A DNA stretch of 64,000 bases from Zygnema circumcarinatum SAG 698-1b (lineage: Eukaryota; Plantae; Zygnematophyceae), in the NCBI GenBank assembly GCA_037447605.1, contig CM074804.1, positions 7,789,909 to 7,853,908 of the forward strand, read 5' to 3'. Position numbers and translations under genes: made by a program. Positions 1 to 64,000 of the stretch are shown here, one piece after another; position 1 is the stretch's first letter, and every line of letters starts with the position of its first letter. Below the pieces are notes generated by a model, which made no database searches, was not told the origin of the DNA, and saw nothing but the letters and a program-made list of their open reading frames with translations.

Positions 1-96
1 TGCAAGACAAGCCGATTCAATCCAGCAATATCTAGTGACGAATCCACAGTAAACCTCCAGCGAACGTTCCAGTCTTGGTTGTCATGTCAATTCTTC

Positions 97-1253
97 ACCT
101 CAAAAATCTTACTCGGTTGCTCGTTTTTTACGCAAGCCTCCAGCAAAATGAGCAAGTTGACCGAAGCCATATCCTCCAAGTTCGAGTCCATCATGGCCAC
201 CAACTCCTCATCACTTTTGGCAGCTAGAACCTCTAATTGCAACCTTCCAGCCAATCCTGTATTATCATCCGCAAGCCGGAACGACTCAGGTCCCTCGCGA
301 CCTCTGTGCAAATTCCTTGCTTCTAGTTTTGGCCATTTCTTGCGTTTCTTTTCCAAGGCCAGATCCTGTGCCTCTCCTTCACTCTTCAAACTTTCCCAAG
401 GTGCTGCGCCAGCTGCCGAACTCTTTCTGCCAGGCCTTTCCAAGAATTCATGGCGGCTCCAAGTGGAGTTTTCTTGCAGGCCTGGCCTTGTTGCTTCTGC
501 AAGGGACTTGCCGTCAACTCCTTCCTCAGAGTCTGCCTTGCTGACTTCCAAACTCTCCGAATGACACCCTGAATTGTTGTTTGGCAAGTCGGCCCAGTTG
601 GAGTGACTGAAAGTATCATCTAGTTCTATAATTTTTTCCGCTATTCTCCTACTTCCTGCTTCTGTACGCTCTAGACGTCGAACCAAGCTCGTATCCTCTC
701 TGTCCGTTGCATCATCGTTGCAGGTACTCGGCAATAAACCATCGCTTTCATATTCCTTCCTCACAAACTTCCCCTGCAACCTCCGACCTTCAGCTGACGT
801 CCGTGATCTCCTCAATTCCGCAGCTCCTGCTATGTGCACCACAGACTTTTCATTCAGACCTGTGAAGGATGAGCTCGGCACGCTGCGAACACGCTCTGCT
901 CCTGCATGACTCTGCGGAGGAACAATGCAGGAAAAAAACTGTCTGGTCTGCTGCCTTCCCTGTACAAACGCCATAGCCGGACAGGGGCAGTCCATTCAGC
1001 AGGCAATGGAGTATGGGCTCATGAATTAGGATCAGGAAACTTTTTTCCCGTAAAGGAGCTTCTTCTTTCAGCTGTGTCCATGGCCCCAAAGCAGCCATGC
1101 GTACTGCATGCACAGCGGAACCAAGTGCCGGAGCAGGACTCCCCCTCCATGGCGGCCACCCGCTCCCTTCAGAACCTCCCCTTGCTGCATTTCTCCTCCG
1201 GAAAGGGACCTTCCTCTCATAAGGGAACAAGGAGTGAAAATATTTACAGACAT
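97..1253 (-). CDS. 5' part of an unidentified gene (possibly organelle-targeted, helical-repeat/PPR-like); continues beyond the left edge
   Basis: The long frame 87..995 has a strong acceptor (ttttttcctgcattgttcctccgcag|AGT) at 911 and candidate donors near 97-106. A candidate first exon 1253..1122 (MSVNIFTPCSLMRGRSLSGG...) splices in phase 0. The end of the exon (LVAMMDSNLEDMASVNLLILLEACVKNEQPSKIFE) looks helical-repeat-like, but no family is recognised. Confidence 0.45.
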
Positions 1254-1283
1254 GTTTCCTTCTGTCTTTGTGTGTGTTCGTAC

Positions 1284-1537
1284 TAGCGTTGAGGGCACAC
1301 GGACATGCCCGGAGCACGGTTCACACGGCCGTACCATTCACTTCATACAGTACTGTACTGTACTGTACGTACTTCCAATCGTACCGTTCATACATTCTGC
1401 AGGTGTCTCCGTACTGTAACTGGTCCAATTTTAACTGTTCTATGTGGTCAAGTCATGGGTCACGACAAGCGGCATGCCCCCCGGGGGGCACGTGCCCCGG
1501 GGCACGGATTGGGCCGGGACCGTGCTCTCCAACCCTA
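1284..1537. mobile_element. Degenerate copy of the hAT-type MITE family seen at 17704-18134
   Basis: Ends tagcgttgagggcac... and ...ccgtgctctccaacccta resemble the TIR tagggttgggggcacgg. It shares the subterminal block gcatgcccccc-ggggggcacgtgcccc-gggcacgg. No intact TSD is visible. Confidence 0.7.
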
Positions 1538-4500
1538 GAGCGTCTGTCTGGCAGATATTTACTCTATTTTAAAATTTTAAAAAATGGCGCGTTTCTTTGG
1601 ATAGCCTGCTCGGATAAGCGTGGCGGAACGGGACTGTGTGATGTTATGTCGCAACGGCTCCAAACGCTACAGCTAACGCTAGGCGGGTGCAAATCCAACA
1701 GCAATCACAGTCCACATGAGCCAATCACAATTCGCCACGTAGAACAGTATGCTGACCAGGCAGGCCTTCTGGCTGATGTCATCGGAGGTCCTCTCTATTG
1801 TAACGACACAAGAGGGCCAATGGTTGCTACCATTCCATTGGATCCAATGGTTGGCTGGATCGGAACCAACGGTTTGCAAATCGCGACCATTCCAATGGTT
1901 GATCCAACCCATGGTCCGTCCAGCCCTTGGCCCGAAACGTTTTCGGCTGCCCTGTCCGCGAAGCAAACGTCCGCGATTGGGCGAGCGTTGACCGGGCAGC
2001 TCAATTTGGCAATGGGCAGATTTAAAATAGTTTTTGCTGCCTTCTAGCGAATTAATCGTCCGCGATTGGGCGAGCGGCGGCCGGGCAGCTAAAATTCTTT
2101 CTGGTCCTCCGTCGCCGCGCGATTGCGACCAGGTGCAGCCCCCCTACGGCGGCGCGACCCGTCACGTCGCGCACACCGTACGGTAGTATTCTCCACGGCG
2201 GTGGCGCCACCTATCCGTCCGTACAGTTCTATCCACATGGAAGATGAGGCAGGCGCACGGCCTACCGTTTGGGCCACACATTTCCTCTCCGGGCAGCTCG
2301 CGGCCAAACTTGAGCTCGCCCAATAGTGGACGCTTGCGTCGCGCATAGGGCAGCCGAAACCATTTCGGGACTGCCCGGGGCCCTCCCCAAAGGCCTCGCC
2401 CCGCGGCCCAGTCTATCGTTTCTCCCTCCCTCACTCACCAACCACCCGTTCTTTCTCTCTCTCGCACTCTCTCTCTCTTCTCTCTCTCTCTCTCTCTCCT
2501 CCTGCTCATCCATGGCCGTGCAAGATGTTGCCAAGGCTTTCTGCGCCTTCTGGCTGCAGTTGATGCACCTGCTCGCAGCGGCGTTGGGCGGCGGGTTGAA
2601 GGCTACTGTAGCCGCCCGCCCGCAGCTGGAAGACCTTTTTTTCGTCTGTTGCAGCGTCTTTTGGCAGGCGGTGGTTGTCATGGCGGTGCTTGGAAGAACA
2701 GGCTTCTGGTTCTGCTTCTGGGTTTTTGTTTTTTTGCTTCTTCTGGCTTCTGGTTTTTCAGCGGTTTTCCGCGCAGGAAAACCGCTGAAAACCAGAAGCC
2801 TCTCCATCCCATGTGGACGGATCCGAGAGGCATTTTTTTGCCATCTAAGGATGGCCGTTGCTTGAAGTGTCCTCTTTGTCCTTAAAGCTTGTGGCAATGG
2901 CAATGGTTGAGACAGGTTGTGAAAATAGAGTAGGAGGAAATAAGGCAATTTTTTTTGGTTGGATAGAAGTGTGGCCCCCTCCAGAAGCATGTCGTGCATT
3001 TTATGGTTTTTGTTTCGAATTGAAGCATAAAGTGACAAGTGTCATCCTCTGTAGCGGTCCACAGTCCTTGAGTCCACATAGCACGTAGCAGAATAACCGT
3101 GTCAAGAATTGTCAGATGTAATTTTGTTCACTTAAAATGCCGTCGTTTTTGACAAAAAAGTTTTTTTTTTCTGTTGTATTGCTCTTTGTGGCATAGTGGT
3201 AGTAGTGACGATGATGATGATGATGATCAAGGGGTTTATCTATCTCAAAATCATTATGTGAACTTGAGCTTGAGCTTGAGCATGGACTGCTTGGACATGG
3301 CTTCTGTTGCAGTGCAGGCACGGGCACCATGGAGCGAGAGAGGGATAGGGAAGGTAGAAGGCGTGGAGAGAAGAGGGAGGGTGGCAGTCGTGGGCTGTGC
3401 TGAAAGGTTAGGGCAGAAAGCGGTGGAAAGTTAGGGCGAAGCTGGAGCAGGGTGGAGGATGATGCTGGAATGTGGCACAGTGGGACGCTACAATCAGAAA
3501 GTGCGATGGGTAGAAGCCAGTAGTGTTTATTTCTTTCTTTTTTTTTTGTCAGTGTGCCTTTCTGACCTGCTTGTACAGCACCTTTTTGCAATGCTGTAAG
3601 CATCCACGTGAAAGCTTGGCATACCAAGAACAGCGTCTCCCCCACTAAGATGTTTACGTAGTCTGGATTTAGCTGTTTGAGGTAAGCTGCGTGTTCCTTA
3701 ATTTGGTAATGCTGAATCTTCTGTTTGCCGGACGCAGGTGGTGTAGAAGCTCTAAGTAGCGGAACGGGCAATGTAGCTGCAAAGATTGACGTGAGCGAAA
3801 AGGTTTTGGCTTTGGAGCGTCTAAACCCTCCCCCCCCCCGAAACCCGCACCGTGCGGATCTTTCCAATCCCCCGCACATGTCATCCTGCTTTTCTTTTCT
3901 ATCGCTTCGTCGTGTGGAGAGTAAGCAAGCAAGCATGGCTGGATTGTCGTCAATCTGCTGTGGTATAAAGATAAAGTCGCAGTTTTCATACTGTTTGTAT
4001 GCCTTCCGCCATTGTTGTTCCTGGCGAGAGGCAAGAGCAATGCTGTAACTGGCTTATGTTCCCAGAGACTCGTCGATCGTGAATCTAGAAGCTTGAGCCT
4101 CGGACTAGTGGATTCTTGATGTTTTATAACTCTAATCTTCATTTATGGACTCTGAAGGTCCACTGTTGTGAAGGCATCTGGATTTTTTTTTTGCGTCTGC
4201 AGCAGGCACTGCATTCTTGTACACTTTGAAGCAAGTTTTGACCGTTATCATGACTCTGAATATTGCAATATCAACAGAAGATGAGAAACAGTCGGCCTTC
4301 TCCCTCGGTATACAGCTGAAATGCACGTGCTAGGTGACTGTCTGCTTGCTGAATTTGGGAGTTCTTCCACGGCAGGTCTCCCCTGCTTGAGGGGGTATGG
4401 GAGGGAGGTCGTCTAGGGGGCAGGGGGGACGGAGCCCCGGCCTAGCTGCTGCCCGTGTTCTTCTCTACTGAGCACCTCCTTCTTTGTTTTTTAACAATAC

Positions 4501-5694
4501 TGAAGCACCTGAATATCATTCTTCAATAATGCCATACTGTGGAACAGTTCTTCTTTTGTGAGGGCCGCAGAAGCCCGTCCTCTTGGGGTCCTGATCAAGC
4601 ACTGACTTTGCTTCAACAAACCTACCAGCTCTGTGTATTCAGTTCTTCAGAACTTGTACAGATATACTTCGTCAAGGCTATTGAATGTCAAAGCTGAAGT
4701 AGATTTTATATTCTTGTGCAGAAGTGCAATGCCCATTTTGGCTTATTCTTTAATTTCACTGGGTTGGAACAGGATCGTCCCAGAGCAGATGGCATCACTG
4801 AGCTCACTGACAGTGGAGATCCTCCCAGGTGGCACAAAGGACACTGCTTCTCTCAAATTGCTTGGTGCAGTGAGGAGAGGACCTCCTCCCATTTATCTAT
4901 AAAACTACTGCTGGCCTCGAAATAACTATTGGTCGGTTGGTCGAAATAACTATATAAATATTGGTTTGTTTGAATCAATTAGAAAGTCATTCCGAAAATT
5001 TGTCGTTTACGGGACATTGAGCGATACTCTGTCAGAAGAGGAAGTCTTCAGTCAGAGGACGTAAGAGTTCTATTTTTCTCTCTTTTTTTTTTTTTTTTTT
5101 CCATGTGTCACAAACTGTTTGAGATTGATCCTTGGTATTATTTTGAACTAGGCAATCATGCAACTACCATGCAAGCAAGCATTGTATCTGATCTCATTGG
5201 GGAAGCGAATGAAATGGCAGTGATCCAACAATGCCGATGCCATCGAATTTACATGACAAGGACGACATATGCATTCATCATACAAGTGTCCCCTTTCCAC
5301 TTGTCCTTTGTGCTCGGGCTTGTCCTTACTAATGACTGCAATGCGTTCATTGCAAGATGTTCAGTACAAGGGATTAACTGTACAGGTGTGAGGCCTGAAG
5401 TTTGTGTCCTATACAATCCTTCTTCCCTCGTCCACTGCAGACCGCTGGCAGAGCAGCAGCCAGCCTTGGCCTTAACCTTAGCCTTAGCCATCTCCTTAGC
5501 CTTAGTTTACAAATAGCTCCAACAAGGGCATCTATGGCCCTAACTTACGTCCTCTTTCGTTCTATTTACCGAACACGTTCACAGTAACAGGCTACAGAAG
5601 ACAAGGTGTTGCCCCTCAATACACAGATTACATACAGGGAGGAGCAGCAGCTCTCTCAGTTCCGCCATTACATGAAGTTCAGGCGGACACCAGC

Positions 5695-8232
5695 TTAAAG
5701 CAGCGGCACGGGAGGCTCTGCACCGCGGAGGTCCTTTAATGTGGCCTGCAGAAGAGAAGGGGCAGCGAGGTTAGATCAAGAATCGCCCAAGAAACACAAG
5801 CAACAATATCATGTGAAATCGAATTCGTTCTAACCAGAGTGTGGATTCAGACTGGCTCTCGCAGACAGGCTCTTCTAATTGTAAAAATGTGAAAACAAGG
5901 ATGAGTGACAAGAGCGAACAGAGGGTCAACGAGGAGGCCACCTGCAGGTAGCTATTGGAGGGATCTACCCCCGGCAACGTCTCAAAGAGAGAATGGACGA
6001 AGTTTTTGTCCCATAGTAGCGTTCGAATATCATCACCGACCTGCAAAATCGAGCAAACGAGCAATCCATACATCAACAATCATGTATCGCCCTTACGGCA
6101 AGCTTAAACCACAGCTTCTCTTACATTGCTGATATGTCAAACGAGTTCGACTCCTCCTTCACCTCTCAATAAAACGAATACCTTGAACAAGTCTTAGCAA
6201 AATGCATGATGGAAAAAACCCACTCTTAACGATCTCTAATCATGTTTGCAAGCTCATACCCCAATGAACCAAAAAGTGTACCTTGTTAACTGCCCCAGCT
6301 GGCGAGCGAGTGCCCACAGTCGGTTCCTTTGAAGGGATCCACGCGATACCTCCAACTTTAGGAGGTTGGATCCACATGCCGGTGCTCCTAATTCTTGCTT
6401 CCGTTGAACTGCCCAAGCGCCGGCGGATGGAGCGCATGCTCTCTCCGCTCTGAGTTCTAGACTCACCACGCAAGTCATGCTGCTCTGCCAGGTGAAGGAG
6501 ATTTCCAACCAATAACTGCCCAGAAAGAGTCCGCAAAGGTTTTACGAGAGCGGTTAGTAGCATGAGAACCTTACTGTGATCAGAGTTCAGCATCCCCAGA
6601 TGCATCACGCTATCCTTTACAAAATTGAACCAGCACAATGTGCGTCAAATAAAGGCTTTCATATCACTGTTCGGCAGAACAATTATGAGAATCTTTTCTC
6701 CAGTAGCTTGATTTGTTGGACACAACTACGACCTGACAACAAGGCAGGAAGCAGACCTGCACATGACATATGTCTCCCATTTGTTAGAACTATGATGACA
6801 TCGCGATCAACTAACTAAGGAACACTCACGGTTGTAATAAACAAATCTTCTTCATGCGTCATATCCGTCATTTCAACTTCAGCTCGAAGTTCCCCTTGAC
6901 CATCTTCTCCCACTGCGTCCTCGACCCCTTCCCAGCCATCTTCATCAATAACATCATCCTCACAGTCACCAGCCCCTTCATCTGAAGCAAGACCGGAAAG
7001 CTCATCGAAATTGAACGTGTTAAATGTGGCCTCGTCAAACTCATGCTCATCAACTAATTGTTGACCTTCCCTGCCTGTCTGTATCACATCCTCGCCAACA
7101 ACCCCCTCTTCCTTATCCACAGTATTCAATCTACTGAAGTCTTCTTCGACGGTAATCTCTGCAATCTCGTTGGCTGCAAGAAATGGTGACGCCACACCAC
7201 AAACAGCCCCTAAGTCTTCACTATTTTCTTCAGACTTGCCTACATCCTGCCCCTCATGCCTGCATACGAGTGGCAGCTGCTGGGACACTGGACTGAACAC
7301 TTCCTCATCGTCAGAACTCTCCCCACTGCTCCACCTCGGAGAGAGTGAGTCGTCTCCATCGTTACTGGAACCGTCTCCACAAGGACGGTAGTCAAAGAAA
7401 CTGGCGAGAGGAAACGGCTGAGGTACATCCCAGACATTATGGACCCTGCTCCATTCACTTGCTTCAGTAGGGGAAGAAAGAGAGGAGTCAGCTTGTGAAC
7501 CATCTGTAAAGCTGCCCTCAGTATTGTCATTGTCCATTCTCCTCCAATCACCATGAAGAACGTCTTTCGGCACTTCCACACTTGCAACCTGCATTAGCAA
7601 CGGTGTTGTTGAGAGATATGATTCCCATACATAAAGACAGCGACTTTAATACTCGTGGATGATAGCAAAGTGCACCTGAATTAGACAGGCGCCTAATTCC
7701 GAAAACATTCAGCGTATAAAATGGTCAAAATGCTGCACTTTGTTTCTACGACCGCCTGCTTAAAGCGGAAACTTAATCCTTGAAATGCATTCAAAAGGTC
7801 TCTGATACAGTTTGCCCAACTTTTGCAGCACCTCAGAGCAGCTTCATAACGCTACCTTGATAACACCATCTTCTGGCTTCATCGATGACCCTCTTGAAAT
7901 CCCTCCACCACTGATTTCACAAGTATCCGGCTCCACTCCATGCAACGCCTCATAGGTCAATCCGGAGAAAGACTCAGCGACTGCACACAAAGCGTTTCAG
8001 GCATAACCTCAAGAATGAGTGTTCTTGAGGGAAATAGACGCTGAAATAGTTGCCAGAAAACCTATTAAATTGTTGTGTTTCTAACATAAACTGAAACCCT
8101 GAGTCCAGCATGACCTCCAAAAGTCCCCCCTTGCACGAATTAAGAAGAAAATAAGCCAAACTTCAATTCAACTGAAACAGAATCAGCTTCATCAAGCATA
8201 AAGAGGTCCCAAAGCAGCATACCTCCAGCCAT
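5695..8232 (-). CDS. ~425-aa acidic, low-complexity protein with a C-terminal RPN10/PSMD4-like LPGVDP module
   Basis: Traced exons, all GT-AG and phase-consistent: 8232-8223, 7980-7856, 7588-6830, 6515-6282, 6040-5942, 5745-5695 (1278 nt). C-terminus: VGDDIRTLLWDKNFVHSLFETLPGVDPSNSYLQ|ATLKDLRGAEPPVPLL*. Confidence 0.7.
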
Positions 8233-8562
8233 GGTGGACCTTCAGGAAACAGAGGCTCCGCCCAGCAGCATCAGCGAGAGGGAGCCGACGAGGGTACTGA
8301 CTGCACATGCAATTCCTTCCTCTCCATCAGTCTGAAAAGCAGAGAAATGTTGAATGACTGCTGTTTGTACTCAGTACTTAGTACTCTCACGACCGACCGC
8401 AGTGACAAACATAATTATTGCTATGCAATTCCAATAAGTTGAAAAAGGAGGCTCGACTGGATGAGATAGTCCCACGCTGTAAATAATTTACAGAGGAAAT
8501 CCGTACTCCGGGACAAGTTCCAATAATGTTACATTATTGAGCGTGATAGTTCCGTCCCTAAT

Positions 8563-8842
8563 AGGGGGAGTCAGACCTTGACCATCGCTTACGAAATTCC
8601 CGAATTCCTTATACTAAAAGTCAATGTTTCGTGTACGAATTCCGGGTCGGGATCCGCGGCTCCGCAGTACCCAGCCGTACCGAAATGCGTACCTAGCCAA
8701 TGCATAATTCGCCCGATAGGCTTACGCAATTGATTTAGCGATGGTCAAGGTCTGACTCCCAGGAATTCGTACACGAAACTTTGACTTTTAGTATAAGGAA
8801 TTCAGGAATTTCGTAAGCGTTGGCCAAGGTCTGACTCCCCCT
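8563..8842. mobile_element. 280-bp MITE with ~80-bp terminal inverted repeats (family A)
   Basis: Left end agggggagtcagaccttgacca...gtgtacgaattcc is the near-perfect reverse complement of the right end ggaattcgtacac...ggtctgactccccct. Flanks fit either an AAT 3-bp TSD or a TA TSD. A split homolog lies at 56763-56813 + 58174-58310. Confidence 0.85.
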
Positions 8843-10418
8843 AATGTTTGTTCTCCCGCTCGGTGCGCTGCTGAATGGCGCCTTGTTGGTGATGCTCTCT
8901 CGTCGCCTTACGCTGCTTTCGGGAAGGACTGGGCGACAATACAGTCCTGGAGAATGAATGAATTCACATGAATTCTCTTAACTCCACAGTGGTCTATGGG
9001 TTATTCTTACTGTTTCTTGAAGCCATCATTGGATGCTCATCTTCATTGGTACTCAACCAGTTTAGTCGAGGTCTGAAGCCGTCTGTGTCCTAGACTAGTA
9101 AGCTGTTGTGCCTGTCTCTTTCAAAGGGAATTTGAGATGCAAACAGATGGATCTGTACTTTGATTTGAGTGATTTTTTTACCAAGGAGCGCATAGACGAG
9201 CCTTTTTTTTTTCGCAACCTCTTTTCACGTTGCCTGTCACCAGGATGTGTTCATAATGGCATGTGCTCTTCTTTTTGCTAGCGAATGTTCATACTTTGTT
9301 TGATATATCTTTGTTTGGGCAGAAAAGTGCTGGTTTGAAAAACTTAGGAATACAAAGGTATCTGGCTTGTCTGAGTCTCTTCATCTTGTGTTGCCCTAAT
9401 TTAGTCACGGAGCATTCTAACACCTAATTATTGTTTTAATAAGATCCTTCGGCAAACTGAAATTTTTTCATGCTGCAAATGTAGAATGGACGGTAGTCAG
9501 AGGCATGTTCCGACTTGTTATGAAGATTCAGGCAAAAGGACACATATCTTGAAGCGCTCTCTGTGTGTTTATGAAGGTGATAGCGAGGTCTCCAAACCAT
9601 TGTTTGGTCTTCCATTTGCTTGGATGTCGTGGAGGCGAAAGGTCACTACAGGCTCAATGGTTCTCCCTTTACCTCTATGTTTCGTGTGCTGTGTGTCGCC
9701 GCTCTTAATCCCCCTCCCTCCCTATCGCTCTTCCCTTCAATGCAGCCTCTCTCTCTCTCTCCCTTCCATGCAGCCGCTCTCCCTCTCTCCCTTTTATGCA
9801 GCCTCTCCCTCTCTCTGTGTTCCATGCAGCCTTTCCAGTAGCAAATTAGAAAGGAAGGTATTCAAGTTCGCTTTCGCGCTATGGTTTTTCCCCGCACTAC
9901 CTTCTCTTGCATTTCAAAGTGCCCCAAAGACGAGTTGTCCATAGGCTCCATTGGCATTTCAGAAATGTATGGATGCAGTTTATGTGTGATGTGTGTATAC
10001 CTGTAGTCTCCACATCACCTTTCTGGCAAAAGAGGACGATTTTCCTGTTCTTACTTGATATGATATCCTTCGTTGTTCTGAACAGGCACTGAACAGTACG
10101 TGTAGATGCTCGGCTATGAATGGGCTCGAGATTGGTAGCAGTCAGTACCCGCGGCTTTGGGAAGGAGTGAGGCTGAGTAACGGCGAGCTCGTTAAAAAGG
10201 AACTGAGTCCAACAGTTCCCTGGTTACAGTATCATTCTAAAAAAGAGAAAGTACAAAGGAACAGTCTGCCTACCTGCAGTCTACCTAAGCATAAGAGCTA
10301 CGTACAGGTTGCACTGAATGGTACCCGAGCAGGACTACTGCTCTCTCTCTATAAAGCGAAAACTCACTTAGCCACTTCCCTTCCCCAACTTTTCCTACAA
10401 ATTCTGCTATAAGGGCAA

Positions 10419-13400
10419 CTATTTTCTGCGAAAAACAAAGCGGAAGGCGTTGATGAGGGCCTCCTCCTCGAGAGGCTTATTTAAAAAGACGTCCATACCT
10501 ACCCGCTCCGATTTCAGCCTCACTTCTCGCCCAGTCTCCGTAGTCAACGCGATGATTGGAGTTCGCTTGACTGCCATTCCCGAATCCAACGCAGCTTCTC
10601 TCTCCTTCGCACGGATCCTCGTCGTTGTTTCAAAGCTGTCTCCCATCCCACATCCCCATCCTATTCTAGTGTCAATCACAAGAAAAGCTTCTGAAACGGA
10701 CTCTGCAGGAAAGAACACTCCTTGAGATTGCACTTTGTTCCTGCCATTCACTGTACAAAGAGGGCCAAAAGATCATGTGAGCCCTCTCACCCGTCCATGT
10801 CCACCATATTGATCGCCATGACAACACAGTCGATCTTGTGGGGAGGCCGCAGCCTCTGAACTGCCTCCGAACCACTTGTAGCGCAAACTACAGCCAGCGC
10901 TCCAAGCTTCAAAATGGTCGCCGCCGCTACTTTTCGGTTTACAGCGTCGTCGTCTACCACCTGTTCAACGCAAGGAGTTCACATTTCCAATGAGCCTCGT
11001 GCATGTTGGAAGGATTTGACTCAAATATCATCAGCAATAGGAAAGTGTGCATACTAGAGGAGAAACTGCAACAGTCCTGAGCTGAGATAGTCATCCTCTC
11101 TAAAGAGCACACGAACAGTTGGCAGAAGGGCAGCAAACACATTCTAATAAGAAAGCAAAGACGGCAAACAGTGGAGCCCCCCAAGTCCCTTACCAAAATA
11201 GTTTTCTCCTTGAGAACTTCTTCCTCCTCAAGCAGCCACTGTGTAGCCATCACATCGGATGGCTCCCGTGTGCGCCCATCCCCCTCCAGCACCTGCTGGA
11301 GGCACATACGTAAAGGGCCAGCTCGAATTGGCTTCAGCAAAATCGCTGAAAAGTGGGCCTTCATATGCTCAATCCTATCGTCATCCAACCTGCAGTCACG
11401 GCAGGACAATGTCCCCTTAAGGCTCCATCATTCATCGTGAGAATTCAATCGCAACAAACGAGCCCTATGTTTTTGCTTTAAGTGGAAGCTAACTCTCTCC
11501 TAAGCTCTGAACCACATCCACGTGAAGCAGCCTCTTGAGTACTTGTGAGGCTGCAGTTTGGTGTTGCATATAAGTCAATCAAGAAACGAGGGAAAGGCTG
11601 GCTAAGTAAAGGTCTCTTGGCTTATGCTGCAGTCCATAAACTGGAATTCAATTCATCCCCGGATCCGCTGTTCTACCTTGCCTTCCTAGTCCATAAAGAT
11701 TCTCGATTCAAGGTCCAAAATTCTAGAAGAATCCTGATTTGTCAGCCATCCAATCTTGGGTGTCCCACTCTCACCTGTTTGCCAGCAGCACAAACTTAGG
11801 AAGTTTTGCACTTTGCCAAACGGCTTGATTGTTTCCAAGAACTACCGCCATCAGCCGCACAAAGTCAAGAGCGGAGTCAGGCCCCCCTGCATCCGCATCC
11901 ACCAGAATGACATCCCACCCTTCTTGGCTTGAAGAGGGAGAGCTGCCCCCCTCCTCTCTCGTATCCGAGACACTCTGCAGCATCGACTGCCGAACTGCAA
12001 CTACCGCGCTGTAGATGTTGTCACAGAGGTCGACGTCAAGGCCGAGCCGCCGTAGATACGCCGCGGTAATCTGACACAACGACAACAACAAAGAGGATAA
12101 GGAGAAATTACAAAAAAAAAAAAAAATTACAGTAAAATATGCATTTCATAGCCTCCTCCTGTAGTGACAGTCGGGACGAACCCCTTTTCAATGCAGTCCA
12201 AAGGGCATAAGACAAAGGACAAAATACACACACCAAACAATCATACAGAAAGCGCTTTTGAGCAAGACCCTACCAGAAGAAACATCATACCTGCTGTCGT
12301 AAGCTCCGACCATCCACAACCATCGCTTTCCCTCCCATCGATTTTGCCTGAATTGCAAATTCCCACATGGAAACGTTGAGCTCCTGTTGTCCGTCCGATC
12401 GCTGAAGACACTGCAACTGCACGTCAAACTTGAATGTAGTGCCTACGCCAACTTTGCTCACAAAGTCGATGTGCCCATTCATTGACCGAATTAATCTGCC
12501 AGGCAACAAAAGCCAAAAAGACCCCCCCTTTCACATCGTCAGACTTGGCTTTCCTTAACAAGAGCCTCCAAAGTCACATGTATCTGAACATGGACCCCCC
12601 CACAGAATTTCAGTCAACCGTGTGAAGTCAGAACTGAATTCACCTCTCAGAAAGAGATAGCCCGATTCCAGAAGCCCCTTGCAGCCGCACAAATGGCTGA
12701 AATATTTGCTGTCCTACCCCCTCAGGAATCCCCACGCCTGTATCCTCCACCTGAAACAAGATTCGTACTTCCGACTCCTGCAGAGACTCCTGCTTCATAG
12801 ACAGTTCGTTTGCCTTCATCTCCGCCACTTCAATTGCGCTTCTTATCTCTAACCACGTGTTTGACATGTCGGCTGTCTCCTTGCCACTGAGTGTGTCAAA
12901 CTCAGCCTGTTCATATGGAGCTACGTAGTGGTTTGCTCGCACAGCTCGAGGTGAAGTTGTTATATTTGATTCACTGCTCATACTTGTGCTGGAAACTCTC
13001 CGGCTTAAGGATGGGGTATTATCCGTGTCTGGCTTTAAGCTTACAGTAATGAGGACATGGCCCTCTGGTGTGAACTTGATCGCGTTTCCGACTATGTGGA
13101 GAAGAACCTGAAAGGTTTGTTTGCATTACCGAGGGGAGAACGATGAAAAAGTGTAAGATAGCAAGGAATGAAACGACTGACTGTTGACTACTATAATCTT
13201 CTTCGACCCACAATCTCTCTAGTGGCAGCCTTCTCTGAAAGCAAGCGCTATTTCTTCTTACCTTCCGCAGCCTCACATAGTCTCCAATGAGTGACGAAGG
13301 CACGGAGTCATGGACAAAGGCCGCCACTTCCAGCTTCCCCTCCTTCTCCTGAACATGAGGGGTCACTATTCCCAACACTTCGTCTACCAACACACGGATA

Positions 13401-16400
13401 TTGAAAGCAATGGCTTCGAGTTCCAAATGGCCGGACTCCAAATTGGCAAAATCAAGCGCATCATTGATGAGATATATGAGGGCTTTTCCACTCGCTTCGG
13501 CTGTGCGTGCATAATCGATCTGCTGACGATCCAAGGAGGTCTTGAGGAGCAGATTGATCATGCCTAAAATTCCTGCAGTAAAATTGCCAAAACGGTTTTG
13601 CTTCAGGGAGGGTACAGAAAAGAAATCATAATGCGAAAAAAACATTAGTCGATTTCATTAACAGAATTACTCCACCTCTGCGGTTAAAGAAATGCCGCAA
13701 CCTGAAAACTTTTGCGACTCCAGCCCAACTTGTACGAATGTAAGAAGCTGAAAATATACGCATATGAGCCACTGTCGACTGTTTCAAATTGTGTTGATAC
13801 GAAGGCCCAGAAAAGCAGAAAGGAACCGATCGCATACCGTTCATTGGACTCCGAATCTCGTGAGTCATAGTGCTTAAAAATGACGACTTAGCAGCATTTC
13901 CTTCTTCTGCTGCCTGCTTCAATGCTGTCATCTTTGCATAATCCTTTTTCATTTGCTCAAAGCGTTTGAGTGCCCCGGACACTATTTGGATAAGTAGAAG
14001 GTGAATGACAAGTGTTCCCAACCCCAGCAGCAATGCTGGAGGTGGAAAATAGACTTCACGTTCAAATCTGCACCGCATCTCATGGTGTCTCGCGGGATCC
14101 CCCAAATTCATCCTTTGTACAAGCCACTTGGGATCGTCCAAGACCGTTCGATCGATTTCTTTCCACACTAAGCTGCTGTGGGTGAGAGATTTGTATGTGC
14201 CCGGTGGGAGCAGAGGGGTCCGTTGGGACACCTCCACTCCCGGGGGTTCATAAACAGGTATGGGATGATTGGGATCGCTGACATCATCCAGCCTCATCAG
14301 AATGTGATCAGAGCTGTCACACTTCGCCGAGCGTTGGAACTGCCTGCAAGGAAGAGGGCAATACGTGTTGGGAGACCCCATGAAGCAGATGCATATGCAC
14401 TCCAAAAATGCAATGGGAGCTGACTCGGCTTCATGTCCTGCAACTCTCCTCCCAGTCTCCCGACAGAGAATTGCCTTCAGAAGACTCTTTGCTTGTGAAA
14501 ACTCTCATACATGGACTCCCAGGTCAAGGACGAGGTTGCAGCCATGCCTGGCATCTTACTCGAACACTGTCTCAATTGTTACATCGAAGTTGAGTGTGGC
14601 TAACACATAGCCCAGAGTAGCAGCAGCTCTCTCCTTAGGCTCAGCGATTTTGTCCCGTACAGGAACAATTACAAGAAGTCCCAGCTTCTGGTACTGCAAT
14701 AGAGAGAGAGAGAGAGAAAGAGAGAGAGAGCATGTGAACCTAAAAACAAACTCGGTTACGCACTTCGTACTGCCGAATTCCCTGTGCTGAAAGATCCTCA
14801 GCAGCAAAAACCACCTTTGGGAGAGCAAGCGTTCAACAGAGTTTATTCTGATTAAGCCTCGGTAACCGAAGAACAGCAGAGGACTGACTTCTAGTTCAGT
14901 GGCTAATGACTATTCCACACGCAGCCGAATGTCGAGGTAACCCACTAGTCTCTTATGCCCATCCTTGTACCGAGAGCTACATCAGCTCTTAACTGTGAGC
15001 TACTGCTCACAAAGAAAGACAAGGATCGCAGGACAAATAACTAACGCTCCATACTCTCCGTCTGAAGCAGTGACAATGTTTTGTTTTGCTTCAAAAGCCT
15101 GGCAAAGGTAGAGGGAATCTTACATCTGATGCAATGAGTGGGAAAGGCCATGAAAATGCCAAGTCAGCATATCCTTTGGCACGTGTAAAGACCTCATGGT
15201 GAAGGTCGGATATGGACAACATATCTCGCGCTTCAAACAACTCCATGTTCGGACCATGTGTCTTTACCACATACTCCTCTTGCATCGAACGGATGCCCTG
15301 TGCAGACAGGAAACTGTACTTCACATCAGCTCGCATCCCAGGCCCAGGGTGCGACACACAGAGAATGTTTTCTGAACAAGCATAAGAATCGGAAGTTCAA
15401 GAAAAACATATTAATCATAACAGAATCAGACACGACATCATCATCATCTTTTCTTTCTAGAAAAAATGCATGTCACTGCACATCATGCTCGGCGAGACTG
15501 CAGGTTTCCTAGCCCTGAAGAAGAAGAAACATATAGTGCCTCTTGGACTTTTAATTAGAAAGTGAACCCTGTTTGCCAAGAGTATATCCGTACCCCAATA
15601 CAAAGGTGGCGAGAGGCAGGAAACAGACACCTCCGTGTGCCAGTCGAGGATGGGAGTTCCGAGGCACTCCTCAAAGGCAGCTCGTTGAGAGTGCGTGATA
15701 CGGGCCGCATATGCCAGCCTATCCACCATTGGATATCGGGAAGATTTTGTTTCCTCTAAATAATCATTGACAGTTTTCTGCTTAACACAATCCCCACCCA
15801 TTGTGTCAGACTGCAGGGGGTGCAGGTTCAAAGGGTGTTGTTCGTAGGTAAGACAGAGAGCACAAATAGCCGAATCGACTGTGCACTCACATTGTCACTA
15901 AGCTGTATTTTTGTCAATGGAGAAAGCTCCAGCAAACAATTATCAAATATGCGGGTATATCGCCTGAGGTTCATGGTTAATCCTACGGTAAGGAACACCT
16001 TTGTGTGGAAATAGGAGAGTCAACGGTATGCGACAATGGAGCACAAGCATTTACTTAAAATAATGAGCTTTCTATGTCCAGTTCACAACTTCCAATAGAG
16101 AAACCTGTCTACGAACAGTAGAACTATAGAGGTCATGAGATGGTCTAATCTGCTCTCCCACCAAATTCAGAAAAAAAGCGGTCAATTGTCTTCAAGAATG
16201 GAGTAAATCTGCATGAAGAGCATAAACATGAGGATCACTGAATCATTTTGCATGCCAGTCGTACCTCATCAACTCTAGGAATGAAGGGAAGGTCACAAGG
16301 AGCCTTTCCTCTCCCCAAGGCTGGAAGCCGAGTGGGCGGAGTGAGATGATTTGAGTGGTTCGCTGTCCGTAGGAAAACCTGCACATTGCTACTTTCTTTT

Positions 16401-17642
16401 TGTAAGACACTACCACTCACAAACCATGAAACAGCCACCTATGCATAGGTGGCTGTGTCCTGCCATTTTTTAGTATTAATGTGATGTGTAGATATTGCGG
16501 AATGAGAATGAACTAAGACTATCAAGCATTTCAGCTCCTTGCCGCGATTTCGTGAAAACCTTACAACTCTTGGTGTGATTTATAATCGAATGAAATACAT
16601 CGACACCTAACTTTCTAACAACGGTTTCACTCCTTTGCTGTATATATATATGGCCTTGTATACAACTAATTTAAAAACAACAAAAAGTATGCAGTAAATG
16701 CACCGTAAATGCGGGGCAATTCGTACAAATTAAATTCACATTTCTGAAACAGGTCACTGCTTATGAAGACTAAAACAGGCACAGGAAAAGCTTTGACATA
16801 TGGGAGAATCTGGGAAAGGATATCTTTCCTTCAAAAAAAGTGCTCTACACAACATCTGCTTCAGTGCATGTGCTTGTATGTGTACAGGTGTATGTCGAAA
16901 ATACTTGCTTATAGCACACAAGTAGTTGTGCATCGTATTCTCACAATGACTTTGGCAAACGCAATGTAATCTAATGATTCGGTGCCTGCGTTGAATTGAC
17001 GGAGTAAAACGGTGTTTGCTGAAAACTGTCTCGTTTCAAATTCTCATTCAGACTGGAACAAAGGCTGCAAGTACCTGAGCTGTTTTCACGTGGTTGGTGC
17101 TCTGCTTGAGCAGGCCCTCTACGATTCTCCGGCGGTCCGAACAGACAGTTTCAAGCTGCCGGCAGCCACGCCAACGCACGGAAGTCAGATACAAGTCGTT
17201 GGGTTCGCACTGGTTGTATTGAAAGCTGACGCACCGCTTCATGCATAAATTTGTGACGAAGGTCAAGAAAAAAAAAGGCCACGATCGACTACAGGCGAGT
17301 AGAACGTTCAGTTCTATCTTTCTAAGTCGGTGTCTCAAAAGAAAATCAGCACACACGGTAACATATGACGACTACCTGGTGTTCCCGCGGCTGGGAGAAG
17401 CTTTTCCTGCCATGCTCGAAAGAAAATAGCGCAGCCACGATGCCAATGCCATGCCATAGAACGAGAAACCCCCGGTTCAGCTGCTTGCGGCTTGGCGGGG
17501 CTCGAGAAGAAGCGGCTGCAGGCCGCCCTGACTGTCCACTGTATGCGGAGGAGCCAGAAAAATCCCCCTTTACTAGTTCTAAGCCGTCTTCCGCCTCTTT
17601 CCCTCTCCGTCTCAGAGAGTGCTCCGTTGAAGCTCCGGCCAT
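10419..17642 (-). CDS. CHK: CHASE-domain hybrid histidine kinase (AHK2/3/4 cytokinin-receptor family), ~1066 aa, with a pseudo-receiver
   Basis: Exons: 17642-17376, 17155-17075, (possibly 16378-16265), 15810-15631, 15297-15124, 14693-14560, 14343-13838, 13572-13262, 13107-12644, 12495-12291, 12070-11775, 11389-11194, 10960-10791, 10635-10419. Motifs: TM-QLETVCSDRRRI...NHV (CHASE start); LGDPARHHEMRCRF; H-box KSSFLSTMTHEIRSPMNG; N-box IVGNAIKFT; G1 VEDTGVGIP; G2 SGIGLSLS; receiver-like domain; receiver VVDDDAVNRKVA...MDGFETTTRIR...PIIALT...FLNKP. Confidence 0.93.
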
Positions 17643-17703
17643 GGCGGACGCTGATGGATGCTGACGTATGCCTTGGAACAAACGACTTTGAAAGTACTGT
17701 AGG

Positions 17704-18134
17704 TAGGGTTGGGGGCACGGGGCACGGGCATGCCCGGGGGGGGGGCATGCCCCCCATTTTTGACCGTCCGTGCCCGGGGCACGCCTCCAAAAATTTTCCC
17801 CATATATTTCGTGCCCCCCCGTGCCCCCTGTCACGTGACGCTTACCTCGTACGACCAGGCCCGGGCCGGTGACGATTGTTGTGTTGAGTACTGTCCGTAC
17901 ATTTCATATTTTCCCGTACATGTGTACCTTTATTCGTACGTTTAGTACATTCATCTGTACTTTCTGTACCTTCGTCCGTACCGTTTTTAAAATAGTATAT
18001 TCTTTTTGGGGCCGATTTGAATTGCTCAATGCAGTCACGTCACGGGGCACGAAAAAGGGGCATGCCCCCCCCCAAGGGGGGGGGGGCACGTGCCCCTGGG
18101 CACGGGTCGGAGGGGGACCGTGCCCCCAACCCTA
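17704..18134. mobile_element. 431-bp hAT-superfamily MITE
   Basis: Perfect 17-bp TIR TAGGGTTGGGGGCACGG (17704-17720; reverse complement at 18118-18134). Exact 8-bp TSD ACTGTAGG (17696-17703 and 18135-18142). A TAGGG terminus with an 8-bp TSD is the hAT (Ac/Ds) signature. Confidence 0.93.
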
Positions 18135-18605
18135 ACTGTAGGCCCATTGAGGGGGGAGCAGCTCGCTGGGGCTCCGTGTGGGTCCCGTCATTCTTGTTCC
18201 GTTTGACGGGACGCTGAACGATAGATCTACAAGCATAGAGCCTGTTAGCAGCAGAGTTAGCGCAGTTATGTATATAAATTCCCGTTGCACTGTTCAGTAC
18301 ATTTCCGCCATTCACCAGTTCCATGTCGATGAGGAGAAACCTTCCCTAGCAATCCTATCAGCCTTGCATGGTTCCATGCATGAGTTCAACAAGTCCATGT
18401 TTAACAATCTCCATTTTCGAAACTGCACTGTGGGTTCCTGTTTGTTTTACTGCTTAGTTAGCGACTTAACAGTGGTCCACTGGGTTTGTTGCCTCCCTGG
18501 AGGCGTCGAATGTCCATGTTCACATGTTTTACCACTTTTCTGGGTGGCCAATGCCATCGAGGTAAGGCACGTGCCCATCTGCAAACGTCCACTACAGTAG
18601 TTGTA

Positions 18606-18806
18606 ATGCAATGCATGCGTTCACACATGCACGCCTCTACACATCCATACCATGCCTCATCCATCCATACATCCATGCATAAATATACACATGGCTTCCA
18701 CATCAATCCATGCATGCATACATGTACACATGGCTTCCACATCAATTCATACGTGCATGCATGCATACATGTACACATGGCTTCCATGTCAATCCATGCA
18801 TGCATA
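18606..18806. repeat. CATG-rich tandem repeat (~39-43-bp unit, about 3 copies)
   Basis: Unit acacatggcttccacatcaatccatgcatgcatacatgt recurs with variation and gives several CATGCATG motifs. Confidence 0.7.
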
Positions 18807-19364
18807 GGTGCAGGCACGGCTGCGGGCCAACACGGCAGGAAGCCAACAGGAGAGAACCCAACACCCGCTACTCAGCACAGAGAGAAGCATTCACTGAAGA
18901 ACGCCGTCCGTTATTTCGAAGAAAACAAACAATAACAAAAAATGCAGGTCCGTGAACCAGAAAGGAGCTTATCCCCTCTCCCTAGAAAAAACCCTGTAGC
19001 TACCCAAAGCCCAGCTGCCCTTCTGGCCCATCTGCCATCTGCTGCCTTCTGCTCTAACGCATCGACGCTCCCAAAGGCAGAGGGCGTTGAGCTACAGTAG
19101 GGCTCCTCAAGCTGAATTTACCTCCTAAATGCCCGACCTACCCTTCATACAAAGTATACATAACCCCTCTCCATAAGGAGACCCTTTATTCGCCGCCCCA
19201 TCTTCTATCGTACACAGCCGGCGGACCCACAGAACAAGCACTTTTCCTTCGGCCCAAGAGGCATAACCCTCTCTCTCTCTCTCCCTCCCTCTCTCTCTCT
19301 CTCTCTCTCCCTCCCTCTCTCTCTCTCTCTCTCTTCTTGTCCTTCCCCTGCCTTAATAATAAAC

Positions 19365-21090
19365 CTAACTGCTGATCTGCTGCGGCGGTCTGATCCTAAC
19401 ATCGTAAATTGTCGAATAGAAGTAGGCTGGCGAGAGCACCCCTCCGACCTCCACCCGCGCCGCCACACTCATCTTGATCTGGAGAGGGATGACCCCCACG
19501 ACCTCGTCCGCCTGCAGGTAGTGCCCCACCTCCGCCACCGGGCAGGCGTTGCACCGCCAATAGACGGAGACGTACGTGGAGTTCTGAGGGGGCTGCGAAA
19601 TGGACTCGGCGGTCACGTTGGCCAACAGCACGCCCTGGTATATTATGGAGAGGGTGGTGTTCTCATAGTGGAGGAGGATGTTGCCGTTAGGGTTGTCTGC
19701 CCTAAGGATCAGCTCCGCGTCTGTGTAGAGGTATACGAGTGGCTGGGGGCTGCCCATGGAGCCTCCCGGAGCTTGCAGCTGGCCATCCGTGTCGCGGAAA
19801 GTCTTCCACCACTGGAGTCAGGCAAGCAAGCAGATAACAAGCAAGGGATGTTTTTTAGAGTTAACGCAAAAAGAATCATTCAAAAAGGAAGGGATGGGAA
19901 AAGTTGTTGAAGAAACGAAAGCCAAACAAGTGGTAAATAGTAGTAGTAATAGTAAATAGAAAAAGGAGTGAAAACATGGTGGCTGGGATCCATGGGGCGG
20001 CGGGCTGACCTTCATTCGAATTTCCTCAAGCTCGTAGGTCGGCTGCTTGGGTTCCAGCGTAAAGAAGGCTATGAGGAGAAAAATGCCAAAAGCGACAGAG
20101 AGAAGAAAGAGAATGAGGGTGAACCACAAGCAGAGGCGATAGAGGAGGGGCCCCTTGAAGAGAGCTCCCTGCGACAAGGAAGAAAACACGACGAAAGTGA
20201 GGAGGGGGAGTCAGGTCACCTTAGGCTAATCACAGAATGGACATTATGATAGGTCTCGGAGGGAGAGAAAAGAGAGCGAGAAGCGAAGGAAGTGGAGATG
20301 AGAGAGGGATGTGAAGGGGAGGTCGACCCCTCTTTCTCCATCCGCCCCCACCGCCTCTTCCCGCTTCGCTCCCTCTCCTTCTCCACCTCCTTTTCCCCCA
20401 CACCCTCCGCACCTCTCTCATCCCCCCTCTCTTCCCCCCACTCAACCTCCCTCCCTCCCACCCCTCCTCTCTCACCTTCTGCCCCATTCGGCGGCCGTGC
20501 TTCCCAATGTCCACGAGCGCAAAGGCGGGAGGCAGCGGCAGGTTGTAGGCCTTCCCCTCGTGCTGAAAGAAGCGCTGCCCCCTTATGTCTCTCGCAGTGG
20601 GCGACGCCCTCTCTCCCTGTGTGAACTCCATGTCCGCCATCGCGCCCTCTCCCAGGCCCCCACCTCCCGCCCCCCCTCCCATCGCTACCTCCGGGTCGTA
20701 CACGTCCCTCTCCCTCTCCCTCTCCCTCTCCCTTTCCCTCTCCCTCTCCCTCTCGGGGGGCTCGTCAGGGATACGCCGAGGCCGGCTCCGCATCTTGCGC
20801 GCCTGCGCGGCAATTTGAGCCGCGGTGCGGGCCGTGGCCTGGGCCGCCTCCTCCTGCTGCGCCTGCTGCGCGGCCTGCAGGATGAGGCTGCCCACGCGGC
20901 CGGAGACGGAGGCGGAGGAGCCTTCTTGGGGCGGGCTTCTGGAGTTGGAGATTTGAGGCAGTCTGCGGGGAGGTTCCCCCGCCGAGGCCATGGATTCTGG
21001 GCTGCGAGAGGAGCCGCGGGGGGGAGAGGCGGGGCGGGAGCGCGCCTCTTGGTAGTCTCCACCGCCTCCGCCGGACTCCCAGTCTGCCAT
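19365..21090 (-). CDS. LEA_2 / NDR1-HIN1-like membrane protein, ~406 aa
   Basis: Exons 21090-20476, 20168-20010, 19811-19365, all phase 0. A TM helix (LCLWFTLILFLLSVAFGIFLLIAFFTLEPKQPTYEL) is followed by a typical LEA_2 core (LILRADNPNGNILLHYENTTLSIIYQGVLLA...FISQPPQN-type segment...GVIPLQIKMSVAARVEVG). Confidence 0.85.
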
Positions 21091-21266
21091 GGTGTAGTCA
21101 GAGAGGGGGGATCTTTAAGGTTTGAGGGAGTGGGGGGAGGGAGAGAGGAAGAGGGTCGGAGGAGAGACTATGGAGGAAAGTAGCTCCACCCAGTCGCTAT
21201 CTCACTGCCATAAACCCTAATTCTTAATCAACCTTTTCGTTCTCGTTAGAAGCGCATGCGGCGATG

Positions 21267-21268
<2 letters not shown>

Positions 21269-21320
<52 letters not shown>
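21269..21320. repeat. (GA)n microsatellite upstream of the LEA_2 gene
   Basis: Uninterrupted GA dinucleotide run. Confidence 0.95.
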
Positions 21321-21326
<6 letters not shown>

Positions 21327-21779
21327 TGGCAGTTGCAGCATTATGCCCGCCCCCCCGCCCCCGCCCCCCCAACTTAACCGCCCGAAACAACCGCCGCCAG
21401 CACCGGACGGGACCGGCGTCCGGCGGTCGTTTCGTCCCTGACGGCGGAGCTTGTCGTCTTGTGCGGCAGCTCTCTAGGGTTCCGGAAACGGACGGGTGTT
21501 CGTACGGTACGGTCTTTCGTAATGACGGGGGATTCTGGACGGGGCCGCGTGATGACTCGGCAGATCTATGTACGGGTAATACCGGTACTACCGGTATTAG
21601 GTCTCACGTTTTATGGCGGGTAAAGTCGGTAAGAACGTTATCCTTGCGATGCCGGTACCGGAACCAGACTTTGTCGTCGTTCAACGTACTTTGGAAGGAC
21701 AACGGTTCTATGGCCCTAGGGTACCGTACTCACATTAAGTCTACGGGTAACGGATCATAGAATGCGGGTAAACATTACC

Positions 21780-21843
21780 TGACGTCACTTCCAAGTCTGC
21801 TGACGTAGAATCCACGTGGACGACAACAACATTGCCACGTGTC
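21780..21843. promoter_or_regulatory. Cluster of four ACGT-core (G-box/ABRE-like) motifs ~700 bp upstream of the LEA_2 ATG
   Basis: TGACGTCA (21780), TGACGTAG (21801), CCACGTGG (21812) and GCCACGTGTC (21834) within 64 bp. Function is inferred. Confidence 0.45.
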
Positions 21844-22574
21844 GTTAATTTTCATGCTATACTGCGCACTCAACGCTTGAACTGTGATTCGAGCGTTCTT
21901 GCAGAAGCCGTTATAGTTACAGTTACCGGAAGTGAGAGGAAGCAAGTTGGGGTGTCTCGGGGGAGTCGGTGAATGTGAACTTAGGATTGCATAAGGCCAA
22001 TGCGGCAGATGTGAAAATCCAGTTCTTGGAAGGCGAGGTCCGGCCAATGACTGAGGTGGAATTTTCTCTGCATGTTTGGGACTTCGATTTTCTTGGCCTC
22101 GACTCGCTTCAGTGAAAGCGGCCACCTGTTGCTCCTAATTTTCTCTCGCCGAAGAAAGTATAAAGCTCCTTGCAAGAGCACATACAAGTTTATCTCACTT
22201 CTCTGATGGTAATGTTTGAGCTTCTCTTTGCTCAGCAATGTTTGGTGACGAGCTCATTACATTAACTGCTCCCACAAGCAACCAAGTTTCGCATGTTCGC
22301 GAGATTTTTCCCTCGTCTGATCTGAAGTTGGACATGTGAGGAGGTCTCGATCAGGAAGACATCTCGCTATTGCCCCGCAAGCCTTTCTCTCCTCTACCTT
22401 ATCCATGTTGCTGCTTCTGTTGTTTGTCTTCCTTGCAAAAGGAAAACACCACATGCTCCACCAAAGAAAAGCAGATAAAGAGTCTGAATTCCTCTCAAAG
22501 TTATCTTACATATTGTTCCCGGAAGAAAAAAAACGCAAGATTCTAATGAAGAAGAGCAAGTAAGGAAGTCGCCA

Positions 22575-23628
22575 CTAAGACTCGCTCTTGCCGGAGTTTC
22601 GCTGAGGAAGCCCTGCGAGAAAACCAGATTCTGATTTTTTCACTGCCGGAGTGGCACTCTCTGTTGCTGGTAGTGGCTTTTCTTCATCGTCTGAAAACCC
22701 GAGCTCTGAAAGCTCTTGTCTTGCCATAAGGTTGCTGCCCACGCACATGTGAAAGCATCCACAGAGGGTCAGATATTAATCCCGGTGGCACCACGTAATG
22801 TCCTTCACAAAAGCTTCAGATAGGCAAATTTTAAAGAAACTTGCGCCATCCGCATGCTATCTACATACACATTCTCCACTTCAGTTCTGCAGTACGGGTG
22901 CGAGTGCTGGCCTTAGGTATTGTTGAAATGAACCACGCAATGCACCTTCAAGGTAAGAGTATGAAGGGCAGTCAGGATTTATAGCAAAGATGATTCATGT
23001 TAACAAACATAACCAGAAATCTGCCTCAGTGGTGACACCGACTTCATGTGTATATCAGCTAGGAAATTGAATACGAACGATAAGAAGCCATGCAACCTTG
23101 GCATGAATATTCAAACCGCAAGTGTTCTGCTGGACAAAAGTACATTCCTATGAGAAAGAAAATGGATAATGTCCCGCTGCTAACAAGAAGCAGCATCCCG
23201 GACGCCACTGTTTGATACTCACCGGTCCATCCGGCACTGCAGATACTCTTTAGAAATGTGCCGACACTTTTCTCCATGGTTCCCATTCTCTTTCAAGCAC
23301 TGCATGTACCGCTGCATGATCTGCGTGACTCACATCACCCACCGCGATCCCATCAGCCACCGCGATCACATCACCCACAGCAATTACATCAGCGACGCGC
23401 CCAAGGAAGGCTATCTCAACTTCTCATGCTCTTCCTATTGACACAAAAAGGCTATCTTAGACAAGGAGGCAAAAATCGCTTCTGCAGTCCTTATTTCTGA
23501 AGTTCCACACGTGTGGAAGGCAGCAGTGAAGAACACACCGATTTGCACTCGCCAAAGTGGTCGAGCGGAAACACGCCTTTCTCAGGCGCTGCTGGTGCTG
23601 GCGTACGTGGCCCTCCAAAGGCGGCCAT
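22575..23628 (-). CDS. COX19: Cytochrome c oxidase assembly protein COX19 (twin CX9C), 115 aa
   Basis: Exons 23628-23539, 23320-23223, 22734-22575 splice in frame to MAAFGGPRTPAPAAPEKGVFPLDHFGECKS|IMQRYMQCLKENGNHGEKCRHISKEYLQCRMDR|NLMARQELSELGF..., matching the COX19 signature PEKGxFPLDHxxEC...CRM...LM...LGF. Confidence 0.95.
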
Positions 23629-23764
23629 GGCTGAACGCCTCTCCAAATGATTCCTTCTCAAATTACTTCCATGGTCTCGCTGATGATGATGACCCGCCCC
23701 TCCCCGCCTTCACATCCCCCCGTCTCCTCCCTCACCGCCTGCCTCCAACGCCCTTCTGCTCTCA

Positions 23765-23818
23765 CCCTAATCCTAACCCTAACCCTAACCCGAACCGTAA
23801 CCCGAAGGGTAACCCTAA
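23765..23818 (+). repeat. Degenerate (CCCTAA)n telomere-like hexamer array
   Basis: ccctaa-tcctaa-ccctaa-ccctaa-cccgaa-ccgtaa-cccgaa...ccctaa, upstream of the COX19 ATG. Confidence 0.7.
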
Positions 23819-23932
23819 TACAGTAACTCGTTTCCGGACTCGGACCCCAATGGCAAACCGCCACGTGTGCGCATCTACATGGCGAGTTTTCATTGGCGGA
23901 AAGTTGTCGGCGAGTCAACGAGTCCAAAGTCC

Positions 23933-24052
23933 ACCGACCTACCGACCTACCGACCTACTGACTTACCGACCTACTGACTTACCGACCTACTGACTTACCG
24001 ACCTATCGACCCACCGGCCTACAAACCTACGACCTATCGACTTACCGACCTA
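23933..24052 (+). repeat. 8-bp tandem array (ACCGACCT / ACTGACTT variants), about 14 units
   Basis: accgacct-accgacct-accgacct-actgactt-accgacct... Similar cgacct units resume after the MITE at ~24600. Confidence 0.85.
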
Positions 24053-24597
24053 ACGTAAAACCGAACAGGCTGAGAAATTGAGCATCGAGTTTATTTAATT
24101 TCTCAATTCTCAATCTTATTGAATAGGCTTGAACTTTGAACACTCGAGGTCGAAACTTTTTCGATTTAAGAAAGCTAAAAGCTCCAAGGAAAAAGTTCAA
24201 AGACTCAACATGTTCAGTCGCACGTGTGAACTCCACTTTTATCCACGTTGGTCCCTTGCGATTTGATGGATCCGGTCAATCGGGATACATTTTTTGCCGT
24301 ACGACTCTCCCCACGAGCAGATCAACAGTTTCTGTACCAATCTCTGGGTCACACGCGCGTTGCGATCCGCTAAAATCTCATTGTTGATCGGTGGACCCAA
24401 GGAAAACTCAAATTGAACAAGTGCGCTAATTAATTGTTCAATGTTCAATTGGTTCTCCAGAAAAATTGCATTGAGAAAAAAATTTAGGAATTAATTTCTC
24501 ATTTCTCAAAATGAATCGTCTTCACAAATATAGGGTTTTTCCTTGATAAACCAAAATATATATATATTTTTTTCTCTCAACCTGTCTGGTTTTACGG
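24053..24597. mobile_element. 545-bp AT-rich MITE, Tc1/mariner-like
   Basis: Imperfect ~25-bp TIR (acgtaaaaccgaacaggctgagaaa; right end ...tctctcaacctgtctggttttacgg; about 20/25 match), flanked by TA on both sides (24051-52, 24598-99). Internal aattgagaaa/ttctcaatt subrepeats. Confidence 0.7.
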
Positions 24598-25018
24598 TAT
24601 TCGACCTGTCGACCTCCGACCAACCGTACATACACACATAACACATACATACAGTACATACATACATACATGTAAGCATGCATAGCAGCATGGGCCACAC
24701 ATACATACATGGATGGATGATGGGGGCAGCCAAACGGTACAGTGCGTGCTGCTGCTACTCCCATCCGAGCCTTCTCGCGTGGGAGCTGCAGCTGGAGCTG
24801 GAGCTGGAGCAAGGCGCGCCATGGCGCCCTTCGCCACTTGGAGCGGCGGCCGCTTGCACGCGGATGCTTGACGCTTGAGGCCTACACTCGGATGCTTTCT
24901 ATGCCTTTGGCTGAAGGAAGGTTGAGGGAAGGAACATAGGGGAAGGGGAGTCAGAGGGAGAGAGGAAGGGGGAGGGAGGGAGGGGAAGTTGGAGGAGGCA
25001 GGCGAAGGGCGAGTGAAA

Positions 25019-28000
25019 ATGGCGACGGACGAGGCAATACCCAAAATGGGAGCGCTCATGGCGGAGCTGCAGATTATTCTGCTCACTGCGCAGCAGAAGG
25101 CCCCGGACCCGCTCGTTTGCTTCGACATTCTGACCAAGCTGCTGCTCACCATAGAGGCTGAACCTAAGGTACGGCGCTGCGAAAACGCAGACACTGGACG
25201 GCGGTAAAATGCCGATTTCTTATCTTCTGTAATTTTGTCAAAGAATTCGAATTAGTATTCTTCTAAGCATCTACGAGCCCGTTCAGGGCAGTGTTCCAAG
25301 TATCGGCCCGCTCTGATCAATGATCCATAGCCCGGCTGGTTAGCATTTATTGCAGTCGATAGATTAGCGGCACTTTTTATCGAGGATTCAGGGATTGAGG
25401 CTTAAACAGCTCGGGATGAAATTTAATGCAAGTTCATGCAAATGCTTGCCTCTCTTCAAATGCTGCCTGCCAGGCCAGACCTCCCTTACCCTTCCCGCAG
25501 ACTTAAACTAACAGACAAGCTGTCATTGGGTATGAGCCAGGAGTCCCTGCTCGCGATGCAAAGGAAATGCGAAGATACTTTGCAATCCCTTTTAGTTTTG
25601 GGCGCGCCACCGCCAATCCGAAGACTCATTTCGTCTGCGATTGTGCGACTTATTGAACTTGGAGACATGATATCCATCTATTCGAGAGTCAGCGGTCTCC
25701 AAGGGCAGTTTTCTGAAAAGGGTCTCAGGCCATCCGCTACTATCGGTAAGTTGTTGGGCTTAACGAATTAGTTTAATGCCAAGTTGTAGCACTCATATCA
25801 GAGAACATCTTGATCGTCACAATGCAAGTGCATGTTCCTTAATGTAAAATGGGGACACGCTGACTTCTACCGGCAATCAAATAGGTTTTCCCGTTACCTC
25901 CAGAAATAATGCTGCATTTTGAGAATCTTCTGTCATGACAGGGGTGGCTCAGTGCCTGGGAGCCCTTTCTCTTCATCATGGACAAAAGATTATGTCAGGA
26001 CTTTCTGAAACTGTCAGTATCGTTGCGAAGCTGATTCGTTCATCAGAGGTGAGCTGCTCTTCTCACCCATTAAATTTGGGGCAGTTACTAGCTTGTACAA
26101 CTTCCCGAGTTTGGGGTCTAGGAAGCTCTTTCGGCTCCTTCCTTGTGGGTGAAAGGCTCATAGTAACGCTGCATTCTAATTGTCTCCATCTTCGTTGTTT
26201 TGACTTATTAATCATTACGTTTGCCATGCTTATTTGTCAAGAATTGAAGTTAATACATCTAAAACGGGGTAGATTAGGAGGCTACATTTTAGAGTAGTGC
26301 GGGTTCACATCACTTTGCACTGGTCTTTGCCAGGGATACAGATCGTGACCCAAGTGTTGTTTCGACGTAGTTTTCATCCTATCAGCAGGCTGACCTTGCA
26401 GATCATTGATCTTAAGACAAAGTTAATCTCAAGTTCTTATGGAAGAAAATGCTAAAACTCTCTAGAAGTGATTTGAGTTTGAGTGCGGCGTGAAAAGGCG
26501 ACTTTGTAGTGAGCAAGCAATCATTTGGCCGATGAGAGATGCAATTAAAACGGCCATACTTTCCCTTTTCTCGGGGTTTAAGAAAATCCGTTCATCCTTG
26601 TAGTGTTGTCGGTCTGTTGTAAAACTCTTTAAAACAATCGTTGGAAATTATAATATCTCTAGCCTTGTCAATTTGGCGCACAAGCCCTTCTTGCCACCGT
26701 GGCTTCAATTAGTAATGATGTGAAAGACTTCACCATTTTTTGTCTATCCTGACACACGTGCTAGGTCAATTGCATCGTTTTATCCCCAACCTTTACTTCA
26801 TTGAAACTTTCTTTAATCAGAGACTGCTTCCTTCTACTTGCATTGTGGATAGATTGGCATTCGACTAGCCGCGATGCAACTTCTGCAAGATGCTGTGGAA
26901 GGCATGCAAGGGGGCGGCTCTTTAGCAGCTTATGGCGAAGCAGTGAAGACTGTGATGCGTTACGGCGTGTCCGACCGTTCCCCCTCCGTACGAGCAGCGG
27001 CCGCCTGCTGCCTTTGGGCCATCGCTGCGGCAGGAGGGCCCGGATTGGCCGGCGGAGGACTTGAACCTCTCGCCTCCCTTTGTGTCAAGGTGGTCCATGA
27101 TGATTACACCTACTTTGTCAGGTTAAGGATGGAAGGTGTTCCAACAAGTAGTTGCACTGTGTTGGGTGGCGATACCTACATACTTGCCTTGACTTTTCTG
27201 ACGATTTCTTGGGAGACCCTTCTGGACATACGCAGATCACCAAGTTCCGTTTTTCTTATATCTTACATGGGCTGGCAAACTTATCTGTAGGCTTTGGAAG
27301 ATTCAGCGCAGTCCGCACGGGATAGCTTCGCTTCGGCTTTAGGGGCGTTGATTGCTCTTGGTCTTAATCCGCAAGCGCAGGTGAGTACTCCGCCGTACGC
27401 CAAATGCACGCAAGTGATGGTCATTACTGTAAAGCTGAGCCTGAAGTACATGATAATTATTTAGAAAAATCTGAAATTCGAAAGCAACTCGAAGCCAGAA
27501 TATTGATGCCTAATCTTGATGCCTGAGTCATATTGCTAATGAGATATTACTCCCTTTTTGGGTGAATCGAAATCTCCATCCCACTTGCATTAGAACTAGA
27601 GCATCATGTTCAGTTTTTTTTGTTTTTTAATTTCAACGTGTAAACAATTAGATTTTGGAAACTCAGTACAGTCGGCTAAATTTTTGAACCTTGAAATAAT
27701 TTTTTTCTGGGAAAATCTCAATTCTGAAAACTATTTGTAGCCAGAGTCACAATACAAATCGAACTGAGTGAATTTCATATTGAGCATATGTATACGTTTT
27801 TGGTCCAACGGGTGTAAACTGCCCTTAAGAAGGCCACGGGCTATTCACGTAACACAGGTCAAGTCCTATGGCAAAGATCGACCCAAACGGTGGATCTGTT
27901 TCATCCATTATCTGAGTCTATAATGAGCATTTACAGCAACACAAGGAAAAAAGTCAGATGTCAAATTTGAAGAAATTCTAAACCTTCACATCTCATGTTC

Positions 28001-31000
28001 TGATGTATTGAATTTTGGACAACAGCTATGTTGTATGAACTGATTAAGGAGATTAAGCTCGTTGCTTTCTTCGATATGGGGAGCTTTGCCAGCCTTCATG
28101 GACAATACAACTTAAGATGCTTTTGTTCGGAAGGATGAGACTGAATTTAAAAAAGTGACTTTTTGCATGCAATGACTGAAGCAGTGAGTACTGTTATGAA
28201 AACCATTCTACTTTCGTGATGTGCTTTTGGGCACCTTGATATCACTTTCCTTTTGAGCCTGCCACTGTCATTTCCCTGAAGTCTTGTTGGAGCTTGAATG
28301 CAGATTCAGGGCAAAGGCAAAGGCCCAGCAATCCCTCCAAAGGCTATGGAGGGAGGTTTGCAGAAGTATCTGATTATACCTTTCTCAAAAGGTGAACCTG
28401 ATCTGCGTAATCGACTCTCCGATTTTAAAATTTCACATCTGAAGCATTGTCTGCTTTTCTTCTCCCGAGTCAGTCAGATTTTAGTGCTGACTGGGTGGAT
28501 CGGGGAAGGTGGCAAATGCAGCGAGTGGTCCTAAAGCCCGCGATCTTCGCATGGCCCTTGCAATTGCTTGGGTTGCCTTCCTTCAGGTATACGATGCATG
28601 TTTCGCGTGTACTATACATAGTATTCCCACCTTTCGCTGCTTTTAAGGCTTGCACCCGATGCTGGCCCCCCTTTCGTTTAAGCTGTACATAGAACCCGCC
28701 TTTCGCATGTTTGGTGGACTGACTGACTCGAATGTAGTATGGCATCTTGATGTAGTGTAGCATACTGTTCTGGGCTGTGCTTTTTGCAGGCAATGAGGCT
28801 TACCTACAGTATCGCAGACGTGGAACTTATTCCATACGCTCAACAAGTCATCAGCATGCTCGCTCAATCTGGCAAGTCAACTGTCGATGTCCATGCACAG
28901 GTACGGATTACCATCTGCAGTAAACACAGGGTGGAAAGCTTGCAAATTCAACTCAGTGGAGGAACATCTTGGAATGAATTTCTTTTCTGATAGGCCTGTA
29001 GGTGAGCCTGACTGAAGCTGTTTCTAGGGAGTTGAATTCGTGTAGATGAAAACCTTTCAATGCGTTTTATGCACTTGACCGACAGGCCCGACTCATGTGA
29101 TTTGAGTGATGACATCGGAATCCTGCCTGACTACTCTTGCAGTCATTCTTGCACTTAAAAGAGTCTGAAGGTGCTATTCTTTAGTAATGATCAGCTGGGC
29201 TATGATGAATATAAGGAAATTTAAAGAATATTTTTGAAGGTGCCTACTGAAGCAACGTTCAGATGGGGGCAGGCATGCGTGCTCTACATTTTGCGTGTGG
29301 GAATAGTGGAGCCAATGGGAGAAGCTGCGCAGAAGGAGTCAATACAACCTTTGACAAAGCAGGTGATATTCCAACTGGCGGAACCATTTCTACTTTGTGA
29401 TCTTTTACAATGAGCTGTGTCCGATACAATTGAGAGGCAGTACTGGACGAGAGACAGTCATTATTGTCAAGTTGATTTCCCTAGATTATGAATTCCTGTT
29501 TCAGAATGGCCTGCCATAATGAAGCCTCTAAGTAGCGATTTTAGGGTTTCTTACTGAAAGTGATGGCTGCTTGGCATGACAGCTGTCAGCTGCAGATTCG
29601 AGCCCCTCCATGCTGGTTTCAACCCTGCGTATTTTAGCGCACTTATTGAGCGTCCTTGGTGAAGTGAGCACCCTTTCCATTCCCAGCTTTGATGCCCCAC
29701 TGCGTTTGATTCTATCTCATCCCTGCAAGAATGATTGGGCTATCAAAATGAAGCACACTTTGCTGTCAAACATATAGTGGAGTTCATGCCAATGGTGGTC
29801 AGCCTAAGCGGCAGAGTAGCCATGAGTTTTATGTCCAACGTATTGCAAGGTCTTTAGAAAGAGCTGTATGGAGCGAGCAATTGGTATTTGTAGCCAGTTG
29901 CTATCCATGAAAGCCCTTCAGTAGAGATGTATGCCGAAACCTATATCAGAGTTCATGCTTTATATCCCACCACAGCGGCAAGTAATCCTTTGGGATAGAA
30001 TGTTCTCAAGCGTGCAAATATTTCTGCTGTGATTTGCGGTGCTCATTGTGAAAATCTTGTCGTTGGGGCGATGGGAACTTGTAGGTGACTCCTGCCTCTC
30101 GGGAAGAGTTGAGCCAATCGTTGGTTTCGTGCTTGGCCCATCCGTCAGCAGCGGTACGGATATTGTCATATGAAATCCTTGGATCTCTTTTGTTCGTGTT
30201 CTAATGTGGCAGTATGTTCGCATGCATTCGTCGAGAGATGAAAAGAGTGACGATGATCGAATAAAATGTGCACGCTTCTTGGCAGTGCAAGTTGTTATCT
30301 GTTACTGGATTCTGCTCTCCATATTGAAAAGCTTTTACCCCATCAGCATAAAGAATATCGAGCGTCTGTAGTCAGCAAATCACTTATGCACTGCAGGTAG
30401 ACAGGCAGCAGCAAAACGAGCTTAAGTAGGGCGCCGGTTGAGCTGTTAAACAGAAACTGCAAGAGTCAAAATGTCCCTTGCGATCAATTGTTAACAAATG
30501 GTGGTTTTTGCGCAGGTGAGGATAGAGGCTGCTTTAGGGTTGCGAGCATTGGCAGAAGTGGATCCATCCTGTGTGAACGCTCTCATGTCAGGTGGAATCA
30601 CTGTCCTTCGAGCCAATCGAGATGCGGCAGCTTCGGAGAAGGTATGTCGCCTATGCATCATGGTGGCGAAAGGTCAGCAGTCAAAATGGCTCTCTCGTTT
30701 GGTACGTTAGTTGGGATGTCATGTAGCTCTTCATATCCTAGTGTCACGATGGTATTGTGACCCTTATTGGGGCTTTCTGACACATGGGAAGTGATATGAT
30801 TTCCTTTACTTCTCTGGCGTATAGGTGGAATTTAGAATGTGGCTCTGACTCCTTTTGCACACCAAACATAGGGTAAACACTCGTTTGACGTTTCGATTGT
30901 CGATTAGCCTCCCTCGTCTGCTGGCAGTATAGCTGCCTTGTTCACACTCTCCTTGCATGTGCAGGTGGAGAAGCAGAGGGTTGAGCTGGATGGGCTGCAC

Positions 31001-34000
31001 GGGCAGGCAGCAATGCTTGCAGCCCTTCTCGTTGTTGTACCAAAGCTGCCTCTCGGAGTGCCATCCAGGTAACAGCCATCTAACACAGCCCCTCCGTACA
31101 TCTCCGTACTGACTGTCTTCTCATATCTAAACGGTGACTGAAGCATGTTTCCCTTCCCCCTTTGCCATCCACCCTTCAGCCTAAACCTTTCCCTGTGCTG
31201 CTAACCCCCGCCTGCTGCAACTGGCAGCGCGAATCCCCAACGGCTTCTACCACATCGATGACCAACTGACTGACTGACTGACTGACTGACCATGCTGAGT
31301 TGGCGCGCTGTGATAGGCTGCCGCTCGCAATACTGGAAGTGGCGCAGCAGATGGTGCTCCGTCCCGTGTGCAAATTCGCGGGGGGGGCCTCCGCGGAGAG
31401 GGAAGCAGGATGGATGCTCGTGGCTGCACTCGCGGCAGCCATGGCGAAGGAGGTGAGAGCAGGGGGCCATGAACCCGCGGCGGAGTCTCTATTCTACACT
31501 TTCAGAAGCGCAAGTGCACATATGCTGCATCAAAAAGGTTTTGCCTTTGGTTAATTTGCTGGACCATGGCAAGCTTGAGCAGGAGTTGGAGGAGCATGAG
31601 CTTGAACTTATAGCTCTGTGGACAGTTCCCTTTGGAGGAAACTGTCTAGAACGCTTGAAGAGAATTGAACCAAACAATCTCGCGTCAGAAGTCAGGTTAG
31701 TGACTAAATGAACACAGGGTTTTTCGGTTGTTGTTGCACAACCCCACAACAGGCTTTGGCGCATTAAGTTAAGAGTGGGGCTTCAGTTCTTTAATGTTTT
31801 GGTTAATCGATTTTCTGGATGCTTTGCAGTGGATGGGCCGCCGCCATGGAGGCTCTTTCTTCATTCATTTCGAGCTACATGGTCCCCTCCATGTCCGCTA
31901 GCAAGGAGGGGCTGCTCCTCTCACCTGTTCTCAACTATCTCAATGGGTAATCTCAGCCTCTCTCTCTCTTCAGGATTTTCACTTTTGACCGGCGGCAAGG
32001 AACACTAGCATGTCCCTGTCCCTGTTGCTAAAGTGTGCCAGAAGAAGTTTCTAGGTCTGCTACAAGTCGTTTTCTTTACTTATTTAATTATTTTTTCTAT
32101 GCAGCTAAGGCGACTCATTTGAACAGCAGTCAAGTAATGGCTGATTGACTGCCTATTTTATTTGCGTGTGGCAGAGTTTTGACGTGTTTGGACTCGCCTC
32201 TCCTTCAAGAAGCAGCCCCGGCTGTGCGGGCCCAAGGAGAGCTGCTGGTCATTCATACATTGAGGGCTTACTTGGCCTTGGGTGAAGTTTCTCTCTACCA
32301 GTCCGATCACCAAACTCTCCTCAGTATCTGTACCTCCCCTTTCAGGTGAGCCCTTGAGCCTGCTGTCCACAATTGACTTTAGGGATTTGAGCTCTCTACT
32401 ACATGTGCGCAGCGTGTCTCTGAAAATTGTCAGCTTTTTTCTGACATTCTTGTTGAAACCAAACAGCCTCTTTTACAGTGCTTTGTTGAGCTTTAAGTTT
32501 CGTTTGCAAGGATTGCTGATGGGTATCCGATAAAGACTATGGCCAGTGGAAAGCCATCCTTGAACCCCATACCCCTTAAGACAGAGAACTATATCCTTCC
32601 CTTTGTGTATGCAGAGACGGAGCCGCCTTTCCCCCGAGCTCATGTCTGAGGCAGATTCTGGACTCCCGCGATGCCTCTTTAGGGCCATGGGTGCCGGGCA
32701 GGTGAAAGCCCATCTCCTCTCCTCTCCTCTCTCCCCTCCTGCCCTTCCATGTGAACAAATGTGGCCGAATGCACAGTTTGGCTACTGCTGTCAGTTCTCT
32801 GGTTAAGGTCGGCTGAGTGAAGACTGTGTTCAAGTTCTGACACTTAGGGGTGAGAGTGGAGAGCAACTTTGCAGAGACAATCTGGAGGACGAATTGAGAG
32901 CTTTTCGCGGTGGAGCTGATGGGCTCCCCCCCTGCGTTTGGGACTCCGATGTCTGCGTGTTTCCCCAGGTGAGTTCGTTTCCATAATCTTTTCTGATCCC
33001 GTTTGTACTGTTCTCCTACTTGGAAAACTCCTCCTTGTCTTTCGAATGTGAGAGTCTGGCCATCTCCATACTGCGAAGTAGCTTCGTTTCCTTCAAGACG
33101 CCTCGGTTTCACTTCCGACTTCGTCTAAAAAAACGTCCCTTCCAATCTAGGTACTGAGTGGAAAAATAAATGTATTCTGCAAAACGCTCTCTTCCTCTGA
33201 TCTGTGCTGTGAGAGGGTGGGGCTCACAGAGGTGCTACGCGTTTGGGGGTGTGTGCTTGCTCAGCCGATCTCGCAGGCCACCTCTTTGGTGGACGCAATG
33301 CTGCTCGGCTTCGCCGCAGTCTATGCTGCGCAGGTCAGTTCAAGGGGGAATCCTCAAACGAACCATGATTCAGCACAGAACGGTTGAACTATAACAGCCC
33401 TATGGTGAAGTAGTTCTATCTATCATTTACTTTGTGTATATAGAGCGGTAGGACACTTTCCAGCGACTCATGCGTGCCGTTCACTCTCTCAAGAACTAAC
33501 TAACTCTCACGTTCATGCTATGTTGTATTTTTGTAAAGCTTTAGTGGAGTATGCTAATGGTGTGCTGTCTCTTGGCCATGGTGTGCAGACGGAACAAGCC
33601 AAATTGGAGCTGCTTGATCTTATCATTGAGTGTTTGAAGGCCGGGAGGAAGCAGCAGTGGCGAGCTGCCAGTGCTGTTAATGTTTGTGTTGCCCTGCTGG
33701 GCGGCCTTAAGGTCAGTTACTGTCAACCATTTGGATGCCAAAAAAGGCCTTTCTTTGTTTTTCTCAGCATGATCCTGTTGCTTATCCTTCTGCTTCACTA
33801 CGGGAATCCTCTCCTCGCGGTTTCGGTCAGTGTATAACGATGTTCTCCTTCTTCTTTTTGAGGGTTCATGGGCAGAACTCCATAGCAAGGAAGGAGCAGG
33901 AGCACCCTTCAGCCGAGCTGTGGAAACGCTGCCAGATGGTGATTCAGGTGAGAATGTGCCCAGGTCCATACGGAGGAGTACTAAAGACAAGGGATTTTGC

Positions 34001-37000
34001 CCATGTATAAACCTTGCTTCGCTTTGTTCGTTTGCAGTAATGGAAGTTCAAATGGGAGTGACGTTCTTTCGTGTGATATTGATAGCCCATTTTCCAATGT
34101 GTGCCACAACTGGTTTTCTAGGAGGAGACCGAAAAGTAGACCACTTTGAACATGGAAGAAGCTCTGCGTACTTGTATTGTCTCAGCACTTGTTGGGCACA
34201 GAATACATTGTTACATCAACCTTCTGAATGTGTTCCGCTCCGAATATGCAGTGAAACCAAACTTGTGACCGTTCTCGTTTTGGGAATGCAGGGCGTGTTG
34301 GCTGCAGATGCTTCTGCCCCCGCCTTCAAACGAGCAGCTGCAGAGGCCCTCGGCATGCTTGCACGTCTCGGGGATGATCTCTACGCCGCCCGCCTTGTGA
34401 GTAGCAGTTCTCTCACCAGTATTGGGAACTTGGGCCAAGTTTATTTGAACTGTGCAATGGAGACAGTTGCAGCTTTAGTAGTGTCTGTCTCTCTTCGTTT
34501 GGCACGCGTACTGAAATGCAGGCCGGGTCGGTCGGCAGGTGCATTCTCTTCTTGCCGATGCGAGCAGCACCACTGAGGCCTCACAAAGGGGAGCCATTGC
34601 CTTAGCGTTGGGCTGCGTACGGCGGAGGTAATATCCTCTACCGCAAGGAGGGCTTCAAACTGGGCATACCGGCCTCTTTCTCACAAGGACTGCGAATGTG
34701 GCTGGCAAATGGGCAAATGACCTTTTGGTCATTGTTATTCTGACTGACTGAATGACTAGCTGACTTGAGAGTGGTTGTGTGTGGCAGTGTGGGAGGCATG
34801 GCCCTTTCAGCGCTGGTCACTCCCACTGTGCAGGCCCTCTGCCAGTTAGCGAGAGACTCCACCGACAGTTTGCACATATGGGCACTGCACGCACTTTGGC
34901 TCACTGCCGACGCAGCGGGTCTCTCCTACATCCCACACGTGCAGGTACGGACTGCCCCATTTCCTGCCTGCCTGTGCTGACTCTTGCATCTTGAAATCGC
35001 AGACCTGTACACTTTGTATGAGCATTGCGAACGCTTTCTTTCAGTCGATTTCTACCTTGTCAGCTTCTGCTGAGAGGATAGTTTAAACTGCAAAACTTGC
35101 TGCTTTACCTGATACTAGGAAGCAGGCCTGCATTCGGACGATAAAACGCTATTTCATGGAGGGGATGCAGGCCACCCTTTCTCTTGCGATGGATGTGCTG
35201 CTTTCCGAGGAGCACAATGTGGGCGGCCTGCATCAAAGCGCAGGGCGGCTGGTCAATGCCATGGTGGCGGTGCTCGGCCCTGAGCTTGTCCCGGGAAGCC
35301 CTGTATTTTCTCGATGCAAGGTGAGATTTTTTAGGTTGTAAGCTCTATATTACTGACATTTTCCCAGGCCCTTGGTGCTCTAAGATTCCTTTGCAGAGAT
35401 GGGAAAGGTGTGAGTTCATTTACTGGCTGCTTTATAGGGGGGTAGGTTGTGAAGGAGAATATGGCATTTTTCCTAAAGCGACAGCATTTTCTCGTGTCTT
35501 GAGCAAGTTTTTTGATGGGTTGTTATTCGCCCTCTCATGGATCATCTTATGTGGTTGGGCTCGCAGTTGATTGTTTCAGATATTAGCTCTACAGAGGAAC
35601 CTGCAGCACAGCTCGAGTGAGTTTCTATTCCTCGTTATAGAAACGCATATTCAGTAGATTCAAGAAGTATCTGTGTTGCATTTGGAAGTTTTGAGTTGCA
35701 TGAACTAGCACTGCCGTGGGGAGCAGCTGCTGAGAGTTCGAAAGTCAACTCAAGATGCCTACAAGAAAACGGAAAGGTCAATAAGATATGAGGAGCTAAT
35801 TGTAGTTCACCCAGCGACTTTACTAAACCCGAACGTAAGAAACCTTAAGATTTCCCTTATCTTAACCTTTTTCACGAGTCCCCAGATTTGCAGATCTGAA
35901 CCTCTTACTGTTGCCTCCTGCAGGTGCGTCCTGTACACTCAGCAGCTTGTGCTGTTCGCCCCCCAAGCAGTGCCTGTGCATGTGCACGTGCAGACTCTCC
36001 GGGCAACTCTCTCCTCCCGGCAGGTACACTCCTCTTCTTCTCTTGCCGAGCTGCACAGACAGCATCATAGTCATAGTCATAGTCATAGTCATAGTCAATG
36101 TGGGAGAGGAAGCGGAGTTTCATTGAGAGGGGATGCGGGGTGCCTGCAGCCTTCTCTGCGACAAGCAGCCGTGTCCACTCTGCGGCATATGTCCGAGCGC
36201 GAGCCGGTGAGTGAGAAATACTTTGCTTTTGCTGGAATTCCCTGCGGCAAGTAATTACATGCAGACGTGAATATTAGACGAGCGTCGTATCTTGGTTTCC
36301 ATGAGCCACACCGACCGACCGACCGACCGACCGACCGACCGACGGGATAGTGTGCTTCTGAGTTTGTGCATAGGGCATTGTGGGCAGATGGCTATGGTGG
36401 ACGAGCACATTGAAGAGGACCTCTTTGCGATGTTGGACAATGAAACGAATGCGCGGTGAGTATGAGCCTTGAGCCCTTCCCCGGAAGTGGGGGCCTTTGG
36501 TTTTCCAAGCAGCCGTGTCCAATGCCGCAAAGGTCCAATGCTGAAAGGTCCTCTGTGTGGGTGTCGTTCAGCATAGTACGGGACGTCTGCCTCACATTGG
36601 AGACACTGCTGGAAGTCGCATGCCCCATAAATCCCAGCAGATGGCTGCGATTATGCCGTAATGTGGTGAGTCTCTGTTGTTACTCGCCCCATGTCAACGC
36701 GTGTACTTTTTGCTCCGTTTATAACCACTCAGTGGAATTCTCCTCTGGAATTTTGATTGTAACGTATCGTTGCCAACAGCTTTGTTCCAGTGTAAGCCCA
36801 TGTTATTGGTGGTCGGGGGTAGGTTCTTGCAGCATCTGCAACGAAGAAAGCGGGCGAAGATCAGCGGGAGCAGATGGAGGGAGGAGAAGGAGGGCCGGGA
36901 GAGGATGATGAGGCGGGCATGGTGGCGTATACAGCCCGCCTTTCCGGTGGAGATCAGCACGCAAGAGACGAAAGCGCCAAGTCCAGTACCTTTTCTGGAA

Positions 37001-40000
37001 AGGATGCTGAACAGCTACCACGTTTTCAGACTCGCTTTTTTGCCGCTGAGTATGGTCGCTTCTCGTTTCTGGCCTGCGCATGTTATTAGTAAAGAAGCAT
37101 TGTTTCTGTAAGCAGCAGGAAGGCGATAAACCCAGCTTGCTGTTATGTGTACCGCGATCTCGGAAAATGTGAGGTGTGTTAGGGGATTGTTTTATTTTTT
37201 GAAAGTGCTCTGGTGGATAGCCCAAGGCAAACAAACATCGTGCCTTGCGAATGTCGAATCTCTTTCTATGCCTTTCGGTGAGGATGACTTTCTTGCAGCA
37301 CATTCGGAAATGCGAAGCTCCAAGGCCTTCTATTGGATGACTCTCATCCACACTTCAACTCCATGCAAACTCCATGATTGACACCCCTTATAACTTCCCT
37401 CTCGCCATCCTTTCATCCTCCCTTCCTTCATTTTTCGCCCCATATACCCTCCTTAAATATATCTTAGATATATGACGGGCCCCATCTTCTCCCTGCCTGC
37501 CTGTCTGACAGGTGTCTGAGCCGTCTCCCCAGCGCTGTGGGAGACGAGCTCGCACACTTTGACCTCGCTTTGGCCCGCAAGGAGAGGCAGGCAAGCGAAG
37601 CTTCCGGGCAGCTTCCCGGGGACTGGCTGGTTCTGCACTTGTCGGAACTGGTGGCGCTCGCTTTTCAGGTGTGTGCCAATACTACGACTGGAAGATCATT
37701 ATTGGGAGAGGAGAGGGATTTGGGGGGAAAGGAAAGGAGAGGGGAGAGGGAGGTGGGGGGAGGTGATGAAGTTGAAACTGGCAGGATTATCAGATTGACG
37801 TGTCAGTTGCAAGGAATTGTTTCGTTTAGAACTACTGCTGAACTGCAATTTTAGATTGATATCATGAGGTTACACACTACAGTACTGCGGTAGGCATTCC
37901 TTCTGCTGGCTTGGAGTGTACCTCCTGAGGTCGAATCAGCAGCAGAAGCAATCTGTTTAGCTCGTTCACGTTTCTCCTTTCTGGGGACTTCACTTGTTGT
38001 CATTTACAATCGCTAGCATGTGAATGGGATGTGCAGGTTGCCACAGGTACGCTCGAAACGGTGCGGCCAATGGGAGTCACCCTTCTTAGCACTGTTCTCG
38101 ATAAGGTCAGCCATTCACTCCTCTCACTTCAAGGCTGTGACTGCGAAAAGGAGATACAGTGGCATTCAACTCTCTCCCTGAATGAGGTGTTTGTAGGCCA
38201 AGACCTGATAAAATTATGACTAGGGATGTGGGATCGTGATCTACAGTTTGGGAAAACAGAGGATCCGGAATTTGAGGGACATTTGCTTCTGGAACAGTAT
38301 CAGGTGATTGCAGCTCACTTACTTCGAAGTGTTTTCTTGGTTTCTGCATAATCAAGAACATTGCATCATGGTTTAGGCCCTTCTCCACTTTTATTCAGTC
38401 CGTAAATTGCTGATTTTCCACCCTGTAGCAATTCATTTCCGAACAGCGACAGAAACCTACTGCTATGAGCATCTCTGCAATAGTGTGATGTAGAGGTTTC
38501 TGGGTAGTCCAATATAAAGTTGGTCGGTTTTGATGCATTGCAAATGGACCTTTACATGACTGAATGCAGAACTGGCTGATGCCTAAAGGCTTGCAGTCCA
38601 TGATCATGAAGCCTTTTTAAACTTATACCAAAGTAAACTGAAATGTACTGTTTAAACCGTACTGGATCAATGTACACAATAGAAGATTCTCTCCTCACTA
38701 TGGTGTCCCTATGGCCCTCTTCAGGCTCAGCTTCTCTCCACAGTGAGGGCTGCATTTGAAGGAAGCTCCGGCCCTTTGATGGCAACTTCAGGGGCCACTC
38801 TTGCAGCCCAGGTCCGTACTACTACTAGGGAGCCTCTGAAACATGATGTTAACGAAAATTTTGAAAATCAAAGTTTTATGGAAAGGAAAAGGATGAAAGC
38901 ATGAAGGACTCGTTCTTGAGTCTGAAGTAATTCGTATTGTGTGATGAGTCCGAGGATGCTTTCTGATGGGTTCTTAGTCGTCACTCGCATGCAGATAATC
39001 ACAAGCGGAATTGCAGGAGGCGAACGGGCAGTTTTGCAGCGCATTATTGCACTCATTTCCAAACCGCTGTCGATGTGGGACGAGCTCGAGCATCCTTCCT
39101 ATGCGGAATGGGTCGGCTGCAAGGTCTGCATCTTCCACCTATTTGGCCATCAACAGGGGGGGGGGGCTCTTCTGCGCAAACACATGAATAGAGTCAAGCT
39201 CAGTAAAGTAATATACTTCTTTCTCCTGCAAAATCTCTCCTAAGTGGGGGTGTGAAACATGCTATTTTTCAGGTGCGAGTGGAAATCCTAGCAGCCCACG
39301 CACGAGTAAAATGCTTCGCAGGGGGACAGACGGAGAGCCCCTCTCTCTCCTCCCTCCCCTCCCTCCCTCCCTCTGAGCGCGTTTCAAGGGACCGTACCGC
39401 TCTGGCCCCCCTTCTGAAGCCTTCTTCCCAGCTCCTTCTGCGGCACTGGACGGCCGTTCTATGCGACTACGCAGTTGCTCGCAGCCGACTGCCGGCCGTG
39501 CAGGTCGCCCCGCAATGCTTTCTTTTGGCTGAGCTCTTTGTACTTATGCACTGACATTAGTCAGCTTCTTTGACTCTAGCATTACCGGAACATTGTCTTT
39601 GAAATGACAGTAGTATGACTGTTCTATTGTCTTTGAAATGACAGTTGTATGACTGTTCTATTGTCTTTGAAATGACAGTTGTATGACTGTTCTATTGTCT
39701 TTGAAATGACAGTAGTATGACTGTTCTATTGTCTTTGAAATGACAGTAGTATGACTGTTCTATTGTCTTTGAAATGACAGTAGTATGAATGTCCTATTGT
39801 CTTTGAAATGACAGTAGTATGACTGTTCTATTGTCTTTGAAATGACAGTAGTATGACTGTTCTAGTGTCTTTGAAATGACAGTAGTATGACTGATCTATT
39901 GTCTTTGAAATGACAGTAGTATGACTGTTCTATTGTCTTTGAAATGACAGTAGTATGACTGTTCTATTGTCTTTGAAATGACAGTAGTATGACTGTTCTA

Positions 40001-43000
40001 TTGTCTTTGAAATGACAGTAGTATGAATGTCCTATTGTCTTTGAAATGACAGTAGTATGACTGTTCTATTGTCTTTGAAATGACAGTAGTATGAATGTCC
40101 TATTGTCTTTGAAATGACAGTAGTATGAATGTCCTATTGTCTTTGAAATGACAGTAGTATGACTGTTCTATTGTCTTTGAAATGGCAGTAGTATGAATGT
40201 CCTATTGTCTTTGAAATGACAGTAGTATGACTGTTCTATTGTCTTTGAAATGACAGTAGTATGAATGTCCTATTGTCTTTGAAATGACAGTAATATGAAT
40301 GTCCTATGGTCTTTGAAATGACAGTAGTATGACTGTTCTATTCCGCATGCAGGCTGCCTACAAACCCTTCCTTTCGAGCAGCCCCTCAGCGGCAGCCACA
40401 GCTATGGTGCAGGAATACCTTGACGGGATATGGCCCACCTTTCTTGAAGCTGTCAGCATAGACGTCAAACCAAAACGATTGATTCAGGAAGCCGGCAACG
40501 CAGTGAAACTTCAAAATGGCTTCTCGATAGACTCTGAACCCTTACCTCTGGAAACTCACGATGTGGACGAATATGAGGGTGTGGATGAAGGCGAGTTCAT
40601 CCAACTGTGGAGTCTTGCATTGTTGGTTTTGTCTGAGAAATCTGCATCCGGACCTGCTCTAAGGTCGGGGGGGCAAAGCTACCCTTGGGAGAAGTTGGCA
40701 GTGGAGCAATCTCAGCGCAGTTCACTGCAAGCGGAGGAGGAAAAAATGGCGGCTCTTCGGGCTCTGTGGAGGCTCAGTTCATCTCCGTTTTGCAGAGCAG
40801 AGCTGCTCTCTTTGGAGCTCTACACTGAACTTGTGCAGGTAAACGCAGCCACTCGTTTTACACTCTATTTGGCATAATTTGTAGCAGGCCTGTGAAAGGA
40901 GGCAACAGTTGACATTTCTCAGGTTTGAGGTTTTTTTTTTTTTTTTCGCATGTTGGAAAATGATGTTGAACCGATGTGGTTCTGAACCATGCCGCGTGTT
41001 TCAAGAATGCCTGCTGTTGTAGACGAAATGAGAGAGATAGGATCTTTGTTTCATGTGAAAGAGTCTGACAATAGAGCAGGTTTACGTGAGAAGAGTGGAC
41101 CTTTGAACACTAAACGCTCATTTTTTTTTGTTTTCCCTTCTCTTTAATCAAACTGGAGATTGTATAGGCTTTTCCTGGTCGCACAGACCTCAGGAGTGTC
41201 TGTGTAAGCTCATGTTTGACTTCAATTTTTTGGCTTCTGAGCTTCGAATGGGAGCTTTGTACTTGTAAATGAGCGGCAGGTGCTATTGGATTTGGAGTTG
41301 GCAAAACAGCCTACTCTGCAGACCGCTGTAGTCGACATTCTGGCACAGGTTCGGATCACATGGTTAAACTCGTTAACAAAGCAATAACTTTAGTATCTTC
41401 TATTTTTCCTTTTTAGTGTGATTTACATTTGCTGCAGGAGTGATTTGCATGGAGGAGAGAGTATGCAGATGTTTGTGGTTTGTTTGTCTGACTGTAACCA
41501 GTGCCACGTGGCAGGTGGTGGAGGCTGCCCCAGAAGAATATTGGCAGGACTCGGACCTCCCTCTGAGCGTGGCAGAGCTCGGACTGACACAGTTGCATCG
41601 CTTAATTGGAAGGTCCGAATTGTTATTGTTATTTTTATTTTGGCTTAGAAATAGCCGCCGTTTCAGGACAAAGAAAAAGAAAACTCATTGCTTGTGCAGG
41701 TCTGGTGTTCATCTTAGAAATTCACACCAGGAGGGAGAGGGAGGGTAGCGGGAGTGACAGCCGAGTGGGGAGAAGGAGAGAGATGGGCAGAGAAGGGTGG
41801 GAGGTGGATCGGGGAGAGATGATGGAAAGTACGGGGGAAGAGTGAGAAGCAATCGGAGAGAGAAAAGGGGGGTTGAAAAGTTGGAGTCAAACTTACTTGG
41901 ACTGAGGTTTGGAGGGGTCTTTTGGATGGTGACAGCGACATTGCAAGCGGAGGGAAGGGTCTTTCTGCAGAGGATGAAGCTGCGCTGCTTTCGGTAATGA
42001 GCTCGATGAACATATTTGCTTCTCGACTGAACCAACAGGTAATCTTTGAATTTCATTTCATTTCCGTCAAAAGCACCGTATTCGTTTGAACATCTTTGCG
42101 ATGCTAACGCATGGAGTGAGCTGGACTCATCCTGGGTTCGTTCGGTCAGTGCTTAGTCTTCAGCATACATTTGCTCTTGAAAAGTTCGGTCCTTTTGAAA
42201 AAGTGTACAGCTACCGTAGTGTGCCCCGAAAAATGTGTGATCGTAACGAGTTCATGAAGAAGCTTCGTGACATTTTTAGCGTTGTGTGAGCGGCTTATTC
42301 ATTGTGAATTGAGAATTTCCATGCCTCAAACACCCCAGCTGTCACTCCGACTCATCTGTCACTCTCACTGTAGTACTCTGTATCACCCATGTAAACTATA
42401 CCTTCAGACCTCCCTTCTAATCACCACTCGATCTCCCTATTTGTTCCTACACTGAAGCAGTGATACTATGACTGGGTGGGAATGCTGGGCAGTGGGAGGG
42501 AGTGCTCCTCCCTCAGCTGCTCTGCGCTGCTCTGCGTATCCTCCGTCTCGCTCCCACTGCCGGACCTGTGCTCCCTAACGCCGTAAGGCTTGCAACCAAG
42601 CTGGTCAGCGCGGGCCGGCCCACCTCCTTAGGTCAGCAACCCAAAACCCTATTTTTTTCTAAGGGCCAGGGAAGTGAAAATCTCAGAATTGCACGTTGAA
42701 GGGATTGGTTGTCGGCAAGTCCTCCTTGCGAGCTTCCAGGAAATATTGGTATTCGTTCGTCTTCGTTGGAAATCTGAGGTGCATTTGTTGTTGTTCCATC
42801 AGCTGTCATTCACCTATTTCAGAAACCACTCAATACTCATGCTCTTTCCCTTCCCAGACATAGTACGAAGTCTCAGCTCCTCACTTAACTAACCCATTGT
42901 TTTTTTCAGTCCACTCCCACTCCCTCTCCCTCTCCCCTCCCCCCCTTTTCCCTCTGCATCTCTCTCTCTCTCTCTCTCTCTTCCCCCCTCCTCTCTCTCT

Positions 43001-46000
43001 CAACTATTCAAAAAGCCGTCATGGGCCTGATGGAACGCAGCTGGAGAAGACATGGCGTGGGCAGGGCAGAGGGCAAGCATTGCCGCCTCTGCTTTAGAGA
43101 GCGTGGCCCAAATGGCAGATCGTCTTATTATGGCAGCGCTCAAGAGGGCCACTCAGGCAGAGAGCTCCTTCCCCGACCCTCTCCCTTCACCCCGTCAGAG
43201 CCCAAGTCGGCAGCCCTCTTCATCAGGCAGGAGAACAAGTTTTGATAACACTACCATTGCAGAGGCAGGTCTATCTTCATCTCCTCGCTTTGACCGGCAA
43301 AGCTCCCTCGGAGGGCGTAAAGTTGGGCTGCTTGACCCCTTTAAGGGGGAGCTCTCTACCACCACTGAGCGACTCATTTTGTCTCCGGGATCAAGGAGAA
43401 ACAGTCGGAATGAGGCAATAGATAGTGATCCGGAAACTTCTCAGCGGCTTCCTATGCTGTTGACTCTGATGAATGTTATGGCCCCTGCGATTCCGAAACC
43501 TCGCGGAGATACTTTGGTGGAACACTTCAGCGAGCAGGGCTATAAGCGATGCATGGGCTGCTTCAAGGCAGCTTTGTCTTCGCCTGTTCCTCTTGTAAGA
43601 TATAGGGCTTGTTCTCTCACTGTTTGCAACGGATTGGGGGATATTTTTTGTTAGATATTTATCTAGTTGGTTTGTAGAGCTTTTGAATGGGTAGGGGTTG
43701 TTGGAATCTTTTGTTGCATTACCGTTGCACATGACCCGTTATTGATCCTAACGAATTCTTCATGACACACCCATCAAGGAGCAAATGCCAATCTTGATAC
43801 TCCAGGGAAAAGATTCTCCTTTCGTGACGAAACATATATTAGAGAGGAGAACGACTAGCTCTACACCCTCCGCACTCTCATAGCGACCAACTTACATCTT
43901 TGTTTCCTGGTTCGAACTTTGTTTCCTGCAGGTTCAATTGGCCGGTCTGCATACTCTCCGAAACTTGCTGCAAACAGCGAGCGGAGACGAACCTTTGGAT
44001 TCCCGCCGCTTGTGGGCCCTGCACTGCATGCAGCAGCTGGGAGAGGTCATTTGCGGTCTGGTCTATGCAGCCTGCCAAGTGAGGATTTCAATCTCCACAC
44101 TGCCTCAAGGGGCAGATGAATGGATGAAGCAGATTACTACTACAACTTTATATGCGGGGAGGGGAGGGAGGGGAGGGAGGGGAGGGGGGGAAGGGAGGGA
44201 GCGACTTTGACCGGTTTGTCTTTTCGGTTTAAGAGTGTGAAATAGGAAGGACTCATGTCTTGCTGCCATGTGGGGAGTGTTTTTTCATAGCTTGTTTGCT
44301 TGCATGTGAATCTGCAGGAGGCTGTGATGACTTCAGTCCATGCCAATGTGGTGCTGGAGAGCTTGAAGTTGTTTTTGTTGCTCCACACGCTCGTGGACGG
44401 GGAGGAGAGGCAGAAGGCAGTGGTGGCTGTTCTGCTGCCTACTGCTATCTATGCAGCGGCTCCGCGCAGCGACCAGGGAGCTACTTCAACATCTGTAAGC
44501 TGCTGCTTTACAAAAAGCTGAAACCCACTTTGAGTTTTGTGGGTGTTCGCTGTTGTTGTTCTCTCTTACTGCAACTGTCGGTGGATGCCTTGGATGAGAA
44601 TACCACTTCATTTTTCATACGACGAATGGCTCGTATCCTGCACCCCCAACCCCTTTTTTGTGGAGCCCATTTGCTCTGATCAGGTGGGTGATCCTCAAAC
44701 TGATGAATTCTGACTTATTCTGTTGTGGAGGAGTCTGCAGACCCATACTGCCCTTGTAAGCCTCGTGGTGCGCATAGTCGAACGCTTTGCATCTTCATCA
44801 GCGGCGCAACTTCAAGCAGTTGCCGCCGCCCTCCCGCCGGAATCGAAGGCTCAACTGCAGGTACATGCTGCCCATCTTTTTCCTATTCATAAGGATAAGG
44901 TTGGTCTGTGCGAGGCCAAGCATTTTGTCTACCAATTTCATGATGGCTGCTTCTCACTAAGTCAATTGTCATGAATGTTGGCGGTTGACGACCTAACCTT
45001 GGTTTATTTACCTTAGTTGGTTTATTCAATTTCAGTTCTTTGCTAAGTTTAGAGTAGCTTTGTCCAATCGGTTCAGTGCAGTACATTTCCGGATGCAAAA
45101 TCTGTACTTCATAATAGCGGACGATCCCTGCTCTTCTGAATGCAAGTGTTTGTTTACGTTTTCCACAGGCTATTATAAGGTCCACAGCCCCCACCAATGC
45201 AGGAACGACTGCGGCAGGCAGTGCAATGAGTGGCGGTCCTTCAAAGCAAAGCATCTTGCCAGAGATAAAGGGCCATGCTTCAGCCCCTCTCTCCCTGTCA
45301 GGTGGTCTCCTCCCACCCCCTCCAATCGCTCTTTTGGCGCCTCCTCCCTTCCGTCATTCAGCTCCAAAGCAGGATGCACCTGCAGTGACTGCAGAACATG
45401 ATGGAGAAGAGGAGGAGGAGGATGGAGATGAGTGGGATGCCTTCCAGAGCCATAGAGCTGTGGCTCATTCTGAGACTCTACCCGCACCTATCATCACTGT
45501 TGTTCCAATCGAGGCTGCCTCACGGACTATCTCGACGAGCGAGGAAATAGCAACAACCGATTCACATGAAGATAGTCAGTGGGATGCTTTCCAGGGCGGC
45601 TCTGCAATGGGTGGGCAGGGCTTTGAGCCAACTCGCATGGACCTGGTATTGCCTTCTCCAAATGAAGGACAAGTGGAGAGCTTAGGGAATGATGCAGAGG
45701 ACGATGATGACGACAGCTGGGACGACTTCCAAACCTCTGATGTGAGCGTGCAGAGAGATGCAGTGGTAGAGTCTGCAGATGCAGAGGGTGGCGAGGAGGC
45801 AGCCGGCAGCACTCCTGGTGATGAAGGAGAGAGGCCCTTTTTAGATGACGGCAGTTCTCCGGACGTATCTGCTGAAGCGCTTGTCCCTTTAGGTGATGGA
45901 GGGACCGATGAGGCTCCCCTTGAAGGAACTGCGGCAGCGGAGATAGTGGCTCAAGATGAAGCCCTCACAACTTCCATTGCAACTTCAGGAGTGTGTGAAG

Positions 46001-46095
46001 ATGGGGAGGTTGAAGTGAAGGAGAAGAGCAAGGAAGAAGGAACAAAGGCAGCTGCTGATGTGGCGGAAAAGGTGGAGAAGGAATCTGTAGGTTAG
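25019..46095 (+). CDS. HEATR5: HEAT-repeat protein HEATR5/Laa1 ortholog (plant SWEETIE), multi-exon, ~21 kb
   Basis: First exons 25019-25168, 25541-25745, 25942-26048, 26853-27089, 27291-27380 give MATDEAIPKMGALMAELQ...QQKAPDPLVCFDILTKLL...QRKCEDTLQSLLVLGA...ISIYSRVSGLQG...GVAQCLGAL...GGPGLAGG, colinear with the SWEETIE N-terminus. Many further GT-AG exons follow. The last exon is ORF 45226-46095 (acidic tail). Not every internal boundary was resolved. Confidence 0.92.
39592..40339 (+). repeat. Intronic minisatellite: exactly 22 x 34 bp
   Basis: Unit ATTGTCTTTGAAATGACAGTAGTATGACTGTTCT with no indels (748 bp = 22 x 34). It occupies most of HEATR5 intron 39504-40352. Confidence 0.97.
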
Positions 46096-47032
46096 CCGCC
46101 ATTGATGTTTGCGGAGCATAGTGAGTCCAGACTGGCTGACTGCATCAGTCGTTTTCTTGTTTGAGGCGGAGCGTTAGGTTTTTAGGTTTACAGTCTCACT
46201 GCTCTTGTTCTTGTGTGGTTTGGTTAAGGACCACATGAAAAAGGATGCTGCTTCGATGTGAGCTGCCAAGTAAAACCATGCTATTCTGAATGCGTAGAAA
46301 CGTGAACAAGGTCATCTGAATGCTCACATTACCTACGTTAGGATGCCTTACTTTTTTTCTTTTGTCCTTGGGTCCTTGGCGACCAGTTAGTTCTTCGTGG
46401 TTCCCCATGGTGATGTTTTGTCATGTACATTTGATGGCCTCGCCGTCGTGAGGTCAATGCCACATCCTTCCCCGAAGACTTCTTATTGGCTATCAGTTAG
46501 AAGAAGATTTTCACAATGCTTGTCAAGCAATTAAACAAGCTCTGGGACCCCCCAATATGTGCCAGAGGCAGGAGGGAGGCATACGCCAGCAGGTTTTTTT
46601 CCGCCGCTAAACGACAAAAAACACCTCGTGCTCAATAAGGAATGCCACCATTCCGCGCAGGTTTCGCGCATGATCTGCAAACTTGATGACGTCATAAAAA
46701 AGCAGGTTCTGCACGGGTACGCCGTACATTTCTGTCCAGTGACGTACGGTATGTCGTACGATATTGTACGGTATAGTACGGGCGATAGTTGCAGGAGGGC
46801 AGGCAGGGGCCAGAGAGGCAGGTTTGCAAATTGCAGGTTTGAGGAGAGGAGAGGAGAGGCGGCGGGCAGGCGGGAGGGAGAGGAAGAGGGAGAGGGAGAG
46901 GGAGAGGGAGGGGATCAGGGAGGGGATCAGGGGAGGGGAGGCGTCCGGGAAAGGCAGGAGGAGAGAAAGAGAGGGAGAGAGAGCACGAAGAGGAAGGTTT
47001 GAGGAAGAAAGGGAACGGAAAAAGAAGAGGAG

Positions 47033-49823
47033 ATGGCCATGGAGGTTACTCAAATCCTTCTGAACGCGCAGTCACTTGATGCCCAAGTGCGCAAGCTTGC
47101 GGAGGAGAACTTGAAGCAGTTTGAGGAGCAGAACTTCCCGGTTTTTCTGGCATCTTTAGCCTTGGAGGTAGCTAACCCGGAGAAGCCGGATGAATCGAGG
47201 CGGCTGGCAGCCCTGGTCTTGAAGAACGCTGTGGGTGGAAAGGAGCAAGCGACGAAGCAGACCTTTGCGCAGCGATGGCTGGGGATTGACCCCGCTGTAA
47301 GGGCGCAGATTAAGTCGGCTTTGCTGTCGACACTGACTTCTGTGTCACAGAGCGCTCGACGAGGTGCTTCACAAGCAATCTCAAAGATTGCTTCAATTGA
47401 ACTGCCCGTTGGACAGTGGCCTGAGCTGGTGGCAAGCTTGCTTGCGAATATGGGAACTCCAGGGCAGCCGGCTCCTGCTCACGTCAAGCAGAGCACTTTG
47501 GAGGCGTTGGGATATGTTTGTGAAGAAATAGCGGGCACTGATGCTCTTGCACAGGAGCAGGTGAACAGTATATTGACGGCAGTGGTGCAGGGCATGAATC
47601 AGAACGAGAGCGATAATGAAGTGCGCTTGGCAGCAACTCAAGCACTGTTCAACGCACTGGACTTTGCGCACACCAATTTTGAGAATGACATGGAGCGCAA
47701 TTACATCATGACTGTGGTGTGCGAAGCAACCCTTTGTCCAGACCATCGCGTGCGACAGTCTGCTTTCGAATGTTTGGTGGCCATCTCGTCCACCTATTAT
47801 GAGAAGCTCGCTCCATACATGCAGGACATATTTGTAATCACTTCGAAGGCCGTTCGGGAAGATGAGGAATCAGTAGCTCAGCAGGCCATAGAGCTTTGGT
47901 CGTCAATATGCGATGAGGAGATCGACATTCAGGAGGAGTATTCAGGAGATTCGGAAGTTAATAACTATCATTTCATTAAACAAGCTTTGCCTGCATTGGT
48001 CCCTATGCTTCTGGAGACGCTGACGAAGCAAGAGGAGGGCCAAGACGGAGAGGACGATGTTTGGAACCTGTCCATGGCAGGGGGGCGCTGCCTGGGACTG
48101 GTGGCCCGCACTGTGGGAGACGACATCGTGGAGCTGGTGATGCCCTTCGTGCAGGAGAACATCACGAAGTCCGAATGGCGTTGTCGGGAGGCTGCCACCT
48201 ATGCTTTTGGATCTATCTTGGAAGGACCTAGTCTGGAGAAGCTCACTCCCCTAGTGAACATGGCGCTCATTTTCATGCTGAACGCTATGAAGGATGAGAA
48301 CACACATGTGAAGGACACGACTGCCTGGACGTTGGGTCGCATTTTTGAATTTCTCCACGGTCCCAGTGTTGAAACACCAGTTATTACGGCGAACAACCTA
48401 CCGCACATTCTGAATGTACTCCTTGAAAGTATTAAGGATGCACCAAATGTAGCAGAGAAAGTGTGTATTGCCCTTCTCAATCTGGCAGCTGGATACGACC
48501 AGGCGGAGGGCTCTTCTCCTTTGTCTCCCTTTTTTCAGAATATTGTCTCTGCATTGTTGTCCACTTCGGACAGGGACGACGCTCCCGACATGCGCCTTCG
48601 AATCACTGCATATGAGACACTGAACGAGGTGATCCGCTCTTCGACTGACGACACCACTCAGACTGTTCTTCGCCTTGTGCCGGTGATCATGCAGAAGCTG
48701 AGTCAAACTCTCGACATGCAAGTTATGTCGAGCGACGACAGAGAAAAGCAGAGCTCGTTGCAGGGGCTACTTTGCGGAGTTCTGACGGTAATCATTCAGA
48801 AATTGGAAAAGAAAAGCGTAAGCATTGCTCAATATGCGGATCAAATGATGCAGCTGTTTCTGAGAGTTTTTGCCTGTCGGCGTGCCACTGTGCATGAGGA
48901 AGCCATGCTGGCGATCGGCGCGTTAGCCCAGGTTACGGGAGTGGAATTTGGCAAGTACATGCAGGAATTCTACCGTTATTTGGAAATGGGCCTGCAGAAC
49001 TTTGAGGAGTACCAAGTGTGCTCTGTGACAGTGGGGACTGTGGGAGACATTGCCAGAGCTCTTGAGGACAAGATTCTGCCTTACTGTGATGGCATCATGA
49101 CACAGCTGCTGAAGGACTTGTCTAGTAACCAGCTGCATCGAAGTGTGAAGCCTGCCATTTTCGTATGCTTTGGAGATATTGCTCTGGCTATCGGCGAACA
49201 TTTCGAAAAGTATTTACTGTATGCGATGCCTATGCTTCAAAGTGCAGCTGAACTTTCAGCACAACAGATACAGCGAGATGATGAGATGGTGGAGTACAAC
49301 AACCGTTTGCGCGTTGGCATACTTGAGGCCTACACCGGAATTTTCCAGGGTCTCAAGCCAAACAAACAAGAGATCATGCATCAATATTGTGACCATATTC
49401 TGTTTTTCATTGCGAACGTATATCACGACAAGGACAGGTCTGTTTCTGTTTAAAACCTTTGTTCTTTACACCAAGCCAGTGTGTCTGTCTAGCTGGCTGT
49501 CTGTCCCTCTGTTTCTGTCAGTTCACCTTCTATCACGATATGCTGCTATTGAATATGCACTCGTATTGTATTGCTGCACACTTACGAACTGTGTGGCTCT
49601 GCTCAAACTGTTTATGGGTATCAGGGACGACGCAGTGACATCGGCAGCTCTGGAGCTGATGGGCGATGTGGGCGAAGCACTTAAGGCCGCTGCACCGGCC
49701 TTTTTCGCCAAGCACCCCTTCCACAGGGAGTTTCTCGAAGAGGGCTTGACACATGATGATCCGAAAATAAAGGACACATCGAACTGGTCTCGAGACCAAA
49801 TTCTTAACATTAAACGCGATTGA
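47033..49823 (+). CDS. KPNB1: Importin subunit beta-1 (karyopherin beta-1), ~867 aa
   Basis: Exon 47033-49437, GT-AG intron, exon 49625-49823. Motifs: IBN_N (EVTQILLNAQSLD...LKQFEEQNFP...RRLAALVLKN), DDVWNLSMAGGRCLGL, EWRCREAATYAFGSILEGP, LHRSVKPAIFVCFGDIALAIG. Confidence 0.98.
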
Positions 49824-51648
49824 GACCCTGGCTGGTTTGTCCGAGCAGAGAACGGCGTAAGGTAGTGTCTAAAGGCGTCAGAGAGGGGGAGCTCCTGTCG
49901 GTTTGTCATTGCAGAGAGTATGTACCAGTCATGTCTGGGCATTGCAGAGAGTATATACCGGTCATGGCGGGGTATTGTACCAGTCATGGCCGGTATAGGA
50001 ATGTCAGCAAGGGGAGTACGACAACACTGAAGCTCGTAAAGGCAGCTGCCTGCTTCGCTCGCAGCGGTCTTGTAGTAGAGGGTCATTGTCGGAGAATGGA
50101 TTCCTTCATAAAGGTCTAATGTCACTCTATTTTTTTGAAGAAGGTCGTGTTCTACGTCTCGTGTTGTTCAGATGGAGAAGTCCAAACCTCTACCTTCTTG
50201 TAGGGCGTTTAATGGAAAGGGCTGGGTAAGCAGTGCTCATGATCTCACTGCCCCTGGACGTTTGCGTCTAAATGATTGTGCGTTGACTTACCTTGCAGCA
50301 ATGTAGTGACTGCAGGTGTCTGCACGTGTGCTGTCTGCCTGCCCTTTGCAACAGGGAACATTGCTCTGAATTCACTCCCTACTTTGTGAAGGTGAAAGTC
50401 TCGCGGTGTCGTTTGTTACTGAAGGAGAGAAAAGTTGACCTCCATGTCTTGACTCAGTGGAAAGGGGTGGTGTCTGTGTCTGCAAGTATGCCCCCCCCTC
50501 ATCCGTCAATTTTCCCCCTTTGTCTCAGCTTTGGTGAGCAGAGGGCGGAGCTTGGGCCCTTGTGACTGGGAGGTACATGGTGAAGCGCTACAGTACCCCC
50601 TCCTTGCTGTTCTAGAAAAGGCTGAAGGTGAGTGTAAAGCACACTGTGCAGTACAAAAGGATAAATGATGTTTTGGGTAAAGGAATAGGGTGTACCAGAC
50701 TTTTGAAGCTTTTTTCCGACAGCATCATGCGAAAATCTCATTTCTCTGGAGTCCGGCTTCAGCTCCAAACCTGCAGTTATTGAAAGTTTTTAATACACAA
50801 CGACAAGCCTCTGCGGAAGCACATTTTTGAATTCCCGGGGAGGTCTGAACCTGTCACGCGCAGTCTCCGACTTGAGTTGTGAAGTCTTGAGTCTATACCC
50901 CTTCGACATCTCAGACTTAAAAACCGTTCGATGCTTGCAAGTCTGACATACCCTAATAGGGTATGTCGTAATGAGTAAGGGCAAACAAAGGGAGGACAAA
51001 AGAAGACGTCATGTCTTGCTTGATGCAGAGTTCAACTAATAGCCTTCCTTTCGTTTGTAAACATTCGCGACCGGCTCCTCGTGGTTCCCTTGTTTTTGTA
51101 CGTGTCCATGCAGATCTGATGCCATTTTCGGGGAAGTGATGTGACATTGATCTCACGATGGCGATGATGTCATCAAATGTACATAGACAAAATCATCATG
51201 GGGAACTACGAGGAACTGGCCACAGAGGACATAAGCACAGGAGAAGAAAGCTAGGAGCTGAAAGCTACGCCTGGGCCCAACAACGCAGTGCATTTTAGGA
51301 AGTTGAAATTAGCATTGGTCTAAAGCAACTTCCCCAAATGACATTCATGTTCACGAACATCGATCGATCGATCGATCGATGCTGAGTATTTCCAAATATG
51401 AGCCACCAAATGTTCCTAAAATTCCGCGGCTGCGCGCGGTACGCGCACCACGCGGGACGGAACGGAGTGAGCGATCTGTGCTCTAAAACCCGCTTAACAG
51501 AACGGCGAGAAACATAGACATAGAAAGCGACTGGCCGTCCAGGCGTTGTGCTCGGTAGAGGTGAGGGGGAGGGTGGGAGGCCATGGCGGAAGGAATTTGA
51601 CAGTGAGGGAGGAGGAGGAAGGAGAGGAGAAAAGTTGTAGCTGAGGAA

Positions 51649-54264
51649 ATGACGCCCATGAAGACGCAGGTTTTGAAGGAGGCGCTGCTGGACTGCTTGC
51701 AGTGCCCGCTGTGCGGACGGCTCTGTCAGAAGGCGACAACCATTGTGGAATGTCTCCACACATGTGAGTGATGACTACTGGGATGTTAGCATGGGAAAAG
51801 GGCTGCAGGGTCAGGTTCGAGCGGGAGAGTGTTGGTTCAGCCAGATCATTCCTGAAAATGTTGAAAGTTCAAGGACGAGTTTGAAGCAGACCGGCATATA
51901 TCCAAACAACCATTGGAGATATTGATCAGAAGTGAAGTGTATTCCAAAAGGATTAGAATTGAATTTCCATACGGCTTCATTCGCATTGTGCACGTCGCCT
52001 CCTCTCCACTATTGCACTCTACCATGTCAGATGACGAATGCGAATTTTATCACGAAAAAAGAACAGCTGTCGTGAAAAAGGAAATATCGCAGAGTAGAAG
52101 TTATTGCGCTCATTTTATCATTCGTCAAGTCACCAGACTGGGAGCCTAATGGCCTTTGATTCCTGTTGTAGTATGACTGTTTGCCGTTGGCTTTGCGACT
52201 ATAGCTAGTGTATGATTAAAGATATAGGAATTTAGAATATGCTAACGAAGCTACAGCGATGTATCGTAGATCACACACAGCGCGGTATGGGAGTACTACT
52301 CGATTAATTAATATTCGATTTAGCCGCTAGTTTCGTCGTCAGTTCCTTGTTACTTGGAGACAATTCGATTGCAACAATTTTGTTGGCCTTTATAAGGTTC
52401 GCATGTGTGGAACGTCATACGGTTCGTGCAATTTTTTGTCTTAAGAAATCCGAATCATTTTATTGTGAAGTTTCGTTCTTGTGATTCACAGTCTGCCATC
52501 GATGTATCACAAAGAGGTTGAAGGACGGCCAGGAGAATTTTTGTCCTGAGTGCGATGTCAGTTTAGGCCATCGACCTTTCGAGATGCTCAGGTATGGTCT
52601 CATGTTGTTTGAATTCTTGGAGCTTTGAATTATTAGTCAATTCTCACTTTCAGTCACTGGAGAAAATATAATATCCATTATTAGGACCATCAATGATTGC
52701 AAACACTTTGTTGCAGTTCTCTTTTGTCTATAGTTCACCTGTTGTTTGTCTAGCAGCTTTTTTTTCCCCGGTATGTCTTATTCAGTGCTTCTACATCTTC
52801 GCCAGTCTGTAGGAATTGTTGAGGTTTGATGAGCCACTCCGCTGCCAATGGATGCAGACTCGACCGCCAAATTGGAGCCATTCGAATGAAACTGTTCTCT
52901 GATAAGCTTCAAGAGGCAGAGTCTTGCCGAGTGGGAAGTGGCAAATTCAGGTCCGGCATTCATCGGAGTGTTTATCGCCCCGCTTTTTGCCAGCACGAGA
53001 ATAGAGATTGCGATGGAACTGTTTGGCTTGGCGCCCTGAGCTTATTCTAATGCCAAGTAACCATTAGCTTCATCCTTTCTTATTTTCGTCACTATTCTGT
53101 TGGCTCACTTCAATATTTCCTTTTTTGAAGATAGCTTCGCCTAACTGTTTGTATAGGAGGGGAAAATGCTTATCTCTGACAATACAGTTTCCATCTGCAG
53201 AAGTGCCGACAACCTGGATCAGTCAGACTCAGATTTGGAACAGGAGCTCCATTCCTCTAAGGTGAGCTCCGCCTATTCAGCTTGACAAGGATACTAAAGC
53301 TAGTATCGTTGGAATCAGTGGCACGGTTTGTTGACTGAAGTCACTTGTCCATTCTTCTAAACTCTACCATTATGTTGCTTCTGTGTCCTTACTGCTTATG
53401 CCTTTACATTTCTCTGGTGTTCCAATATTTCAGAAGAAACTAAGGTGAGAGTTAGAGGCAAATCCTGGGACATATTTTGGCGCCTACTCCATCACAGTAG
53501 TGTTGGTAAAGGAAGTCTGCTAACGGACTGGCGATCATTTTGTACTTGCCGTCTGCTTGATGCAGTTTGGAACGAAAAAAGTTGTATTTCTGGTCGAGGT
53601 GAGACCAACACGGAAGTGTGTCTACTTTTTTGTGACTTAAGATTACTTTTCAATACGTGTGCAGATGCAGATTGCAGAGTTAGAAGCCGCTTTGCAAGCG
53701 GAACGGCACTGGCGAATTTCTGCAGAAATGGCAGTTGGATCCCTGGAACACTTCTGGACGAAAAGTTGTGAGCTCTTTCACAAGCTTGTCGCAAATTCTA
53801 GGTATGCCAAGGGGTTTATTAGTGAGGCAAAATCTACAGCGCAAGGTGTTATAGACGACTTAGATATGCAGGAAAACCAGTCAAATAGTGTTCAGAAACT
53901 TAAGAACGTACAAATTCTTCTGGAGAAAGTGGATTGCGTCGGCTCATCAAGCCATTTTGGGTCAGTGGAAGAGATCATAAATGCATTTACTTTCCTTCAA
54001 CAGCAGCAGCGGCAGCAGCAGCAACGCCAACAGGAACAGACTGGCAACGGAGGGCATAGAGATTCAAAGGTAGTTCGAGTGAAGAGAAACTCCAGGGAAC
54101 CTGATCCAGCTAGATACCGAGCTGAAGCTAGGTCATTGTTAAAGCGGCAAAAAGTATTAGACATGAAGGAATTGAGCCAACGCACAAGTGTGCTGGAAAA
54201 GAGAACTCTTTGTGGCAAAGTCCAGAGGTGTCCTAGCAGAAGACGAAGCCCCATTTCTGAGTGA
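51649..54264 (+). CDS. C3HC4 RING protein of DRIP1/2-BMI1 (PCGF) type fused to a coiled-coil/polyQ C-terminus, ~320 aa
   Basis: Exons 51649-51763, 52492-52591, 52858-52950, 53201-53261, 53665-54264 give CLQCPLCGRLCQKATTIVECLHT|FCHRCITKRLKDGQENFCPECDVSLGHRPFEMLR|LDRQIGAIRMKLF, the PCGF/DRIP RING plus its LR-x-D-xx-(L/I) helix. Confidence 0.8.
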
Positions 54265-54910
54265 ACATCTGTCATCCCTGTCATCCTCTCCTATTCCCTT
54301 GAGCCTCCGTGGAACATTTCGAGGGGTAAAACTGCATGACTCGCGTCCTCATCGTTCATCACAATTCCTTCAGTCCGACTGCCAATGAGCGAAAAGGGCT
54401 CTCAAGGGTTTCCTATGAAACGAGGTGGGTGCTCGGTGAGGACGAGGTTCCATCTTCGACGTGTAGTTTAAATCCGTGCCTGACCTTTCTTCACATCCGC
54501 CATTCGCTCCATCTTTGTTCTTTCCTAACTGTCGCTTAGGCAGAGTATTATCTTCTAGAGACTGTCGATGTGTTTAGAAGATCTCTTCTGGAGAAAGCTC
54601 AGTGCCAACTTGTTCATATGACTCAAAGCTGAATCAACCCGTTCGTCCCAAGTCCATCTACCAAGCGATTTGAGTTTGTGAGTGAACCACTCGGAGGCTG
54701 TTGAGGACCCGAACATGTAAAGTGAAATCCAACCAAACATTGCATCCAAAATCCCAACAAAATAGGCACCCAAATGGCATTCAACAATTTGGAAACTGCC
54801 AGGAAGCAGCAGCACAACAGAAGTGTAGGTTCCATTTAACGCCTCAAGGTACTTCCGTGGTCAACAAAGAACACAGAACATGGAACCGCTAATCTGAACC
54901 ACTTTACAAT

Positions 54911-55771
54911 TTACTTCGGCGGAGGCAGCGCCTTGCTCCGCGAAACACCTATCTCGTAGGCGTTCACTTTGGCGGCACAACCGAAGGGCGCTCACCGACT
55001 TGTGGAAGGACTTCTTGGTCGGTGCAACGTTGACAAACATTAAGAGCTTGGCTCCCCCTCCAAAGCACCGCTGCCGAATGCACAGAAAACAAAAAAAAGT
55101 TTTAGCAACAATCTTCTGAGCTCTCAAGCACAAGCATCCCTTGTTATTTAAAAAGCGAAAGGGGTGAAGGAAATTCGCACCTAAACTTTTTTCAGCCTTC
55201 TTTTCAGCTTGGCCGTGGGCCAGGTGTGACAGGGGTGCCACCCTCCGCCGCGCCCTCCTCTTCGACGGACAAGGGGCGTCCCCGGCAAAAGATACGAATA
55301 TCGCCCCCCAGGTCCAATATTTGTTGTTCGCCTTCCAATATTTTTTGCTTGCCTTCCAATATTTTTTGTTCGCCTTCCAATATTTTTTGTTCGCCTTCCA
55401 ATATTTGTTGCCTACCGCGAAGCATTGTATTCTCACCGTGAAGCATCTGACACACCGCATTATTAGATGGCTCTTCAGCATTAAGGAATGCGATATTGCA
55501 CACGCGTCAAACTTGCAGCGCGCGCTTGGCTCTCTGGACTAACCTCACGCAAATCTTGCACTAAGGAAAAATCAAAACTCACCGCACTCGAACGGCTCGC
55601 CACATCAGCCGGCCCAGCGCCAGCCTCGTTCTCACGACGCTTACATTTGTCCGCGTTGCAATTACAATTGGCGGTGCAATTTACTCCTCTCTCCCTACAA
55701 GCGCAAGTACGTTCACACTTTTTATCCTTGCTGCACAGACATCCTCCCGCTTCATTCGTAATCTCAGGCAT
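54911..55771 (-). pseudogene. Chimeric CXC-domain / coiled-coil / kinesin-14 remnant lacking almost the whole motor domain
   Basis: Exon 55771-55544 encodes a 9-Cys CXC. Exon 55446-55204 encodes heptad repeats plus DLGGDIRIFCRGRPL (kinesin-14 neck/beta1) and then stops. Exon 55070-54911 reads RCFGGGAKLLMFVNVAP...SVSALR, then after a 1-nt frameshift AAKVNAYEIGV...* (ATK1/KIFC1-type motor C-end). Confidence 0.85.
55314..55410 (-). repeat. 21-bp coding tandem repeat (4+ copies) encoding ILEG(E/K)Q(K/Q) heptads
   Basis: On the + strand, ttcgccttccaatattttttg is repeated; each unit encodes one coiled-coil heptad on the - strand. Confidence 0.9.
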
Positions 55772-55800
55772 ATTGAATACACAGGGCGCTGTCAAGGCGG

Positions 55801-55839
<39 letters not shown>

Positions 55840-56221
55840 GGCGGGCGGAAGCAGGGCCCAAATTCCGAGTGCCTGCCCGGGCGGCCCCTCCAAGGGATTT
55901 TTTTTACCGTCTGGCTGTGCAGGTCCAAAACCCCGCCCGCCGGCAAATATTGGGCTTGAACACGACGATGTGGGCCGTCCGATCTGGAGGGCTTTGAGAT
56001 TCACAAATTCCACTCGACACGTGGCAGCAAGCTGTGAGATGTGCGCACGCATGTGTGCCTCCACGAGAACATACTTTTAGTTGACTCGACGGGGGAGAAG
56101 GGAGGGGGCTCCCGGGCCGCGGCAACGCTTCAATTTTTACCTGAACGCGGCCGCAAACATTTTTCAACCGACGCGAGCGAACAAACACATTTCATGGCAT
56201 CGGCCGGCTTTTTACCCATTA

Positions 56222-56760
56222 CAGTGGGGGGTCCTCGTATTTACCACCCCAAGGAGTGCGTCCTCAATATTTTCGCCCCAATTTTGCCGAAACCACTTTT
56301 TTGTACGGTAACTTGTGTTAGCCGTACTGTTCGTACTGTTCGTACTGTTCGTACTGCCCGTACTGTCCTTATTATCTGTACTAGCCGTTACGGGCTTACG
56401 CAAAACGCACCTAATCTCCCCGCTCGTGCCGCCGTAAGAGGCGCTCGCTCCTCTCCCCGACTTCTTGACTTAGATACGATACGGTACGATACGATACGGT
56501 CAATACGATACGAAACTCCCCGATGGATAACGACAGTATGTACGACAGTATATGCGTCACGATATGTCACGATACGATACGATGCTAAATGATACAGTAC
56601 GATATGGTACGATATGGTACGGTACGATACGTACGGTTCAACATGAACTTTAACATAATACCGCCCGTCTATTCGTAACACGAACCTTATATATGCAAAT
56701 TTAATATTTTCGCCTCATTTTGCCCGGAACCAGGGTGGAAAATATGAGGACCCCCTACTG
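56222..56760. mobile_element. 539-bp Tc1/mariner-type MITE (family C)
   Basis: 28-bp TIR cagtggggggtcctcgtatttaccaccc vs the reverse complement of gggtggaaaatatgaggaccccctactg (3 mismatches). CAGT termini; TA on both sides (56220-21, 56761-62). Internal (tacga/tacgg)n tracts. Confidence 0.88.
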
Positions 56761-56813
56761 TAGGGGGGGTCAGACATTGACCATGACCGTACTAAATTTC
56801 CGAATTTAGTATA

Positions 56814-58171
56814 CAGTCAACAGTCCTCATATTTTCGCCATGGTTTTGGCAATTATGAGGCGAAAATATTGGTTTTTGCAAATAGAAGGTTCGTGTTACC
56901 AATAGACGGGCGGTATTGTTAGAGTTCATGTTGGACCGTCCGTATCGTACCGTACCTTATCGTACCGTATCGTACCGAGTCGTTTAGTATCGTATCGTAT
57001 CGTGTTGTATCGAAGCCAAGAAGGAGGAAAGACGAGCGAGCGCCTCTTACGGCGGCACGTGCGGGAAGATTCGGTGAGTTTTGCTGAATCCCGTAACGGC
57101 TAGTACAGCAAGTACGGCTAGTACGTCTAGTACGGTTTTTAGGGTTTTGTAGCACAAGATAAGTGGGGTTAAACAAAGACTGCTGAGCTAGCTGCAGGTG
57201 CTGTACGGCCACTCGCGCGTCCGTGCTGAAACTGACGTAGGGTTGGGGTGGTGCTGTGGGTCTGCCTGCAGCATAGAGCTAGGATCCGGGGGATTCAGAG
57301 GTATGCGCAGCGGAAGACGTAGGGATTCTGAAGACGTTCCCACCGGCGGCTGGACTTGATGCGCAAAGAGCCCTTCCTTGGGGACCCTCCTCCCCTGTCC
57401 TCTCCTCGGCTAGTCTCTTAGCTAGGCTTCTAGTGATCATTGGTCATTGAGAGTAATGCAAGGCAAGATAGAGCAAGATAGGGGCTTGGCATAGTGGCAG
57501 CAGAGGGAAAACAGGACACAACTTAGATAAAGGTGGTATTTTGGAAACCCACCCCAGCCAACGGTTGGCTGGGGAATGTCATTACAATGAAATTGTCTTC
57601 TCACTGAAATCTTTGTCTAACTGGGCTGAATGGGACGTCTAAATGCTATCAGCAAGAAGACTCTTTCTCTCTCTCTCTCTCTNNNNNNNNNNAAGCATCA
57701 CTGACATCCCATCTACTTAACACTGACAATAGATCTTGAGTCTTAGCAGTGGCAGTCTCTGATTGGCCAACTGCCCACTGAGAGGCCTGACTGACTACGT
57801 GGAGCCTTCGGATAGGTCAACGAATGATAATCGGCGGCCTTAGGCGGTGTTCCCGAGTGCGCCTTGCTGGATAGTGTGCCGTTCCGTGGACCGCCAACGC
57901 ATGGCGCCGCCTTCTCTTAATCTCCGTTGGCAGCTCCTGGATTCCGTTGATCCGCGACACGGAAGAGGCCTATGTCAAGTACAACTGAACGGACGCGGAT
58001 CCGCCGAACGCAGCTCCGTTACGCTACAGTTTCTAGGGTTTTAGGGGTACGGATAGTACGGATACTACGGCTAACACAGAGTTACCGTACAAAAAGGTGG
58101 TTTCGGCAAAATCGGGGCGAATTTCTTGGGGACGCACTGTACAGGGTGGAAAATATGAGGACTGCTGACTG
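56814..58171. mobile_element. ~1.36-kb Tc1/mariner-type non-autonomous element (inverted family-C relative with a ~0.9-kb internal insert)
   Basis: TIR cagtca(a/g)cagtcctcatattttc at both ends; TA TSD at 56812-13 and 58172-73. Its arms are reverse complements of the family-C element at 56222-56760. It contains an assembly gap, so its length is uncertain. Confidence 0.85.
57683..57692. other. Assembly gap (10 N) after a (CT)n run
   Basis: Run of N characters in the sequence. Confidence 1.
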
Positions 58172-58770
58172 TACTAAAAGTCAAAGTTTCGTGTACGAAT
58201 TCCGAATCGGGATCCGCGGCTTCGCCGGCCCCAGCCGTACCAAAATACGTACCTAGCCAAGGTCCTGGTTAATTCGCCCGACAGTCTTACTAAAATTGAT
58301 TTGGCCATGGTCCCCTGCGTTCTAATTGCCATCCCTAGTCATAAATACATGATGCGCTGGATACTTCACGGCACATCGAACTGGTCAATACATCGCCAAA
58401 TATTTCCACACGATATGCCATTAAATATCGCCACTTCTGAATCCGGTCGAATATCGTATCGAGATATTTCTCTCATGATACTCGATACGATACCCTGTTT
58501 GTGGATACTGTACAGTATGGAGATACCATACGGACGGTACGGTACGGTCGTTCTTATCGCCGTGATTGGCTGGACCAGTACGGTACGCAGGGCGGCATTT
58601 TTAGGGTTGGAAGCCCTGACGCTCTGCAGTTGCAGGTGCAAGAGTTACTACGGTAGCAGCAGAAATTTGAGGGCGAGGGGGAAAGGAGTGCAGGAGCGGA
58701 GGCTGAGGGAGGGAGGGAGGGAGGGAGGGGGAGGGAGAGCAGACTGTCATGCTGATGCTCACACGAAGGC

Positions 58771-61700
58771 ATGGAGAGCCTGGCGCAACTCGAGACTCTT
58801 TGTGAAAGGCTGTACAACTCACGAGATCCTGCGGAACGCTCACACGCCGAGCAGACTCTGCAGTGCTTTTCAGTGAACATCGATTACATTTCGCAGTGCC
58901 AGTACATACTTGACAACTCCACTTCACCTTATGCCCAGCATTTGGCAAGTTCAAGTCTTGTGAAGCAAGTCAGCGAGCATACTTTGGCTGTACAACTACG
59001 TCTGGATATAAGTAAGTGGTTTCGGACAACCGTTGGTCCACTCTCTTCTGCTTGCTCAAATCAATGTTCGGGAATGGAGTCTCAGTGGGGCATTGCAGCA
59101 AGCTGGCTCGAGGATTACTAGTTCTTATGCCAAAGAGTCTATTCTCCCTTTCCTCAGTTACATCAAAGAGATGAAGAAGCGTCTGCATTCTGCAGGAAAT
59201 TACGTAATCGCCTTTCTTGCAAAGAAGGGCCCGGAGACACAGCCATTTGTCACCTCTTCGTTGATCCAGTTGCTCTGCCGTGTTACCAAGCTAGGATGGT
59301 ACGACGACGACCGCTTCAGAGATGTCGTGAAGGAGTCTATGAACTTTCTCACACAGGTATGGTTAGAATTAAGTACGGGCAGAAGAGTATTGCGCCAAGT
59401 GGAGTATAGAGATGAGCTGTTAACACGGCCTTCTTGTTCCACGTCAATTTGTTGAATATATGGCATTTTATCAGATAGTTATCAGATATAGGTATTGAGA
59501 TTGAGCAATAGTCGTAACTTTTCCTTTCCTTGAGCAAAACATTACCTTAAGAAGTCTAAAGTATATTGGAAATCCTTTGCAGCATCTCCTCTTTATTTAC
59601 ACAATTGTATTGCAAGTCAAGCTGAACTTTCAAGATGCAAGCTCAATGGAGAACCTTGATTAAGAAATTTCAGCATTAACTTGATCCCACTCATCGGCAG
59701 CCACTTGGTGATGCTTTATAAACATTCAAAGCTTTAGGGATATCTTGTTATAGTGCCAACATTCAACTCTTTGTTGGTTTAAGTCCAACCACACGTTTTT
59801 GGCGTACAGGCAACTGTGGAGCACTTCTATATTGGCTTAAAAATTCTCAACCAGCTGGTGGCGGAAATGAATCAGGCAGGTCTAACCTTATGGCCACACA
59901 AGTGACTTCAAACCCCTGACTTCCTAAATGGGTTGAGGACACACTGTATACCTGATCAGCAGATCTCGTGTCTTCCAGATAGTTTATATCTGGACGTCGT
60001 GGCCATGCTCGTTTTAGTCGTAAACACCATTTGATCGGAGAGTGGCAACCAAGAATTTTCATGCAATATCCTAAGTCATTTTTTACCTTTTGCTTGCAGG
60101 CCAACCCAGGACGCTCTTTGACACATCACAGAAAGACTGCCTGTTCCTTTCGTGACCTATCTTTGTTTCAAATTTTTCAAATTTCCTTGACATCCCTAAG
60201 GCAGCTTCAGACTGATGGTCAGTGATTCATCTATGCATGCGCATGTAGGGCTGGTTGCTGGTAGTGATGTAGTCAACTATCTCCTTTCATGGTTGATGAG
60301 TTTAGTGGCAAGCAAATGCAGTTCATGCGCAACTGTATGACCTAGGATATACTAGTTTCCTTTGTATTGTAAAGTATACATATCTGAAGTTGAGATAGAT
60401 TTGACTTCGTTTAGATTTGACTTTGTTCCTTTGTTTTATGACAGCTGATGATAGGTTGCGCGAGCAAGCCGTTGTCCTCGCTCTTAAATGCCTCTCCTTC
60501 GATTTTGTGGGCACATCTTTGGACGAAAGCTCCGAAGATCTGGGAACTATCCAGGTTCATACTCACGTGCCCCCTTTTAATGACATGAAGGCAAATCAAT
60601 CAATAATTGTCAATCATCACTCGGTTGGTTTCTTTGAGCCAGCCAAGTCGGTTTTGTTATTGCAGTTGGTGGAATTGTGATCTAGCTAGTTCTTGTTCTT
60701 GTGATTCACAAGATACTGGAACTAAAACCGTGACAGCAACTCTTATTGTTTCCAGATTCCATCTTCTTGGAGGCCCCTTTTGGAAGATTCTGCGACTATG
60801 CAGTTGTTTTTTGACTATTACGCCAAAACTAAGCCACCCTTGTCAAATCAGGTAAGTTTCTTTTTATTGCTAATGATGCTTATAGGAATGCGGTTGAAAC
60901 TCCTTCATGGTGACATTACCTGGATTTCTATGCTGATATTCTTCCTATCTAATCTGTCTTGCAAGTATACTACATAGGTATAACTTTTGCAATGAGTTAC
61001 GACTTGCTTTATATGCATGGCTAGGATTGGAGAAAGTCATGTTTCATTTTTTTTTTATTCACTATCTAGATCCTCGGTATGACAAAGCCTTGATATAGTT
61101 GAACTGTCCTGTGAGCTTTATTTGTTGTTCCATAATGCTCGCACTGTTGCAATCATCTGTAGATCATACAGTATAGGTATCTTCATTTTATTAGGAGTGT
61201 ATCAAGGCTATAATTGTGGATAGGAAATTTAAAACTGATTTGTTTGACAATAAAAAAATGGTGAAAATGATTCATTATCGCAATGCAGTGATTTTCTCAG
61301 TCCATAAGCTATTTCTGTGTTATGAATACTTCTTGGGTAACCTGCTGAGATGTAATTGATGGAGGTACAGTAGTTGTTGCTAAATTTTGGCTCTGCTCAA
61401 TTTTATCGTTAATAAAGTCATTGCCGGAATAATTCCAGTGGGTTTACCTTCTGAGTGCAGGCGTTAGAGTGCCTCGTGCGCCTTGCATCTGTCAGAAGGT
61501 CATTGTTTTCTGGAGAAGCGGAGCGCTTGAAATTTTTGGGTCATCTTATGAGTGGAACGAGAGAAATTCTTCGCACCCAGCAAGGTGAGTTGAGGATGAG
61601 CTTGTTGACAGGCTGGGAAATTGCTCTCAGTTTACTCATCATTGGTTGGTCTTCCAGAACGTTGTGGAATGAAGATATCGCCTGGAGCATTGCTGGTGAT

Positions 61701-63811
61701 TCTGACCTTTGGCTATCCTTGTTTCTGCAAAAGTGGAAATCTGCTTTCTTGCTAGGCTACGGATATCAATTCTTAAATCTCTTTTCTATACGTAGATCTT
61801 ACCACACTCTGGGTTGCAGAGAAGGTTTTATGCATCAGTATTTTCTTTAACTTACGTGGTCACTCACAAATCTGCAAAGGTGCCAGGGCTAGGCGAGCAT
61901 GAGAATTACCATGAGTATTGCCGCCTCCTAGGACGGCTGAAGACAAATTATCAGGTGAGCATAGGAGTTTGGCTGCGGGGGTGCGTCCTACTCTGACTAT
62001 TTCTGATTAGTGGAATGAGTGGCCTGGTTCATATTGTCCGCTCTCTCGCATAGGCTGATCGTAAGTTGAGTTCTGTGCATTGGCTGCTATCGTGTAGCAT
62101 GTGGCATGTGTGGATGATGAGAGATCATAGTGCAGCTGCATCCTCATGAATAGTTGGTCGGGGGAGGGGCTGAATGAGTCTATTTGAATTCATGCAATTG
62201 AATGCCCATTTTTTTTAGCTGATTGAGATACAAGTGGAATGAATGTGAATAGCTGTCGGAGCTTGTAAACGTGGAGAATTACGGCGACTGGGTTCGACTT
62301 GTAGCTGAATTCACCATTCAATCACTTCAGTCATGGCAGGTGAGCGGAGCTATCCACTGTGTAGCGAGAGTCTAGTCGGAGGAGCATTTTGTCCAGCAAT
62401 TGTCAATTGTTTCCGTTTTCTTCTCCATGTTGAGGACCTCTCCTTTGTTGGTATCAAGGTTAATGTGGGCCAGTCAGACTGGAGCACCACGATTATGTTT
62501 GCAATCACAATGTTTAGCTAGGTGCAATATTGAAAACAGGGCCTTGCCAGCAACATTCATTTCCCAACGAGGAGCTTGCCAAGGAACTTAGTTGTACTAT
62601 CGTAAGGAGCTTTAGGGGCTTTAGTGACTTTAGAGGCTCATTAGAGGCTTTGTATGCAACGACAACGAAGCCAAGCTGGGAACGTTGAGCTGTTGCTCTA
62701 GAGTTCTGAAGTGCTGTGGTGGTTATACGTAAATTCCAGCTTAATGCCACCTTGGAGTTCTCTTATGTCTACCAAGAGCTACGAATGGTTTTCTATTCGT
62801 TTAAAAATGGGGAAGATGCCTGAGAGGTGAAAGTTTTGTGGGTCGTTGTGGATGGCTGCAGTGGGCAAGCGGCAGTGTTTACTACCTGCTTGGGCTATGG
62901 TCCAGGCTTGTCTCGTCCATGCCGTATCTGAAGAGTGACTCGCCGAGCCTTTTGGAAAGTTATGTGCCTAAAATCACAGAAGCGTACATTACCTCAAGGC
63001 TAGACTCTGTACAGGTATACATTCGACGTCTTTGACGTTTCCTGTGGATGCTTCTAAATATCTTGATTGTGAGTTTGGCTGTGCATGTTGTTTGACCGAA
63101 GCAACCGGTTAGCCTGCTCCAACTCTGTCGTGTAACATGGGGTCTTTCCTTAGTCAGCCTTGTATATCTCTCAAGTGCTGTAGCTTCCCCGTGCGGATGA
63201 TGTTTTGGACTCCATTCGCATGCTTTATTTTGCTAGAAATCAACCCAATCCAATGTATGGTGCGTTCAAACCTTACGAAGATTTAGACTTCTTGTTTCTG
63301 CAGGCTGTGCTTCAAAACAACATCCCTGAAGATCCTTTGGACAATGAGGAGCAACTGCAAGACCAACTAGACAGTCTACCATATCTGTGCCGGTTTCAGG
63401 CAAGCAATTTTGGCCAAATCCTATATTTATCTCCTTCGGTGAATGTGAAGCCAACACATGGCAGCTGTAAATGCAGCTTAATGTGGGCATCGTCGTCTGA
63501 GGTCATTCCAATAGTTTGTGATGACTTCTGTGATGGAGGAGGCTTTTTTGTTTCATTCGTTGACCACAAAGAAATGCTTGTGGCCATTGGCAAAGCCTCG
63601 ATTGCTATCAGAGTCGTCTCCTATGATTCGTCGAATGGAGGCAATTTCCTGTGATTTGTACTTTCATGATTGTAATGCTTATGCAATTTTTCATGTAAGA
63701 TTTTTTTTCCGTTAGATTGCCAACATTCGTTCGCCTTCACTGTTTTTGCAGTATGAGAAAACAAGCAAGTACATTATCGCCCTCCTGGAGCCCGTTTTAC
63801 AAGCTTTCACT
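58771..63811 (+). CDS. XPO7: Exportin-7 / RanBP16-family karyopherin, 5' part (continues past the window end)
   Basis: Exons: 58771-59011, 59196-59356, 59810-59875, 60100-60217, 60445-60554, 60756-60851, 61461-61584, 61887-61954, 62253-62339, 62862-63014, 63304-63399, 63752-63811. Motifs: MESLAQLETLCERLYNS...[93 protein letters not shown]. Confidence 0.96.
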
Positions 63812-64000
63812 GTAAGTTTCAACTCTTGCCATTTCTTCGAAGTTACTGTGGAAGGTAGGTCAGTTACTGTTGTGGAACTGAGGTTGCGGAAGACCGCGAG
63901 ATCTACCTTGACCTATACATTTTTGTCGTTTCATGCATGTGTCTGGAACACAGTCCTTTCTTCTAAACTTCTTACATTTCTACGTTTCTCGTTCCTGTGT

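Follow-up and report, generated by a model that had tools for sequence, protein, structure and literature searches.

Is the short reading frame at this locus, which joins a cysteine-rich exon to the neck of a kinesin-14, a new gene without a motor, or is it what remains of a broken motor gene? The stretch of DNA that was analysed, hereafter the window, is 64 kb long. Its sequence and open reading frames (ORFs) place all parts of the locus on the minus strand: a Cys-rich exon that begins with ATG, an intron, an exon that holds a repeat and a kinesin neck, a spacer, and a terminal kinesin-14 exon that is frameshifted. The three modules that a first-pass annotation of this DNA had described were all recovered on this strand, with the same coordinates and peptides. 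We propose that the locus is probably a kinesin-14 paralogue of the KIFC1/Ncd/ATK type, which has a C-terminal motor, disabled by an internal genomic deletion and beginning to decay.

Architecture of the locus

Read 5' to 3' on the minus strand, the locus comprises a (TC)18 tract, an ATG at 55771, exon 1, an intron, exon 2, which runs to the TGA at 55204-55206, a spacer and the last exon. The features are as follows.

55803 to 55838, no strand: (GA)18 microsatellite, (TC)18 on the strand of the gene, about 30 bp upstream of the ATG (Tandem Repeats Finder)
55583 to 55771, minus strand: exon 1, 63 codons (76 if the donor at 55543 is used), with the ATG at 55771
55447 to 55582, minus strand: putative intron 1, 136 nt, GTGAGT to CAG, phase 0, GC 47%
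55313 to 55410, minus strand: in-frame 21-bp tandem repeat, 4.7 copies, 92% matches (Tandem Repeats Finder)
55270 to 55317, minus strand: kinesin-14 neck-motor junction and first motor strand, LDLGGDIRIFCRGRPL (Ncd alignment, Pfam and motif scan)
55204 to 55269, minus strand: GC-rich tail of exon 2, SVEEEGAAEGGTPVTPGPRPS, 21 residues, ending with TGA at 55204-55206, GC 68%
55071 to 55203, minus strand: AT-rich intron-like spacer, 133 nt, ending with a T-rich tract and CAG, with no similarity elsewhere in the window
54981 to 55070, minus strand: terminal kinesin exon, first frame, RCFGGGAKLLMFVNVAPTKKSFHKSVSALR (PDB KIFC1 5wdh_A and Pfam Kinesin)
54977 to 54980, minus strand: frameshift site, TTGT, four bases where a Phe codon is expected in L-R-F-A
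54911 to 54976, minus strand: terminal kinesin exon, second frame, AAKVNAYEIGVSRSKALPPPK, with TAA at 54911-54913

The ORFs on the opposite strand and downstream of the locus have no family match, and Rfam and tRNA scans of the window found nothing. Look-ups of the exact products of four ORFs gave none on record.

Two ends of a kinesin-14 motor

The last exon has its closest relatives among kinesin-14 motors. In a search of the PDB it matched residues 336-371 of human KIFC1 (5wdh_A) with an E value of 1.2e-4, followed by Ncd and Kar3; all of its ten highest-scoring PDB matches come from KIFC1, Ncd and Kar3, and other kinesin families score lower. The Pfam Kinesin profile aligns to this exon over positions 289-323 of 327 (E = 0.005), with a score of 16.2 bits for the kinesin motor domain (PF00225) against a gathering cut-off of 29.3. 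One extra base is found at 54977-54980, the Phe that would be expected there being derived from the alignments to KIFC1 and Ncd, which read LRFA. When the exon is read across the frameshift, the stop comes 22 codons after the LRF position. The first-pass annotation had placed a frameshifted ATK1/KIFC1-like terminal exon about 130 nt beyond exon 2, and the 133-nt spacer and the extra base agree with this description. The 26-residue tail after the frameshift is too short for significance alone and has no PDB or Pfam match; AAKVNAYEIGVSRSKALPPPK presumably belongs to kinesin-14, as judged by its position and by the C-terminal consensus. A word search with the ORF of the last exon gave no candidates, its length window excluding full-length kinesins for such short queries.

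The other end of the motor is found in exon 2, where LGGDIRIFCRGRPL follows the 21-bp repeat and the frame then ends at the TGA. The neck and the first motor strand align to residues 35-72 of Ncd in the PDB search (E = 0.08), and the end of exon 2 matches positions 12-35 of the 155 positions of Pfam Microtub_bd (E = 0.12). The segment LDLGGDIRIFCRGRPL has the kinesin-14 neck pattern (..GN-IRV-F/Y-CR-x-RP), with GD at the junction instead of GN. The kinesin-14 neck that had been proposed for exon 2 is thus found in the alignment to the Ncd neck and first strand. A metagenome scan with exon 2 confirmed nothing.

Each of these kinesin matches is modest alone. Jointly, at the level of sequence, they are the signature of a C-terminal kinesin-14 motor, because the two pieces belong to one family, are collinear on one strand, stand 200 nt apart in the right order (the start and the end of the motor), and are followed by a stop 22 codons after LRF. 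Only about 30 and about 50 residues of kinesin are retained in the two pieces. About 265 motor residues would be expected where the spacer now stands, and its 133 nt could encode no more than 44. Motif searches in all six frames of the 64-kb window found no P-loop (GQTxxGKT/S), switch I (SSRSH) or switch II (DLAGSE), and the absence of these elements, which the first-pass annotation had claimed, holds. Kinesin-14s normally have a long stalk and tail ahead of the neck. At this locus only about 110 codons precede the neck, and a long stalk and tail are absent in addition to the motor core.

Loss of the motor exons from the assembly, by collapse or mis-joining, would also leave such a gap, and the extra base of the last exon would then be a consensus error. 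A 10-N scaffold gap is located 1.9 kb away, within a nest of miniature elements (the MITE nest, described below), and single-base indels are common residual assembly errors. However, the junction lies in contiguous, unique and non-repetitive sequence, the sole N run of the window being the one at 57683-57692; for a collapse, repeats would have to flank the junction on either side, and there are none. The short region ahead of the neck is, moreover, also atypical for a complete kinesin-14. We regard an artefact of assembly as highly improbable.

The repeat of exon 2 and its predicted helix

The 21-bp repeat encodes the heptad (Q[QK]ILEG[EK]), with QQ in the outer units and QK in the inner ones. 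The differences between the units all change amino acids: Q to K or the reverse, E to K or the reverse, and, in the partial unit at the end, DLG in place of EGE. This last unit leads directly into the kinesin-14 neck, and the minisatellite is probably a young in-frame expansion of the last heptad of the neck. The first-pass annotation had named this segment a coiled coil made of 21-bp repeats. The repeat is real, but a canonical coiled coil, with hydrophobic residues at positions a and d, is not what the Q-K-I-L-E-G-E unit provides: QKILEGE has a Gly in each turn of seven residues, and the adjacent I-L pair is its only one. What is predicted instead is a long helix. In a single-sequence AlphaFold model of the monomer, residues 3-50 of exon 2 form a single extended helix with pLDDT values up to 99, and this helix continues up to the neck-motor junction.

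The cysteine-rich exon

Exon 1 begins with MPEITNEAGG, which is followed by a stretch of 33 residues with nine Cys, a basic KRRE segment, and a linker rich in Ala, Gly and Ser. The nine-Cys peptide, CLCSKDKKCERTCACRERGVNCTANCNCNADKC, is encoded at 55643-55741 on the minus strand and has the spacing C-x-C-x5-C-x3-C-x-C-x6-C-x3-C-x-C-x4-C. In a six-frame translation of the window, it is the sole stop-free stretch of 33 residues outside microsatellites that has at least nine Cys, and it is also the only match in the window to a relaxed CXC spacing pattern.

This exon had been described as an intact exon with a CXC pattern like that of kinesin-4/KIF4 tails or tesmin domains. The nine-Cys pattern and the intact exon are present, but the CXC label is a matter of resemblance. 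The Pfam profile of the Tesmin/TSO1 CXC domain (TCR, PF03638) aligns at positions 3-35 of 38 to residues 10-44 of exon 1 with an E value of 0.85, which is not significant, and with 10.4 bits against a gathering cut-off of 23.5. The nearest neighbours of exon 1 in a protein language model are MSL2-CXC, TCR and CSRNP_N, with low scores of 0.75-0.77 (0.76-0.77 for the MSL2-CXC and TCR clusters). The AlphaFold model of exon 1 is of low confidence, with a mean pLDDT of 57.7. By this resemblance, the nine-Cys spacing is similar, not identical, to that of a putative three-zinc CXC cluster, and the exon is a candidate for metal binding.

Searches for relatives of exon 1 were blank. The PDB gave no match, even at E = 10. 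An exhaustive HMMER search of 1.84 billion representative proteins returned a single match, a 969-residue tandem-repeat artefact, and across these representatives and the PDB exon 1 has no measurable similarity to any kinesin or CXC protein. A word search with the ORF of exon 1 found no candidates, and a metagenome scan with this exon confirmed nothing. As a control, the importin-beta of the window has a best identity of only 78%, from which it follows that the source species is absent from the protein collections. For this reason the missing relatives of exon 1, like the other blank searches, carry little weight; a Cys-rich domain of this small size, if only 40-50% identical to its relatives, would fail to be significant in a library of 1.84 billion proteins.

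Wheat kinesins have CXC domains only in group A of kinesin-4, and none in kinesin-14 (PMC11660758). Our survey of the literature and databases, this wheat report included, contains no described family of CXC-kinesin-14 proteins, and we have no evidence that such a family exists.

Upstream of exon 1, the (TC)18 tract is probably part of the 5' UTR or the promoter. An AG located about 14 nt upstream of the ATG and after this tract (..ccttgacag|CGCCC.., within 55772-55802 on the minus strand) is a plausible acceptor, and the Cys-rich exon might be a second exon behind an intron in the 5' UTR.

Possible joining of exons 1 and 2

Two donors can be joined to the same acceptor, ..GTGTCAG|, after which exon 2 starts at 55446. 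The stronger donor, GCG|GTGAGT at 55582, gives the putative intron of 136 nt and a product of 143 residues. The alternative donor, GAG|GTTAGT at 55543, gives an intron of 97 nt, also of phase 0, and a product of 156 residues; this is the intron and the open product that the first-pass annotation had reported. Exons 1 and 2 have no lesion, and with these canonical phase-0 splice sites they form an open frame of 143-156 codons from the ATG. An open join discriminates little, because more than 20 GT/AG pairs yield an open product when length and openness are computed. Moreover, the ORFs of exons 1 and 2 overlap by 20 nt in different frames, and a single indel, instead of an intron, could equally be the cause of this frame split. 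For comparison, the one checkable intron in the window, that of the importin-beta gene, is about 185 nt in length, has GT..AG ends, and has a GC content of 43%. The codon-usage score is highest in the proposed exon frames, yet it is near zero there, while it is 0.38 for importin-beta.

Exons 1 and 2 might be a live gene that encodes a short protein of 143-156 residues, composed of a head that resembles a zinc cluster, a basic patch, a long helix and a stub of the neck; such a product might bind DNA or metal through its head, or pair with intact kinesin-14s at their neck helices. The intact ORF with canonical GT..AG ends in phase 0, a nine-Cys pattern that is exceptional within the window, the confidently predicted helix over residues 3-50 of exon 2, and a TC-rich tract upstream, as in many plant 5' regions, are what such a gene would have. 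On the other hand, no search found a relative of exon 1 and the metagenome scan with exon 2 was blank, exon 1 falls short of significance against the Pfam CXC profile, and its fold model is of low confidence. The heptad has a Gly in every repeat and no hydrophobic a/d core, codon usage gives a weak signal, and the protein would end in about 20 residues read through from a truncated motor exon. We consider a live gene of this kind unlikely, and the proposal of a new mini-protein without a motor, acting as a dominant-negative dimeriser or as a DNA- or Fe-S-binding protein, found no support beyond the intact short ORF. It is improbable that the 143-156-residue product is a motor-less regulator, in which a lineage-specific zinc-cluster head would be fused to a kinesin-14 neck helix and full-length kinesin-14s would be paired with or tethered to DNA or chromatin. 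It is equally improbable that the locus is instead all that is left of a so far undescribed kinesin-14 family of streptophyte algae, with a CXC head at the N-terminus.

Neighbouring genes and the MITE nest

The MITE nest (56215-58173) is located upstream of the gene and starts 444 bp from the ATG, in agreement with the distance of about 450 bp given earlier. It consists of nested inverted repeats, in which the outer arms, 56220-56313 and 58080-58173, are 94 nt long with 82% identity, and the inner arms are 148 nt and 96 nt. Tandem repeats of 5 nt and 9 nt (GATAC and CGTACTGTT) are abundant in the arms. Directly after a (CT)n microsatellite at 57661-57682, the nest is interrupted by the scaffold gap of 10 N at 57683-57692, and its inner structure and length may for this reason be incomplete.

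Three other coding regions are found around the locus and the nest. The importin-beta-1 gene (47033-49793, plus strand) has one exon of 806 codons, which an intron of about 185 nt (GTCTGT..TATCAG) separates from a short last exon. The highest identities of its product are 78% to a Logan contig (SRR8128908), 74% to mosses (Sphagnum), and 71% to Closterium, Mesotaenium and Chara. In Closterium sp. NIES-67, no kinesin was found near importin-beta when synteny around this gene was inspected. The exportin-7 gene (58771-63654, plus strand), with IBN_N at about 58846 and TPR_XPO7 at about 63300, is divergent from the kinesin locus, with the MITE nest between them. An ORF of 201 codons (53659-54264, plus strand), which matches no Pfam family and has a Gln-rich tract encoded by a CAG repeat at 54001-54023, is oriented towards the 3' end of the locus; it may be the last exon of a neighbouring gene.

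Within 52500-59000, all inverted repeats are located in the MITE nest, except for pairings of the (GA)18 and (CT)n tracts. A capture of the Pack-MULE type was considered and rejected, as no terminal inverted repeats flank the remnant and it has no sequence in common with the MITE nest. The first-pass annotation had suggested that the nest drove the rearrangement. This suggestion is not sustained: the nest is on the upstream side of the ATG, the remnant is not bordered by inverted repeats, and the junction has no sequence in common with the nest.

The locus could also be a chimera made by capture of fragments or by exon shuffling, in which a foreign Cys-rich exon, possibly a tail exon of the CXC type found in kinesin-4, was joined to two pieces of a kinesin-14, possibly through repair of a DNA break or through a transposon; a parental CXC-kinesin-14 would then never have existed. 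Such an origin would fit the survival of only about 30 and about 50 residues of kinesin, the missing stalk ahead of the neck, the MITE nest 444 bp away, and the restriction of CXC domains in wheat to kinesin-4 group A, outside kinesin-14 (PMC11660758). However, neither inverted nor direct repeats flank the remnant, which shares nothing with the nest, and exon 1 has no measurable similarity to a kinesin or a CXC protein. Furthermore, the spacer resembles the end of the last exon's own intron, and a simple internal deletion is more economical. A chimeric origin appears decidedly unlikely to us.

Probable origin by internal deletion

The composition of the locus changes where the motor is interrupted. 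The stretch that runs from the neck to the TGA has a GC content of 68%, the spacer one of 38% and the last exon one of 57.5%, and the drop falls exactly at the stop codon. The spacer, with its T-rich tract and CAG, can be read as a remnant of the last intron, and a genomic deletion is the simplest reading of this GC drop together with the intron-like end of the spacer. A relic of a broken kinesin, one of the two possibilities raised by the first-pass annotation, fits the premature stop at the boundary between GC-rich and AT-rich sequence, the +1 frameshift and the lack of relatives.

The deletion would have extended from just after the first motor strand, in the first motor exon, to a position 133 nt upstream of the last exon, in the last intron. 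It would have removed the P-loop, switch I, switch II and the microtubule-binding elements, that is, about 265 of roughly 330 motor residues. We infer the breakpoints, the order of events and the lack of function: the left breakpoint would lie inside the first motor exon, at about 55204-55212, at the 3' end of the exon 2 tail, and the right one inside the last intron. Translation from the neck would then enter the intron remnant and stop at once at the TGA at 55204-55206. The last exon, being untranslated afterwards, would be free to decay and may thus have acquired its one-base insertion. The Cys-rich exon 1 would be either the parent gene's own head, specific to this lineage, or an unrelated exon that became joined to the kinesin fragment.

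The kinesin pieces are still well conserved, which means that the event was recent or that the frameshift is an assembly error. The restriction of the indel to the last exon is the pattern expected of a short gene that is still in use, yet it is uninformative: under uniform decay, the chance that one indel falls in the last exon and not in exons 1 and 2 is about 160/592 = 0.27, which is not significant either way.

A processed retrocopy was ruled out, as the intron-like spacer, with its T-rich tract and CAG, and the putative intron 1 are both retained.

If the locus is a deletion relic, it is an ordinary one, a record of turnover within the kinesin-14 family, which is expanded in this streptophyte alga, and a warning to annotators that a clean two-exon ORF can here be the stump of a motor gene. 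If the stump is expressed, a CXC-type head on a kinesin-14 neck would be a combination not found in the literature or databases, and motor-less kinesin derivatives that keep a dimerising neck could be natural inhibitors.

Comparison with known systems

The kinesin pieces of the locus resemble kinesin-14A, which includes animal KIFC1/HSET, Drosophila Ncd, yeast Kar3 and plant ATK1/ATK5. As in these proteins, a helical neck is directly followed by G-x-IR[VI]FCR-x-RP, and GG-x-K-x-LMFVN[IV]-x-P ... LRFA forms the last segment of the motor. When the last exon is read across its frameshift, the stop follows about 22 residues later, which would correspond to a C-terminal motor. Furthermore, the best PDB matches of both pieces are all kinesin-14 chains. 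In contrast to kinesin-14A, the locus lacks about 265 motor residues, including the P-loop, switch I and switch II, as well as the long stalk or tail; its junction has GD instead of the usual GN, its last exon is frameshifted, and it has a Cys-rich head. To our knowledge, a Cys-rich head has been reported in no described kinesin-14.

The Cys-rich head can be compared with the Tesmin/TSO1-type CXC domain (PF03638) and the related Zn3Cys9 modules of MSL2, of the pre-SET region of EZH2, and of the tails of plant kinesin-4 group A. The likeness consists of nine Cys within 33 residues and of three C-x-C pairs at similar spacing. The third Cys of exon 1 is, however, shifted by one position, and its last spacer has 4 residues, while that of tesmin-type CXC domains has 2. 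The position also differs, as the nine-Cys cluster is N-terminal to a frame derived from kinesin-14, whereas the CXC domains reported in plant kinesins are those of kinesin-4 (PMC11660758).

As a whole, the locus is similar to unprocessed pseudogenes of the deletion type, with which it shares the retention of intron-like sequence, an internal deletion, a premature stop, and a frameshift downstream of this stop. It differs from them in that its two 5' exons are intact and can be spliced, so that a truncated product is possible.
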